From NCBI RefSeq assembly GCF_963921235.1, contig NC_086115.1, forward strand, positions 48,918,001-48,982,000: a stretch of DNA of 64,000 nt, in the 5' to 3' direction. The first letter of the stretch is position 1. Each line of letters starts with the position of its first letter. A program made the position numbers and the translations under genes. The stretch is from Mobula hypostoma (taxonomy: Eukaryota). The notes under the pieces are model-generated. The model ran no database searches, was not told the DNA's origin, and saw only the letters and a program-made list of their open reading frames with translations. Positions 1-64,000 of the stretch are shown here, piece after piece.

Positions 1-1105
1 CCCCACTCTTTGCCTCCTGCTACTGCTTTGTCCATGCTAGAATGTTCCCTGTAATACCATGTGCTCATAGCTTGTTAAGCAGCTTGTATGGCACCTTGTC
101 AAAGGCCACCTGAAAATACAAGTACACAACATCAACAGGTTCTCCTTTGTCTATCTTGCTTGTTCTTTCTTCAAAGAATTCCAACAGATTTATCAGGCAA
201 GATCTCCCCAGTTTATTATGTGCCTCCAAGTATCCTAAAACCTCATCCTTAATAATCAACTCCAACATCTTTGCTACCACTGGGGTCAGACTAACTGACC
301 TATAGTTTCCTTTCTTTCTGCCTCTCTCCCTTCTTGAAGAGTGGAATGACATTTGTAATTTTCCATTCTTCTGGAACCATTCCAGAATCTGGTAATTCTT
401 GAGAGATCATTACTACTGTCTCCATAATCTCTTAGCCACCTCTTTCAGAACCCTGGCGTTTACACCATTTGGTCCAGGTGATTTCTCTTCCTCCAGGCCT
501 TTTAGTTTTCCAAGAACATTTTCTCTTGCCATGGTAACTTCACACACTTCATGACCCCTGACACCTGGAACTTCCACCATACTGCATGTTTTCCACAGTG
601 AAGACTGATACAAAATGCTTATTCCATTCATCCAGTGTTTCGTTATTCCCCATTACTGCCTCTCCAGCATCATTTTCGAGTGGTCCTCTCTTTTACACTT
701 CGTGTATCTGACAAAACTTTTGGTATCCTCTTTAATATTATTGGCTAGCTTACTTTCATGTTCCATCTTTATCTCAATGACTTTTTTTAGTTGCCTTCTG
801 TTGGTTTTTAAAAGCTTCCCAATCCTCTGACTTTCCATGAATTTTTGCTCAATTATATGCCCTCTCTTTGGCTTTTATTTTGGCTTTGACTTCTCTTGTT
901 AGCCAGGGTTGTGTCATTTTTCTTTGAGAATACTTCTTCCTCTTTGGGATGTGTCTATCCTGTGTCTTCCGAATTGCTTCCAGATATTCCAGCCATTGCT
1001 GCTGTGCCATCATCTCTGCCAGTGTTCTTTTCCAATCAATTCTGGCCAAGGCGTGTCTTGTGCCTCTGTAATTCCCTTTACTCCATTGTAATACTGATGC
1101 ATCTG
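1..1105 (-). mobile_element. Decayed CR1 LINE fragment
   Basis: GNYRSVSLT, RSCLINLLEFFEE, KSPGP and PWLT fragments with frameshifts. Confidence 0.88.
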
Positions 1106-1231
1106 ACTTCGAGGATGAAGAGAAGGGTTCTATTTTAGGGAAAAAAAAAATCTGTGATCTTTAACGGATTTGTTTTATCCTTTAAGCATGTTCAAATCAA
1201 GCCATCCAAATAACATTCTCCTATGTCTCAG

Positions 1232-1616
1232 GTATAGCACGGATGATATGCTCCTTCGGGAGATGATGTCGAACCCTCTACTGGAACACTATGCAGTTAT
1301 CATCGTGGATGAAACTCACAGACGAACCGTTTCCACAGATGTGCTGCTGGGTCTTCTGAAAGACATCGTGAGACAGAGACCAGAACTAAAGGTTGTTATA
1401 ATAACCTCCCCTCACATGTCCAGTAAGCTGCAGGCCTATTACGGTGACAGTCCTCTAATACAAGTGGAGACTGGAGAGTCCATTGGGTGCCCATTCGAAA
1501 TTGTTTACAGTTGCATGCCTCAAGAAAACTATTTCTTCTCAGCACTTAGACTGTTGTTTAAAATACACAGCACAATGGAGGAGGGTGATGTTGCTATTTT
1601 TCTATCCTGTGAAAAG
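1232..1616 (+). CDS. DHX32: DHX32 coding exon (first in window; upstream exons lie outside the window)
   Basis: ctcag|G TAT AGC ... GAA AAG|gtaag. Encodes YSTDDMLLREMMSNPLLEHYAVIIVDETHRRTVSTDVLLGLLKD (DHX15/DHX32-type motif II region). Identity also supported by synteny with BCCIP/UROS. Confidence 0.93.
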
Positions 1617-2599
1617 GTAAGCCTTTTGTTTTTTTTTTCTTGAATCCCTGCTGCTAACAAAGTAGAAATGTTGTTGAATGTGCAAATCGCATGGCAATAA
1701 CGAAACAATCATGAGAACCAAATAGCAGAAGTGAGTATAACTATAGGTGATGGCGTCTCATCCATTTAAATGCAGGTTTATTGAATACTTTAGACTGCAG
1801 ATGAAACACTCAATGATTCAGGAATGGTTTTATCCCCTCTGCCATTCGATTTCAGAATGGACATTGAATCCACAAACCCTACCTCACTACTTCTTGAAAA
1901 TTTTTATTTTTGAACTACTTATTTAATTTAACTATTTACTGTAATTCAGTTTATTTCTCTATTATTATGTATTGCATGTAATGATTTATTGAGGTACAAT
2001 GAGGAACAGGCACTTCCGACCCTTTCAGCTGCACTGTCCAGCAATCCCCAGTTTAACCATAGCCTAGTCACGGGACAGTTTATAATGATCAATTAATCTG
2101 ACAACCGTATGTCTTTGGAAACTGGAGCACCCGAAGAAAACCCACACAATCACGGGCAGAACATACAAAATCATTACAGGCAGTGGTGGGAATTGAACCT
2201 GAGTCACTGGTACTGTAAAGCATCGTGCTTCTACTGCTGCCGCAAAGACGACAAATTTCACAGCATATGTCGGTGATATTAAATCTGGTTCTAATTATTG
2301 CTCCTGGTCCTTCAATTGCAGTGTCATATTGCACTGGTTACTTGAGGAACATAAACATGTAAATTACTTGGCTCTTTTAATATATAAACTGGTTAATCCA
2401 GTTTTCTCACATCATCTTGTGAAGAATGGAGCTACTTCCTGTTCCCCTTGCTCCACTTCTTTGTTCACAAATATGGCACGCTTCCAGAAATGTTTAATCA
2501 TTGTTCTTCAGAGGTTTGCTGTGCAATTTTATATCTGCTGCCATGTGCCCAATTTCTTCTGCCTTCATCCATGTCACTGGTGCTCTAGTAACACTGATC

Positions 2600-3950
2600 C
2601 TCTAGGAGGGGGTGTAACCTCTTTGATAAGCAGCACCTAGAGATGATATTCTTGGGGGATTGTCCAGTGAGATCGTATGGGTAGAACTTAGAAACACGAG
2701 TGGGAGGGTCACTCTAGGACCTTATTTTAGATTCCCTCACCCCCAGTAGTCAGTGAGAACTTAAGGAATAGGTATATAGAGAAATTGCTCAAATTGTAAG
2801 AGTAGTAGGGTTTTATTAGTGAGAGATTTTAATTCCCCTGGCATCAACTGCACCACCCAGAATGTTAAGGGACTGGACGAAAGGATATTTGTGAAAAGTG
2901 TTCACCGAATCAATATAGTGGGCCATAATCAGGAGGGTGCAATACTGGATCTCTGCTTGGGGGATAAGGCAGAACAACTAGCTGAGGGGGCAGACAGATA
3001 TTCTCAACCTGGGGTTCATGGCACAAATAAGAGTTGGGAACCCCTGCTCCAGAGACTATAATTCGATAAGTTTTCAGGTACAGTAATGATGGAAAAGGAT
3101 AGAGCAGGTCTATGGCTTAGAGTCCTAAACTGGAGCGGGCCTGTTTTGGAGGAGAATTAGACAGCATTTAGCAGAGGTTGATTTGGTGATCCCAGATGAA
3201 GGGAAAGGAACAAATGGGAAGTGGAAGGACTTTAAGAGTGTGATGGGAAGCATCCAGGAGCAGCATGTTCCTGTTAAGGCGAAAGGTAAACCTGGCAGGT
3301 TTAGGGAACTTTAGCTAACGAGAGATATTAAGGCTCTGGTCAAGAAAAAGAAGGAATCATATATTGGGTTTAGGAGGTCAGAGATGAGGAAATCCCTTGA
3401 TGGCTATAAAAAGATAAAGAATACTCTTGAGAGGGAAATCAGGAAGGCAAAGAGAGGGTATAAAATGGATCTGGCATGCAAGCTTAAGGAAAATCTCAGG
3501 AGGTTCTCTAGCTATAGTAAGTGTAAGAAGGTGGTTAAGGAGTGAGTAGGTCTCCTCAGATTGGCAGAACTGCTGACCTCTTGAGCTCCAGGAGGTGGAA
3601 GGATTTCTAACAAGTATTTCTCCTTGGTATTTACGGGGGTGGTGGGGGATCATGGTTGCTAAAGAGATAAGGAAAACAAGTCGAGATGTTTTGGAGAACC
3701 TTCATATGATCAGGTGATATGTAGGAGGTGGTATTTCTAGCCTTACAATGCACTAAGGTGAATGAATCCCCAGGGCCTGATCAAGTGTATCCTCAGATAT
3801 CGTGAGAGGCTAGAGAAGTAATTGTGGGGGCCTTCACAGCCTTCATTGTCAGCCATTACTGAAGTTCTCAAAGATTAATGTTCTGTTGTTTAAGAAGGGT
3901 AGCAAGGACATGCCAGGGAACTACAGGCCAGTTAACCTGACATCAGTAAT
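2600..3950 (+). mobile_element. Decayed CR1 LINE fragment containing a tiny hAT-like MITE near 2995-3046
   Basis: DFNSP, EGAILDL and GNYRPV-like remnants. Confidence 0.75.
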
Positions 3951-4089
3951 AGTAGTTAGTAGGTTAATTGGTCATTGTAAATTGCCTTGTGAAATAGAGG
4001 GGTAGCTGGGTGGTGCGGTTCATTGGGCCAGAGGGGCCTGTTTCATGCTGCATAGTTAAATAGAGGATAAATCTCTTAAAGCTGAGCAC

Positions 4090-4889
4090 TCTAAATACAG
4101 GCCCTTCAGCCCAAAAGTCCATGCATACCAAATGATTCCAATTTCTTGCATTTGGCCCATATTCCTCTAAATCCCATCCCCCTAAGTACCTATCCTAGTG
4201 CTTCTTAAATGATAGCATTGTATCCACCTCAACTACTTGTTCCATACATTCCCCACCCACTGCATGAAAAAGTTACCCCTCGGGTCACTATTAAATCTCG
4301 CCCCTCTCACCCTGACTCTGTGCCCTGTAATTTTGATCTTCCCTACCTTGGGAAATGATGTCCATCTTATCAATGACTCTCACAACTTAAACTTTCTATA
4401 AAGTGCCTCTTATTCTCCTAATTCTAAGGAATAAAGACCTAGCCTGATCAACTTATCATGAATAGCAAGAGGTCCAACACTGACTGCTGCAGCACACCAC
4501 TGATCACCTACCTCAATTCTGAGAAACCACCTTCCACTACCATTCTCTGCTTCCCTCCTCCGAGCCAGTTTTGAATCCACTTAATCAGCTGTCCCTGAAT
4601 TCCTTGGGATGTAACCTTCCAGACAAGCCTACCATGGGGGATCTTATTGAAGACCTTACTAAAGTCAAAATAGAGAAATCTAGCACCAAACCTTCATCTA
4701 TCTCTTTGGTTACCTCTTCAAAAAAACTCTGTGAAATTTTTGCCAAGCATGACTTTCCAAGCCCAAAGTCATACTGGCTTCTCCTAATCAAACTCATTCT
4801 ATCCAAATTCTACTCAGAGTTTCCTCCAATAACTTGCCCATTACTGACATCAGGTTGACTGGCCTGTGGTTCCCTGCCTTGTCCTTCTT
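4090..4889 (-). mobile_element. Old CR1 remnant, continuing at 8266-8331 and 10915-10960
   Basis: Decayed RT fragments (KKDKAGNHRPVNL, FFEEVTK). The sequence resumes on the far side of the L1 and CR1 insertions. Confidence 0.8.
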
Positions 4890-7800
4890 TGCTAATAACT
4901 TAGCAAAAACTTTAGAATCAACATTTAATAAAGATATTGGTCTATAAGATGCACATTGAGCAGGATCTTTATCCTCCTTTAATATTAAAGAGATAGACGC
5001 TCTATTAAAAGATTCAGGAAGTTTACCAAGTTTCAATGAAGCCTCAAAAACCCTACAGAGCCAAGTGATTAATGAAGGAGCAAAACATTTATAAAATTCT
5101 ACGGTAAACCCATCAGGGCCAGGAACTTTCCCCAAATTCATAGAGAAAATAACATGCTTAATCTCATCCATGGTAATAGGAGTATCTAACATAGAAGCCA
5201 TATCCTGTGAAATCTCAGGGAAGTCTAAATTATCTAAAAAATCATTCATATATTTAGAATCTCGAGGAGACTCTGATTGATATAAGGAAGAGTAAAAATC
5301 ACAGAAGGTTTGATTAATCCCCACATGATCAAGTATTAGTCGATCATTTTGGTTATAAATCTGATTAATTTGAGATTTAGCATAATTAGACTTCAATTGA
5401 TTAGCCAACAATTTACCAATTTTGTCACTGTGTAAATAAAATTCACTTCTTGTTTTCTTTAATTGGTTTACAATCAAGGACGAGAGTAATAAACTGTGTT
5501 CCATTTGAAGTTCAGTTCTTTGTTTATATAACTCCTCAGAAGGAGCTATAACATATTTCTTATCAATTTCCTTAATCTTGTCCACAATTACCAACTCCTC
5601 CTGCTTCTGCTTCTTCCTCAAAGCAGCAGAATACGAGATAATCTGACCACGAATATAAGCTTTAAAAGTATCCCAAAGAGTGTTAACAGAAATATCCTCT
5701 GTATGGTTAATTGTAAAAAAAAGATCAATCTGTTCATTCATAAAGTTAACAAAGTCCGAGTCCTGAAGCAACAGCGAATTAAAACGCCATTGTCTATTAT
5801 TTTGTATATTGGCCTGAATTTTAATAGAAAGCTTAAGTGGAGCATGATCCGAAATGGTTATAGAATCATAATCACATTTAATCACTGAGGGAATAAGACG
5901 AGAATCAATAAAGAAATAATCAATTCTTGAATAGGAATGATGAACATGTGAAAAAAAAGAAAAATCTTTTTCCTGAGGATGCAAAAAGGGTCAAATGTCC
6001 GTCGACCCAGAATCAGAAAGAAATGAATTAATCAAAGTTGCAGATTTATTAGGTAAGGTCCGTAAAGGAGCCGAACGGTCCAAAACTGGAGACAAACAGG
6101 TATTAAGATCTCCGCCCCAGATCAATGAAAACTCATTCAAATTCGGAAACTGATTAAATAATGATTTATAAAATTCCGGACAATCCATATTAGGAGCATA
6201 AACATTAACCAAAACTACTTTTTTATTAAATAGTAAACCACTAACCAATAGAAATCTACCATTCGGATCAGAAATAATACCATGCTGTATAAAAGTAACT
6301 GAGGAGTCTATAAAAATAGAGACGCCTCGAATCTTAGCATTGGAGTTCAAATGAAACTGTTGTCCCTTCCAGAATTTAAAAAAAACGTAGTCTGTCCCCC
6401 CTCCGCACTCGGGTCTCTTGTAAGAATAAAATTTGTGCTTTAAGTCTCCGGAACACTTTAAAAACTTTTTTCCTTTTAATAGGATGATTAAAACCATTAG
6501 TATTCCAGGAGCCAAAATTAATAATAGACTCCATAAACCCTAAAGTCAACCCATAACAAGGAGGATTGACGATAGGCTCGACCCACGAACCCGGAGAGGG
6601 AACAGAACATACAAGAGATACCGGGAAGAAGAACGCAACCAATACTTCAATAATGTATATAGCCCAAGAAGAAAGAAACTAAAAAGTGAAGCCCCTCCCA
6701 CCACCCCCCACCCCATGTCCCCAAAGCTAAGTCTAACGCAGACCAGCCCGAAAGAAGCAAGCACTAAAACTACCCCCATGACTTCCGGTATACGCTCCCT
6801 AAAAAAAAGTGTAAATATAAAAAAGATCAGCTGATTATAAAACAGTAAAAGAATAAAAAAAGATAACTCAATTAAAATAAACACATAACAGAATAAAAGC
6901 CAGAAAATATATGAAAAAAAACCACAATAAACCCCAGACCCATGAATAAACAAAACAAAAATAATAAGATTATTAACATAAACTAGTTATAAAAACCTAC
7001 AAAACAAAATAGATTTAAAAAAAAAACTACAAAATTTAAGGCCACAAAGGAAATACGTAAAATGACAATAAGGAAGTAACCACCCAGAATCCCCTGGGAA
7101 AAAGAAAGAAATGACGCAGTTAAAAAGAAAGTTTAGCAACCATATTAAGTAATCAAAAATAAACTTTTCTGCCCATATAAGGCAAAAAAAATTAAGACCG
7201 ACAAATTCACAGCCTCCGATCAGCGGAGATAGTTAAAAAATTACAATTAAGATGTTGAAGGTGAAAATTGATCCAAATAGCTCTGGGCATCCGATGGAGA
7301 GTCAAAAAAACGGAGGGGTCCATCCAACGTACGAATCCTTAGACGTGCAGGGTAAAGCAGCGCTGGTCTTAAATCCATCTTGTAGAGTTCCGACATCACA
7401 GATCTGTAACGAACCCGTTGATCCCGGATTGGTTTACTGAAATCTTCCACGAATCGGAATTTAAGATCCAGAAAATCAATGAAACCCTTAGATCGAACGA
7501 ATCGAAACAGTTTCTCCTTGTCTTGAAAGTAATGAAACTGTAAAATAACATGTCGAGGTCTATCTGACCTAGGCGAGTATGATGGAACTCTGTGAACACG
7601 ATCCAATAACGGTGGTTGGTCAGGAAATACAGTAGGAAATGCATCTTTTAAAAGTTGAGAAAAATACTTCATAGGGTTATCAGATTCAACAGCTTCACGC
7701 ACCGCGATCATTCGTAGATTCTGCCGTCGCATTCTAGATTCTAAGTCCAGAGTTTTTAAAGGTCAGAAAATCAAGTTTCTTCTTCATTACATTAGTTGTT

Positions 7801-8265
7801 TCTTCGATTTTCCCCATCTTAAGCTCACTTTGTTGTGTGGATTTTTGAAGATCAGATATAGCCGACTGATGTTCCGTAATAGATGTTTGTATCTTATCGA
7901 TTGAATCGGCAATTTTCTGGAAATGAATTGAAATTTCCGCATGAATCAGCTCCGTAACAGAGGTTGAAATTTCCCTTTGAATTAACTCCGATATAGCTTT
8001 CAAAGTCACCGGTGGTTCAGTCGGAGGGAAATCGGTACCTTTTGGTTTAACCGGAGGTTTGCCATCCTTCCCGTTTTTCCCATTCTTAGACATAGCAGAC
8101 CTTAAACGCATCCAGTTATCGAAGAGCCCAATTTGATTCAAAGTATTGTAAAAGTTTATGCCTTAATGGTTAATTAAAATATAGCTGATCAGAAGAAAAA
8201 ATACTCAGAGGTAATGGAGCAAGTCAAGAACGCGACTTCACTCCATGAGTGCTACCGGAAGTCCC
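4890..8265 (-). mobile_element. L1 of the same family: 5'-intact, 3'-truncated, frameshifted
   Basis: Same 5' end (gacttccggtagc). ORF1 split near 7740 and ORF2 frameshifted; ends at SKVFAKLLA. 14-bp TSD gccttgtccttctt (4876-4889 and 8266-8279). Confidence 0.95.
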
Positions 8266-8331
8266 GCCTTGTCCTTCTTAAACAACTGAACCAGCTTAGC
8301 CACCTTCAAATCTTTAAGAACTTCAGTAATA

Positions 8332-10908
8332 TGGGTAGAAGTCAGGAACAGGAAGGGAGCAGTTACTCTATTGGAAGTATTCTGTAGGCCCCCTTGAAGC
8401 AGCAGAGATACCGAGGAGCAGATCGGAAGGCAGATTTTGGAAAAGCGCAAAAATAACAGGGTTGTTATCATGGGTGACTTTAACTTTCCGAATATTAATT
8501 GGCACCTGATTAGTTCCAATGATTTAGACGGGGCAGAGTTTGTTAAGTGTGTCCAGATGGATTCCTGTCACAGTATGTTGACAGGCTGACTAGGGGGAAT
8601 GCCATACTAGATCTAGTATTAGGTAACAAACCGGGTCAGGTCACAGATCTCTCACTGGATGAGCATCTGGGGGACAGTGACACCCGCTCCCTGGCCTTTA
8701 GCATTATCATGGAAAAGGATAGAATCAGAGAGGGCAGGAAAATTTTTAATTGGGGAAGGGCAAATTACGAGGCTATAAGGCTAGAACTTGCGGGTGTGAA
8801 TTGGGATGATGTTTTTGCAGGGAAATGTACTATGGACACGTGGTTGATGTTTAGGGATCTCTTGCAGGATGTTAGGGATAAGTTTGTCCCGGCGAGGAAA
8901 ATAAAGAATGGTAGGGTGAAGGAACCATGGGTGACAAGTGAGTTGGAGAATCTAGTCAAGTGGAAGAAGGCAGCATACATGAGATTTAGGAAGCAGGGAT
9001 CAGATGGGTCTATTGAGGAATATAGGGTAGCAAGAAAAGCTTAAGAAAGGGCTGAGAAGAGCAAGAAGGGGGCATGAGAAGGCCTTGGCGAGTAGGGTAA
9101 AGGAAAACCCCAAGGCATTCTTCAATTATGTGAAGAACAAAAGGATGACAGGAGTGAAGATAGGACCAATTAGAGATAAAGATGGGAAGATGTGCCTGGA
9201 GGCTGTGGAAGTGAGTAAGGTCCTCAATGAATACTTCTCTTCGGTATTCACCAATGAGGGGGAACTTGATGATGGTGAGGACAATATGAGTGAGGTTGAT
9301 GTTCTGGAGCATGTTGATATTAAGAGAGAGGAGATGTTGGAGTTGTTAAAATATATTAGGACGGATAAGTCCCCGGGGCCTGACAGAATATTCCCCAGGC
9401 AGCTCCAGGAGGCGAGGGAAGAGATTGCTGAGCCTCTGGCTAGGATCTTTATGTCCTCATTGTCCACAGGAATGGTATCGGAGGATTGGAGGGAGGCGAA
9501 TGTTGTCCCTTTGTTCAAAAAAGGTAGTAGGGATAGTCTGGGTAACTATAGACCAGTGAGCCTTATGTCTGTGGTGGGAAAGCTGTTGGAAAAGATTCTT
9601 AGAGATAGGATCTATGAGCATTTAGAGAATCATGGTCTGATCAGGGACAGTCTGCATGGCTTTGTGAAGGGCAGATCCTGTCTATCAAGCCTGATAGAGT
9701 TCTTTGAGGAGGTGACCAGGCATATAGATGAGGGTAGTGCAGTGGATGTGATCTATATGGATTTTAGTAAGGCATTTGACAGGGTTCCACACGATAGGCT
9801 TATTCAGAAAGTCAGAAGGCTTGAGATCCGGGGAAGTTTGGCCAGGTGGATCCAGAATTGGCTTGCCTGCAGGAAGCAGAGGGTCGTGGTGGAGAGAGTA
9901 CATTCGGATTGGAGGGTTGTGACTAGTGGTGTCCCACAAGGATCGGTTCTGGGACCTCTACTTTTCATGATTTTTATTAATGACCTGGATGTGGGGGTAG
10001 AAGGGTGGGTTGGCAAGTTTGCAGACGACACAAATGTTGGTGGTGTTGTGGATAGTGTAGAGGATTGTCAAAGATTGCAGAGAGACATTGATAAGATACA
10101 GAAGTGGGCTAAGAAGTGGCAGGTGGAGTTCAACCCGGAGAAGTGTGAGGTGGTACACTTTGGAAGGACAAACTCCAAGGCAGAGTACAAAGTAAATGGC
10201 AGGATACTTGGAAGTGTGGAGGAGCAGAGGGATCTGGGGGTACATGTCCACAGATCCCTGAAAGTTGCCTCACAGGTAGATAGGGTAGTTAAGAAAGCTT
10301 ATGGATTGTTAGCTTTCATAAGTCGAGGGATAGATTTTAAGAGTCGTGGGGTAATGATGAAGCTCTATAAATCCCTGGTTAGGCCACACTTGGAGTACTG
10401 TGTCCAGTTCTGGTTGTCTCACTATAGGAAGGATGTGGAAGCATTGGAAAGGATACAGAGGAGATTTACCAGGATGCTGCCTGGTTTAGAGAGTATGCAT
10501 TATGATCAGAGAATAAGGGAGCTAGGGCTTTACTCTTTGGAGAGAAGGAGGATGAGAGGAGACATGATAGAGGTGTACAAGATAATAAGAGGAATAGATA
10601 GAGTGGATAGCCAGCGCCTCTTCCCCAGGGCACCACTGCTCAATACAAGAGGACATGGCTTTAAGGTAAGGGGTGGGAAGTTCAAGGGGGATATTAGAGG
10701 AATGTTTTTTACTCAGAGAGTGGTTGGTGCGTGGAATGCACTGCCTGAGTTAGTGGTGGAGGCAGATACACTAGTGAAATTTAAGAGACTACTAGACAGG
10801 TATATGGAGGAATTTAAGGTGGGGTTTATATGGGAGGCAGGGTTTAAGGGTCGGCACAACATTGTGGGCCGAAGGGCCTGTACTGTGCTGTACTGTTCTA
10901 TGTTCTGT
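8332..10908 (+). mobile_element. Relatively young 5'-truncated CR1 LINE (end of endonuclease plus RT)
   Basis: ORF 9085-10971 has SGVPQGSVLGP, FADD and RPHLEYCVQFW. One frameshift near 9040; gttctat-type tail; 6-bp duplication gtaata (8326-8331 and 10909-10914). Confidence 0.93.
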
Positions 10909-11300
10909 GTAATAGCTAACAATGAAACAAATCTCTGCAGGGGCCTCCACAGTTTCTTCTTTGGAATGTGAGAGGAAACTGATGCACTGAAAGGAAATCC
11001 ACGTGCTCACAGGAAGGATGCACAAACTTCTTACAGACAGCATTGGAATTGAACTCCAAACTCCGACCCCTCAAGCTGTAATAGTGTTGCCCTAACCATG
11101 GCATCCCTTTATGCCAGAGTCACTGAAGCTTTTTCTGTGTCTTGTACCATTATCACTACAACTGGATGTTTGTTATAAGCTAAGCACAGAACTGATGAGG
11201 AGAAGCATTATTTGAATTAAATTCAGTATTGTTCTGCATGATTGAACTGAATTTATTAAAAACAAAAAATTAAATTTTGCTCATAGTTATTGGATTAAAT

Positions 11301-11524
11301 GCCGTCTGGTGGCATAGTGGCATCAGCGCCGGACTTCGGAGCGAAGGCTCCTGAGTTCGAATCCAGCCGGCTCCCCAGCACACTTTCCATCCGTGCTGGG
11401 TTGAGCGTCGAGCTAGCAACTCGGTCTCGTAAAAAAGAAATTGCCTGCTACAGAAACATCAACAGCAAAAAGTTGATGGACTATGTTCTCTCGTGAGTTT
11501 AAAAAAAAAGTCAATTTCTTTTTT
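11301..11524 (+). mobile_element. tRNA-derived SINE
   Basis: A box tggcatagtgg, B box gagttcgaatcc; 14-bp TSD ttattggattaaat. Confidence 0.85.
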
Positions 11525-11560
11525 TTATTGGATTAAATAGATCTATTTATATACCTTCAG

Positions 11561-11806
11561 GAAATTGATGAAGCCTACAAGATTATTGAACAAGAAACTT
11601 CTAAACAGCATCCGATGCTGGGAGAACTCGTTCCAATTCCTCTTGACCCAGAGCAGACAATGTCTTTTGACAGACCAGATGACCTGTCGGAGCAGAACGG
11701 CAAACGATACAAAAGGAAGGTGATATTGACCACAAGTGTGGGGAAGTCCTTACTTTACATGGAAAATGTGAAGTATGTTATTGATGTGGGCATGGAGAGA
11801 AGAAGT
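11561..11806 (+). CDS. DHX32: DHX32 coding exon (246 nt, phase 0-0)
   Basis: ccttcag|GAA ATT GAT ... AGA AGT|gtgagt. Encodes RKVILTTSVGKSLLYMENVKYVIDVG. Confidence 0.92.
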
Positions 11807-12245
11807 GTGAGTAGATTGATTCTGTAGCAGATTTTGTTTAATAAATGTGTTAAAAGGTGTTATACAGTCACTCAGCATTTACAAAGTTTTTCAGACAAAA
11901 TGTTCACTTTTTTTTTGCAATGGATCACAAAGGGGGAATTGAGGAAAGAAGCACAAGGTGGAATGTTTATAGATGTTTTGTTATCTTGTTCCCAGATCCT
12001 ACATCCCATGCAGATGTTTTCTATAGCATTGCTTCATCTTTTTAATTAAATCTAACACAAAGTCTGCAGATTGAGACTTCCGGTAGCGCTCATGGAGTGA
12101 AGTCGCGTTCTTGACTCGCTCCATTACCTCTGAGTTTTTTCTCTCTATGGTCAGCTATACTTTAATTAACTATTAAGGCATCAATTTTTACAATACTTTG
12201 AATTAAACTGAATTCTCTGACAATTGGATGATACTGAGATCGGCT

Positions 12246-13127
12246 ATGTCTAAGAACGGGAAAGACGGCAAGGATGGTAAACCTCCGGTTAAACCGAAAG
12301 CTACGGATCTCCCTCCGACTGAATCACCGGTGACTTTGGAAGCTATATCGGAGTTAATTCAGAGGGAAATTTCAACCTCTGTTAGGGAGATGATTCGTAC
12401 AGAAATTATGGGCTCTGTTAAAGACCTGATTCATATGGAAATCTCAACTAAGTTCCAGAAAATTGCCGATTTAATTGATAAGATGCAAACATGTATTGCG
12501 GAACATCAGTCGGCTATATCTGGTCTTCAAAAATCCGCGCAACAAAGTGAGCTTAAGATGGGGAAAGTCGAAGAAACAATTAATGTAATGAAGAAGAAAC
12601 TTGACTTTTTGACTTTTAAAAACTCTGACTTGGAATCTAGAATGCGACGGCAGAATTTACGAATGATTGGCGTCAGGGAAGCCGTGGAAGCTAACAACCC
12701 TATGAAATATTTCTCCCAACTTTTAAAAGATGCATTCCCTACTGTATTTCCTGACCAACCACCGCTACTGGATCGTGTTCACAGAATCCCATCATACTCG
12801 TCTAGGTCAGATAGACCTAGGCATGTTATCTTACGTTTTCATTACTTTCAAGACAAGGAGAGACTGTTTCGATTCGCTCGATCTAAAGGTTTCATTGATT
12901 TTTCGGATCTTAAGTTCCGATTCGTGGAAGATTTCAGTAAACCAATCTGGGACCAACGGGTCCGTTACAGATCCGTGATGTCGGAATTCTATAAGATGGA
13001 TTTAAGACCAGCGCTGCTGTACCCTGCACGTCTAAGGATTCGCATGTTAGATGGAGCTCTTCGTTTTTTTGATTCTCCATCGGATGCCCAGAGTTATCTG
13101 GATCAACTTTCATCTTCAACATCTTAA
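12246..13127 (+). CDS. L1 ORF1p (coiled coil plus Transposase_22-type RRM/CTD)
   Basis: Motifs LESRMRRQNLRMIG, LDRVHR, PRHVILRFH, ALLYPARLRI. An in-frame ATG at 12228 is an alternative start. Confidence 0.92.
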   Translation: MSKNGKDGKDGKPPVKPKATDLPPTESPVTLEAISELIQREISTSVREMIRTEIMGSVKDLIHMEISTKFQKIADLIDKMQTCIAEHQSAISGLQKSAQQSELKMGKVEETINVMKKKLDFLTFKNSDLESRMRRQNLRMIGVREAVEANNPMKYFSQLLKDAFPTVFPDQPPLLDRVHRIPSYSSRSDRPRHVILRFHYFQDKERLFRFARSKGFIDFSDLKFRFVEDFSKPIWDQRVRYRSVMSEFYKMDLRPALLYPARLRIRMLDGALRFFDSPSDAQSYLDQLSSSTS

Positions 13128-13848
13128 TTGCCTTTTTTTAATTTTCTCCGTTGATCGGAGGCTGTGAATTGGTTGGTTTTAACTTTTCTGTGCCCTATTT
13201 GGGCAGAAAAGTTTACTTTTGATTTCTTAATATGGCTGCTAAACTTTCTTTTTAACTGCGTCATTTCTTTCTTTTCCCAGGGGATTCTGGGTGGTTACTT
13301 CCCTTTTGTCATCTTACGTATTTCCTGTGCGGCCTTAAATTTTGTAGTTTTTTTTAAATTTTATTCTGTTTTGCTTTTTATAATCATTTTATGTTAATAA
13401 TCCTATTTTTTTTGTTGCTGTGTCTATTCATGAGTTTGAGGTTTATTGTGGTTTTTTTTTAATATATACTTTCCGGCTTTTGTTCTGTTCTGTGTGTATT
13501 TTAATTGAGCTAACTTTTTTTTACTTATTTTTTTTACTGTTTTACAATTAGCCGATCCTTTTCATATTTATACCTTTTTTTTAGGGAGCGTATACCGGAA
13601 GTCATGGGGGTAGTTTTAGCGCTTGCTTCTTTCTGGCGGGTCTGCTTTAGATTTCGCCTTGGGGTCCTGGGGTGGGGGGCGGTGGGAGGGGCTTCACGTT
13701 TTAGTTTGTTTCTCTTTGGGCTATATACATTATTGAAGTATTGGTTACGTCCTTTTCCCCGGTATCTTTTGTATGTTCTGTTTCCTCTCCGGGTCTGTGG
13801 GTCGCGCCTATTGTCAATCCTCCTTGTTATGGGTTGACTTTAGGATTT

Positions 13849-16800
13849 ATGGAGTCTATTATTAATTTTGTCTCCTGGAATACTAATGGTCTTAATCATC
13901 CTGTTAAAAGGAAAAAAGTTTTTAAAGTGTTCCGGAGACTTAAAGCACAAATTTTATTTTTACAAGAGACCCATGTACGGAGGGGGGACAGACTACGTTT
14001 TTTCAAATTTTGGAAGGGACAACAATTTCATTCGAACTCCAATGCTAAGATTCGAGGCGTCTCTATTTTTATAGACTCCTCAGTTACTTTTATACAACAG
14101 GATATTATCTCTGATCCGAATGGTAGATTTTTATTGGTTAGTGGTTTATTATTTAATAAAAAAGTAGTTTTGGTTAATGTTTATGCTCCTAATATGGATT
14201 GTCCGGAATTTTATAAATCATTGTTTGATCAGTTTCCGAATTTGAACGAGTTTTCATTGATTTGGGGCGGAGATCTTAATACCTGTTTATCTCCAGCTTT
14301 GGACCGTTCGGCTCCTTTACGGACTTTACCTAATAAATCTGCAAATTTGATTAATTTTTTCCTTTCTGATTCTGGGTCGACGGACATTTGGCGTTTTTTG
14401 CATCCTCAGGAAAAAGATTTTTCCTTCTTTTCACATGTTCATCATTCCTATTCAAGAATTGATTATTTTTTCATTGATTCTCGTCTCATTCCTTCAGTGA
14501 TTAAATGTGATTATGATTCTATAACCATTTCGGATCATGCTCCACTTAAGCTTTCTATTAAAATTATGGCCAATATACCAAACAATAGACAATGGCATTT
14601 TAATTCGCTGTTGCTTCAGGACTCGGACTTTGTTAATTTTATGAATGAACAGATTGAGCTTTTTTTTACAATTAACCATACAGAAGATATTTCGGTTAAC
14701 ACTCTTTGGGACACTTTTAAAGCCTATATTCGGGGTCAGATTATTTCGTATTCCGTTGCTTTGAGGAAGAAACAGAAGCAGGAGGAGATGGTAATTGTGG
14801 ACAAGATTAAAGAAATTGATAAGAAATATGTTATGGCTCCTTCTGAGGAGCTATACAAACAAAGAACTGAACTTCAAATGGAACACAGTTTACTACTCTC
14901 GTCCTCGATTGTAAACCAATTAAAGAAAACAAGAAGTGATTTTTATGTTCACAGTGATAAAATTGGCAAGCTGCTGGCTAATCAATTGAAATCTAATTAT
15001 GTTAAATCTCAAATCAATCAGATTTATAACCAAAATGATCGATTGATATTGGATCATGTGGGGATTAATCAAACCTTTTGTGATTTTTATTCTTCTTTAT
15101 ACCAATCAGAGTCTCCTCGAGATTCTAAATATATGAATGATTTTTTAGATAAGTTAGACTTCCCTCTGATTTCACAGGATATGTCTTCTTTATTAGATAC
15201 TTCCATTACAATGGATGAGATTAAGAATGTTATTTTTTCTATGAATCTGGGGAAAGCTCCTGGCCCTGATGGGTTTACCGTTGAATTTTATAAATGTTTT
15301 GCTTCTTTATTGATTCCTTGGCTCTATAAGGTTTTTGAGGCTTCTTTGAAACTTGGTAAACTTCCGGAATCTTTTAATAGAGCATCAATTTCTTTAATAC
15401 TAAAGAAGGATAAAGACCCTGCTCAATGTGCATCTTATAGACCAATATCTTTATTAAATGTTGATTCTAAAGTTTTTTCTAAGTTATTAGCAAATAGACT
15501 AGAAAAAGTACTTCCTTCTATTATTTCGGAAGACCAAACGGGTTTTATTAAAGGTCGTTACTCTTTTTATAATATTCGTACATTGTTAAATATCGTTTAT
15601 ACTCCCTCACAAAATGTTCCTGAGTGTGTTATTTCTTTAGATGCCGAGAAAGCTTTTGATAGAGTAGAATGGCCTTATTTATTTAAGGTGCTTGAAATGT
15701 TTAATTTTAGCTTGAAATTTATATCCTGGATTAAACTGTTATATTACTCCCCTGTAGCCTCGGTTCGTACTAACTCCTTAAACTCACCTTTTTTTCCTCT
15801 CTTTCGTGGTACTCGACAAGGCTGTCCTCTTAGTCCCCTATTATTTGATATTGCATTAGAACCTCTTGCAATTGCTATTCGAGAATCTTTAAATATTACT
15901 GGGATAACTCGGGGATTAAAGTCCCATAAATTATCACTCTATGCTGATGATTTACTTTTATATATTTCTAATCCTGAGAGATCCATTCCTGCTGTTTTAG
16001 AGTTATTAGCACAATTTGGTCTTTTCTCAGGTTATAAATTAAATCTTAGTAAGAGTGAACTTTTTCCGATTAATAAACATCTTCCCTTATATTATAAATT
16101 TCCATTTAAATTGATTAATAATTACTTTTCATATCTTGGGATTAAAATTACTTGTAAACATAAAGATTTATTTAAGACTAACTTTTTACCATTAATAGAC
16201 CATATTACTCAACTTTCATCTAAATGGTTTCCCTTATATTTAACTTTGATTGGTCGTATTAATGCAGTTAAGATGTTTTTTTTGCCAAAATTTTTATATG
16301 TGTTTCAGGCATTACCAATTTTCGTTCCTAAATCTTTTTTTGATAAAGTTGACTCTAAAATTTCTTCATTTATTTGGCAGAACAAGAATCCGAGACTGGG
16401 TAAAATACATTTACAGAAAGCTAAGAGAGATGGAGGTTTAGCATTACCTAACTTTAGATTTTATTATTGGGCTATTAATATTCGACATATGAAATTTTGG
16501 TTACTTGACCGGGACATACTATTTATTCCTAAATGGGTAGCATTGGAATTACAATCTGTTCAGGGTTATACACTTGGTTCTATTTTAGGTTCCTCTCTTC
16601 CTTTTGATTCGAAACGTCTTAAGCAGGTCTCTAACCCGATAGTTAAATATGCTTTGCGCATTTGGTTTCAATTCAGAAAATTTTTTGATCTTAATCAATT
16701 CGGGTTAGCGATTCCTATTTTAGGTAACATATTTTTTCCTCCCTCTTTTACGGATCGCGCTTTTCAAACTTGGAAGACTAAGGGTATTTTACGGTTTTTG

Positions 16801-17625
16801 GATTTATTTTTAGATGGTTCCCTTATGTCTTTTGAACAATTATCTAATAAATATAACTTATCAAGAATACATTTTTTTAGATATTTACAAGTTAGAAATT
16901 TCCTAAGTACTATACTTACTTCCTTTCCAATGCTTCCTCCTATATATATTTTAGATTCGATAATTAACCTTAATCCATGTCAGAAAGGTGCATCGGCTAT
17001 GATTTATAATATTATTATGAAACTTAGGAAAGCTCCATTTGATAAGATTAGGGTAGATTGGGAACAGGAATTGGGGCTTACCATTTCTGTGGATGATTGG
17101 GGGCAGATTTTACAATTAGTTAATACTTCCTCTATTTGTGCTAAACATTCCCTAATTCAATTTAAAGTGGTTCATAGAGCACATATGTCCAAAGATAAGT
17201 TAGCGCGTTTTTACTCGCATATTAATCCTTTCTGTGATAGATGTTCGGGGCAGATAGCCTCTTTAACTCATATGTTTTGGTCTTGCCCTACTTTGGAAAC
17301 TTTTTGGAGAGATATTTTCAATATTATTTCTAAGGTATTAAATATAGATATCTCTCCTCACCCTATTACTGCTATCTTTGGACTACCTAAAATTTCTAGT
17401 AATCTTTCCCCTTCAGCCCGTAGAATGATTGCATTTCTTACTTTAATGGCGAAAAGATGTATTTTACAACATTGGAAAGAGCTTAATGCTCCAACTACCT
17501 TTTTTTGGTTTTCTCAGACGATTTTATGTTTGAATCTGGAGAAAATTAGAAGTAACCTTTATGATTCTTCATTTAAATTTGAACAGATTTGGGGACCTTT
17601 TATTCGATATTTTCATTTAATGTAA
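13849..17625 (+). CDS. L1 ORF2p (APE endonuclease, reverse transcriptase, CCHC finger), 1258 aa
   Basis: Endonuclease motifs SWNTNGL, LQETH, GGDLN, SRIDY, SDH; RT motifs GTRQGCPLSP and YADD; finger CDRC-x8-H-x4-C. No stops or frameshifts. Confidence 0.97.
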   Translation: MESIINFVSWNTNGLNHPVKRKKVFKVFRRLKAQILFLQETHVRRGDRLRFFKFWKGQQFHSNSNAKIRGVSIFIDSSVTFIQQDIISDPNGRFLLVSGLLFNKKVVLVNVYAPNMDCPEFYKSLFDQFPNLNEFSLIWGGDLNTCLSPALDRSAPLRTLPNKSANLINFFLSDSGSTDIWRFLHPQEKDFSFFSHVHHSYSRIDYFFIDSRLIPSVIKCDYDSITISDHAPLKLSIKIMANIPNNRQWHFNSLLLQDSDFVNFMNEQIELFFTINHTEDISVNTLWDTFKAYIRGQIISYSVALRKKQKQEEMVIVDKIKEIDKKYVMAPSEELYKQRTELQMEHSLLLSSSIVNQLKKTRSDFYVHSDKIGKLLANQLKSNYVKSQINQIYNQNDRLILDHVGINQTFCDFYSSLYQSESPRDSKYMNDFLDKLDFPLISQDMSSLLDTSITMDEIKNVIFSMNLGKAPGPDGFTVEFYKCFASLLIPWLYKVFEASLKLGKLPESFNRASISLILKKDKDPAQCASYRPISLLNVDSKVFSKLLANRLEKVLPSIISEDQTGFIKGRYSFYNIRTLLNIVYTPSQNVPECVISLDAEKAFDRVEWPYLFKVLEMFNFSLKFISWIKLLYYSPVASVRTNSLNSPFFPLFRGTRQGCPLSPLLFDIALEPLAIAIRESLNITGITRGLKSHKLSLYADDLLLYISNPERSIPAVLELLAQFGLFSGYKLNLSKSELFPINKHLPLYYKFPFKLINNYFSYLGIKITCKHKDLFKTNFLPLIDHITQLSSKWFPLYLTLIGRINAVKMFFLPKFLYVFQALPIFVPKSFFDKVDSKISSFIWQNKNPRLGKIHLQKAKRDGGLALPNFRFYYWAINIRHMKFWLLDRDILFIPKWVALELQSVQGYTLGSILGSSLPFDSKRLKQVSNPIVKYALRIWFQFRKFFDLNQFGLAIPILGNIFFPPSFTDRAFQTWKTKGILRFLDLFLDGSLMSFEQLSNKYNLSRIHFFRYLQVRNFLSTILTSFPMLPPIYILDSIINLNPCQKGASAMIYNIIMKLRKAPFDKIRVDWEQELGLTISVDDWGQILQLVNTSSICAKHSLIQFKVVHRAHMSKDKLARFYSHINPFCDRCSGQIASLTHMFWSCPTLETFWRDIFNIISKVLNIDISPHPITAIFGLPKISSNLSPSARRMIAFLTLMAKRCILQHWKELNAPTTFFWFSQTILCLNLEKIRSNLYDSSFKFEQIWGPFIRYFHLM

Positions 17626-17991
17626 TATTTACCCTTCTTGTTTTTTCTTCACTGTTTTAATGGAGGTCGGGATTGAGGACGTGATTTTAAGTTTAACTCT
17701 GTTTGGTTTCAAGTTAGCCCATTGCTTTGCTTTGCTTTTAGTTAGTTGCACGGTGGGTTTTTTTTTGGGGTTTTTTTTTTTCTTTTTTTTCCATTGATAT
17801 ATATAAAATCTAGTATACTATTATGTTATCTTGGTTTCTTATGCTTAAATTACATTGTTTGTAGTATTTTCTTTTTGGTATTGTTATCTTTTGGAATTTT
17901 ATTATACTTTAACATTGTATTAATGTTTATATGGCTTACCTTTTTTGTATACTTACTCAATAAAAAGATTTAAAACAAAGTCTGCAGATTG

Positions 17992-18225
17992 CTGGAAGTC
18001 CAGGAACTCAGCAAATCAGCAGCATCTATGGAAATTAACAAATAGTCGATGTTTCGAGCTGAGACCCTTCTTCAGGAGAGGGGGAGAGATTTTTTTTATA
18101 TACTGGAATGAGAAATCTATATTCATCCCACCAGGTTGGAGGCTACCCAGACAGAATATAAGGTGTTGTTCCTCCACCTTGAGTGTGGCATCATCATGGC
18201 ACAAGAGGAGGCCATTTACCAACAA
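17992..18225 (-). mobile_element. Penelope-like element 3' end (GIY-YIG C-terminus plus pseudo-LTR), interrupted by the L1
   Basis: KVEEQHLIFCLGSLQPGGMNIDFS followed by a hammerhead-like core at 18044-18076. Confidence 0.85.
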
Positions 18226-18779
18226 GTTGGACTTGTTATATTTTTACATATTTTGCATTTTTATTGAATTCTTTCATGTTTGAAGCAAATTTCATGTTGT
18301 GTTTATAAATTGGCATATTGATTCACGATGTTGATACCTTCACTATCAGCACTTGGTTTAATAGGAAAGAGAAATGATTGTACAAATGGACTAGGGAGTC
18401 TTTGATATTGTAATATGAGAGGCTTGCTTTAGTATTTGCTGCAGAAGACTGCACTTTAAAAACAACTGTATACCCACCATTTCCTTTCTATGTACATATT
18501 TTTGTGAAGATTCATGAACAATCTGTGTGGCTTGAAATCTTTAAAGTAAGGGAGCGGATGTGAGGGTAAAGGATAGAGATTCTGTTCAGATTCATTGACT
18601 GCAGCGGCTTCCTGCTGCAGTGAGACCATATATCAGCTATTGATCAAACCTTCAAGCTCATGACACTTGGGCTGAAGTGTGAAACAAATATTGCAATGTT
18701 CTGGTGAAATTAGCAAACAAGTGACAGAAACATGGTCGAATTCTTTCAATTCTGAGGCTCTGCCTTCTGGGCCTAGACT

Positions 18780-20510
18780 ACCTGACTATAGAAAACATCG
18801 ACATCTTCTCCACATTCACTCTATCCAGACCTTTCAATATTTGATAGATTTCAATGAGGTTTCCCCCTTCGCTTCCACCCCTCGCCATTCTTCTAAACTC
18901 CAGTGAGTATAGGCCCATAGTCATCAACACAACTTGTATGTTGATCCTTTCATTCCTGGGATCATTCTTGTGAACTTTGTCTGAATGCTCTTCAATGCCA
19001 GCACATCCTGTCTTAGATAAGGGGCCCAAAACTGCTCACAATACTTCAAGTGCAGCCGTATAAATCCTCAGCATTACATCCTTTCTTTTTCATTCTAGTC
19101 TTCTTGAAATGAATGCTAACATTGCATTTGCCTTCCTTACCACCAACCTAAACCGGCAAATTAACTTTTAGGGAATTCTTCACAGGGACTCCCAAGTCCT
19201 CTGCATATCTAATTTTTGAATTTTCTCTAAATTTACAGAATAGTCCACATCTTTATTCCTTTCGTCAAAGTGCATGACCGTGCACTTCTCTACATTATAT
19301 TCCATCTGTCACTTCTTTGCCCATTCCCTCAACCGGTCTGTCCTGCAGCCTCCCTGATTTCTCAACACTACTTGCTCTTCCACCTGTCTTGGTATCGTCT
19401 GCAAACTTGTCCACAAATCCATCAATTCCTTCATCCAAATCATTGACATATAAAGTTAAAGTCCCAGCACAGACCCCCACAGCACACTACTAGTCACCAG
19501 TCACCAGTAGCCAACCGGAAAAGGCCTCCTTTATTCCAACTCTTTGCCTCGTGCCAGTCAGCCAATATTCTATCCATCCAAGTACTTCTGCCGTGATACC
19601 ATGGGCCCTTAGTTTGTTAAGCACCCTCGTGTGCAATACCTTTTCAAAGACCTTCTTAAAATTTAAATAAACAACATCCACTGACTCCTTTATATATTCT
19701 GCCTGTTATTTCCTCAAAGAATTCCAGCAGATTTCCCCTTTTAGATGTGCCTCCAAGTACCCCAAAACCTCATCCTTAATAATAAATTTCAACACTTCAG
19801 TCAGGTTAACTGGCCTATAATTGTCTTTCTTCTGCCTCTCTCTGTTCTTGAAGAGTAAAGTGGCATTTGTAAATTTCCAGTTCTCAGGAACCATTTCAGA
19901 ATCTGGTGATTCTTGAACGATCACTACTAATGCGTCCATGATCCCTTAAGCTCACTCATAACCCTGGGGTGTAGGCCATCTGACTTATCTACCTTTAGAC
20001 GTTTCAGCTTCCCAAGTACCTTCTCCTTAGTAATAGCAACAACACTCACTTCTGCCCCCTGACACTCTCGCATTTCTGGCATTCCAGTGAAGACTGACAC
20101 AAAATTCTTAAGTTTCTCCCCCATTTTTTGTACCCCATTGCTACCTCTGCAGTATCATTTTCCAGCAGTCCAATATCCACTCTTGTCTCTCTTTCACTGC
20201 TTGTATATCTGGGGAAAAAAAACTTATTATATCCTCTTTTATATTTTTGGCTAACTTACCTTCATATTTCATCTCTTCTTTATGGCTTTTTTAGTATCTC
20301 TCTGGTTTTTAAAAGCTTCCCAATCCTCTACCTTCCTACTTTAGAATACCTTTTCATCTTTGGAATGTATCTTCTTGCAGTTTCTGAATTTACCCCAGAA
20401 ACACCAGCCGTTGCTGTTCTGCCGTCATCCCTGCTAGTGTCCCCTTTCAATCAACTTTAGCCAGCTCCTCACCCATGCTGCTGTAATTTCCTTACTCTGT
20501 TGTAACACTC
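18780..20510 (-). mobile_element. Decayed CR1 LINE
   Basis: KFADDTK, DVVYLNF and GLYSLEFRRM fragments. Confidence 0.88.
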
Positions 20511-20989
20511 CAATGTGACATATGGAGGTAAGTAATGAATTGAAGCACTCTGTACCTCTGTCACAGGTCCTGAGTAAAGTGCTGATGGTGGAAGATAATT
20601 CTTGAATCACCAGTTTTAACCAACTCTACTGGTGACTTTTAGAGAGGTATTAAAAGTTGAATTTCTTTTGTGACTCATCCAGACTATTGATCAATGCCAA
20701 ATAATAGGAAGTGAATGGTGCTATGTGATTCCCAAACTGATGCCTTTACCCGGTTACACTCCAAAAAAGACACTGTTTGCAGTTGAATTTGATTCTCTGG
20801 ATGGTATATGAAGTGTTGACTAGAGGAATTGCAAAGACTGCCAACTGGAGAATCTTAGTGAACATTTCAACAGCTATATCCAGAGGCATATGCTGCATAT
20901 AGAATATCAAACTTTGCTTGATTGTATCTGTCCTTCAGGCATTATTCATTTTTACTTTCATGTCATTGCTTTGTTCCATCAAATCCTAG

Positions 20990-21089
20990 GTTTACAATCC
21001 AAGAATCAGAGCTGAATCTTTAGTGATGCGACCCATCAGCAAAATTCAGGCGAAGATGCGTACACAAATCATTGACACTGCTAGACTGG
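20990..21089 (+). CDS. DHX32: DHX32 coding exon
   Basis: cctag|GTT TAC AAT CCA AGA ATC AGA GCT GAA ... CTG G|gtaaag. Encodes VYNPRIRAESLVMRPISK; phases match neighbouring exons. Confidence 0.92.
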
Positions 21090-21105
21090 GTAAAGACTGA
21101 TTTTA

Positions 21106-22202
21106 TCTATCTATATACTACTAAAACTCTCATGCTCTGTCTGTCTGTCTGTTTGTTTGTGACCTCCAATTAGCGCAAACGCTGCATTACAGCGGCACTT
21201 TTTTTGGCTAAATCGAATTAAAATGCGCTAATTTACAGAATGCAGGTAAAGTTCAGGGTTATATATTCGTATAAAATTTCTCATTCACTAAAAATCAACA
21301 GGCTGGCTTTCACCCAAGACCCGATCGGCCATCATTGAAATCGGGACGCAACAGCCCAACACATGCGCACGGCCAGCCTCAGCAGCGACACCTACCGGAG
21401 CGAAAGGACAAGGCAGCTCTATTTCGAGGGGTCGCATTCTGCTAATCACCATCAGTATGTGCAGGATTGGGACAGATCTAACTGCCACCCATCAATAATT
21501 AAATCTTATTGTAACGACATACTTTGAGACACCCATAAAACCCTTCGCTGCAGTCAAAGGACAGCGGTGACAATATCACATCCATTTAGGAGAGCGCCAA
21601 GCACATCATCAAGAATAATCAGCATCCTTTGGTGTTAGTGCTTCATATCTTCTATCCAGCGTTAGGGTAAAAAAAAAATGGTCAGCCTAATTATGCCGCT
21701 TGGAAAGGAAGGGGGACATTATGATCAAAAGATGACGCCAAACGTCATCCGGAAGCAGCAAGGGGAGGGAGAGAACAAGAATTGGATGAGGCCAGGGCTG
21801 CACGACTCCAGGATCAAAGAGTCAGGACAAAAAAAATGAGAGAAGAAGAGACAGAGGAGGAGAGGCATGCACGTCTCCAGGATCAGAGACAAGGAACAAA
21901 CAGCCAAAGAGATGAAGAGACGGGGTATGAAAGGACTGCACGTCTCCAGAATGACAACGAGAGGCACAAGGGTGGCAGATAAACTAGAAATGATGCCATC
22001 AAAAGTGTCCTTCATTAAATGAGCAGCAGCTATATTTGCTTTGCTACGCGTCATTCTTCTTTAATAAACAGGTTTTCTACTTCAGTTTCCAAAGCAAAAT
22101 GATACCAGTAGCTTTCAGGAAAATTTAATGTTCATTCTGGTCACATCAGACTGCACTATCCTTCTCTCAAAGGGTGCCCCAACGGGTCACCCCATTGTCT
22201 AG
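21106..22202 (+). mobile_element. Non-autonomous Helitron (~1.1 kb)
   Basis: 5' TC after host A; (CTGT)n near the 5' end; 3' hairpin gggtgcccc-aac-gggtcaccc then CTAG before host T; no TSD. Confidence 0.85.
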
Positions 22203-22867
22203 TTTGATATAAACTTTACTTTGAACACAGCTTACTACCCTAAATGGCATCTTTTGAACTCTCTGAGAGACAGATATGCTGTACTGGAGCACAATTAGAC
22301 TATTTGGCCCATTGAGTCTGCTCTGCCATTCAATCATGGCTGATTTATTTTCCCTCTCAACCACATTCTCCTATATTCTTCCCATAACCTTTGACCATCT
22401 TATTAATTAAGAACCTTTCACACTATGCTTTAAATGTACCCAGCAACTTGGCAATAAACCCACAGAGTCAGCACCCTTGTCGAGTCACCAAAACTTGCTG
22501 TATTTCTCTTCCTCCTCTACCTGGCCCAATCTGCCTGCTATCCTTCACTGTTTCTCAGTCCATCAGTCACCTTTGGCCTCTACATCACCACTCCCTCTCT
22601 CCTCTTTATACTGACTATCCCCTCCTTTCTACTCTTAAACCTGATACAGGGGGTTTGATCTGAAATACTGACAATTCCTCCCCCACCCAGATTGTCCCAT
22701 TGTGTTCCTGCATTAGATTATACTGGCATCCGCAGTCTTTTATATCTTGTGTTGACATATTTTCCTTATGGTATGATGCAAATATTGCTATTAGCTATGT
22801 TTTCTTGTAATTGATGTACAACTATGAGTGCACAACTTAATTAATCTGAACTAATTGCTTTATTCAG

Positions 22868-23026
22868 GCAAATGTTTCCGCTTATACTCTGAGGAGTTTC
22901 TAAAGAAAGAAATGCCTGACTTCTCACCGGCTTGTGTGCTAGAATCAAACCTTACTCGCATGGTTTTATTCCTAAAGAGAATGGATATAGCAGACATGGG
23001 CCAATGTGACTTCATTGAGAGGCCAG
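22868..23026 (+). CDS. DHX32: DHX32 coding exon
   Basis: ttcag|GC AAA TGT TTC CGC ... CCA G|gtaat. Encodes GKCFRLYSEE...ESNLTRMVLFLKRMDI. Confidence 0.93.
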
Positions 23027-24669
23027 GTAATACTATAACTACAATATACAACATATGAGTGAGATGATCTATTTCTGATTAGCTGTTCAAAACTGTTCAC
23101 AATTTTTGCCTCAGACCATAATTAATGAAGTTGGTACACAATTACACATGCAACCAATCTGACAAAACATCTTGTTACTTCATAGCCTCTGACTTTCACC
23201 GTGGCCAAAATGGATATTGCATACCCAAATGAGCAACTCAACCAAAATTAAAATTCCAACATGTAGTTTTGGAATTAACTCAGTGAATAATACTGCAAGT
23301 ATTGCAAAGCTACCAGATTGTTGTGAAAACTTGTTTAATTGACTAATTTGCTTTAGGCCATCCATCCATTTATGATCTAGTTGATATGGGACCCCAGACC
23401 CATACCAATATGCTGGACACTTATAATATTCTGGGAAATGCCCAGTAAATTGCTCTGTTCCAGCAATGGGCAATAAATGCTTGCCTTGCATCCTAAAAAC
23501 TAAATAATGAAAGATGTAAAATTGGAAATTAAAGTTATAACTTTTTTGATATAAACATTGTAAGTGTGCAGAAGTTTTTTAAAATCAAATTGATTTAAAC
23601 CTTTTTTGAGACCTAGTGAAACTTGTGCTTTCTCTGAACATGTGTAGACTCCTTTTTCTTTAGATACTGTCAGCTGCTCCCCAGTTGACAGTGGTACTGG
23701 AGGCATACTCTGCCGGTATACTGGCTTTGTTTATCAAGGGTAGTTGAGCGTGTATCACTGCAAGATGATGTACCAAGACTTTCAAAATGGTAAATGTAGC
23801 AGAAATAACAAGTGATTACATGCTATTAAGCTGCATAAGTTAGGAATTCAACTACCGAATATGAAGTTACAAGTAGTAAGTTGGTCGTTGCTATTAACCG
23901 TCCTTTGAGTGGAAATGGGTCACTGGAGTAATCCTGACTTCATATGTAAAAGGATAATGCCAAATTTTTGCCCAATTTATTTAATGAGATGCTTTACTAC
24001 CTTTTTTAATATATAGAACCATTCCCTGAAAAACTCCTCTCTCCTCCTCTGCATCCCCTTCCCAAATCAAACCAGATGCAACACTGCAGCAGGTTGGTTC
24101 TAGAATTGTCATTGTTCAGACTATCTTTAGTTAATTATTATTCATGAACCCTTGAAACTATTCATCACCCTTAATGATAGCTAAGCTGGAGTCTTAATTC
24201 CTGTTTCATTTAATTTCCTGTAATTATCTGCTATGATAGATCACTGCAAAGTAATTTACTATCACTAACTGCCCTGGCAGATTAGTACCTCAACTGACTT
24301 ATTTTAATAATCTATTAAGGAGCCACATTAACAGAGACACCTCTTTTTCCCTTATGAGAGGGAGAGAGAGAGACAGACAGACAGACAGACTGTGGTATGA
24401 ACAAGTAGTCTTTGGTGTACTGCAAGTCCTTATCTTTGCTGATGCTTTGCTGCATGCTTGAGTGCTAGGTGGTGGATGTCAATGCTTTTTTTTTGCTGGT
24501 GGTGGAGGAGGGATTGTTGCTTTACTGCTGCTTATGCGTGGGAGGGGAGCTGGGGGGGCTTTTTGTTCTTACATTTAAATGTCATTCATTCTTTGGAGGC
24601 ACTCCTCTGTTTTCGTGGATGGTTGCAAAGAAAAAACATTTCGGGATGTATATTGTATACATTTCTCTG

Positions 24670-25125
24670 ACCTGGGTTTCATCACCTGAGTTACAGAGAA
24701 AGGTTGAACAAGTTGGGTCTTTATTCTCTGGAATGTAGAAGGGTGAAGGGGGACTTATGATAGAGGTATTTAAAATTATGAGGGGGATAGATAGAGTTGA
24801 ATTGGATAGGCTTTTTCCATTGAGAGTGGGGGAGATTCAAACAAGAGGACATGAGTTGAGAGTTAAAGGGCAAAAGTTTAGGGGTAACATGAGGGGGAAC
24901 TTCTTTACTCAGAGTGGTAGCTGTGTGGAATGAGCTTCCAGCAGAAGTGGTTGAGGCAGGTTCGATGTTGTCGTTTAAAGTTAAATTGGACAGCTATATG
25001 GACAGGAAAGGAATGGAGGGTTATGGGCTGAGTGCAGGTCGGTGTGACTAGGTGAGAGTAAGAGTTCGGCACAGACTAGAAGGGCCGAGATGGCCAGTTT
25101 CCGTGCTGTAATGGTTATATGGTTA
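24670..25125 (+). mobile_element. CR1 3' end nested inside another repeat (24335-25150; related copy at 48330-48680)
   Basis: GLYSLE and FFTQ..VWN-type 3' region with a tandem ggttatat tail. Confidence 0.8.
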
Positions 25126-25242
25126 TATTAAATGTACCTTTGAAACTTTTGAAGAGATACATAGGGTATTGATTACAGAATGATATGAAGCAATCTCTTG
25201 GATTTTAAATGATGTAAATGCGTATTGTTCCTTTTCTAACAG

Positions 25243-25434
25243 CTCCTGAAGCCTTAATGCAGGCATTGGAAGACCTTGATTACCTTGCAGCCCTGGATGA
25301 TGATGGAAATTTGTCAGAAATTGGAATCATCATGTCTGAATTTCCACTAGATCCCCAAATGGCCAAAGCTCTTGTTGCATCCTGTGAATATGACTGTGTA
25401 CATGAAATGTTAACAATAGCTGCCATGGTAACAG
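25243..25434 (+). CDS. DHX32: DHX32 coding exon (HA2 domain)
   Basis: aacag|CT CCT GAA ... ACA G|gtatt. Encodes [42 protein letters not shown]. Confidence 0.95.
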
Positions 25435-26813
25435 GTATTTTAACAATCCAGTACTCCATTTCCTTTGGTCACATTCATGCAGATTTACTGGAGCAAACAA
25501 GTACAAAACACAAACAGAACATGCTGGAAACATTCAAGTTATGCAACGCCAGTGGCAGAAACAGAGTTGATGTTTCAGTATGATCAGAAATGAATAAAGA
25601 GAATACAAGCATGTTTGAAGTTGCAGAGATGGGTGAACAGAGGGAATGCCTCTGACAGGATGTAGATCAAGAGAACAAGTTGTCAAGGCAACAACTATTT
25701 TTAAAACCATCAGTTAGAGACAGAAGAGAAACTGAAAGATACTAGGGGGAGGGGGTGAGGGCTGAGTGGAAGTTACAATGTACCTGAAATACTGAGTCAC
25801 AATGCCAAACAAAAATTGAAGTTCTTTCCCTCAAATTCATAAGGAAATCATTGAAGCAATAAGGAGGCTAAGAGGTTATAGGAGTTCTAGCATGTTCTGT
25901 TTCATGTATACTAGTGATACTCGGACGATAATGTTGGAGCAGTATTATCAATTGGTAACTAAAAACATCTTAGTCTGCACATTCAGTAAGTATGTACCTT
26001 TTTTTTAAAAAGATTTGTGCCCAAGTCTTCCAAAATAATGAAATATTATGCTTATTAATAAAATCAAGAAATTTCCAACCTTAACTATTTCAAAAGGTGT
26101 GCTACAATTCGGAGATACAAAATATTCAGTGTGCAAAATATCAAATTTCAATTGGGAAAGTATTTTCCATAGACATTTATAGATTTAATGATTGGCATCA
26201 TTAACAGCTGATCATAAATTCTGAGTTAATGTACGCAATTTATACCTCTAAGAAATATTCCTACAAAACTTAAATAGCACATATTTTTCCTTTGCACTGT
26301 TCACTGCATAGCTATATGATCACGGTTCCATAGAAAATTTAATTGAACAGCAAAAGATTATTAAACCAGTACGAAATAGCCATGGTAACATGCACATTTG
26401 TAAGATGAAAGGTAAATTTTAAATATTTATTGGGAAATCCCTTATTTTGTAAAATAATGAGTTATTGTATGCATTTAATTTAAAGGCCAGATAGTTTAAT
26501 ATATTAATAGAAATATTAATGGCATACTGGAAAATAACATTGTAATTCAGAAGGAATTTTATAGTGGAACTAGACTATAGTTAATAGATCATGCTTAAGA
26601 GAATTTAACTAATATCAGTTGATACGTTGAAGAAAACTATGCACAATGTTCTGTGGAGTTGCAGGATTTCCACTTTGCAGGCATAGAAATTTCATAACGA
26701 AAGCAACAGATTTCATTTGCATTCCTACAGCAGTAGCAGATTTTAATCACAACAAATTGAGGGATTAATTGCATAAGAAATAAAATATCTCCTATACTTT
26801 ATCTTTCTTAAAG

Positions 26814-26963
26814 CTCCTTGTTGTTTCTTGGAACCGCCTCCCAGTTTAGAGGAAGTTGCACAGTCTTGCCGAAGGAAATTCTTCCATCCTGAGGGTGATC
26901 ACTTTACACTTATAAATGTTTACACTGCATTTAAGCAAAGCAAGATGATCTCATCAGCTGAAT
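26814..26963 (+). CDS. DHX32: DHX32 coding exon
   Basis: ttaaag|CT CCT TGT ... GAA T|gtaagt. Encodes HPEGDHFTLINVY. Confidence 0.92.
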
Positions 26964-27135
26964 GTAAGTAAACTAAAAAAATGAGATTAATTTTTCTTTA
27001 AGTTGGTAATTCTTAAGAATGGTTTACTTAACCTCGTTTAGAAAAAATGTTGAATATCATTTTGAAAGTGTTGAACCAACTGTCTCACGGTTTGTTTTTT
27101 AAACATCCTGCTATTTGGTTTTTACTTCAACACAG

Positions 27136-27326
27136 TCTCTGAAGATGAAAAATGGTGCCATGACAATTTTTTAAATTGCTCTGCTCTGAGGATAGCAGAT
27201 GCCATCCGGGCTGATCTGCTGGACATTATGCAGCGCATTGAACTTCCCATTTCAAAACCTGCTTTTGGCACACATAAGAATTCATTGAATGTGAAAAGAG
27301 CTTTATTGTCTGGCTATTTCATGCAG
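27136..27326 (+). CDS. DHX32: DHX32 coding exon
   Basis: cacag|TC TCT GAA GAT GAA AAA TGG TGC ... ATG CAG|gtaaa. Encodes EKWCHDNFLN...KRALLSGYFMQ. Confidence 0.93.
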
Positions 27327-27688
27327 GTAAATACTTTTGGGAACATTTTTCACAATGGTCTGAAATGGGTGTATTACTAAAAATAGTGTTTCTAAATGTC
27401 CACCTCCACAAAGTATTTTAACAGCACTCACTTTCTTCTTGACAATTGTATGAGCTTTTTGTCATCTCACTGTATATCTTTCTTTAGGTCCAATTTCTAT
27501 TTGTGCTATTGCTCATTAATGGTCAGGCTTTTAGCAGAGAAAGGAAGTCCACAAATAGTTAGGTTGAATTTGAGTTGAAACTGTAGACTTAAGGTAATGA
27601 TGAACTACTCTTTGATAAAAGTGATGAAGTAATTTTTTAATCCAATTCAAAATTCTAGAAATGCATTAATGCAACCCTTCCATTCTAG

Positions 27689-27870
27689 ACTGCTCGAGAT
27701 GTTGATGGATTAGGAAACTACGTCATGCTAACACACAAACACGTAACACAACTGCACCCCTTTTCAAGCTATTGTTCTACAAGATTAAAACCAGAATGGG
27801 TTTTGTTCCATGAATTTACAATATCGGAGAACAACTGCATCAGAATTATCTCAGAGGTGTCACCCGAAAT
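27689..27870 (+). CDS. DHX32: DHX32 coding exon (OB-fold region)
   Basis: ttctag|ACT GCT CGA GAT GTT GAT GGA ... GAA AT|gtaagt. Encodes ARDVDGLGNYVMLTHKH...PEWVLFHEF. Confidence 0.93.
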
Positions 27871-30400
27871 GTAAGTGTAAATTCATGCTGGGTGCGATTA
27901 AAATGCAGTTTTACATGGAGGAATTGGTTACTTCTCATCACTAATGTCTTCAACAGTTACAATGCCATTTAATTGGAAAGAATCAAATAAGCAAACAAAC
28001 AGAAAAAATGTTCTCCTAATTTCAAGATGAATGTTACCAATCATTATTCAGTAATACTGAGAGCAAGCTCAGTTCTCTGCACATGAAAATTTTGTTGCCT
28101 TCTGTGACCTCCCTACAGCCAATAAAGTATATAAAGTACAACTTGTTATGAAAAAGCAAAAACAGCCAACCTACATTGAAAAATCCCAGAAACAAGTGTG
28201 TTAACCAATTAGATGTTAAAGCTACATAGTATTAAACACAAATAACAGAACTTGGTATCAGCGATATGCCACAAGGTGGGGCAACACAGCAGCATAGTGG
28301 TTAGCACAATTTACAGGACAGGCAACCTGGGGTCGATTCCCACCGCTGCTTGTAAGAGGTTTCTACATTCTGCCATGACCACTTGCATTTCCTCCCACAG
28401 TCCAAAGCTGTACCAGTTGCTAGGTTAATATGTCATTGTAAATTGTACCATGATTAGGCCAGGATTAGTATTGGGGGATTGCTGGCTAACATGGCTGGAA
28501 GGGGCTGCTCCCCACTGTATCTCATTAAGTAAATAAGATTTGAGTCCATGCTTGTGCAGAAATCCAAACCAGTCCTGAATCAACCACTATTAGAAATACA
28601 GCAATCTTGTATACAATATTTGCTTAGTATTACAGCATGTATAGTTCCAATCAGAATTGGGAATTGAGTACACAATGATACAACTTTGTGCTTATAATTA
28701 GTAGATGAATTTCTAAGCATTTTAAGTATTTAGTTCCCTGCCACTATGTCCATACTGAACATTACAAGTTGTTCTGTGCTCTGTTGAGGTCTGAAGGGTT
28801 ATCCACTCTTTTGACTGTTCTTCAGTCTTAATTCAGTATGACCTCCCCTCCCCCCACTATAACAACAGATGCAGGTATTATTTCAATTATACATCCTCCA
28901 TTACACACACACACACACACAGGGGCTACCATTTTGGCCTCACATAGGACCTACTCTTCATCTCACTTACACACTCCAATTTTTAAATTTCAACTTTACT
29001 TGCACTAGAAAACATTGGTTTGGTTAAATTTGCTTTATCTCATCCTGTTTGCTCCCCACCCACTGACAACGTGGGGAAAGTTCTACAAATTTTGCTAGCA
29101 TTATGTCTGCAGCCAATTCAAAGCATTACATCTCAATCCAAAGTGCTGAACTATATTACTTACTGACCTTTTATCTTCAAGTTTGTCAATGCTGGACATA
29201 CTAATTTCACAATATTTGTCATTGGTTTAAAAATCCCTTAATACCACTCATTCTTAGGATTTTTTTTTCTAGTTATGTGCCCCGTTGGACATCTGACTCA
29301 TTACTTTCTGTACCCAACTACTTCAGTTCATTTCAAACCATTCCAGGCTACCCCAACTCATCTAAAAGCCTTTTCCTACGAGCAGGGAACTAATTCAGTA
29401 TAAAGTGACCACCCTGAAAATAGGCAATTCTCCTACAACAATGCTGATGCTGAATTCAATGCCCTACAATGTGTAATGGGAATATAGCTGATATTAGTAT
29501 TTTCAAATGTGAGATTCAAGAAAACACAGATGGAAAACTAATATCTAAGCCTGAAACAAAACTGTTACAAGTTGACTTAAGTTATTTTAATGTTTTGAAT
29601 CATCACTTTAAAATTTGCTTTTTAGAACAAGTTAGCATTTTTTTAAGAACATCTGGATATTGAGAACTTTCAGCAATGAACTTCTGGAATTAGTGAAAAT
29701 AGCAAACGACTTGTGTACAGTTGGTTCCAAACCTGGCTATCAGCTGATGCCATGTCTTTGTTAAGCTGATTGTGGGGTAAATAATGGGCAAGGCACAGAA
29801 GATGGCTTTTTCACTTCAAAATATTATGGTCACTAGCACCAATCTGAATGTTCAACTCAATCTAGTTTTGTTACTAGAATAAGTTTAAGTATTAAAATGA
29901 TGCAAATTTAATTGTAAAATTTAAATACTGCTTTTGTCATGAATATACACCACACATTACTGTCAGTCTAAAATTAAGAGAAGCTTAAAGTGAAAGGCTT
30001 AGAAATGTAATTACACAAGAAACAATACAACTGAAAATTTAAAAGTAATCATATTATTTTGTTACTCTGGAAATTCAAATGGGCTAATGCTATTCTCATT
30101 GCATTCATTTGGTACCATAATAAATGAGAAATGATCTTGGCAACAGGTTATCCTCTTGCCTTTAGCAAATTTCCATAGTAGTATGGATAGAAATGTGCAA
30201 GGGCAGGCGTATGCTGGCGGCAGGGTTCTTGGTTGTAAAAGTTCTATTTACTTGCTGTCCGTAACTGATAGTTGTGTTAAGTATTTGTAGACAATTTAGT
30301 TTCATACTAAATTTTTGCTGCAAACTAGAATGCAATGTAACTACATCATGAAATATTTGTGAAATCAGCTTCTTAAATCTGAGCCCACATTTCTTTTCAG

Positions 30401-30584
30401 GTTTGTACAGGTGGTTCCTCAGTACTATTTCAGTAACCTACCTCACAGTGAGAGTAAAGAAATTCTGCAGGAAATTACTGATCACTTAAAACTGTCAACA
30501 GATGGAGAAGTACATCATGTAACAAACAAAGAGAATGATAAGCCACAGGAAAACTCAACAGAAGACAGATGCACCATTCAATAA
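30401..30584 (+). CDS. DHX32: DHX32 last coding exon
   Basis: ttttcag|G TTT GTA CAG GTG GTT CCT CAG TAC TAT TTC AGT AAC CTA CCT ... AGA TGC ACC ATT CAA TAA. Encodes VPQYYFSNLP...EDRCTIQ*. Confidence 0.93.
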
Positions 30585-30766
30585 TTGACTACCTTTCATA
30601 ACTTCAGAACTGGACACAAGATAATCTTATGGTATAAAGCTGTATACAACCTCTGCAATGTTTTGAAAGACTTTAATCCTATTTAGAGATTACTCAATTG
30701 TTTTAATACATTAGTTTTCAAATTTTACATGTAAAAGTTTTTAATATCATTGTTTAAAAATCAAAT

Positions 30767-30783
30767 TTTATTTGTTAATTAAA
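30767..30783. terminator. Interlocking poly(A) signals: AATAAA on - (30767-30772, BCCIP) and ATTAAA on + (30778-30783, DHX32)
   Basis: Sequence tttatttgttaattaaa lies between the two stop codons, which are 264 nt apart. Confidence 0.65.
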
Positions 30784-30848
30784 GTCATAGGACAAAAAGC
30801 TAAATACTCATCGTTGGAAATCTGTCCATTGTGAAAATGCAATATTGA

Positions 30849-31019
30849 TTATACAGATAAATATTCTTTGAATTTGTCCATAACTGCATTTAAGCAGTTA
30901 GCAGGAATTAGCATTACTATACGTAGAGGTTTCATAGGAACATCATCAAATGCCCAACGTCCAGAGAGACAGCTGTCACTCTCCTCTTCCACACTGTAGC
31001 TGAATTTCATAATGGATTG
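30849..31019 (-). CDS. BCCIP: BCCIP exon 7 (beta-type C-terminus)
   Basis: cag|QSIMKFSYSVEEESDSCLSGRWAFDDVPMKPLRIVMLIP...KEYLSV*. Spliced CDS totals 888 nt = 295 aa. Confidence 0.95.
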   Translation of the reverse strand, partial: QSIMKFSYSVEEESDSCLSGRWAFDDVPMKPLRIVMLIPANCLNAVMDKFKEYLSV

Positions 31020-31195
31020 CTGGAACAAAAAGCAAATAATTAGAAGTGGAAATCACAAACTGATGCACCAAAACAAATTCATGGTTTCAACTGTAATGGG
31101 TGCACATTCATTTCAAATTGAAACTTGGGCATACCACTGCTGTCATTACTGACCAAGCTTGAACAATGAACAAGTGGAAAAAAGGAAAAACATAC

Positions 31196-31364
31196 CTCAT
31201 AAAAGAACTCATCTTCTGCATTTGCAAACAATAAATCTTCTTTCTGCTTGCCCCTTTGATGTGACTTTTTCTTTCCTGCTTCCACACAGGCCTTGCTGAT
31301 CACAAGGTAATAATGGCACTTGCCACAAGGTTTGTTAGTCCTCTGTGCATCCAACAATTCCGCT
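31196..31364 (-). CDS. BCCIP: BCCIP exon 6
   Basis: tag|A AELLDAQRTNKPCGKCHYYLVISK...FANAEDEFFYE|gtatg. Confidence 0.95.
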
Positions 31365-32464
31365 CTAATGTTTATAAACAAGTAATAATCAAAAATCAAG
31401 GAACATATTTCCATCAAGAGTACATTACTTACAAATGAGAATTCTTTTCATACATTGCTAAACAAAAGTAGGTCACTCAAGATTTAAGCTTCACTACCAG
31501 TAGGGAACAACTTTTGGACTCAAGAGTGTAGCAGAGGAGATTTTCCCCTCGTATGAATGTCTGCATTGAAAATATTCATTACCCTACTGTTTTAATGCAA
31601 GGAAACGCTGAACACAGTGATCTAAAACACCACTTCCTTTCTACCAAATAAGCTCAACATTAGTTGTAAATGTTGGAAACACTCAGCATGTCAAACAGCA
31701 GCTCTGGAAAGGGAGGGAACTAGATCATTCCATTAAAAGTAGCATCATGTGAGAATACCTGCTCCAGTACTATTCACTTTCATGTGCATGATGATAAACC
31801 TGATTTTGATGTGTCTCTATTGTGAACAGAGTGGGAAGGAGGCAGGGAGAACAGAATCTTGGTTGGGAAATGGGGAAGGGAGAGAGAAGCACCAGAGACA
31901 TTTTAAATTATCAATAAACCAATTGTGTGGAATCAAATGACTTTGCCTAGTGTCTCAGAGCTGGCTGTGGCAGTAGCTGTGCCATCAACCCTGCCCAGGC
32001 ACTCCTTCACTGCCACCTGTCGTATACCCCACCCAATATTTTTTCTCCCACCAGATTTACAAACACTGTCCACTTGACATTGACAAAGACTTAGGCAGGC
32101 TAGATAAATATGTACACAGGACCTTTGCACAGTACTATACCTCAACAAATACCATGTCCAAATGCTTCAGATGCTAAATCCAAAGAGCAGATTTAAAGTA
32201 TCTAATGGGCATCTCCCTCATCTTGCATTTTTGTTTATGGAATACATGAACTTGCAAGTACAATTAACACAGTATGCTGTGAACAGCAGAATGCTTTAAA
32301 AGCGAATCAGCACTTTGTTTCTTTTCATGATAGAGAACTCATTTAACAAGTGTTTTTAATCACTATACCAGTTTTATACAGCCAAATTAGAAACAATTTT
32401 TCCTTCCAATTGTTCACTAACAAGTCTTTTATTACAACATAATTGCTCAGTACGTGGTCCTTAC

Positions 32465-32649
32465 TGGAGCTGTTTGTGCAGTGGCAGTGCAATCTGAGGA
32501 GGCACATTAATGAAGCGCTCACTGATGAGAAAGCTGACAGTCTTGCTGTTGTCATTTAGTATTTTTTCCAGCTGCTCAGCTGCAGTCGGATAATGGGTCT
32601 TGCACTGGCTCAGAACCAAATCTTTTATCTGTTCTATAGATTCAGTTCC
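32465..32649 (-). CDS. BCCIP: BCCIP exon 5
   Basis: tag|GTESIEQIKDLVL...FLISERFINVPPQIALPLHKQL CA|gtaag. Confidence 0.95.
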
Positions 32650-33959
32650 CTAAATCAGAGGGAAAAACATCAGATAACAAAATTGATCATTAAAATGAAA
32701 AAAAACATAGAAAATGTAGCAAAATGGTGCACAATTTTGAGAAATACAAAATTATTCATGTTGTCATTGAAAATGTTACAGAAGCTAGAGCTACTAGGTG
32801 GCATCAAATGTTTATCATGGAATTAATACCAACTCATTTTTACAGCTATAGGGAACCACAGACATTTGTTGCAATTTTCTATTCATGTTATGACCTCAAA
32901 TACAGCTAATAGGCCATATTCTCAGTTCTCTAGATCTGGGAGACCAGCATTTCAGTCCTAGGTAACTGCAGGGATGAACAGTGAGGCCTGCAAATGGCCA
33001 GGACCTTGAACAACATAATCAGGCGATAGCATGTCCTGACCATGAAACACTTCTGGAAACCTTTACCTGGGAAACCTAAAGGCCTGGACCAGGATCTGCT
33101 ATCTGTCGAAGATTTTCATTGTTGCTGAATAACTTCAACCCTTCACAAGATCATAAGACAAAGGAGCAGAAGTGGGCCATTCTGCCCATTGAGTTTGTTC
33201 TGCCACTCCACCATGAGCTAAACTATTCTCCCATCTAGTTCCAATTTCCAGCTTTTTCCCCCATATCCCTTGGCTAATGAACAATCAAAATAAGTCTTGC
33301 TTTATTTAAAATTAACTTTATAGAGAATTTACGATTCAATATTAAGCATTTAACCAAAATTTGTGATCATGCTCAACTTGGACAAATGCATTTTATTAGT
33401 ATCTGCTTGCAACATCTAAAGGTTTCTTTAATGTCATCACGAACAAGTGTACTGTCAATCAACTAGGCCAATATGGGCAGCTTTAAAATAGACCACATTA
33501 ACCAACCCCCAGCCCCCTTCTGCAAAAAAAATAAATATACTAAAGCTAGAAAAACAACAATAGAAAATGCTGGGGGGGGGGGGGAAGAATTGGTAAATTA
33601 AGCAGCATCTGTAGAAAGAGAAACTGTAGCATCAAATATATTGGAGTACAGTTAATTGGGCCATCAGTTAATCAAGGCAGGTGCTTATTTAGGACAATTA
33701 TTAAAGAACAAAAACTGATTGAGACAATAGCCAGGATTCCCATCATTGTTTTGGGACGCTCTGCCACTTAATTGGGGATAGGAGTCAGCTGTCAAACAGT
33801 TCCTAACTACCATCAGTTGTGTGCACTTGTGTGACCATTAGACACTACATAGCGCTTAGAGCAGTTTTTAAATAGTGCCAGTTGCTTGTGTTTATGTTAT
33901 CCATTTGGGCCAATGGATGCTGAATCAAAGACCAGCACCAGCAGTACAGTCTGTCACTG

Positions 33960-34790
33960 ATAGTTGGCATGAAACAAGCAGTGATTCCTGTGGAAAGCAG
34001 AAAGTGGGGGGGAGGAGGGGGGAAAAGAGAGATCTGTTTGGTGGTGAGATCCAGTTAGAGGAGGCGAAAGTTTCGGAGAATTTTGTGCTGGATGCGGAGG
34101 GTGGAAGGTGAGGACAAGAGGAGCCCTATCCCTGGTAGGGTGGCGGGAGGATGGGGTAAGAGCAGATGCGCATGAAATGTAAGAGATGTAGTTGAGGGCA
34201 GCATGGATGGTGGAGGAAGGGAAGCCCCCTTCTTTGAAAAAGGGCATCTCCTTTGTTCTAGAATGAAAATCCTCATTCTGAGAGCAGATGTGGCAGAGGT
34301 GCAGAAACTGAGAGAAGGGGATGGCGTTTTTACAAGTAAAAGGGTGAGGCGAGGTACAGTCCAGGCAGCTATGAGAATCCGTGGGTTTATAATAGACATC
34401 AGTGGATAAGCTGTCTCCGGAAATAGAGACAGCGAGATCGAGAAAGGGAGGGAGGTGTTCGAAATGGACCAGGTAAATTTCAGGGCAGAGTGGAAGTTGG
34501 AGGCAAAGTGGATGAAGTCCATGAGTTCAGTATGGGTGCAGGAAGCAGCGCTATTCATTGATGTCGCATAGGAAAAGTGCGGGACTGTCACCAGTGTAGG
34601 CATGGAACATAGACTGTTCCACGTAACTGACAAACAGGCAGGCACAGCTAGGACACATGGGAGTGCCCATGGCTACCCCTCTTTGCTCCAGTCTTGTCAC
34701 AGGGTTTTGGCCCAAAACATTCACCGTCCTCTTTTCCATAGATCTGCCTGGCTTGCTGAGTTCCTCCAGCAGTTTGTGCATGTTGCACAG
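33960..34790 (-). mobile_element. Penelope-like RT remnant with an inverted pseudo-LTR arm at its 5' end
   Basis: GVAMGTPMCPSCACLFVSYVEQ, FHSALKFTWSIS and APLVLTFHP; inverted pLTR-like arm at 34700-34790. Confidence 0.85.
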
Positions 34791-35263
34791 TTTTATAGTA
34801 TTGTGATAGTATTTGTCGTGTTCTAATTTGTTCTGCATTTCATTTAAATACTTTTTTTTAAGCAATTTGTCCCTTTTTCATATCATTTTAACTACTTCCA
34901 TGAAACTTCAACTAACTGTGGTAGCTGTTCAATTGTGCTAAAATGTACTGGTCCTTATGTGTCCCAATTAACCGGAATCAACTATATTTCTGTTTCCACA
35001 AATATAGCCTAACATGCCAAGTAGTACTAACATTTTCTATAATTTTACATTTCCAACATCTTCAGACTTTATTTTCACCTATTTGCTGTTCTCAGATCTC
35101 ATCTCCCAGCTAGTTCATGTTGTCACATTGTTATAGCACCATGCAGCATTCATTATAATACAATTTCCTTTGAAGCATACAAATATTGATCCAAAAATAT
35201 TCTGTAATATTACCAAAATTATTTGACCCTCAGCTGGCTTTCAAAAACCCATGTTCACTACCC

Positions 35264-36013
35264 CAGTGGTCCCCAACCACAGGGCCGCAAAGCATGTGCT
35301 ACCAGGCCGCGAGGAAACAATATGATTTGGCGATATGAGTCAGCTGCACCTTTCCTCATTCCCTGTCACCCACTGTTGAATTTGAACACAGGATTGCCAA
35401 TTGTCCCGTATTAGCCAGGATATCGGGCTAAATTGGTTTGCCCCATACAGGACCGCCCTTATCCCGTATTTCCCCCGCTAAGGTAGAGCGTTCCTATGAA
35501 GCCATTCGTAAGCCAAAATGGCGTAAAGCGAAGAAGCAATTACTATTAATTTATAATGGGAAACATTCTTGAGCATTCCCAGACCCAAAAAATAACCTAC
35601 CAAATCATACCAATTAACACATAAAACCTAAGATAACACTAGCATATAGTAAAAGCAGGAATGATATGATAAATACACAGCCTGTATAAAATAGAAATAA
35701 TGTATGTACAGTGTAGTTTCACTTAACAGAATCGGGAAGATTAAGCCAAAACCAATTTCTAGAAAAAAAATCGGCACATACACACATGCGCACACAGGTG
35801 CCCGCGCAAGGCTTCATGGTCATGGTAGTCTTTCTCAGGGTAAACACAAGTGTCCCATATTTGACTGCTACTTTTGTCCCTTATTTGGGAGTGAGAAAGT
35901 TTGCAACCCTACTTGAACATCCCCTCCACCCCCTCCCTACCCCGTCGGCCGGCCCGCAAGACTATTGTCAATATTAAACCAGTCCACGGTGCAAAAAAGG
36001 TCGGGGACCCCTG
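35264..36013. mobile_element. hAT MITE with a second hAT-like element (35389-35911) nested inside
   Basis: Outer TIRs cagtggtccccaacc/ggtcggggacccctg with 8-bp TSD cactaccc. Inner TIRs caggattgccaa/tttgcaacccta with TSD (t/c)ttgaaca. Confidence 0.88.
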
Positions 36014-36142
36014 CACTACCCTGACTAGTCTATCAGTAGTTTCATTGCAAGTAATATACATAACAAATGTATTCATAAAAACCCAAACAGCTGTTGGCTT
36101 AGAATTGGTTATTAAAAAATGTTTTTAAAAAAATTACCACCC

Positions 36143-36345
36143 AACACGCATAAAAGTTGCTGGTGAACACAGCAGGCCAGGCAGCATCTCTAGGAAGAGG
36201 TACAGTCGTCCTGACGAAGGGTCTCGGCCCGAAACGTCGACTGTACCTCTTCCTAGAGATGCTGTCTGGCCTGCTGTGTTCATCAGCAACTTTTATGTGC
36301 GTTGCTTGAAATTCCAGCATCTGCAGATTTCCTGGTGTTTGCGCG
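36143..36345 (+). mobile_element. Penelope-pLTR-derived palindromic element with a hammerhead core in the loop
   Basis: ~66-bp inverted arms around CTGACGA A GGGTCTCGGCCC GAAAC GTC; flanking duplication taccaccc. Confidence 0.85.
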
Positions 36346-36704
36346 AATAAGTACCACCCTCCGTTTCTGATCATTCCTGTTCATAATTCAGAAAATTGAG
36401 CATTTTTTGCATTCTTAGTAGTACTTCCCAAAACAATCACCCTAGTTAACATGGAAAATTTTGCGAAGAACTTAACAGAAACCCAGTATTCCATGAATTT
36501 AAAACCTGATATTCCCTCAAGTGCAAAATGATTAAAGTTCCTCAGCAGGACATTGAATGCAAAACAACTAAGCAGTTAATGCAGAGTTCCAATTACTCCA
36601 ATTGCATGAAATTAAACATGATTTTTACATCCAAATGAAATGTGACCATTCCGAGAGACAATACAACATTCTGGTCTGAGCAATTAATACATAGGTCTGC
36701 ATAC

Positions 36705-36794
36705 CTTCCTTTCAGTCAGATTTAAAACAGTGATAAATCCAAAAACACCATCTTCATCATCTTCTTCACTACTTTCATCTGAGATTTCAGCTTG
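36705..36794 (-). CDS. BCCIP: BCCIP exon 4
   Basis: aag|QAEISDESSEEDDEDGVFGFITVLNLTERK|gtatg. Confidence 0.94.
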
Positions 36795-37366
36795 CTTAAA
36801 ACAAAAATTCATGTTTCAAAAACCAAAATCAAGGCTTTTAACTACGAAATAGGTTGAACTGTAGTGTACCATTTACAGGTTAATAAATAGCAAATATGTC
36901 AGTACTCAAGGAGTTAAGATTTTACAACAGTTTTATAATCTGAGCTGCAACTATGCTTGAACTGTAATAAAGGATGTCACAAAAGCAAGTTGATGTCAAG
37001 CATGCAATATTAAAAAGGCATAATTTCTGAACATTTACTCCTGAAACGTAAAAAATTGGTTATTTGTCAACCTATTCAAGCAAGGAGGAAATCAAATAGA
37101 ATACAGTAACTTTCGTCATTTATTATTTCAGAAGCAGAATCAGGTTTAATATCAGTGGCATACGTTGTGAAGTTTGTCTTTGCAGCAGGACAATACAATA
37201 TATAATGATAGAGAAAAAACAATTACATAGTTAAAGTGACAAAATTGAAAAGAAATTTTAAAAAAAGTGTGGTGCTCGTGAGTTCATAAACACCACCTAA
37301 ATTCTGCTGAGACATTATAAATAACTTGCTTTCAAATGATAATTACTGTGGTTGATGCCATCTTAC

Positions 37367-37447
37367 CCGAATAACACTTCCAATGTGATTTTGTTGTATA
37401 ATCAAATCAGCTAGCTCAGTGATGTTGACACTGGCCTTGAGAAATAA
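37367..37447 (-). CDS. BCCIP: BCCIP exon 3
   Basis: cag|LFLKASVNITELADLIIQQNHIGSVIR|gtaag; preceded by an 81-nt intron. Confidence 0.94.
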
Positions 37448-37528
37448 CTGTAAGTAACAAAAACAATAGTTGTAAGCATACTTGTACCAACCCACAGACT
37501 TTTATTTCAAAATTGTTTTACAACTTAC

Positions 37529-37603
37529 CTGCTGTAACAATCTCTTGATTCCATCGCAATCTAAGTCAGATATGGTGTGTGCTTCAAAATCTACTTGCAC
37601 TTC
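37529..37603 (-). CDS. BCCIP: BCCIP exon 2
   Basis: cag|EVQVDFEAHTISDLDCDGIKRLLQQ|gtaagt. Confidence 0.94.
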
Positions 37604-37719
37604 CTGCCAAACAGAAATATAGATCAGATTAACATGTGAAATTTGTTGCACTTGTACAAGACAGAAAACAATAAAAATTAAATAGTGCAAAAAAAGGTCG
37701 GGTGAGCTAGTGTCCCTGG

Positions 37720-38520
37720 ACCGTAACTGTGACCACCACGACGGCGAAAGAACGGGCACTTGGCCGCCAGATGCCCCGGACAACAAAAATTAGACATCTG
37801 ATTAAAAATTACAGTCTCGAAACAAGGAGTATATGCCCCGTGGCTGATTAACCGAGAAACCGGGGAGGGGGAAATCAGTCAGAATAAGAGAGCGGTCTGG
37901 TCCCCATTCTAGTACTTGGCCCCTTCCCCAGACGGCACTTTTCTTTCAGCCCCAGTTCACACCCACGCCGGGTACCGGTATGACCGCCCCTCTCCTTACC
38001 CCGACCCCTTGCGCTGCCGCCTGCCCGGCTCCCCATCCTCCTGCAACTTCTCCCCCGTTCCTGTCCACGTGGTTCCGGCTTCACCAGGCCGCCGAGTCCG
38101 ACCCGCGGCTTCTGTCAGCGCCTCACCTCGTGCAGTTCTTCTTCCGAGTCCTCGCCGCTTCCGTCGGAGCCTTGGCCCGACTCGGACTCGGACTCGCTGC
38201 CCGCCGCCTCCCGCAACGCGCGGCGCTTCGCCGCCGACGCCATCTTCCTGCGCTTCCGTCAGCGGAAGTTGATTCAGCCGGGCCTCCCATGGCTGCACAC
38301 AGTCCGTCAACCCATCGCGTTTCTTCCGAAAAAACAAACAATTAGCGAAATAGCTGCTGGTTATGAGCAACGTTAATCTTTAGTGTGACGCTGTTAATGT
38401 CTGGGACGGCCCATCGCCGGCGAACTTCGACCCCTGACTGAACCGGCCTCCAACGTGAGTTACCGCACTCTGCGGTGTCATTGGCGGTGGGCTCACCGTC
38501 CGGAGGAAGATCAGCCAATC
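37720..38520. promoter_or_regulatory. CpG-island bidirectional promoter shared by BCCIP (-) and UROS (+)
   Basis: CpG-dense, GC-rich stretch. YY1-like AAGATGGCG at the BCCIP ATG, ETS-like CGGAAG cores, CCAAT at ~38515, and a candidate donor for a non-coding UROS exon 1 (caac|gtgagt at 38454/38455). The same head-to-head layout is known in human. Confidence 0.8.
38127..38243 (-). CDS. BCCIP: BCCIP coding exon 1
   Basis: aagATGGCG start. Encodes MASAAKRRALREAAGSESESESGQGSDGSGEDSEEELHE, then gtgagg donor. Acidic N-terminus inside the CpG island. Confidence 0.92.
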
Positions 38521-39498
38521 AGGGGAAGGGTCACAGTGGGGGCTCAGTGGGGGGCAGAAATTGAGGGGCAAATAGGACAAATGTGGGCAGAATTATTGAG
38601 GGGCAACCAACTAATTGTTTGGGATGGGGGTGGGGGAGAGAATAATTGAGCAATCAAAACCAGTGGGAGCAATCAACTGGATCTTTGACTGACTGTCTAA
38701 CAAACCTCAGTAAGGATAGGCAATAACTCCTCCACCACGATTGTTCTCAACACTTGGCATCCTCAGTTCCCACTCTCCTGTCTGTTTACTCATGACTGCT
38801 GGCCAGATTCTGCTCTAGGGAAGGCAGAATCATTGAAGGCCAACTGTAAACAGTGGTGAGAGAATCATGCAGGTTATGAGACTAGAGGTGTGGTCAGTGG
38901 GGCAAACAGCCACTGCTATCAAGATTAGTGTCTTTCACAAACGTAGGTGATGGAGTCAGTGAGCAACACAAATTCAGAGAGATAGAATGAGGAATAGGAT
39001 CAATGGGGCTGATTGAGAGCTAAACTCAACCAACGAGGGAGGGGCAGACAGTGGGAGGCAAACATGCAGTGACACAAATAGAGAGGAAACAAATCAGTGA
39101 GTGGCTTTAGAGAAATAGAACTAGTCAGGAATAAAGATAATAGAACCATAGAACACTACAGCACAGAAACAGGCCTTTTGGCCCTTCTTGGCTCTGCCAA
39201 ACCATTTTTCTGCCTCGTCCCACTGACCTGCACCGGGACCATATCCCCTCTCATCCATGTACCAGTCCAAGTTTTTCTTAAATGTTAATAGTGAGCCCGC
39301 ATTTACCACTTCATCTGGCAGCTTATTCCACATTCCCACCACTCTCTGTGTGAAGCCCCCCCCCACCCACCCCAATGTTCCCTTTAAACTTTATAATGTG
39401 ATAGAATAAGATCAACAAGTAGCTGAGAGAATGATTAAGAGATACTAATGTGATAGGATAATAAGGCCATCAGACATAGGAGCAGAATTAGGCCATTT

Positions 39499-40114
39499 CC
39501 GACATCCCACCCTGCAAAAACTCATTTCAGGGAGGTAGCACCATCAATTTGCGGGAGATTCCCGGAACTTCCAGGCGAGGTGGGATGTCTGCAATAGAGT
39601 AGCTCCTTACCAGCTAGCCAGCTAGTTTAAATAACATTAGCTATGCTAATGAATGAATGACACCTGTTAAACTCACCTCAACATGTCTTTTACAGTCCTA
39701 ACCCACCATGGGCAATAGAAAAGTCACTGTTGCAAACAGTGCAGCGAGCAACACTGTCATTATTTTTGACCCCTATTAGGCAGGGTTACACTTTAGGGTA
39801 GTCTGGGGTGACGTATGTTTTATATTTTCTTTTTTTGAAACACTCTCCCATGGCGCGCTTTCTCTCTCTATCTCTCTCTCTCTCTCTCTCACACGCACGT
39901 GCACTCACTTTCTTGCTCTCTCTCGTGATCACTCTCGCGCTCGCTCTCTCTAGCACGCTTTCTCGCTGTCTCTCACTCTCTCTCTTGCTCTCTCTCGCTC
40001 ACTCGATCTCAAAACAATTGATTTCCGAGACATTGTATATAATTTGTGGGCATCAGGGAGCCACTATTAATAAGCGGGAGACTCCCGGAACTTCTGGGAG
40101 AGGTAGGACGTCTG
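39499..40114. mobile_element. TIR DNA-transposon-like element inserted in a CR1 3' remnant
   Basis: Ends ccgacatcccacc/ggtaggacgtctg; the right end is repeated internally at ~39553-39591; flanking ccattt duplication; internal (CT)n. Confidence 0.65.
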
Positions 40115-40709
40115 CCATTTGGCCCATCGGGGCCCTCAATCCCACTCCCCAGCCTTCTCCCTATAACCTTTGATGTCATGGCCAATCAAAAACCTATCAA
40201 GCTCTGCCTTAATTACACCCAATGACCTGGCCTCCACAGCTGCCTGTGGTAATAAATTCCACAAATTCACCACCCTCTGGCTAAAGAAATTTCTCTGCAT
40301 CTCTGTTTTAAATGGACACCCCTCTATCCTGAGGCTGTGCCCCCTTGTCCTAGACTTTCCTACCATGGGAAACATCCTTTCCACACTTACTCTGTCTAGG
40401 CCTTTCAAGATTACTCCCCTCATCCTTCTAAATTCCAGCGAGTACAGTGATAATAGATAATAAGTGAAAGATAAAGGCACAAAGAGAATGTCAGGTACAT
40501 TTAAAGTAACTAGGACAGTGAACGACACACGAGCAGAACAGTAAGCAGAGAGCTTTCTATACAGTGATACAAAGGATGTGTGTAGAATGATTGCAGCTGG
40601 AATCAGTATACTCTGATATGAAGGAACAAAATGTAAGTGAAACTCATACTGAATGACATGAAGAAATATTTGCAGAATGCTATTTTGAAAGGGTGGTATA
40701 ATATGACAG

Positions 40710-41060
40710 GAGGTGTAAGGCACCCCTTCCCTCCACTAGCCTACAGATCACCTTTGGCCAGCGTGTAGCACCTGCTTAGCACCGCCCCCTTCAATCAGGT
40801 GAAGCCACGGGAGCAGGTGGTGGATGGTCATATGAACAGCTGGTGCATATCACAACTCCTGGTTATGCCACCACTGACGCCGGGCAGATAATCTCTGAAA
40901 AGTATTGACAATGTCTGGGGGTCACCCGTCTTGTAAAGAGCTGCCCAGAAGAAGGCAATGGCAAATCAATTCTGGAGAAAAAATTTGCCAGGAAAAATCA
41001 TGGTTATGGAAAGACCATGATCGCCTACGACATACGAGGCGGCACATAATGAACGATCGA
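40710..41060 (+). mobile_element. Short interspersed repeat with an RTE-like 3' end (second copy ~49590-49895)
   Basis: Two similar copies in the window; gaaggcaatggcaaa motif. Confidence 0.6.
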
Positions 41061-41456
41061 ATATGAGAGAATAGAACTGCTGAAACACTTTCTGGATGGC
41101 AGGTGGAATGTAGACATCATGAGCCAGTGATGGGCTGCTAGGCTGCTAAATATTGATCCTTGTAGGTTTATTTGTTGGAAAGGTTGAGAATTATTTTTTT
41201 TGATACACTTAATCAGTCAAGTTGGGGGGAAAATATTTAAGTTCATGCAGTCAACACAGTATACCATCTTCCACAACAGCTCAATATATCCTTCCATGTG
41301 TTCTCTGAATCATGTGAGCACTTAGTGATTGAGAATTGTTCAGACTTTGAATCCACATTTTGAGGATTTGTGGGGTGGGGGTGTAGAGGGAGGAGGGGGA
41401 GTTTTAAATTAATGAATTGTGGCTGTGAGAAACAGAAGCTCTGTGACGAAGGGGGT

Positions 41457-41732
41457 AAATTTATGTATTAAGATACAACGTGAAATAGGCCTTTGAGCCG
41501 CACCACACAGTAATCCCCCGTTAATCCCAGCCTAATCACGGGACAGTTTACAATGACCAATTAACCTGCCAACCAGTACGTCTTTGGACGGTGGGAAGAA
41601 ACCGGAGCACCCGGAAGAAACCCACGTGGTCACGGGGAGAGCATACAAACACTTAGAGACTGCGGTAGGAATTGAACCTGGGTCGTCAGTACTGTAAAGC
41701 ATTGTGCTAACCACTACACTACTGTGCTGCCC
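41457..41732 (-). mobile_element. V-SINE/HE1-like SINE (other copies at ~1985-2240 -, 10960-11100 -, 28278-28530 +, 61377-61640 +)
   Basis: tRNA-like head with A/B boxes and the central gtgggtttc..ccgggtgctccggtttc..cccac..tccaaagac domain. Confidence 0.82.
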
Positions 41733-42142
41733 GAATGAGGATAATGACAATGTAAGATCACCAATAAAAAATCATTTTATATATAATTGAACCCTAGAGA
41801 ATCAGTGAATAAATGAACTGTTTACAATAGTACAAAATGGTACAGAGGAGAAGTTACAGAAACTGAAGAAGCACTCTTAGTCTCAACCTTTAAGGCTTAT
41901 CTTCCAAAACATTTGTTATAATTGGGTGGTTTCATGACTGCAAGGATATGACAGTGGTTCGAGTTAAACCGTTGGAAGTGGTTATCTATTTATTAAAAAG
42001 GGTGTTGCTACAAAGAAGGCATCGATGACTATTTGGCACAATGCTATCTCGGTATTAGGAAAACAATTCTGAAAATTTTGTGCTCCATGCAGTTCCAGTT
42101 ATTTGCAATCTCATTCTTAGCACTGTGAAGAAAGTGTGAGAA

Positions 42143-42205
42143 ATGAAAGTCCTTTTGCTTAAAGATCCTAAGGAAGGAGAATTGGGACCTGATCCATATG
42201 TTCAG
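42143..42205 (+). CDS. UROS: UROS (uroporphyrinogen-III synthase) first coding exon
   Basis: Acceptor cttag at 42120; encodes MKVLLLKDPKEGELGPDPYVQ|gtaag. Confidence 0.94.
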
Positions 42206-42441
42206 GTAAGTTCCCTGAACTAATTTTATTTTTACATTATTGTATATCATTTAGTTGCAACTGTTTTTGTGTGTGATGACAAAAAAAACCTTGAAATGTC
42301 AATCAGTATAACACAGACTTTATCGTAGACATTTTTGGCTGAAGATTTTATGTGAATATACTGGATCAATACTTTATAGTTTCCTATGAAAAGAAATTAA
42401 TATTTTTCTAATATATCCCAATTTGGACTTTTTGTTATCAG

Positions 42442-42525
42442 GAATTTGCTTCACGTGGCCTTCAAGCAACTTTAATTCCTGTTCTATCATTTGAATTTAT
42501 ATCACTTCAAGACTTATCAAGAAAG
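42442..42525 (+). CDS. UROS: UROS coding exon 2
   Basis: cag|EFASRGLQATLIPVLSFEFISLQDLSRK|gtaaa. Confidence 0.95.
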
Positions 42526-43609
42526 GTAAAAAGAGAAATGAAATAGTAAATGCTTAGAAAATTGGTTCTGTACTTTTTGTTAGACAGTGAGATGAAAACC
42601 TGTGCCTGTAAAGACATCCGAATTATGCCACAGAATATACGAGGACTGATGTTCTGTGACTCTGGTGGTTGAGAATTTTATACTGGAGTTTGCAACTGAG
42701 AAAAATATTTTTAAGTGGCAATATAATTCAGTCGTAAGGAAGTGAGTAGATTATAATAGGTACAGAAAAAGCAGGGAGTTATCATGTCTGAGTTAACATT
42801 TAGGAAAAAGTAAGAAAGACTGTAATGTGAAATGAGATGTTTATTAAGTGCAAGCAGTTCACCACTGTAACATTATTATAATAAGAGTAAGCCCTGAAAT
42901 AAATGTAAGATTTAATGGATGCATCTTCTGATACTTTAAATTATTAAGCTACAGATTCCTAAAGATCATCAGATCACCATTGTATATGGCTGAACCACCA
43001 ACAACATCAGACCCTGCTCTCATCTGGCAAAACTGTTTGCTGTTCTAAGATGTTCTTGGCTGCAAAGATAACATCCAGCTTCTTTTGTAACCAGTCTTCT
43101 GTGTCTCCTTTACGTTCAACACCAATTACAAGTGTAAGGAATTCATGTCACAATGATTTGATATCCAATTTATTGCCTCTGTCACTTCTCTTCATTGTTC
43201 TTAAATGCACTAGAACAACTTCCTAATGCTTGGTTGACCCTAATTCCAATCATGTATATTTTTCCAATTACCCCATGTTCAAAATTATCTACTTCACGAG
43301 GCCCAGTTCAAAGGTTCATTTTTTTGTCAAAGTATGCATGTACATACAACTCTGATATTTGTCTTCTCCAGATATCCATGAGGTACAGAAAGACCATACA
43401 TCAACTACCCCTGCAGGAAAAAGAAACAAAGCTCGCAGACCTCAAAATACCCCACCCCCTCCCTGCAGAAAAAAGGTAGCAACAATAGCAACCAATTCCC
43501 AACCCCACCCCCGCAGAAAAAAAACAGTGGCAATAACAATCCCCAACCCTCTCACTCGCAAATAAGAACAGCAACAGTAGGATCAAAATCCCCAACACCA
43601 CTCTGCCTT

Positions 43610-43612
<3 letters not shown>

Positions 43613-43649
<37 letters not shown>
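43613..43649. repeat. (CA)n microsatellite
   Basis: About 18 CA units. Confidence 0.95.
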
Positions 43650-43653
<4 letters not shown>

Positions 43654-45800
43654 AGCCAGAAGAAAGAAAATGCTGAAAAACCAAAGCAGACCAATATAAA
43701 GTACAGTGCAATTGCATAAATCTCAGGACATCGAACAGCGTGACTCAGAACTCACGCCTGGTCTGAATGTCCCAGTGCTCCCACGTGGGAGCAATCGCTG
43801 ACCCGCTCTGCATTTGCCATAGTGGTCTCCATTGGGAACTATTACTGACCGGGTCTGATTGCCGCCAACCTGGTTGGTGGCTTCCATTGCGAGCGACCGC
43901 GGACTCCCTCCGCATTCACGTCGATGCTTCAATCTTCCTCGCCGCTTCAAGATGGAGTCATAAATGACCCCGCGTCCCGTCTCCGGTCTTTTCCACAAGT
44001 CAGTTCGTGTTCTCGGTCCTTTTCGGATCCTGGTCTCTGATCTCCACGAGGCAGCTCTGCGGACACAGCAGAACACTAGGTCGTTTGATCGAGTTCCAAA
44101 CTGCACGCCACGGGCTCCAACAGTTTCCATAACACAAACAAGACAAAAAGAACAAGCAGAAGGATGGAAAAAGTGAAATAACTTAAGAGATTTAGGTACT
44201 CATTACCCTCCATGTAAAGAAGTTGCCTCTGAGATCTCTTCTAAATGTCTCTGCTCGTTTTGAACTTCCCTTTTCCAACCTGGGGAAAAGGCTAATTCTT
44301 GTAGTTATATTACTTCTCTTTCTAAAGTGTACTGTTTGTTTATATTGTTAATGGCACCGTTTCCTTCTGTTCATGATCACCTACATCATACGACACAGCA
44401 CATAACGAACAAACTATTTCCTCAGCTACTGCCAGCCTTTCAGTCAAACCGATTGTCATGTGATCACTCAATAAAAAAGACTATGATCTATCCATCATTG
44501 CAAACTGTCCTCCCCAAATCAGTTTTTACCTTCCAAATGTATGGAGATATTTTCTGCTGTTCCTGTCACTGTCTCTATTCCTTGGCTGCTGAATCTGAGC
44601 CCCTTCTTAGAGACCATCATACTTAACAGTGAGCTGAGGTTCAGGCACTAATTGGGCTATCACCTCGATCATCTCTACGTCTTACTTTGAACTTCCACGT
44701 CCAATTCTCAGTAACTTTAATGTTATCCAAAAAAGCTTCGCTACCTGCGCCATAACTTGCTGTTCACTTATTAACTTTGTACAAATTGACCTTCATTGGC
44801 AACTAATTAGCAAAGCTGCAAATTTAGTAATCTCTCTATAGCCTTGGTCTTTCCTTTCTGTTTTACTCCTATAACCCTCCAACCAGTCTGTGGTCTCTTC
44901 TTCTCTGACCGCTAGAATGTCCATGCACTAATTAATTTAATATTGGCAGCTACACCTTCAGTTGCCAAATCCTTTAAGTTCTGATATTTGCTCTGTAACT
45001 CCCCCCACCTCTCTACTTCCACCCACCTAATTTTCTCCTTGAAAATGCTCCAAAAGTCTCCTCTTTGACCACATGTCTGTTCATCAGCAATGATTACTTT
45101 CGAACAAATGAAGCAGTTCAGAGACTAAGTACATGGGGGGGGGCGGGGTGGAGGGAAGGGGTTGACACTGTATAACGTGCTCTCCAGAAGTAGCAAGATC
45201 CTAAGTCGATGAAAATGCGTTAGATCCTTTACTGAGGAATCAGCAAATATGAACTATCTTGTAACGATAAAACTAATGAAAGTAAGACTAGCAATATAAT
45301 GAGATTAACAGTCCAAGCATATTCAAATGTATTTAAGCCAAGCATTCTTAAAATATTTAAATGATAAATGAAATGGTCAACAAAAAAGCGTCATTCCTAG
45401 CTGCCTCTAACTCTAACCTGACTAAAAGCTGAGCTAAGAAAAAGCATAAATACATAACTATACTCTCCACTTCTATCACGCCCGACCCACGTGACAAATT
45501 AGCCATAATAAATGCACAATACAAAATACAATACAGACAGACATAAAATAGATACCAGGCTCCTGCACACCCATCTGTAAATATCTTCTTGGATACTTCA
45601 GCATCTATTTTTGATTTCCACTCTTTGAAGCACCTTAGAACGATTAAAAGGGTTATATTAATGAAAGCTGGTTTTGGTGTGAAACTCTGGCTTAAGTTTT
45701 TTTTGAAGTTCATCCCTGTGAGTATTGAGTTAAATTTGCACGTGGCCATGTACAAACAATGGATATGTTACAATTTGTTTGGGAAATACAATCAGTCATT

Positions 45801-45978
45801 CCCCCTCCAACTTTCAAATCCCTTACTCACTCTTCCTTCAGTTAGTCCTGACGAAGGGTCTCGGCCTGAAACGTCGACTGCACCTCTTCCTAGAGATGCT
45901 GCCTGGCCTGCTGCGTTCACCAGCAACTTTGATGTGTGTTGCTTGAATTTCCAGCATCTGCAGAATTTCTGTTGTTTG
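45801..45978 (+). mobile_element. Penelope pLTR fragment
   Basis: 8-bp TSD cagtcatt (45793-45800 and 45979-45986). Confidence 0.85.
45843..45880 (+). ncRNA. Minimal type-I hammerhead ribozyme motif (Penelope type)
   Basis: Stem I UAGUC/GACUG; core CUGACGA plus an extra A; stem II GGGU-CUCG-GCCU; GAAAC; GUC cleavage triplet ending at 45875; loop-less palindromic stem III ACGU. Confidence 0.7.
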
Positions 45979-46681
45979 CAGTCATTTCAGGATGTTGTTT
46001 TAAAATTCCACTGAAAACAATTCTTCACTGAACTTACTTCTTTTCTCATTTATGTTTATTTTAATAATGATCATTGTTATGCACTTTATTGGAGCTGTAT
46101 GGTGCTTAAATACTCATCATCCACGGATAACTGGGAACGTCGGAAAGGGTTAGCAAATAAAAGCTCATTGGACGGTTAAGCTCAAATCATTTGGACATCA
46201 ATATTTGAGTATTTACAATATGTGGTAAAATAAGAAGTAAGCATAAATGAATATTTTTGTGTTTAGCGACAGAATCGTGATAAATGCTTAAAAAATAAAA
46301 TGTACAGATATTTACAGTATTTGTTTTAGTATATGAAAGTAGTTTTCCTCAAAAACTAGTGTATGTCACTGGTCTTTGAGACAATAGCTGGTTTATAAGT
46401 TCTGGGTAAATGTTATGCAGAATTATTGCATCCAAGCAAGATATTAGTCTTGGAATAACTCATAAGATGGAGTTGAGATTTACTACAGAAAATAATGTCA
46501 ATTAAGTGCAATATTTGATTTAACAAAAAGTTATTCTGAAAGGTTTGCATAATACTTGGTTCACATAAAATTCACATTAGAATATTTATAGTCATGTTGC
46601 AATAGGTACTAGAATTGTACTTCCTGCACTGTTAAGAAATTAATTATGCAATTACTCATTTTCATTCTCCTTTGCATGTAG

Positions 46682-46778
46682 CTTGCACACCCTGAAGCTT
46701 ATGGTGGGCTGATATTTCCCAGCCCCAGAGCAGTGGATGCTGTGAAGTTATGTTTGGCAGAAAAAGAGATTAGCGAAG
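46682..46778 (+). CDS. UROS: UROS coding exon 3
   Basis: tag|[33 protein letters not shown]|gtgagt. Confidence 0.95.
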
Positions 46779-47422
46779 GTGAGTAAATTTTTAAACTCTT
46801 ATAACACATTTAATTATGAAGCATTATCTTTTCCCTGGAGATAAAATGAGTACTATTATAAAAATGAATAAAATTTAATTTCTTGTATTTTAATTACACT
46901 AATTACATATTATATATTTTTCTCAAGTTCTTTATCTTGGTTTAATCCATCATAATATGGAAATTGTATAAATTATCATCACAGAATCCATCCATCCATC
47001 CTGTGTGACAATTCCAAATTATGAGCATTTAAATCTCCTCTTATTCTTTGTTAAGGAGACCAACTCTTGCTTTATCAGTCCCTTCACATAAAGTGAAGCA
47101 CTTCATCCATTTAACCATTCCTGTAAATCTCATCTGTGTGCTTTTTAATGCCTTACCATTAATAATTGTTTACTCAGCTATAAATATTACTGACTAGTTT
47201 GATTTGCTTTTGAATCAGGAATATAAGTTAGTCAAGAATATCTGGGACATTTAAGTTCTTTTTAATTTCTAAAAATCAAAGGTAAAGTAGATTTATTTAT
47301 TATCAAAGTACGTATATGTTACCATATAGAACCCTGAGATTTATCTTCTTGCAGGCATGCAGGAAAATAAAGAAATGATAAATAAATTTACTTTGACTTT
47401 GATTTTTATAATTTATGAAAAA

Positions 47423-47745
47423 TAAAATAAAACTAAAGGCATCCGTTAGTCTTGCGATACCGTGGATCTGTGCCTGGAAAGTCTTCACTCTCCAGGGCGC
47501 AGGTCTGGGCAAGGTTGTATGGAAGACCAGCAGTAGCCCATGCTGCAAGTCTACCCTCTCCATGACACCAATGTTGTCCCAGGGAAGGGCATTAGGACCT
47601 ATAAGGCTTGGCACCAGTGTCGTCGCAGAGCAATGTGTGATTGAGTGCCTTGCTCAAGGACACAACACGTTCCCTCGGCTGGGGCTCGAACTCACGACCT
47701 TCAGATCGCTAGTCGAACGCCTTAACCACTTGGCCACGTGCCCAC
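47423..47745 (-). mobile_element. Young tRNA-derived SINE
   Basis: A box tggccaagtgg, B box gagttcgagcc; 13-bp TSD aatttatgaaaaa. Confidence 0.87.
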
Positions 47746-49151
47746 AATTTATGAAAAACTATACATAAACAATCAATGTGCAAAAGAAGACAAATTGTGC
47801 AAATACTAAACAGGTAACTCTGAGAGCACGAGTCATTGACAGTAAGTCTGGAGGTTGTCGAATCAGTTCATTGTTAAGGTGAGTGAAGTTATCCACACTG
47901 GTTCAGGAGCTTGAAAATATAGGGCATTTTCTCTGAATTATTGAACATCCTGTCCCAGAACTTCATCGACTAAAACGTTGCATTAAATAGCACTATCAGG
48001 GAGGGTGCAGGGTTTGTGCAACCTTAATCACAAGACTCGTTCTGTCAATCACTGGGCCCATGTCATCATGCTGATGTTCAAAGAGCACTTACTTCATGGA
48101 GGAGAAGAGAGGGATTGAGAAGTCCTTCTGAGGATGAGTGTAAAGGTTTGAGGGCTTGAAGTGAAGGAACAGTTCAAGAAGGCACAGACGAGGGCTGGGG
48201 TGCTGCTGGAGCATGAACCCCTTTGGCAGTGCAGTGTTGGGGAGGAGGGGAAGCAAAATAAACATCAAAAAAAATTCTCAAAAGGGATTTGTGGGACAGA
48301 AGATTAATGCATAACCAAATCTGTGAAAAGGAGACACCTCTTTCTCCCTTACTAGGGAGAGAGAGAGAGCCTGTGGTATGTCAAATACCGGGTGAACGAG
48401 TAGTCCTTGGGGTACTGCAAGTCAGTGTCTTTGTTGTTGCTTTGCTCACGCCTGAGTGCTCGGTGGTGGGTGCCGATGCTTTTTTTTGCTAGTGGGGAGA
48501 GGGGACATCATTGCTTGCTGCTGCTTACGCGTGGGAGGGAGGGGAGCTGGGGGGATACTTTGGGGTTCTATCATTTAACTGTCATCCGTTCTTTGGGGGC
48601 ACTCCTCTGTTTTTGGTGGATGTTTGTGAAGGAAAAGCACTTCAGTATACATTTCTCTGACATTAAAGGTACCTTTGAAACCTTTGAAATCTCAGCTCTT
48701 TAGTTCTTCTCACCAAGGAACCCGTGCTATTTGCAGGCCTCAAATGTATAAATAAATTTTGGTCAGCTGATGTTAGAGCATACAGCCTATACTGCAAGGC
48801 TTCACTAAGCTCCCAGGTGCTTATATAGCTGTGACATGCCTGTAGATGACACAAACAAATATACGACCCATGCAACATTGTGTTGAATTTGGTGATCAGG
48901 TTTGAAACCAATTTGTTTGTTGTACATAAAGGTGTTTCACTTAGGGTAAGAATTTCTATCCCAATATATTCTGCAGGGATTGATCAGATAATTTCCATAG
49001 TGCAGAGTTTACATTTAAAAAAGACATTATAATAATCATATTGTGATTGAAAGTTAGAAAAAACAATTGATTATATCATCACGTTAAGAAAATTATAACT
49101 TTGAACTAAAAATCTAAATGCAGTTAATCAAATTTCCTTATTTTTTAACAG

Positions 49152-49229
49152 CATGGTACAATCATTCTTTAAGAGAACAGTGGAATGAAAAATCTAACTA
49201 TGTTGTTGGAAAATCTACAGCAAATTTGG
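49152..49229 (+). CDS. UROS: UROS coding exon 4
   Basis: cag|(A)WYNHSLREQWNEKSNYVVGKSTANL G|gtaag. Confidence 0.94.
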
Positions 49230-50858
49230 GTAAGAAAAGTTAGTTTCATGTACATTACAGATATATTTCCCTCAAACATTACACATAAGGTAAATTAATT
49301 GTCTTATTGAAACACTATTGGATGAAGGAATAAAGCTGGAATTGATATTCCCAAACATTCAGAGTGCTCTGTGAATTTAGAAGTGTTCCAACTATTTTGA
49401 TGTTTTGCAGGGTGAGGATCAGAGGCCTGGGGGTGAGGTGTTGGGACAAGTAAGGTGAGACTGGAACTGAATTGGAAAGTAGAGGAGACACTGCAGCAGG
49501 CAGGGGCCAAAAGCTGTTCTAGTATGACTAGTAGTAAGTTTCTGGAAGGAGTATTATGAGCATTTGGGTGGCGGGGTGGAGGTACCTCTCTACCAAAGGA
49601 GGTAAAAGGTGCTCCTTCTCTCCGCAAGCCTGCAGGTCACCCTTGGGCAAGGTGTAGCACCTGCTTAGCCCCCCCCCCACCCCAATTAAGGTCACATGAA
49701 GCGATGGGAACAGGTGGTGGATGGTCGTATGAGCTGGTGAATATCACAAGTCCTGGTTATGTGACCACTGACGCTCTGAAACTTTTGATAATGGCTGGGC
49801 CACCCATCTAGTAAAGACTCTGCACAGAAGAATGCAATGGCAAACTATTGGAAAGACCATGATCGCCCACATCGTATGACATGGCACACAATGATTATGA
49901 GAGCTACCTGGAGAAGGAACATCAAATAATGAATGCTGCAGATGACCTACAGTTTCATTTTGAGCATTGCCAGGTTTTGGCAGGGAACAATCATGGCTGA
50001 GAGAGAAGAACACAATAATTTTTGTACCATGTACAAAATTTGATCCACGTACAAACAACTGAAACAGGAAACTGATAATTTTTACATCTGAACTGATTGG
50101 GTGATATGAAAAAGCTGAGAGATTATTAGCACCCAGGATATACATAGATGTGCAAAAAGACTATCAACAGTTTTCTTAAGCCAATTACACAGCTGTTGGA
50201 AATTTGACTTGAAAAGACTATATCTGTTGTCATGTGGTAGAACTCAGTAGGTTGAGGGGTTCTGGAATAGCCATGGAAAACAGAAATAGTTGTGAATTTA
50301 TTCATTTTGTGATCTGGTCATACATTTGCGCTAAAGAGGACTAGATTATCTTGTGTTGCATGAATGAGCAATGGTTTTGGACTCTAATTACTTACTCTAG
50401 GGACAGGATGATGCGTTCTTCATTGTCCTAGCACAAAAGTTCAGAAAGAGGGAATTATTTGAATCCATAACTTCACCCCTTCTGATCAGTCTACAAGGTA
50501 GATTGATAGCATCAATGGAGAGAAAAACAGAGTCGTGGTTCTGATCAGTGACCCTTCATCAGTAAGGAAAATTAAGAAAACAAGTGTGTTTTAAATTACT
50601 AAGAGTGTAGCAACAAATATCTGTAATAGTGTGGAGTCCAAGGTTGTCCATGTGGGACAGTTGGCTTTGGTACTATTGGAGAGAGGAATGAACACTCGGT
50701 AATTAAGGCTCATTTGCCTGGAGGAATATAAATGTAGGGAGGTGAATGAGCAAAGTCTTTTGAGCTATCCAGTCTATAAAAAAAATTCCTGGCTTTTGCA
50801 CAAGTATTCTTCAGTACCTTCAGATTTATTAATATGTATTTTCCCCTCTTGTTATAAG

Positions 50859-50933
50859 TAAAGGAAATTGGTCTTGCAACACAAGGAGAAGAAACTGGGA
50901 ATGCAGAAAACCTAGCTAAGTTCATCTGTAGCA
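50859..50933 (+). CDS. UROS: UROS coding exon 5
   Basis: aag|(V)KEIGLATQGEETGNAENLAKFICS A|gtaagt. Confidence 0.94.
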
Positions 50934-51249
50934 GTAAGTTCATGTTATAACTTTTTAAGCATTTCATATGTAGGTCATTTTAATGGGCAGTCATTTATAA
51001 ATAAAAGTAACATTTTCTAAATAAAATACTGATTTCACATAAAATTGATTTATTTAAGATGAGAAAGTAACTAAATCTGGGACATTTCTCAACACCTTTT
51101 TGTGAGATCTTTATGGCAATTATGGTACTGGATTAGTTAATAGCAAGCGTGAATAGGAAGTTGAAAATGGTAACAATATTTGTACTGTACTGTAGGTAGA
51201 GGTAATTAATTATATCAGACATGATGCAGAAGTGAAAATGGAACAGGTA

Positions 51250-51789
51250 CACCCAGTGGCCACTTAATTAGGCACAGGAGTGGAAACCATTGTGATCTTC
51301 TGCTGCTGTAGCACATCCATTTCAAGGTTCAATGTGTAGTGTACGCAGAGATGCTCTTCTGCACACTACCGTTGTAACACATGGTTATTTGAGTTACTGT
51401 CACGTTCCTGTCAGCTCGAACCAGTCTGGCCACTCTCCTCTGACTTCTCTCGTTAACAAGACATTTTTGCCCTCACAACTGCCACTTGGTGGATGTTTTT
51501 GTGTCCCTCGCACCGTTCTCGATAAACTCCAGAGACTGTTGTGCGTGAAAATCCCAAGGGATAAGCAGTTTCTGAGATACTCAAACCACTCCGTCTGGCA
51601 TCAACAATCATTCTGTGGTCAACGTCACTTAGGTGACATTTCTTCCCCTGTTCTGATGTTTGGTCTGAATGACAACTGAACTCTTGACCTTGCCTACAAA
51701 CTTTTATGCATTGAGTTGCTGTCACATGATTGGCTGACTGGACGTTTGCGTTAACAATGAGGTATACCTAATAAAGTGGCCACTGAGTG
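51250..51789 (-). mobile_element. Tc1/mariner deletion derivative
   Basis: TIRs cac(c/t)cagtggccactt(a/t)attagg with TA TSD; Tc1 HTH remnant MIVDARRSGLSISETA..GFSRTTVS. Confidence 0.9.
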
Positions 51790-52110
51790 TACATGACACT
51801 GGCTGTGCTTCATTAACTCCTCTATGACAGTATTGGCGGAATGCAATGTGCAGTGCAGTTGCTCGATCAAAGTTACGCACTCTGCTGCATGTTGTGAGTC
51901 ATATGACGTAGCACTGTCAGTGATGTCATCAGAGCTCTACTCCCAGTTAGTAGTTTGTGTTATTGTTAGAACATCAGCTTTTGTATATCAGTGAACTATT
52001 TGAAAGTATATTGTAAAAAAGTGGCTAGCTGATTTGCAATTTCACATCTTTAATGCTGTGATACAAGGAGCTTCTGTGCATGAAGAGCAACTTCCACTGT
52101 TAGTCTAGAG

Positions 52111-52190
52111 CAGGGGGTTCCCAACCATTTTTATGCCATGGACCAAAACATTAAGCATGGGGTCTGTGGACCCCAGATTGGGAATCCCTG
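52111..52190. mobile_element. 80-bp hAT/Charlie-type MITE
   Basis: TIRs cagggggttcccaa/ttgggaatccctg; TSD gtct(a/g)gag. Confidence 0.8.
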
Positions 52191-52479
52191 GTCTGGAGAA
52201 AACAATATATTAGAGGCCAATGTTTGGCTGAATTATTAGGAAGATTCAAAACTGAAACTGCAGATCTGATCTGGCAATTAAACACGTCTTGGTTTATGTT
52301 ATGTACTTTAAAATGTAGAAAATTATTTTTTTATTGGATCAGGTCTATATAGATTTGATTCTTTCACTGAATTTAATATTTTTGGTTTGCACCTTTTGTG
52401 ATACAGATCTTGCTATATGATATTGTACAGTGAGAAAAGTTGTTTTGTAATTAAAAACATTTTATACTGTTTTCAACAG

Positions 52480-52563
52480 AAGAATCGTCAAGCTCCCTAC
52501 CTCTTCTGTTTGTATGCGGTACACTTAAAAGAGAGACACTCCCTAAATGCTTGAATGAGAACA
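52480..52563 (+). CDS. UROS: UROS coding exon 6
   Basis: cag|(K)ESSSSLPLLFVCGTLKRETLPKCLNEN A|gtaggt. NAGNAG acceptor (cag/aag), so the start could be 52483. Confidence 0.9.
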
Positions 52564-53019
52564 GTAGGTATAAATTTTGATAATGAAAATGCAATTGTAT
52601 ATCAAATGGTATTTAAAGGACGGAGAAAAATTGTTGTTTCAGTTATGACACTTCTTTAAATCCCGTAAGTATTAATGGAAAAGCGCTAACTTTTTTTTAG
52701 ATGCAGATCAACATTGTATTTTACAATCAGGTCCACGCAGACCCCTTAGGAAACATCAGTTACTCATCATTATTAATTCCATTTACCAGCTTATGGTCGT
52801 CTATGCTTGACAATTCAAGTGTTCATACTTTGAGAGCATCTGCCCTCCATGCCACTCAAGAACGAGTTCTAGTTTGCAGCTACCCTTTGAGTGTAATTTT
52901 TTTTCCCCGCTCAGATTTAAGATTTAAAGCACATTTATTATCTAAGACTATATAAATACACCTTGAAATGTGTCTGTTTTCAAGAATAACCCAATTAAAA
53001 AAAGACCAAAAACCAATTT

Positions 53020-54950
53020 GTCAATGATTTAGATTGTCGAATTGATGGCTTTGTGGCAAAGTTTGTGGATGATACAAAGGTAGGTAGAGGGGTAGGTAGT
53101 GCTGAGGAAGCAATACGATTGCAGCCGGACTTAGACAAGTTGGAAGAATGGCCAAAAAAGTAGCAAATGAAATACAGTGTCGGAAAATGTATGATAATAC
53201 AGTTTGATAAGGAACAATAGTGCAGACTATTATCTAAATGGGGAGAAAATTCAAACTTCAGAGGTGCAAAGAGACTTCGGGATCCTCATGCAAGGCTCCC
53301 AGAAAGTTATTTCACAGGCTAAGTGTGTGGTAAAGAAGGCAAATGCAATATTGACATTTATTTTAAGGTGAATATAATATAAAAACTAGGAGATAATGCT
53401 GAAGCTTTATAAGACACTAGTCAGGCCACATTTGGAGTATTGTCAACAGTTTTGGACCCCCTTATCTCAGAAAGGATGTTGTCATTGGAGAGAATCCACA
53501 AGAGTTTCACGAGAATGATTCCAGGAATGAAGGGGTTAACATGTGAGGAGTGTTTGGCAGCTTTGGGCCTGTATTCACTGGAATTTAGAAGAATGCGTGG
53601 GATCTCAATGAAACCTACAGAATGTTGAAAGGACTAGATAAAGTAGACGTGGAGAGGATATTTCTTTTGGTGGGAGCATCCAGAACTAGAAGGCACAGCC
53701 TCAAAATTGAGGGGCAACCTTTTAGAATAGAAGCAAAGAAGATTTTTTTTTAGCCAACGAATGGTGAATCTGTGAAATGCTCTGCCACAGACCCTGGTGG
53801 AGGCCAAGTCTGTGTATATTCAAAGCTGCAGTTGATAGATTCCCGATTGGTCGGGGCATCAGGAGATATGGTGAGTGGGCAGGTGTATGGGGTTGAATGA
53901 TGAAATGGCAGAGTGGACTTGATGGGCTGAATGGCCTAATTCTCCTCCTATGTCTTATGGCCTTAAGAAGCAAAGAGTGGGAATAAAAGCAGCATTTTCT
54001 GGTTGGCTGCTGGTGACTAGTGGTGGTCCACAGGGGATTCTTTTTACTCTAGAAGTGAATGACTTGGATGATGGAATTGATGGCTTTGTGACCAAGTTTG
54101 TGGAAAATACAAAGACAGGAGAGGTAGGTAGTTTTGAGGAAGTAGAGAGGCCACAGAATGACTTAGACAAATTAGGAGAATGGGCAAAGTGGCAGATGGA
54201 ATAAAGTGTCAGGAAGTGTATGGTCATGCACTCTGGCAGAAGAAATAAAAGGGGTAGACTATTTTCTCGTGCAGGATTCCCTAAAGGTTAAATTTCAGGT
54301 TGAGGAAGGCAAATGGGACATTAGGATTCATTTTGAGGGGACTGGAATATAAAAGCAAGGATGTAAGGTAGAGGCTTTAAAGCACTACTGAGGCCTCATT
54401 TGGAGTATTGTGAGCAGTTCTATCCCCTTATCTAAGAAAGGAGGTGCTATCATTGAAGAAGGTTGAAAAGAGGTTCACTAAAATGATTCTGGGAATCAAA
54501 GGCTTGTCACTTGAGGAGTGTTTGATGGCTCTGGGCCTTTACTCACTGGAATTCAGAAGAATGAAGGGATGACCTCATTGAAAGCTATCGAGTAGTGAAA
54601 GGCCTTGATAGTGTGGATATGGAGAGGATGTTTCCTATGGTGGGGGAGTCTAAGACCAGAGAACACAGCCTCAAAAAAGTGGGATATCATTTTATGACAG
54701 AGATGAGGAGGAATTTCTTTAGCTAGAGAATGGTGAATCTGTGGAATTCATTGCCACAGGCGGCTGTGGAGGCCACATCACTGGGTATAGTTAAGGCAGA
54801 GATTGATAGATTCTTGATTAGTCTAGGCATGAAAGGATATGGGAGGAAGGAAATTGGGGCTGAGAGGGAAAATGGATCAGCCATGATAAAATGGCAGAGC
54901 AGACTTGATGGGCCAAATGGCCTAATTTGTCTCCTATATTGTATGGCCTT
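53020..54950 (+). mobile_element. Two tandem decayed CR1 3' halves
   Basis: Two successive runs of KFxDDTK..RPHLEY..GLYSLEFRRM..NLWNSLP. Confidence 0.85.
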
Positions 54951-55164
54951 ATGGTACTTAATAAGATGACCACTGAGTGTACAAGTACTTGCTAAGAAAA
55001 TCAATCACATTTGATGTTTGGTTTTAATCAATACTTAAAGGAAATAAATTAAGTTTGTTAATTTTTTATGGAAACCAGTTTACACAAGGCTGTGATAAAA
55101 CAGTTTTTTCACTGTGTGGTATTTATATTGGCTTAAAGCTTTCTGATGTCTGCACTGATTTCAG

Positions 55165-55250
55165 ATGTGCCTTTGGAGAGCATCACTGTCTATCGGACAT
55201 CTCAACATCCTTCCCTCCAGCAGGCTTTGAGTGATTATTTTTCACAACAG
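55165..55250 (+). CDS. UROS: UROS coding exon 7
   Basis: cag|(N)VPLESITVYRTSQHPSLQQALSDYFSQQ|gtatgt; conserved TVY tyrosine present. Confidence 0.94.
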
Positions 55251-55949
55251 GTATGTGATTCAGAGTATAGTGCAATACCTGCCTATTTAGGCTAAATGAA
55301 ATACAGATTAGCTTTATTTGCCTGCTCTGAATCTTTGTATCGCTAACTGCCCACAATACATCAAACTTCTTGACTTTAACACTCCAGTTGAAACCTCAAT
55401 CCCTCTCAATGCACTGCTCTCCACTCTCTCCGCACTAATCCCAACTTCACCATCAAACCCGCATATAAGGGGGGGTGCTGTCGTAGTCTGGCAGACTGAC
55501 CTTTACCTTGCTGAGGGCAGATGGCAACTCCTCTTACTTACCCCTTCAACAGGACCCCATTATCAGATTGTCATCCGCACCATCATTAATCTTATTGACT
55601 CTGAGGATCTCCCACCTATTGCCCCCAACCTCATAATTCCCTTACCCTGCACCTCCCGTTTCTACCTCCTACCCAAGATCCACTGGTTGGGTGTGTTGTC
55701 CAGAAAGAAGCAGAGAGTTTTACGGCCGTCCTGATTGGAGATAGTAGTGTATAGGGTCTGGACATCCAGTGAAAATGAGATGATCGGGGCTAGGGAACTT
55801 AAGGTCACTGAAGAGATCGAGAGCATGTGAATTGTGATGGATGTAGGTAGGAATTGACCAAAGGGGTTAAAATAGAGTCGAGGTTTGCAGACGGGAGTTC
55901 TGTAGGGCGGGAGCAGGCAGAAACAATTGGTCTACCTGGACGGACAGGC

Positions 55950-56510
55950 TCAGTACCAATATGCACCAAGACATCTGGTTGCTCCCCCTCCCCCTCCAAA
56001 ATGCTGTGGACGCCATCTGAGACCTCCCTGACCCTGGCACCTGGGAGGCAACATACCATCCGGGTTTCCCGTTCACATCCACAGAATCTCCTATCTGTTC
56101 CTCTGACAATTGTGTCCCCTATCAGTATCGCTCGTCTTTTCTCCCCCTTTCCCTTCTGCACCGCAGACCCTTGCTCAGTGCCAGTAACCTGGTCTCAGTG
56201 GCATTCCCCTGGGAGGTCATCCCCCACAACAGTATCCAAAATGGTATATTTATTATTGAGGGACATGGCGCTGCAGCTGGATACATTTCACACAGATGTA
56301 CTTCCCTGGAAGACCCAGGGTCTCCCGGGACTCCAGCATCTGACATGAAGAACACACAATGGCCATTTAAACTGCACTAAGTATCTCTGACACAGTAAGA
56401 AAAAAGGGAAACTTAACAGAAACTTAGCAAGACAACTTACCCAGAGCTGACGCTTCTTCCGAGTCGAAACCTCCTTTGAGCCAAAGCCTGACACTCCCAC
56501 TCTCACCGCT
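55950..56510 (-). mobile_element. CR1 5' region / ORF1 SGNH-esterase fragment, nested in Penelope remnants (55320-55950, 56510-56560)
   Basis: AILIGDTIVRGTDRRFCG...VCCLPGARV...VLVHIGT. Flanks encode Penelope-type GGAVVVW, FYLLPKIH and PGRPIVS. Confidence 0.8.
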
Positions 56511-56663
56511 GGCCCGTGTTGACTGTTTATTCACATCCATAGATGCTGCCTGACCTGCTGAGCAGAACGACTATGTGCAGCAGGTCCAGTCCAGTTAGAC
56601 CTGACCCATCTTCTTAACATTCACAGTTCGGAACTTTAAAAACTTTTTTCTCTTTTCTCCCAG

Positions 56664-56762
56664 GGAATTCCAGCAAGCATTACCTTTTTTAGTCCTTCTG
56701 GTGTCAGGTTTTCTTTGAAGACCATTCAAAAGTTGGCTGGAGATTCCATTAATCAAATCGAG
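56664..56762 (+). CDS. UROS: UROS coding exon 8
   Basis: cag|[33 protein letters not shown]|gtaaac. Confidence 0.94.
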
Positions 56763-56765
56763 GTA

Positions 56766-56968
56766 AACAAGAGGAATTCTGCAGATGCTGGAAATTCAAG
56801 CAACACACATCAAAGTTGCTGGTGAACGCAGCAGGCCAGGCAGCATCTCTAGGAAGAGGTATAGTCGACCCTTCGTCAGGAAGGGTCTCGGTCTGAAATG
56901 TAGACTGTACTTCTTCCTAGAGATGCTGCCTGGCCTGCTGCGTTCATCAGCAACTTCGATGTGTGTTG
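56766..56968 (-). mobile_element. Penelope-pLTR-derived palindromic element at the UROS exon 8 donor
   Basis: ~70-bp inverted arms; 19-bp TSD cattaatcaaatc(g/a)aggta. Confidence 0.88.
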
Positions 56969-57782
56969 CATTAATCAAATCAAGGTACTGTATTTGTGAA
57001 GTGCTTTTCATGTTGTAACCTGACAGATCTTAAGATCCATTTAACAAAAGCTGGTAGGTTTATTTTTTCTGAATGGAGGAGACCAAGAAGAAACCTATTA
57101 TAAAATTATGAGAGGGCTAGATGGAACAAGCAAAGATCTATTTTCCTTAGCAGAGGAATCAAAGCTGGCTGTGGGGCATGGATTTAAAGTAAACCACACA
57201 AAAATTAGAAGGGGAGAAACCCATAGGGTGGTGATGACCTGGAACTCACAGTCTGAAAGTGTGGGAGAGACTGAAACCTTTTGGGTTGAGACCCGCCACC
57301 AGGACTGGAAAGAAAGGAGAGAAGCAGTATAAAATGTTGGGAAGAAAGGGTGGAGCAAAGGCTAGAAGATGACTAGTGAATCCAGGTGAGGGGGTAAACT
57401 ACCTGGAGGGGGAAGGAGAGAGTGGGAGTGATGCAAGAAGCTGCGGGTGATAGGTGTAAGTGACAAGGAGATGGAATTTAATAGATGACAGTGCCATCTT
57501 CTTCAGCCTGAAACAAAATGGTTTAGGTACCTCTGAGGTTCAGACCTGCTCAGGTTGTTCATGTTTCCAGTAGTGTGTCCATTCTTATGAGCTTTGTGGC
57601 TTACAAGTTTCTCAGTGTACCAGGACCAAGAGCTGAGAAATGGGATTAGTGCAACTAGCTCAGTTTGTCCAACATGGACAGTGAGATGACAGGCATCATG
57701 TGTTGTACTGAGTTCTTGCAGAGATACATTTCATCTATGTTAGGTGCGACTTTGGTCATTTTGTTATGGTTTTGCTTTTCAG

Positions 57783-57902
57783 TTTGCAGCGATAGGGTCA
57801 ACAACAGCTGAAGCCATGGCATCAGAGGGACTGACTGTGAGCTGTACAGCTGAAAAACCTACACCACAAGATCTGGCAGCGTGTGTGAGAAGAGTGCTGT
57901 AG
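57783..57902 (+). CDS. UROS: UROS last coding exon
   Basis: cag|[45 protein letters not shown] at 57916-57921. Confidence 0.95.
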
Positions 57903-58074
57903 CAATGCACAGAGTAATAAATAATTGCTCATGTCTCATGGATAAAATGTATGCTTAATTGCCATCTGTCCTGACTTTGAATTGCCCTGTTTTTTTTTGT
58001 AAAATTACATTAAATCAGGATTGTTCTAGGTTTGCATTGTTTGTAAGAAAGAAATCTGTAGTGTCATCTCTTAA

Positions 58075-58289
58075 ACAAGAGAAAATCTGCAGATACTGGA
58101 AATCAAAGTAATACACACAAACTGCTGGAGGAATTCAGCAGGCCAAGCAGCATTCTTGGAAAAGAGGAAACAGTTGATGTTTTGGGCTGAAACCCTTCAT
58201 CAGAACTTGGTCCGAAACGTCGACTGTATACTCTTTTCTATAGACGCTGACTGGCCTGCCGTGTTCCTCTAGAATTTTGTGTGTATTAC
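58075..58289 (-). mobile_element. Penelope-pLTR-derived palindromic element downstream of the UROS stop
   Basis: Inverted arms; 13-bp TSD tgtca(t/g)ctcttaa (58062-58074 and 58290-58302). Confidence 0.82.
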
Positions 58290-60965
58290 TGTCAGCTCTT
58301 AATAGGATCCTCTAAATTACTTACAATATTGAGCTGGATTCTGTGAATAAATGTGTGATCAACATTACATGCAAACAGGCCAGCAACTTCAGTTGTTAAG
58401 GAGATACTCAATGAATTGTGAACCAGCAAATTGGTAGATGATTTCAGCAGATCTTTCGTTAGTCTTGCTTTAAAAACATTAGCTCATCTTTGACTCCCCT
58501 CTGTGTATCATGAGTTTGATACATTTTCACATTAACTGTTCACTGATCACACTGAAGAAAGTTTACTAATTAAGATGGTAGCCTACTCTAACAACGTGAT
58601 GAAGGTCATTGGCTACCGATCAACCTCTCTGGCCTAGAAAATGAACAACTGTAGAGTTTTATTTTGTCAAGTAGTGAATTACTGTTGGAAATTTGAAGCT
58701 CATATTTTAATTTTTAGAATTGCAATTTCTAATCCTTTGCTTTCTTTTGCTTAGTTTAATCTTTCTTTAATGTTACTTATTCCTCTTTGTGAACCTGACT
58801 TGCTACTCTGTTCTCTCACACTAATTCATCCTCCTTCTCTTGTCTTTGTTTTTTTTTTGGTTAAAGGGACACTCTTGGACCCCACCATTCACTGAGTTGT
58901 TACATGCCTGTTACCCTCAACATATTATTGACAGATTAACCTGATCGGTATTGGAAAAATTGACTTGTCCTACTAGAGATACCATCAAATTCTAACCTAT
59001 TATTTGCACAGAACTAAAAAGATTGGTTAAAATTTTCTGCATGTATAAATCACTTGGATATTGTTTATGGTAGAAATTCAAGTGGTCAAATGCATTAGGT
59101 GTGCAAAGTGGAATATACTGACTGAATTCTATTTCAAAATATCTCATTCCCTTGCTAGTTAATTGCACAAGTATAGTACATGAAAATTCCTTTCTGGGAA
59201 ATGTGTTTGGACTGTTTTCTGTATGTAACCAAATGAAATCTCACAAGTCAGTATGATGGCCACATCTTTTAAGTTATTTATATTCTTGGTATAAGGTAAA
59301 ATAATTGGCATTCAGGGCTAACTACTGTGCATGACATTGTAAGGTATTTTCATTAAAGCAATGGGCTATATATCTGATTACAACTGTAAATCTTTATCCA
59401 GAATCAGGTTAACACTGCCTTATATGATGTGAAATGTGTTTTGTGGAAGCAGTACAATGCAAAGACATAAAACTACTATAAATTACAAAATAAATAGTGC
59501 AAAAAAGGAATAATGAGTTCATGAGTTCCTTGTGATTTTCAAACACATCTTTTGTCGCATAGTTCAGAACAAAGACATGTCCATTTTGAGAAATGTTTGA
59601 TCTGAATTTTAACTCTGAAAGAAGATTGGATAGTTTCTTTTGACAGACTTAAGAGAAAAGTACCAAAAAAATTATAAAAGGCACCAAAGATAACTAACTT
59701 CTGACTTACTAGAGATGGGACATGAGTCAGACCACCAATTACCTCATCGAATACAGGTTCATCATTTCAATTTCATTTCCATTTGAACAGCTACTTTATA
59801 TTTACTGTCATCTAGGTTTCCAAGCTTCAATAAACCCACCAAGCAACAATGGCTGAATTTGTAATTTATAGCACATTTTGTAGGCTTTACAGACCAGCAC
59901 ACTCCCCCCTCCAAAATCAAAGCCCTTAAACATTTAAAATGCACATTTAGAGTTCATTTGTAGCATAGAGTCATCATTCATAAGTTTATTTTAGATTATG
60001 AGGACAGACAGTCCTCTTTTATTGTCATTTAGTAATGCATGCATTAAGAAATGATACAATGTTCCTCCAGAATTATATCACAGAAACACAAGACAAACCA
60101 AGACTTAAAAAAACTGACAAAAATCACATAATTATAACATATAGTTACAATAGTGCAAAGCAATACCGTAATTTGATGAAGAACAGACCATGGGCACAGT
60201 TAAAGTCTCAAAGTCTCTCGAAAGCCCCATCATCTCACGCAGACGGTAGAAGGAAGAAAAATTCTCCCTGCCATGAGCTTCCAGCGCCGCAAACTTGCCG
60301 ATGCAACACCCTGGAAGCACCCGACCACAGCCGACTCTTGAGTCCGTCCAAAAACTTCGAGCCTCTGACCAGCCCTCCGACACCGAGCACCATCCTCTGC
60401 TGAGCGCTTCGACCCCGGCCCCAGCAATAGGCAAACGTTTATGTTATGTTTATGATATGAAGATATCCCATGCGCCAAACAGCCTGAATGATAGGTTGTG
60501 TGTCTTGAGCAGAAACGCCGGCAGTACTAGAACACATGCACAGGATTTTGTGGTGACATTGGATTAGCCAGAATAAAGGGAAGAATCAAGAATTTAGAGA
60601 CCAAGGAGGTGGACGTTAGTGGGCTTGTTTGGCCAAGAAGAGTCTTTCATTTTCTTGACCCAAAAGTATTCTTGTAAACTAACCTAGATCCATTCCTTCT
60701 AAACTCCTTTTACGCATTGGTCATGGAAACCTTGTTTGCAAAATGGAGGCATGCAAAGATTTCACCAACCAACTTGCCTCTTACTTGCACCACCATTCAA
60801 TCTGGAACTTGACAATTTCTGGTCATTTTTGATTTTTTTTTTCTCAAATATAAGCTTCTTGTTCAACCTAACTGTTTCCTTTCTGGACTCTAAAATCACC
60901 AAGTGGATTTAAATTGCTCTTTTATTATTTGCTAAGATTAAGAAACTGCAAGACATTGTGCACAA

Positions 60966-61142
60966 ATAGGAAAAAGACTGCAGGTGCTGGAAATCCAAAG
61001 CATCGCACACAAAATGCTGGAGGAACTCAGCAGATCAGGCAGCATCTGTGGAAAAAAGTTGACGTTTTGGGCTGAGACCTTGACTGTTTACTCTTTTCCA
61101 TAGATTTGGCTTGACCTGCTGAATTCCTCCAGCATTTTATGT
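60966..61142 (-). mobile_element. Penelope-pLTR-derived palindromic element
   Basis: Inverted arms; 11-bp TSD attgtgcacaa (60955-60965 and 61143-61153). Confidence 0.82.
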
Positions 61143-62713
61143 ATTGTGCACAAGTGCAGTATGATACCGTACAATGAAAAATTTGCTTGTAAGCAGCATC
61201 ACAGGACGTCGTTGAGCACCCTGACTAGATACAATTCACATTTTTTCAGCTACTGTATGCCATATTCTGGGCATGACAACTCTCATGACCAAAACCTGGA
61301 TCCTATGAACCAAAGTATAATGCAGTGTACTGAGAAGCCTGAGTATATTTTATTTCTGGTGTTTTCCCCCAAACAGAGGCAGGGCAATGGTGAGCACAAA
61401 ACTTTACACTACAGGTGACCTAGGCTCATTTCTCGCCACTGCCTGTAAGTTATTTTCTCCCCACTGTCGCGTGGGTTTCCTCCGGGTGCCCTGTTTCCTC
61501 CCACAGTCCAAAGACGTGCCGATTGGTAGGTTAATTGGTCATTGTAAATTGTCCTGTGTTTAGGCTAGGGTTAAACTGGGAGGACTGCAGGCGCTCAAAG
61601 GATCGGAAGGGGCTATTCCGCGCTGTATCTCAATTAAAAAAATAAATAATGTATTGAATCATGGTTATTAAGATTAAATAAATGGAACATTATAGTTCCT
61701 TTGATTTTCAAGGTATATGATACAACTATTAGAAAAAACTGAAGCGCGTTAAAGAACATGAATCAAGATTACTAGCCAAAATCGTTCTCTGCTTTCTAAA
61801 ATCCAATACTAAACCAAGCTGACATTTTTTAAAGAGGTGCTACATCTCGGACCCATCAAATTACCATCTACAAATATAAAAGTGGTTGCTGCATTGGTCA
61901 AACACTAAATTGCGCGTCCCATCGGCATTTCCCAATTCTCTTCCGGCGATTTAGATTTTTTTTTGAATTAAATTGTCACCGTCTCCTTGGAAACAATGAA
62001 CCCTGAATGATGCTGCAGTCAAACAGGCCGATTTACAAAAGAATCTACACTTTTCCTCTCAGCTGAGCAAATTAACCAGCAAATTGGTGTCAACTTTGAA
62101 AATTTACAGTTTGCTTCTATCAGCATCCTGAAACCCCCGACAGCTTTGTTCAGCCCCGAGTGAATATTTACTGAAAAGTTCGCAAACTCCGTTCCTTCCG
62201 ATGTGCCGTTGTCCTTTTTAATCGAGGGGATGATTTTTGTTTTGAAAAGAAAGGCTATTTAAAATGCAAAACAAAGCCACAAAAGTTAACTAAGCTGGAA
62301 AACACGAAAATGCAATTGAATTAAAGTTCTCCAATTCGGCTCAACACTCTGATAACTCAAGTCAACGACAGGGGTCAAATTTACATTCCTTAAATATGTT
62401 GTTTACTAAAAACACAAGTGTAGAGGAGAAACTGACCTCATCTTGGTGACAAATCTCAGCATGTCACCCTTGCAAATGCAGAACAAAAAGGGCGCAACAG
62501 CTTGGTGTTTAATTTACAAAATAATATTCGAGTAAGTGTATCATTGATGGGCTAATAAATCACCAAGGACTGAAAAGATTCGTTGCCTTAAAGAAGTTAC
62601 TTAAGATTAAGAATTGTTTGAGGGTGGGTTGGGTCAAAGAGCTTGTAGTACATAAATTCAGGCTCCTCGCACGGTGGCCAGTGCAAGAGTAGACATTTGC
62701 GAGGCCATCAGCA

Positions 62714-62863
62714 ATGTGGTTGGCTTTGCAGCTGGGCTTGCTGTCGGTTTCCGCCATCGTCCGGACCAGCTGCGAGAAACCTTTCCACAACCGCGACCGC
62801 TCGGACATGGCGCCATCCTTGCAACGCTGGGCACCTCTCATCCTCGACCAGGTGGCCGCGGAG
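62714..62863 (+). CDS. MMP21: MMP21 exon 1 (signal peptide and start of propeptide); remainder lies beyond the window
   Basis: Encodes MWLALQLGLLSVSAIVRTSCEKPFHNRDRSDMAPSLQRWAPLILDQVAAE|gtaagt. FHxRDRSD matches the MMP21 N-terminus; MMP21 follows UROS on the same strand in human. TATA-like cataaa at ~62651. Confidence 0.85.
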
Positions 62864-63599
62864 GTAAGTGAGCACGCCCCTCAGTTTGTGTCGCCTTAGC
62901 TCAACTTAACGCACTGAAATCCTCTTCAGCGATTAATTTCTTCATTTCCTCCAACTGCCGAAGTGGAGGAGGTTGCAATTTTGGGCTTGGTGCTTTGATA
63001 AACAGCCCGTCAGTTAAACGTAGTCCTGTGGAATTTATCTACAGTTTGGACCTTTCAGAAATCCTTACGCATCCCCTAACAGTTTTTTAACACGTTAACA
63101 GTGTTTTTCTATTAATTTCAATTCCCTTCATCTGCTGAAGAACACAACTGGAAATCCTGAATCATAATTGTTGAAAATAAACGAAACGAAACTTATTCAC
63201 AAGCTCACAATCGTATTTAACAACTACAAATCGCAAAATGGAAGCAATCTCACTGAAAGATAACATAACCCAAAAGGAGAATTAATTACCATTTCTGTTG
63301 CAGTGCAGACGTCGTTACCTGTTAATTACTAATTGACAGTAATATCAGAAGCGAAATGATTTTTCCCCCTAATCACACAATAAGCTTTCTAAAGTTGATT
63401 GTATTGTACTCAAGTACAGAGGAGCCATTGATCAACAGCAGACCATACCTTAGATGTGGAAAAGGGTGGCTTTATTCAATGAATGAGCCATTTGGTTTAG
63501 CATCACAGGATGCTCACTCTATGCTGAGTTCAGGCTTCCCAACCAGACAACGGATTACTCAGGTTGTTTTTGTGGTGATATTGCCACATTTGCTGAGTC

Positions 63600-64000
63600 G
63601 TTATTGAAATGAGTTAACTGTATTACTTACATCCTTCATATATATGAGTAAAAATCTTTACGTTATGTCTCTGTCTAAGTGTGCAATGTGCAATTTATAG
63701 TAATTTATAACAAATAGTATGTACAACAGGTACCGGAGCTTGTTGGTCCTGGCTTTTATGCTGCTTTTATCCCGATGGTAGTGGCTGGATCAGTTTGTGG
63801 TTGGGGTCGCTCGGGTCCCCAGTGATCCTTCCGGCCCTTTTTACACACCTGTCTTTGTAAATGTCCTGAATAGTGAATCTACAAGTTCACATCTACAGAT
63901 GCGCTGGGCTGTCCGCACCACTTTCTGCAGAGTCCTGCGATTGACGGAAGTACAGTTCCCATACCAGACAGTGATGCAGCCAGTCAGGATGCTCTCAATT
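63600..64000 (-). mobile_element. Rex1/Babar-type LINE 3' portion (runs off the window)
   Basis: Minus strand encodes IESILTGCITVWYGNC...LQKVVRTAQRI. Confidence 0.75.

Follow-up and report, generated by a model that had tools for sequence, protein, structure and literature searches.

A small ORF closing the ORF1–ORF2 spacer of a Mobula hypostoma L1 element: a putative relay for ORF2 translation

In an L1 element of Mobula hypostoma, the long spacer between ORF1 and ORF2 closes with a small open reading frame of 77 codons that ends just upstream of the ORF2 start codon, and a small ORF in the same position recurs in most of the L1 lineages compared. This layout is probably a conserved device that brings ribosomes to ORF2. 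The 77-codon ORF may act as a relay ORF, which would be translated and whose termination would be coupled to reinitiation on ORF2; a probability of about 0.6 is assigned to this reading. The window analysed is a stretch of 64,000 nt (NC_086115.1, positions 48,918,001 to 48,982,000), and all coordinates refer to it.

The element and its small ORF

The element is an L1-clade LINE of the fish/lizard type with a long spacer, as identified by its domains, TSD, AATAAA signal and GGACTTCCGGTT-type 5' terminus. It is young and full-length, and its ends are set by a 17-bp TSD (12057-12073 and 17975-17991), with one additional A at 12074. The 3'UTR contains AATAAA, and the A tail is very short. The features are as follows, with the basis of each in brackets.

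12075..17974, plus strand: L1 copy 1, consisting of 5'UTR, ORF1, 721-nt spacer, ORF2 and 3'UTR with AATAAA (TSD and Pfam)
12075..12091, plus strand: 5'-terminal head GACTTCCGGTAGCGCTC, with a CTTCCGG site of the ETS type where the transcript begins; also the 5' arm of the inverted repeat (sequence)
12092..12100, plus strand: mini-uORF ATGGAGTGA, ATG-GAG-TGA, immediately 3' of the 5' arm (sequence)
12228..13127, plus strand: ORF1, 299 aa (Pfam Transposase_22, L1 RRM-type domain)
13128..13585, plus strand: upstream part of the ORF1–ORF2 spacer, T-rich with 53% T (composition)
13571..13584, plus strand: pyrimidine tract and AG, candidate splice acceptor (sequence)
13586..13603, plus strand: inverted copy of the first 17 nt of the element, ending one base before the small-ORF ATG (duplex computation)
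13604..13837, plus strand: small ORF (putative relay ORF), 77 codons, in another frame than ORF2 (ORF calls, comparison)
13661..13691, plus strand: G-rich box inside the small ORF with five G runs and the motif TGGGAGG, lying about 160-190 nt 5' of the ORF2 start codon
13849..17625, plus strand: ORF2, 1258 aa, with endonuclease, reverse transcriptase and zinc knuckle (Pfam Exo_endo_phos, RVT_1, zf-RVT)
4888..8263, minus strand: copy 2, older, 3'-truncated and about 90% identical, with the same module (sequence comparison)

The ORF2 protein is 43-65% identical to fish L1 ORF2 proteins, and a search with the ORF1 protein found relatives only at 32-40%. The sequence details given in the initial annotation of the window were all recovered in place, with the exception of one T count, and are beyond chance. 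ORF1 ends at 13127 and the ORF2 ATG lies at 13849, which confirms the reported separation of 721 nt. The ATG at 13604 indeed stands in a strong context (G at -3, G at +4), and the ORF that it opens abuts ORF2 as described, with a TGA at 13835-13837, 11 nt before the ORF2 ATG. The upstream part of the spacer holds three ATGs, opening short ORFs of 7, 23 and 10 codons. Among the 40 best of 186 variable sites, common indel variants of the L1 family fall only in this part (13128..13585) and in the 3'UTR.

The module was also said to persist in a diverged second copy, and copy 2 retains every part of it on the minus strand: the 5' arm with the mini-uORF (8263-8238), the internal 18-mer (6797-6780), the small ORF (6779-6546) and the ORF2 ATG (6534). 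As annotated, the small ORF of copy 2 encodes 77 aa, of which 58 are identical to those of copy 1; the two ORFs differ by 24 substitutions and no indel. By codon position, the differences between the copies number 28, 15 and 46 in ORF1, indicating purifying selection, and 25, 19 and 65 in ORF2, again with a third-position excess. In the small ORF they number 11, 7 and 6, with no third-position excess, and 19 of the 24 changes are non-synonymous. The 77-aa peptide has no homolog in a set of 5.8 billion proteins, and neither this peptide nor 10 other small-ORF peptides match Pfam.

Recurrence among L1 lineages and the proposed relay

The comparison set comprised 31 L1 lineages from Logan contigs, Polypterus and metagenome contigs, all with an intact ORF2 and a long ORF1–ORF2 spacer and with less than 80% endonuclease-domain identity between lineages. 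In 28 of the 31 lineages (10 of the 10 first fetched and 18 of 21 further ones from metagenome contigs), an ATG-initiated ORF closes the spacer and terminates at the ORF2 start codon, while L034, L049/50 and L065 were set aside as exceptions. In L065, the leader is fused in frame to ORF2, which is the expectation if ribosomes enter at the leader's ATG; L022 has lost the ancestral small-ORF ATG, but its frame stays open from an ATG farther upstream. The 28 ORFs are 43-121 codons long, and their last stop base lies between -26 and +48 relative to the A of the ORF2 ATG. The stop falls at -15 to +30 in 25 of the 31 lineages, and the stop/start junctions include TGAATG, TGATG, ATGA and TAAtATG. Local dinucleotide shuffles reach the observed ORF length with P < 0.05 in 27 of the 28 lineages (median 0.01), although these P values are not fully independent because the lineages share ancestry. 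Among the ten first lineages, the small ORF is the sole ATG-ORF of at least 44 codons within the whole spacer in seven, and its ATG has a purine at -3 in eight. A shared start of the eight Logan contigs L012-L019, 104 nt before ORF2, was considered as a transcript start and rejected as a break in a poly-T run.

The frames relative to ORF2 split 15, 12 and 1, so that 27 of the 28 small ORFs are out of frame with ORF2. Of 378 peptide pairs, no more than 3 show similarity at E < 0.01. A recurrent layout combined with unrelated peptides and varying frames fits stop-start coupled reinitiation and not a functional peptide. Among the routes to ORF2 that had been suggested initially, the relay ORF is strongly supported by this comparison, which shows the layout and its conservation; from these we infer translation of the small ORF and a dependence of ORF2 upon it. 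A functional hydrophobic micro-protein encoded by the small ORF is very improbable. Most of the peptides are indeed hydrophobic (GRAVY 0.4-1.6), but this results from the T-rich composition, and the peptides of Polypterus and L103 are hydrophilic. The related lineages L002, L021 and L022 have a similar N-terminal block, but detectable similarity extends no further than the three pairs mentioned above. This block, which is too short, gives no frame-specific signal: its non-synonymous/synonymous ratio in the ORF's own frame is not below that in the other frames. The absence of third-position bias between the two window copies likewise speaks against a selected product.

In the proposed relay, ribosomes would initiate at the strong ATG 13604, translate the last third of the spacer and terminate at the TGA 11 nt before ORF2, where a fraction of the post-termination ribosomes would reinitiate on ORF2 by stop-start coupling. 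The act of translating and the site of termination would matter, the peptide would not. Such a relay would open the termination-reinitiation route of human L1, which has a short spacer, to an L1 whose spacer measures 721 nt. ATG 13604 might be reached through pairing of the capped 5' end with 13586-13603, through internal entry on the T-rich spacer, or through the chain of short spacer ORFs. Reinitiation after long ORFs is marked by a stop and a start no more than about 20-30 nt apart, which often overlap and differ in frame (PMC10275272), and the distance of 11 nt in the window element lies within this range.

Several observations count against the relay. Without a helper element, ribosomes that have translated 60-120 codons normally reinitiate inefficiently. 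Between the ORF1 stop and the small ORF, 68 ATGs were counted where 76 are expected, which is no depletion, and in L069 and L103 the small ORF overlaps ORF2 by +36 and +48 nt, which is long for backward reinitiation. GGGAG is present in 9 of the 10 first lineages compared with 2.8 expected, but this TGGGAG-like G-rich box lies about 120-280 nt upstream, farther than the motifs of viral TURBS. Over the 28 lineages, mean G content is highest in a conserved G-rich block at -280 to -140, while the sequence from -120 to -1 is rich in T and poor in G. Folding of the small-ORF region as RNA revealed no significant structure (z = -1.4 and +2.4). For known structured RNA elements such as IRESs, an Rfam covariance-model search of 12000-14000 returned only a chance-level snoRNA match (E = 0.61). 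A picornavirus-like Yn-Xm-AUG motif fits the window element (tract, 21 nt, ATG) but not its relatives and was dropped.

The 5' head, its inverted copy and other readings of the spacer

The GACTTCCGG head is the conserved 5' end of zebrafish and lizard L1, where transcription starts (PMC5381506), and CTTCCGG is an ETS/GABPA/ELK4 core (PMC6035183). The head (12075-12100) has exactly two occurrences in the window, as has the internal 18-mer when extended to include the ATG. The L1 head is preceded by untemplated G residues. The Met-Glu-stop mini-uORF noted after the pairing strand is present at 12092-12100, and all 15 lineages in which the CTTCCGG head was found have an ATG at nt 11-23 with a stop 1-5 codons later; the Polypterus L1, with a different head, contains a mini-uORF too.

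The inverted copy of the 5' end next to the small ORF was confirmed by computation. In the predicted RNA duplex of the two segments, 11 perfect pairs are followed by a 1-nt bulge and 6 more pairs (one G.U), with -31.1 kcal/mol. No other site in the whole element comes close to 13586-13603 as a partner of the first 20 nt (rank 1 of 584 windows; the next best reaches -17.9), and the 11-nt reverse-complement match occurred in 1 of 2000 block shuffles (P about 0.0005). RNA pairing of the 5' end with the spacer has moderate support, also from its recurrence and the swap test below, but is not universal: the pairing proposed initially is non-random here and recurs with different arms in 5 of 14 other lineages, but it is absent in 9.

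A more specific reading is that the capped 5' end (nt 1-17) pairs with 13586-13603 and places the cap beside ATG 13604, so that ribosomes would reach the small ORF and then ORF2 while bypassing ORF1. This is tentative and would be a shunt-like or factor-delivery supplement to the relay ORF, not a replacement for it. Among the 15 lineages with a CTTCCGG head, the window element (W1), L032, L038 and L055 have the strongest pairing of their first 20 nt in the small-ORF ATG region, which ranks second in L002 and fourth in L040, whereas rank 1 is reached by 10% of non-cognate heads, by 4.7% of shuffled heads and by 2.6% according to window share. In a swap test, cognate pairs outperformed permuted ones with P = 0.0075 (0.042 without W1) and, on only the 11 nt past the shared core, P = 0.0064, values that are optimistic because several test variants were run; a first swap test on 5 lineages, superseded by that on 15, had revealed no cognate advantage. 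The distal arms vary among lineages but remain complementary, and those of L032 and L040 pair through G.U to GGGAGC. The 5' arm of copy 2 carries one uncompensated G-to-A change that weakens the duplex to -25.7, although this copy is dead and the change lies at a CpG. The remaining 9 of the 15 lineages are unremarkable (ranks 8-198), the effect is modest after removal of W1, a G-rich block pairs readily with any pyrimidine-rich head, and a duplex of -31 kcal/mol at the cap should hinder ribosome loading. The suggested shunt also departs from the geometry of the CaMV 35S leader. The L1 would share with it a very short uORF near the 5' end and a long-range helix able to exclude a large segment, and the landing side fits, with the ATG directly 3' of the 3' arm; in CaMV, however, the short ORF precedes the stem, whereas here the 5' arm occupies nt 1-17, directly from the cap, so that the mini-uORF (nt 18-26) comes after it, inside the would-be loop. 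A three-part device of fish/shark-type L1, in which a cap-proximal head with mini-uORF, a lineage-specific head–spacer pairing that hands ribosomes to the internal ATG, and a relay ORF with a G-rich 40S-tethering box coupled to ORF2 would act together, is an improbable further reading.

Splicing and promoter activity were considered as other explanations of the sequence upstream of the small ORF. A 3' splice site at 13584, joining a 5'UTR donor to the small ORF and ORF2, is the least probable reading of all. The polypyrimidine tract and AG (tacc-T8-ag) are present and end at 13584, with 8 T and not the 9 first reported, and T-rich tracts with AG are also found upstream of the small ORF in L003, L005 and L021. 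Spliced L1 RNAs are known in human. No 13584/13585 joint was detected in the contigs of one DNA run and three possible RNA runs, in which rare forms could be missed, although spliced retrocopies of so abundant a family would be expected in the DNA run, and one contig covers 13356-13740 unbroken. Moreover, a good donor is lacking, the only GT of the head being 9 nt from the cap, and the tract with AG is not conserved over the 28 lineages. The proposed spliced ORF2 mRNA thus finds no support in these results. Less improbable, but still unlikely, is that CCGGAAGT at 13595-13602 constitutes a second predicted ETS-family site, which would drive sense transcription from within the element or, as an inverted copy of the initiating head, antisense transcription running leftward from about 13603. 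CTTCCGG is both the ETS core (PMC6035183) and part of the conserved L1 head at the transcription start (PMC5381506), GC-box-like G runs lie 60-90 bp from CCGGAAGT, W1, L002, L004, L021, L038 and L052 have a GGAAGT core no more than about 35 nt away from the ATG of the small ORF, and an antisense promoter is attributed to human L1 in work cited in PMC5381506. Yet the motif is absent in most lineages, and L032, L040 and L055 have the complementary site without a GGAA core (in L032 and L040 the partner is GGGAGC). A sense start downstream of 13604 would leave the conserved small ORF pointless, and the contig ends listed show no excess at 13586-13604.

Comparison with known systems and implications

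As cited in PMC5381506 and PMC4072516, human L1 ORF2 is translated by an unconventional termination-reinitiation (Alisch et al. 2006). According to these accounts, ORF2 is a downstream cistron that depends on termination of a nearby upstream ORF and whose output is kept low, a dependence that is proposed here as well; in human L1, however, the upstream ORF is ORF1 and the spacer measures tens of nt, whereas here ORF1 ends 721 nt away and a separate small ORF would supply the termination. Megabat L1 resembles the present element in its spacer of several hundred nt with small ORFs, and removal of all AUGs from this long spacer decreased retrotransposition 3.3-fold, which its authors took as support for reinitiation (PMC4072516). 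It differs in that a single conserved ORF abutting ORF2 is not described and that the spacer is inhibitory overall in human cells (PMC4072516), while the layout seen here is fixed lineage-wide among fish-type L1 elements.

The TURBS of caliciviruses and influenza B and the UAAUG of SART1 share with the L1 lineages a stop codon that overlaps the start codon or is at most about 30 nt away from it, in a different frame (ATGA, TGATG, TGAATG), and the upstream TGGGAG-like G-rich motif could tether a 40S subunit here as in TURBS (PMC10275272, PMC3894237). In contrast to TURBS, whose motif is complementary to 18S rRNA and displayed on a stem, the G-rich box is located 120-280 nt upstream instead of within about 90 nt, and a presenting stem was not found; the upstream ORF is a non-conserved leader and not a main gene as in the viruses and SART1.

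The non-mammalian vertebrate L1 elements described by Boissinot and Sookdeo (2016, PMC5381506) agree with the present one in their short 5'UTR with GGACTTCCGGTT at its start, their long T-rich ORF1–ORF2 spacer of 257-1032 bp and their T-rich 3'UTR, which terminates in AATAAA. That study proposes an IRES next to ORF2 and mentions no small ORF ending at ORF2, mini-uORF or inverted head; for long-spacer L1, only such predicted IRESs have been offered so far for ORF2. The initial view of the arrangement as undescribed is only partly correct: both the GACTTCCGG head and the long spacer had already been published (PMC5381506), but the ORF abutting ORF2 was not found in the L1 literature examined.

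How ORF2 is translated from a bicistronic L1 RNA is sharpest as a question for this ancestral type, in which the spacer spans several hundred nt and simple reinitiation after ORF1 seems implausible. A small ORF kept open up to the ORF2 ATG over dozens of deeply diverged lineages, with no conserved peptide, points to a concrete mechanism. If true, the relay would make the termination-reinitiation model of human L1 applicable to all vertebrate L1s and would account for the persistence of the long spacer. The recurrent complement of the 5' end beside the small ORF hints at an additional layer of long-range RNA control, and the three-part device, if true, would represent the ancestral vertebrate solution to L1 ORF2 translation and a case of pairing-directed ribosome transfer in a cellular element.

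L1 copies in the window and the parts of the inter-ORF module

The window contains one full-length L1 (copy 1) and an older, inverted relative (copy 2), and no further copies of the copy 1 family were found in the window.

Features of the two L1 copies (window positions)
12057-12073 and 17975-17991: 17-bp target-site duplication flanking copy 1
12075-17974, plus strand: copy 1, full-length L1 with the duplication on both sides, AATAAA and a very short A tail
12228-13127, plus strand: ORF1, with an L1 RRM-type domain
13661-13691, plus strand: G-rich box of copy 1, five G runs
13849-17625, plus strand: ORF2, 1258 aa, with endonuclease, reverse transcriptase and zinc-knuckle domains
8263-4888, minus strand: copy 2, older, 3'-truncated, inverted, ~90% identical to copy 1

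The initial annotation described a module between ORF1 and ORF2 of copy 1, and the observation is confirmed, with every part at its place. The spacer is 721 nt long, and its polypyrimidine tract plus AG does end at 13584, except that the tract contains eight rather than nine T. The adjoining 18-mer at 13586-13603 repeats the opening 17 nt of the element (12075-12091, the 5' arm) as their reverse complement, with 11 perfect pairs, a one-base bulge and six further pairs, one of them G.U. This duplex reaches -31.1 kcal/mol and the second-best site of the element -17.9, and an 11-nt match occurred in 1 of 2000 block shuffles. The ATG at 13604 lies in a strong context and begins a frame of 77 codons (the small ORF), which stops 11 nt ahead of the ORF2 ATG. 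The mini-uORF ATGGAGTGA (12092-12100) is present directly behind the 5' arm. Copy 2 retains all parts of the module, including 58 of 77 identical small-ORF residues, and its 5' arm carries one uncompensated CpG transition.

Contigs from four sequencing runs, one of DNA and three possibly of RNA, show a very abundant family with a depth that climbs toward the 3' end. Across 13400-14000, the contigs of the DNA run add up to a depth of ~116,000 where the spacer is T-rich; the sum grows to 189,000 within the small ORF and to 273,000 where ORF2 begins, which could reflect older subfamilies aligning only from there or many copies starting nearby. Directly past the truncation point of copy 2 (4400-4900, minus strand) are the decayed remains of a reverse transcriptase from a different LINE type, with a translation resembling a CR1/L2-type RT motif. 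The interval separating the two inverted copies holds a 628-codon TTG-started open frame (9085-10971).

An open frame ending at the ORF2 start

The evidence says that the small ORF is not a protein gene. Its peptide has no Pfam match and no homolog. Differences between the two copies at the three codon positions amount to 28, 15 and 46 in ORF1 and to 25, 19 and 65 in ORF2, a third-position excess that reveals purifying selection; the small ORF shows no such excess (11, 7 and 6), and 19 of its 24 changes are non-synonymous. The 19 amino-acid differences compare with a random expectation of 15.7 +/- 2.1. Because the frame would survive random substitutions in copy 2 with a chance of 22%, copy 2 alone proves nothing about frame conservation. 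The A content of the region is just 12%, and shuffling 13586-13848 yields a 77-codon ATG-ORF in 2.5% of cases, shuffling the whole spacer in 18%.

A search with the ORF2 protein of copy 1 retrieved fish L1 proteins with 43-65% identity, and contigs of nine fish L1 relatives were compared. Wherever the spacer is readable in these first-fetched lineages, an ATG-ORF terminates at the ORF2 ATG. A metagenome scan with an endonuclease-domain alignment provided 80 additional loci, 26 of which have an intact ORF2 and sufficient upstream sequence. With a lineage defined by less than 80% identity in the endonuclease domain, an ORF2-abutting ATG-ORF of 43-121 codons is present in 28 of 31 lineages, its last stop base lying at -26 to +48 relative to the A of the ORF2 ATG.

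Small ORF and ORF2 start in related L1 lineages (L-numbers denote lineages from contigs)
L002: 77 codons, 8-nt overlap with ORF2
L003: 76 codons, junction TGAATG
L004: 106 codons, 8-nt overlap with ORF2
L005, L021: junction ATGA
L022: junction TGATG
Polypterus: 87 codons, junction TAAtATG
L024, L025: overlaps with ORF2 of 28 and 20 nt
L034: exception, decayed copy
L049/50: exception, ORF2 start unclear
L065: exception, leader of 79 codons continuous in frame with ORF2

The observed length of the small ORF is significant in 27 of the 28 lineages (P < 0.05, median 0.01, local dinucleotide shuffles), and seven of the first 10 lineages have no other spacer ATG-ORF of at least 44 codons. The three possible frames relative to ORF2 are used 15, 12 and 1 times, and of 378 peptide pairs just 3 show detectable similarity. 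L022 has lost the ancestral small-ORF ATG, and an upstream ATG maintains the open frame. Thus, conservation applies to the open frame and its end point but not to the product, and this is the signature expected of translational coupling. A relay ORF, one of four routes to ORF2 that had been proposed, is well supported by the lineage comparison, and the small ORF probably couples to ORF2 translation. A stop-start distance within ~30 nt is a hallmark of reinitiation after long ORFs (PMC10275272), and removal of spacer AUGs reduced the activity of a long-spacer megabat L1 3.3-fold (PMC4072516). ATGs are not depleted between ORF1 and the small ORF (68 seen versus 76 expected); in copy 1, only two non-overlapping short ORFs, of 7 and 23 codons, lie on the path to the small ORF.

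The more distant lineage L065 is a natural variant, in which the hydrophobic leader (contig positions 1500-1740) lacks a stop. Entry at the leader ATG would yield an ORF2 protein with an N-terminal extension.

The 5' head, its spacer complement and other proposed routes to ORF2

In zebrafish and lizard L1, GACTTCCGG followed by an ATG-containing motif is a published conserved 5' terminus (PMC5381506), and CTTCCGG is the ETS core (PMC6035183). The CTTCCGG head is present in 15 lineages (copy 1, L002, L003, L004, L021, L022, L024, L025, L032, L035, L037, L038, L040, L041 and L055), often with an untemplated G ahead. Each of the 15 has an ATG at nt 11-23 whose frame stops after 1-5 codons, usually as ATGGAGTAG/TGA or as the minimal ATGTGA/ATGTAA, and Polypterus, which has a different head, contains a mini-uORF too. 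The early ATG-stop may have been conserved as a start-stop uORF; alternatively, its ATG may belong to a YY1-like box and be kept harmless. Human L1 has a similar quick stop behind its YY1-box ATG. Several independent insertions or contigs carry 1-3 extra G (or an A) ahead of GACTTCC, as seen at 12074 and 8264-8265 in the window; these bases fit untemplated addition opposite the cap, which would make the G of GACTTCC the first base of the transcript. In one DNA contig an L1 copy sits inside another L1, and the joint (17053 to 12075) carries GG.

Pairing of the 5' end with the spacer, proposed as a shunt that loops out ORF1, gave a negative result in a first test of five lineages. Testing the first 20 nt against ~540-590 windows in the 15 head lineages, with the target within 70 nt of the small-ORF ATG, identified this region as top partner in copy 1, L032, L038 and L055, as second in L002 and as fourth in L040. 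Rank 1 was reached by 10% of non-cognate heads, mostly on the perfect site of copy 1, and by 4.7% of shuffled heads, at a window share of 2.6%. Cognate head-spacer pairs exceed permuted ones (P = 0.0075; 0.042 without copy 1), also when only the 11 nt past the shared core are considered (P = 0.0064), and the distal arms are lineage-specific yet complementary. The initial annotation alternatively proposed the ETS core as a possible internal or antisense promoter; the partner of the core in L032 and L040 reads GGGAGC, a sequence that pairs by way of G.U and is no ETS site. The cognate excess and the differing but complementary arms give moderate support to a real, facultative RNA interaction, although 9 of the 15 lineages show nothing. 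Its geometry differs from that of the CaMV shunt, because the mini-uORF of copy 1 lies within the would-be loop. As for a spliced ORF2 mRNA, no junction at 13584/13585 was found in the contigs of any of the four runs, one contig covers 13356-13740 unbroken, and the tract plus AG ahead of the small ORF is unconserved in the lineages. The use of 13584 as a splice acceptor is rejected on present data.

The composition of the last third of the spacer is conserved and falls into two blocks, the first G-rich, with GGGAG or G runs, and the second T-rich. Across the 28 lineages, mean G content is highest at -280 to -140 from the ORF2 ATG, and the T-rich, G-poor block behind it reaches the ATG; nine of the first 10 lineages contain GGGAG, where 2.8 would be expected. 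The five G runs at 13661-13691 could form a G-quadruplex, and the G-rich box is a putative TURBS-like ribosome tether or a candidate pairing partner of the head CUUCC. The region has no significant fold and no Rfam match.

Relation to published L1 features

The arrangement had been considered undescribed, which is true only in part. The head motif, the long spacer, its T-richness and a predicted IRES adjoining ORF2 are already published (PMC5381506). That ORF2 depends on a termination event close upstream has been published for human L1, with hints of it in megabat L1. No account of a conserved ORF that terminates at the ORF2 start codon, of a conserved mini-uORF or of the inverted head complement was found in the literature covered, which excludes most subscription papers and Repbase notes, so that an earlier mention is possible. 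The proposed relay-ORF module is of clear interest for L1 and translation specialists and is directly testable.

Follow-up and report, generated by a model that had tools for sequence, protein, structure and literature searches.

The last intron of the uroporphyrinogen-III synthase gene (UROS) of the ray Mobula hypostoma opens with a long hairpin, and a splice donor core stands on either side of it. An initial annotation of this DNA proposed that insertion of the hairpin had duplicated the exon 8 donor and had left the downstream copy as a poison donor, through which the structure might control a haem-pathway enzyme. How did the two donors arise, which one does the spliceosome use, and does the other have a function? 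We addressed these questions by computational analysis of a 64,000-nucleotide stretch of the genome (here called the window) together with orthologous loci and public contig sets.

The UROS locus

Nine UROS coding exons, assembled with the sawfish protein as guide, give an intact open reading frame of 261 amino acids in the window. Compared exon by exon, its product is 77–91% identical to sawfish UROS (one hit running into an intron was omitted), and whole-protein homology together with the intact reading frame identifies it as uroporphyrinogen-III synthase (HEM4, PF02602). The exons on either side of the intron of interest are:

56664–56762, + strand: UROS coding exon 8 (eighth of nine coding exons), assigned by translation; it ends in ATC GAG (Ile-Glu)
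57783–57902, + strand: last UROS coding exon (FAAIGSTT...RRVL, with the stop codon), behind the acceptor ...ttttcag; assigned by tblastn and RNA contigs

The translation of exon 8 matches residues 209–240 of human UROS (1jr2) with an E value of 4e-10, and the exon is further supported by tblastn with sawfish UROS and by RNA contig coverage.

The gene neighbourhood appears conserved among the cartilaginous fishes compared: BCCIP lies upstream of UROS in sawfish (L001 1–925) and electric ray (L002 1–277), and on the downstream side electric ray (L002 19869–20144) and catshark have a matrix-metalloproteinase-like gene. Several database UROS proteins from other vertebrates (P0001, P0002, P0005, P0007, P0009, P0010 and P0012) extend beyond the end of exon 8, reading ...QIK followed by intron-encoded residues, which indicates that retention of, or read-through into, the exon 8 intron is commonly captured in gene models.

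An insertion on the exon 8 splice donor

The border between exon 8 and the intron is built of three parts:

56747–56765, + strand: proximal copy of the target-site duplication, CATTAATCAAATCGAGGTA, comprising 16 exon nucleotides plus GTA, with a derived G at 56760
56766–56968, + strand: putative short, dead Penelope-like insertion, recognised by blastn family copies, fold and architecture
56969–56987, + strand: distal copy of the target-site duplication, CATTAATCAAATCAAGGTA, which keeps the ancestral ATC AAG GTA

The two 19-nt copies are identical at 18 of 19 positions, lie 222 nt apart and directly abut the 203-nt element on both sides; by our rough estimate, such a repeat pair would occur within 250 nt by chance with a probability of about 1e-7.

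We compared the orthologous UROS loci of sawfish (Pristis pectinata), electric ray (Narcine bancroftii) and whale shark, fetched via their proteins, and found the insert absent from all three. The exon/intron border (marked by a slash) reads GATTCTATTAATCAAATCAAG/GTACAGTATATGTGAAGTGG in sawfish (ATCAAG/GTACAG), ATTAATCAGATCAAG/GTAAGTAG in electric ray (ATCAAG/GTAAGT) and ATTAAG/GTACTT in whale shark, while a skate mRNA has CATTAATCAAATCAAG joined to TTTGCA (ATCAAG/TTTGCA). The sawfish border is of the form ATC AAG/gtac.. that had been predicted for insert-free orthologues. When the window was aligned to the sawfish locus with blastn, both sides of the insertion aligned, the exon side as far as 56765 and the intron side from 56970 (82% identity to the start of the sawfish intron), and the two alignments overlapped by 18 nt in sawfish, as expected if the duplicated stretch is present there in a single copy. 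Since the direct repeat that flanks the element is single at the empty sites of sawfish and electric ray, it is a true target-site duplication, and the initial annotation was right to regard the hairpin as an insertion and the 19-bp repeat as its duplication.

The distal copy retains the older sequence: it equals the skate mRNA over all 16 exon nucleotides and sawfish apart from the first base. AAG occupies positions -3 to -1 of the donor in sawfish, whale shark and electric ray, which upholds the proposal that AAG/gtactg, 222 nt downstream of the present border, is the ancestral donor.

The inserted element

In the UROS intron copy, an antisense 3'-end fragment that includes a 36-nt tail (56766–56801) precedes a tailless sense fragment. 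The arms of the copy (56794–56874 and 56895–56975) are 81 nt each and 89% complementary. RNA folding gives a stem of about 76 bp between 56800 and 56969, with an energy of -154 kcal/mol as against -70 ± 5 for shuffled sequences (z = -16.8), close to the stem of about 70 bp that had been noted between the two donors. The right arm contains no counterpart of the tail segment, whose sequence is that of the 3' end (45941–45976) of a single copy found elsewhere in the gene:

45800–45976: single-arm, non-hairpin family copy in UROS intron 2, with an intact CTGACGA...GAAACGTCGAC core and a 36-nt tail

The basic unit at this position reads ...CCTGACGA-AGGGTCTCGGCCT-GAAAC-GTCGAC...GATGTGTGTTG, then the 36-nt tail CTTGAATTTCCAGCATCTGCAGAATTTCTGTTGTT, and it is useful as a reference unit for the family. 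By blastn, further copies in the window lie at 36142–36339, 58075–58289 and approximately 60978–61059.

Penelope-like retroelements can occur as an inverted 5'-truncated copy adjoining another, with an extension of 30–40 nt at one end only (PMC8557442), and the minimal hammerhead of their terminal repeats is a CUGAYGA...GAAAC-GUCGAC core without helix III, two such motifs often lying on opposite strands (PMC4209133). The UROS intron copy has this architecture of inverted 5'-truncated copies with a one-end tail of the right length, and the minimal core pattern occurs in sister copies at 36211–36238 and 45848–45875, where 0.05 matches would be expected by chance. On architecture and core motif, we provisionally assign the element to the Penelope-like class as a truncated insertion; no full-length coding element is attached to any of the family copies examined.

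We also considered whether the intron contains a self-cleaving ribozyme. The minimal hammerhead core pattern is absent from the UROS intron copy on both strands, and the possibility was rejected. Both cores appear to have been destroyed through truncation at the apex or internal deletion, and the right-arm core carries extra base changes. Rfam searches of the whole window at the gathering threshold found no hammerhead and no other family, and searches of two copies at E values up to 10 again found no hammerhead and returned only generic hairpin matches to microRNA models. Minimal hammerhead forms lack helix III (PMC4209133). With the cores destroyed and no Rfam hammerhead, self-cleavage of the UROS pre-mRNA is not expected.

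The preceding intron contains a further 20-nt piece of this repeat (AGATGCTGCCTGACCTGCTG) at 56541–56560, about 100 nt upstream of exon 8. The piece is complementary to hairpin positions 56829–56848 and is covered by a very large number of repeat-derived contigs.

A second copy of the family carries a duplication of its own:

58062–58302, + strand: second family copy with its duplication, in the UROS 3'UTR; the element proper occupies 58075–58289

The duplicated sequence is 13 nt long (58062–58074, TGTCATCTCTTAA, and 58290–58302, TGTCAGCTCTTAA; 12 of 13 identical), and the site is empty in sawfish L001, which has a single TGTCATCTCTTAA. Together with the 19-nt duplication in the intron, this suggests that duplications of 13–19 nt are a property of the family. 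As mRNA contigs extend into the 3'UTR copy, to 58100 or beyond, with no loss of exon depth, the mature UROS mRNA probably carries a 215-nt foldback.

Age of the insertion

Contig sets of three organisms bear on the age of the insertion: organism A, which word share identifies as the window's species, organism B, which is diverged by about 2%, and organism C. The insertion or its junction words are present in both DNA and RNA of organisms A and B. The junction words were not found in organism C, by a weak test that uses 5 words. The arms of the element have diverged from each other by 11%, mostly through changes at CpG sites, which makes the insertion an old one and not a recent one. From this distribution, the insertion appears to have occurred after the sawfish lineage had split off, in an ancestor shared by the window's species and a close relative. 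Within the intronic copy, organism B carries an A>G change at 56970, which is what sequence free of constraint would show.

The ancestral codon before the intron

The single difference between the two copies of the duplication changes a codon: the exon has GAG (Glu) and the intronic copy has AAG. Lys precedes FAAIG in each of 16 aligned sequences from sharks, rays, chimaera, bony fishes and turtle; of the 157 vertebrate UROS proteins retrieved with the motif, 155 have Lys there, 2 have Gln and none has Glu. The suggestion that the duplication preserves the ancestral codon, with Ile-Lys in the intronic copy and Ile-Glu in the exonic one, is therefore borne out by the protein record. The G at 56760 is found in RNA contigs of organisms A and B. 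The organism C mRNA contig matches up to 56759 only, which implies that its base at 56760 is not G. The AAG-to-GAG change does not resemble an improvement of splicing, since G is less favoured than A at -3.

At five columns with a conservation of at least 95%, the window's UROS has a different residue: T62P, K125N, P144V, K222E and P228S. Sawfish also departs at three of these columns, with the same residue at K125N and P228S and Leu instead of Val at P144; it has six such departures of its own. We read K222E as an ordinary lineage-specific replacement, for which a fill-in error at integration would be the alternative.

Another unusual residue is located in UROS exon 3 (46682–46778), which encodes Pro at the position of the GLIFTSPRAV motif that is Thr in 98% of vertebrates. 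Neither this Pro nor the Glu of exon 8 (56760–56762; 99% Lys elsewhere) was seen in any other protein sampled. The reading frame with both replacements is intact and expressed. The human UROS changes T62A and I219S, the latter next to the Lys, are porphyria mutations. Literature searching yielded no relevant information on what the human Lys (K220) does.

Splice donor usage

The two candidate donors of the last intron are:

56760–56768, + strand: functional splice donor GAG/GTAAAC, supported by RNA joints; the element's first bases supply positions +4 to +6 (AAC)
56982–56990, + strand: probable fossil of the ancestral donor, AAG/GTACTG, 222 nt inside the intron; no use among the joints listed

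RNA data were taken as Logan contigs rather than raw reads, and such contigs drop rare isoforms. The RNA-like runs are contig sets of 62–241 million letters, compared with about 2,400–2,850 million for DNA runs of the same organisms; in run X1 the depth is about 720–810 over exons and about 38 over the intron, so the small runs behave as RNA. Runs X1 and X3 derive from organism A, X5 from organism B and X9 from organism C.

In X1, X3 and X5, exon 8 is joined to the last exon by a joint from 56760 to 57781 with two ambiguous bases, equivalent to 56762/57783, so placed that the skipped sequence begins with GT and ends with AG. Its depth equals exon depth (810 in X1, 84 in X3 and 421 in X5), making it the major form in all three runs, and a 2,393-nt mRNA contig of X9 has the same junction. 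The 56762-to-57783 junction that the initial annotation asked to be looked for is thus present in all four runs, and these joints establish the upstream donor GAG/GTAAAC, which takes positions +4 onward from the element as had been read from its sequence, as the functional one.

The distal donor gave a different picture. No 56984/57783 joint occurred among the 15 joints listed for the four runs (42 weaker joints lie outside that list), a set in which repeat-derived joints appear at depths of 12–100 and exon depth is 84–810. Unspliced contigs (X1 rec7, 56922–57810; X5 rec22, 56937–57810) cross the distal donor without a branch. We lean towards the view that this donor is used not at all or only rarely, low-level use being possible since rare forms are dropped from contigs and depleted by nonsense-mediated decay (NMD). 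Complete disuse, the outcome that the initial annotation had set against its own proposal, is therefore an outcome towards which the RNA contigs lean.

Strength of the two donors

With a rough, approximate matrix of textbook frequencies, the proximal donor scores 2.5 bits and the distal donor 0.04; with A at -3, as first made, the proximal donor would have scored 3.4. The U1 duplex energies are -6.9 (proximal) and -6.5 kcal/mol (distal). The ancestral donor lacks the consensus +4A, +5G and +6U in both sawfish and the distal copy of the window, and the whale shark donor lacks +4A and +5G and has U at +6. From these scores and sequences, the ancestral donor appears to have been weak, and both present donors appear weak and of similar strength. 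Because the rebuilt donor is at least as strong as the old one, and frame and protein were left unchanged, the insertion was plausibly near-neutral at birth.

By the textbook proximity rule, the downstream donor could compete. Local pairing of the two donors was also computed; the outcome depends on the context chosen, and it was discarded as evidence.

Origin of the present donor and alternative readings

We consider it likely, with a probability of roughly 0.8, that a Penelope-like insertion rebuilt the donor through its own duplication, so that the proximal copy is used, the distal copy is a fossil and the arrangement has no regulatory role. A heavily truncated inverted-pair Penelope-like insertion would have integrated three bases into the last UROS intron, and staggered cleavage of the target followed by fill-in would have duplicated a 19-nt stretch, namely the 16 bases at the exon end and the GTA that follows them, as a result of which there are now two donor cores. 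The upstream copy would have stayed on the exon, taken AAC from the element as its +4 to +6 and become the donor of the spliceosome. The downstream copy, with the original intron behind it, would have been left as a stranded fossil 16 nt past the base of the stem of about 76 bp. The change from AAG to GAG (Lys to Glu) in the exonic copy may have happened later or during fill-in, with the intronic copy keeping the ancestral codon.

The poison-donor model holds instead that a fraction of transcripts uses AAG/GTACTG, adding 222 nt that include a stop codon and sending the product to NMD, with the stem tuning the level of UROS. The stop codon concerned is:

56823–56825, + strand: TGA, the first in-frame stop beyond the proximal donor, 159 nt before the distal donor

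The TGA is real, and its distance agrees with the figure of about 160 nt before the last junction that had been given for it; use of the distal donor would place it more than 50–55 nt upstream of the last exon junction, the layout expected of an NMD target. The distal donor is moreover intact, of a type that works in relatives (GTACTT in whale shark, GTACAG in sawfish) and similar to the proximal donor in U1 duplex energy, and NMD would keep its product scarce, which makes absence from the contigs weak evidence. Use of the site in RNA is nonetheless what the model needs, and no such joint was among those listed for the four runs, in contigs that drop rare forms, although repeat-derived joints of modest depth were; unspliced contigs pass 56984 unbranched. 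Nor does the distal copy bear a sign of selection: zero changes in 19 nt is the expectation under drift, organism B has its A>G change within the copy, and the same element family is scattered through the window as junk. We regard a poison donor as unlikely, and structure-dependent control of this haem-pathway enzyme, as originally put forward, has no support in the available data.

A stronger version would make the stranded donor a working NMD-coupled decoy set by the 76-bp stem, with the Lys-to-Glu change at -3 as part of a re-balancing of the two donors. We consider this version very unlikely. If it were true, a haem-pathway enzyme would have come under a new post-transcriptional brake in a ray lineage through a Penelope-like insertion.

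More doubtful still is the reading in which the hairpin, as double-stranded RNA in the intron, lowers UROS without involvement of the distal donor, by editing, by Drosha/Dicer processing or as a retention signal. The stem is long (about 76 bp) and nearly perfect, it has generic sub-threshold matches to microRNA precursor models, and unspliced RNA amounts to about 5–9% of exon depth. Those matches, however, are far below gathering scores and typical of any hairpin, the level of unspliced RNA is unremarkable, and the depth over the element is swamped by other family copies, so that editing and small RNAs are unreadable there.

An origin of the repeat by misassembly or by chance, with no real insertion, draws only on the general risk that palindromes pose to assemblies, and this reading is refuted by RNA contigs of two organisms that cover the right arm, distal copy and intron, by junction words in DNA runs of two organisms, and by empty sites in two other species that bound the insertion to the base.

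Comparison with known systems

The inserted element can be set beside short one-tailed head-to-head Penelope-like insertions that carry minimal hammerhead motifs. The UROS intron copy shares with them two inverted 5'-truncated 3'-end fragments, a tail of 30–40 nt (36 here), a variable target duplication of more than 10 bases (13 and 19 nt here) and, in its sister copies, the CUGAYGA...GAAAC-GUCGAC core. It differs in that both of its hammerhead cores are destroyed and in that it sits exactly on the splice donor of an essential gene.

SR protein genes exemplify unproductive splicing coupled to NMD by poison exons or donors, and the known cases are conserved and demonstrably used. The UROS alternative donor resembles them in that its use would introduce a premature stop codon upstream of the last junction by more than 55 nt. 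In contrast to them, no use was detected among the joints listed and there is no conservation beyond drift, and the UROS insertion alone does not show a new kind of regulation. It does offer a natural pair of competing weak donors split by a strong stem, which can be used for testing rules of donor choice.

Transposon insertions at exon–intron borders can alter or supply splice sites, as seen with Alu, L1 and SVA disease insertions and with exonised elements. Like these, the UROS insertion is a mobile element that supplies working splice-site bases and leaves an alternative site nearby. Unlike them, it is fixed and tolerated: its target duplication regenerated the donor, splicing position and frame are unchanged, and the old donor persists as a dated fossil. 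The duplication rebuilt the donor, and an essential gene thereby withstood an insertion right at its splice site; the distal duplicate is a dated fossil of donor and codon alike in their ancestral state. The UROS case is a well-resolved example of a known event, a splice-site retroelement insertion rescued by its own target duplication, and it shows how the intronic half of a donor can be supplanted by a mobile element while the protein frame stays as it was.
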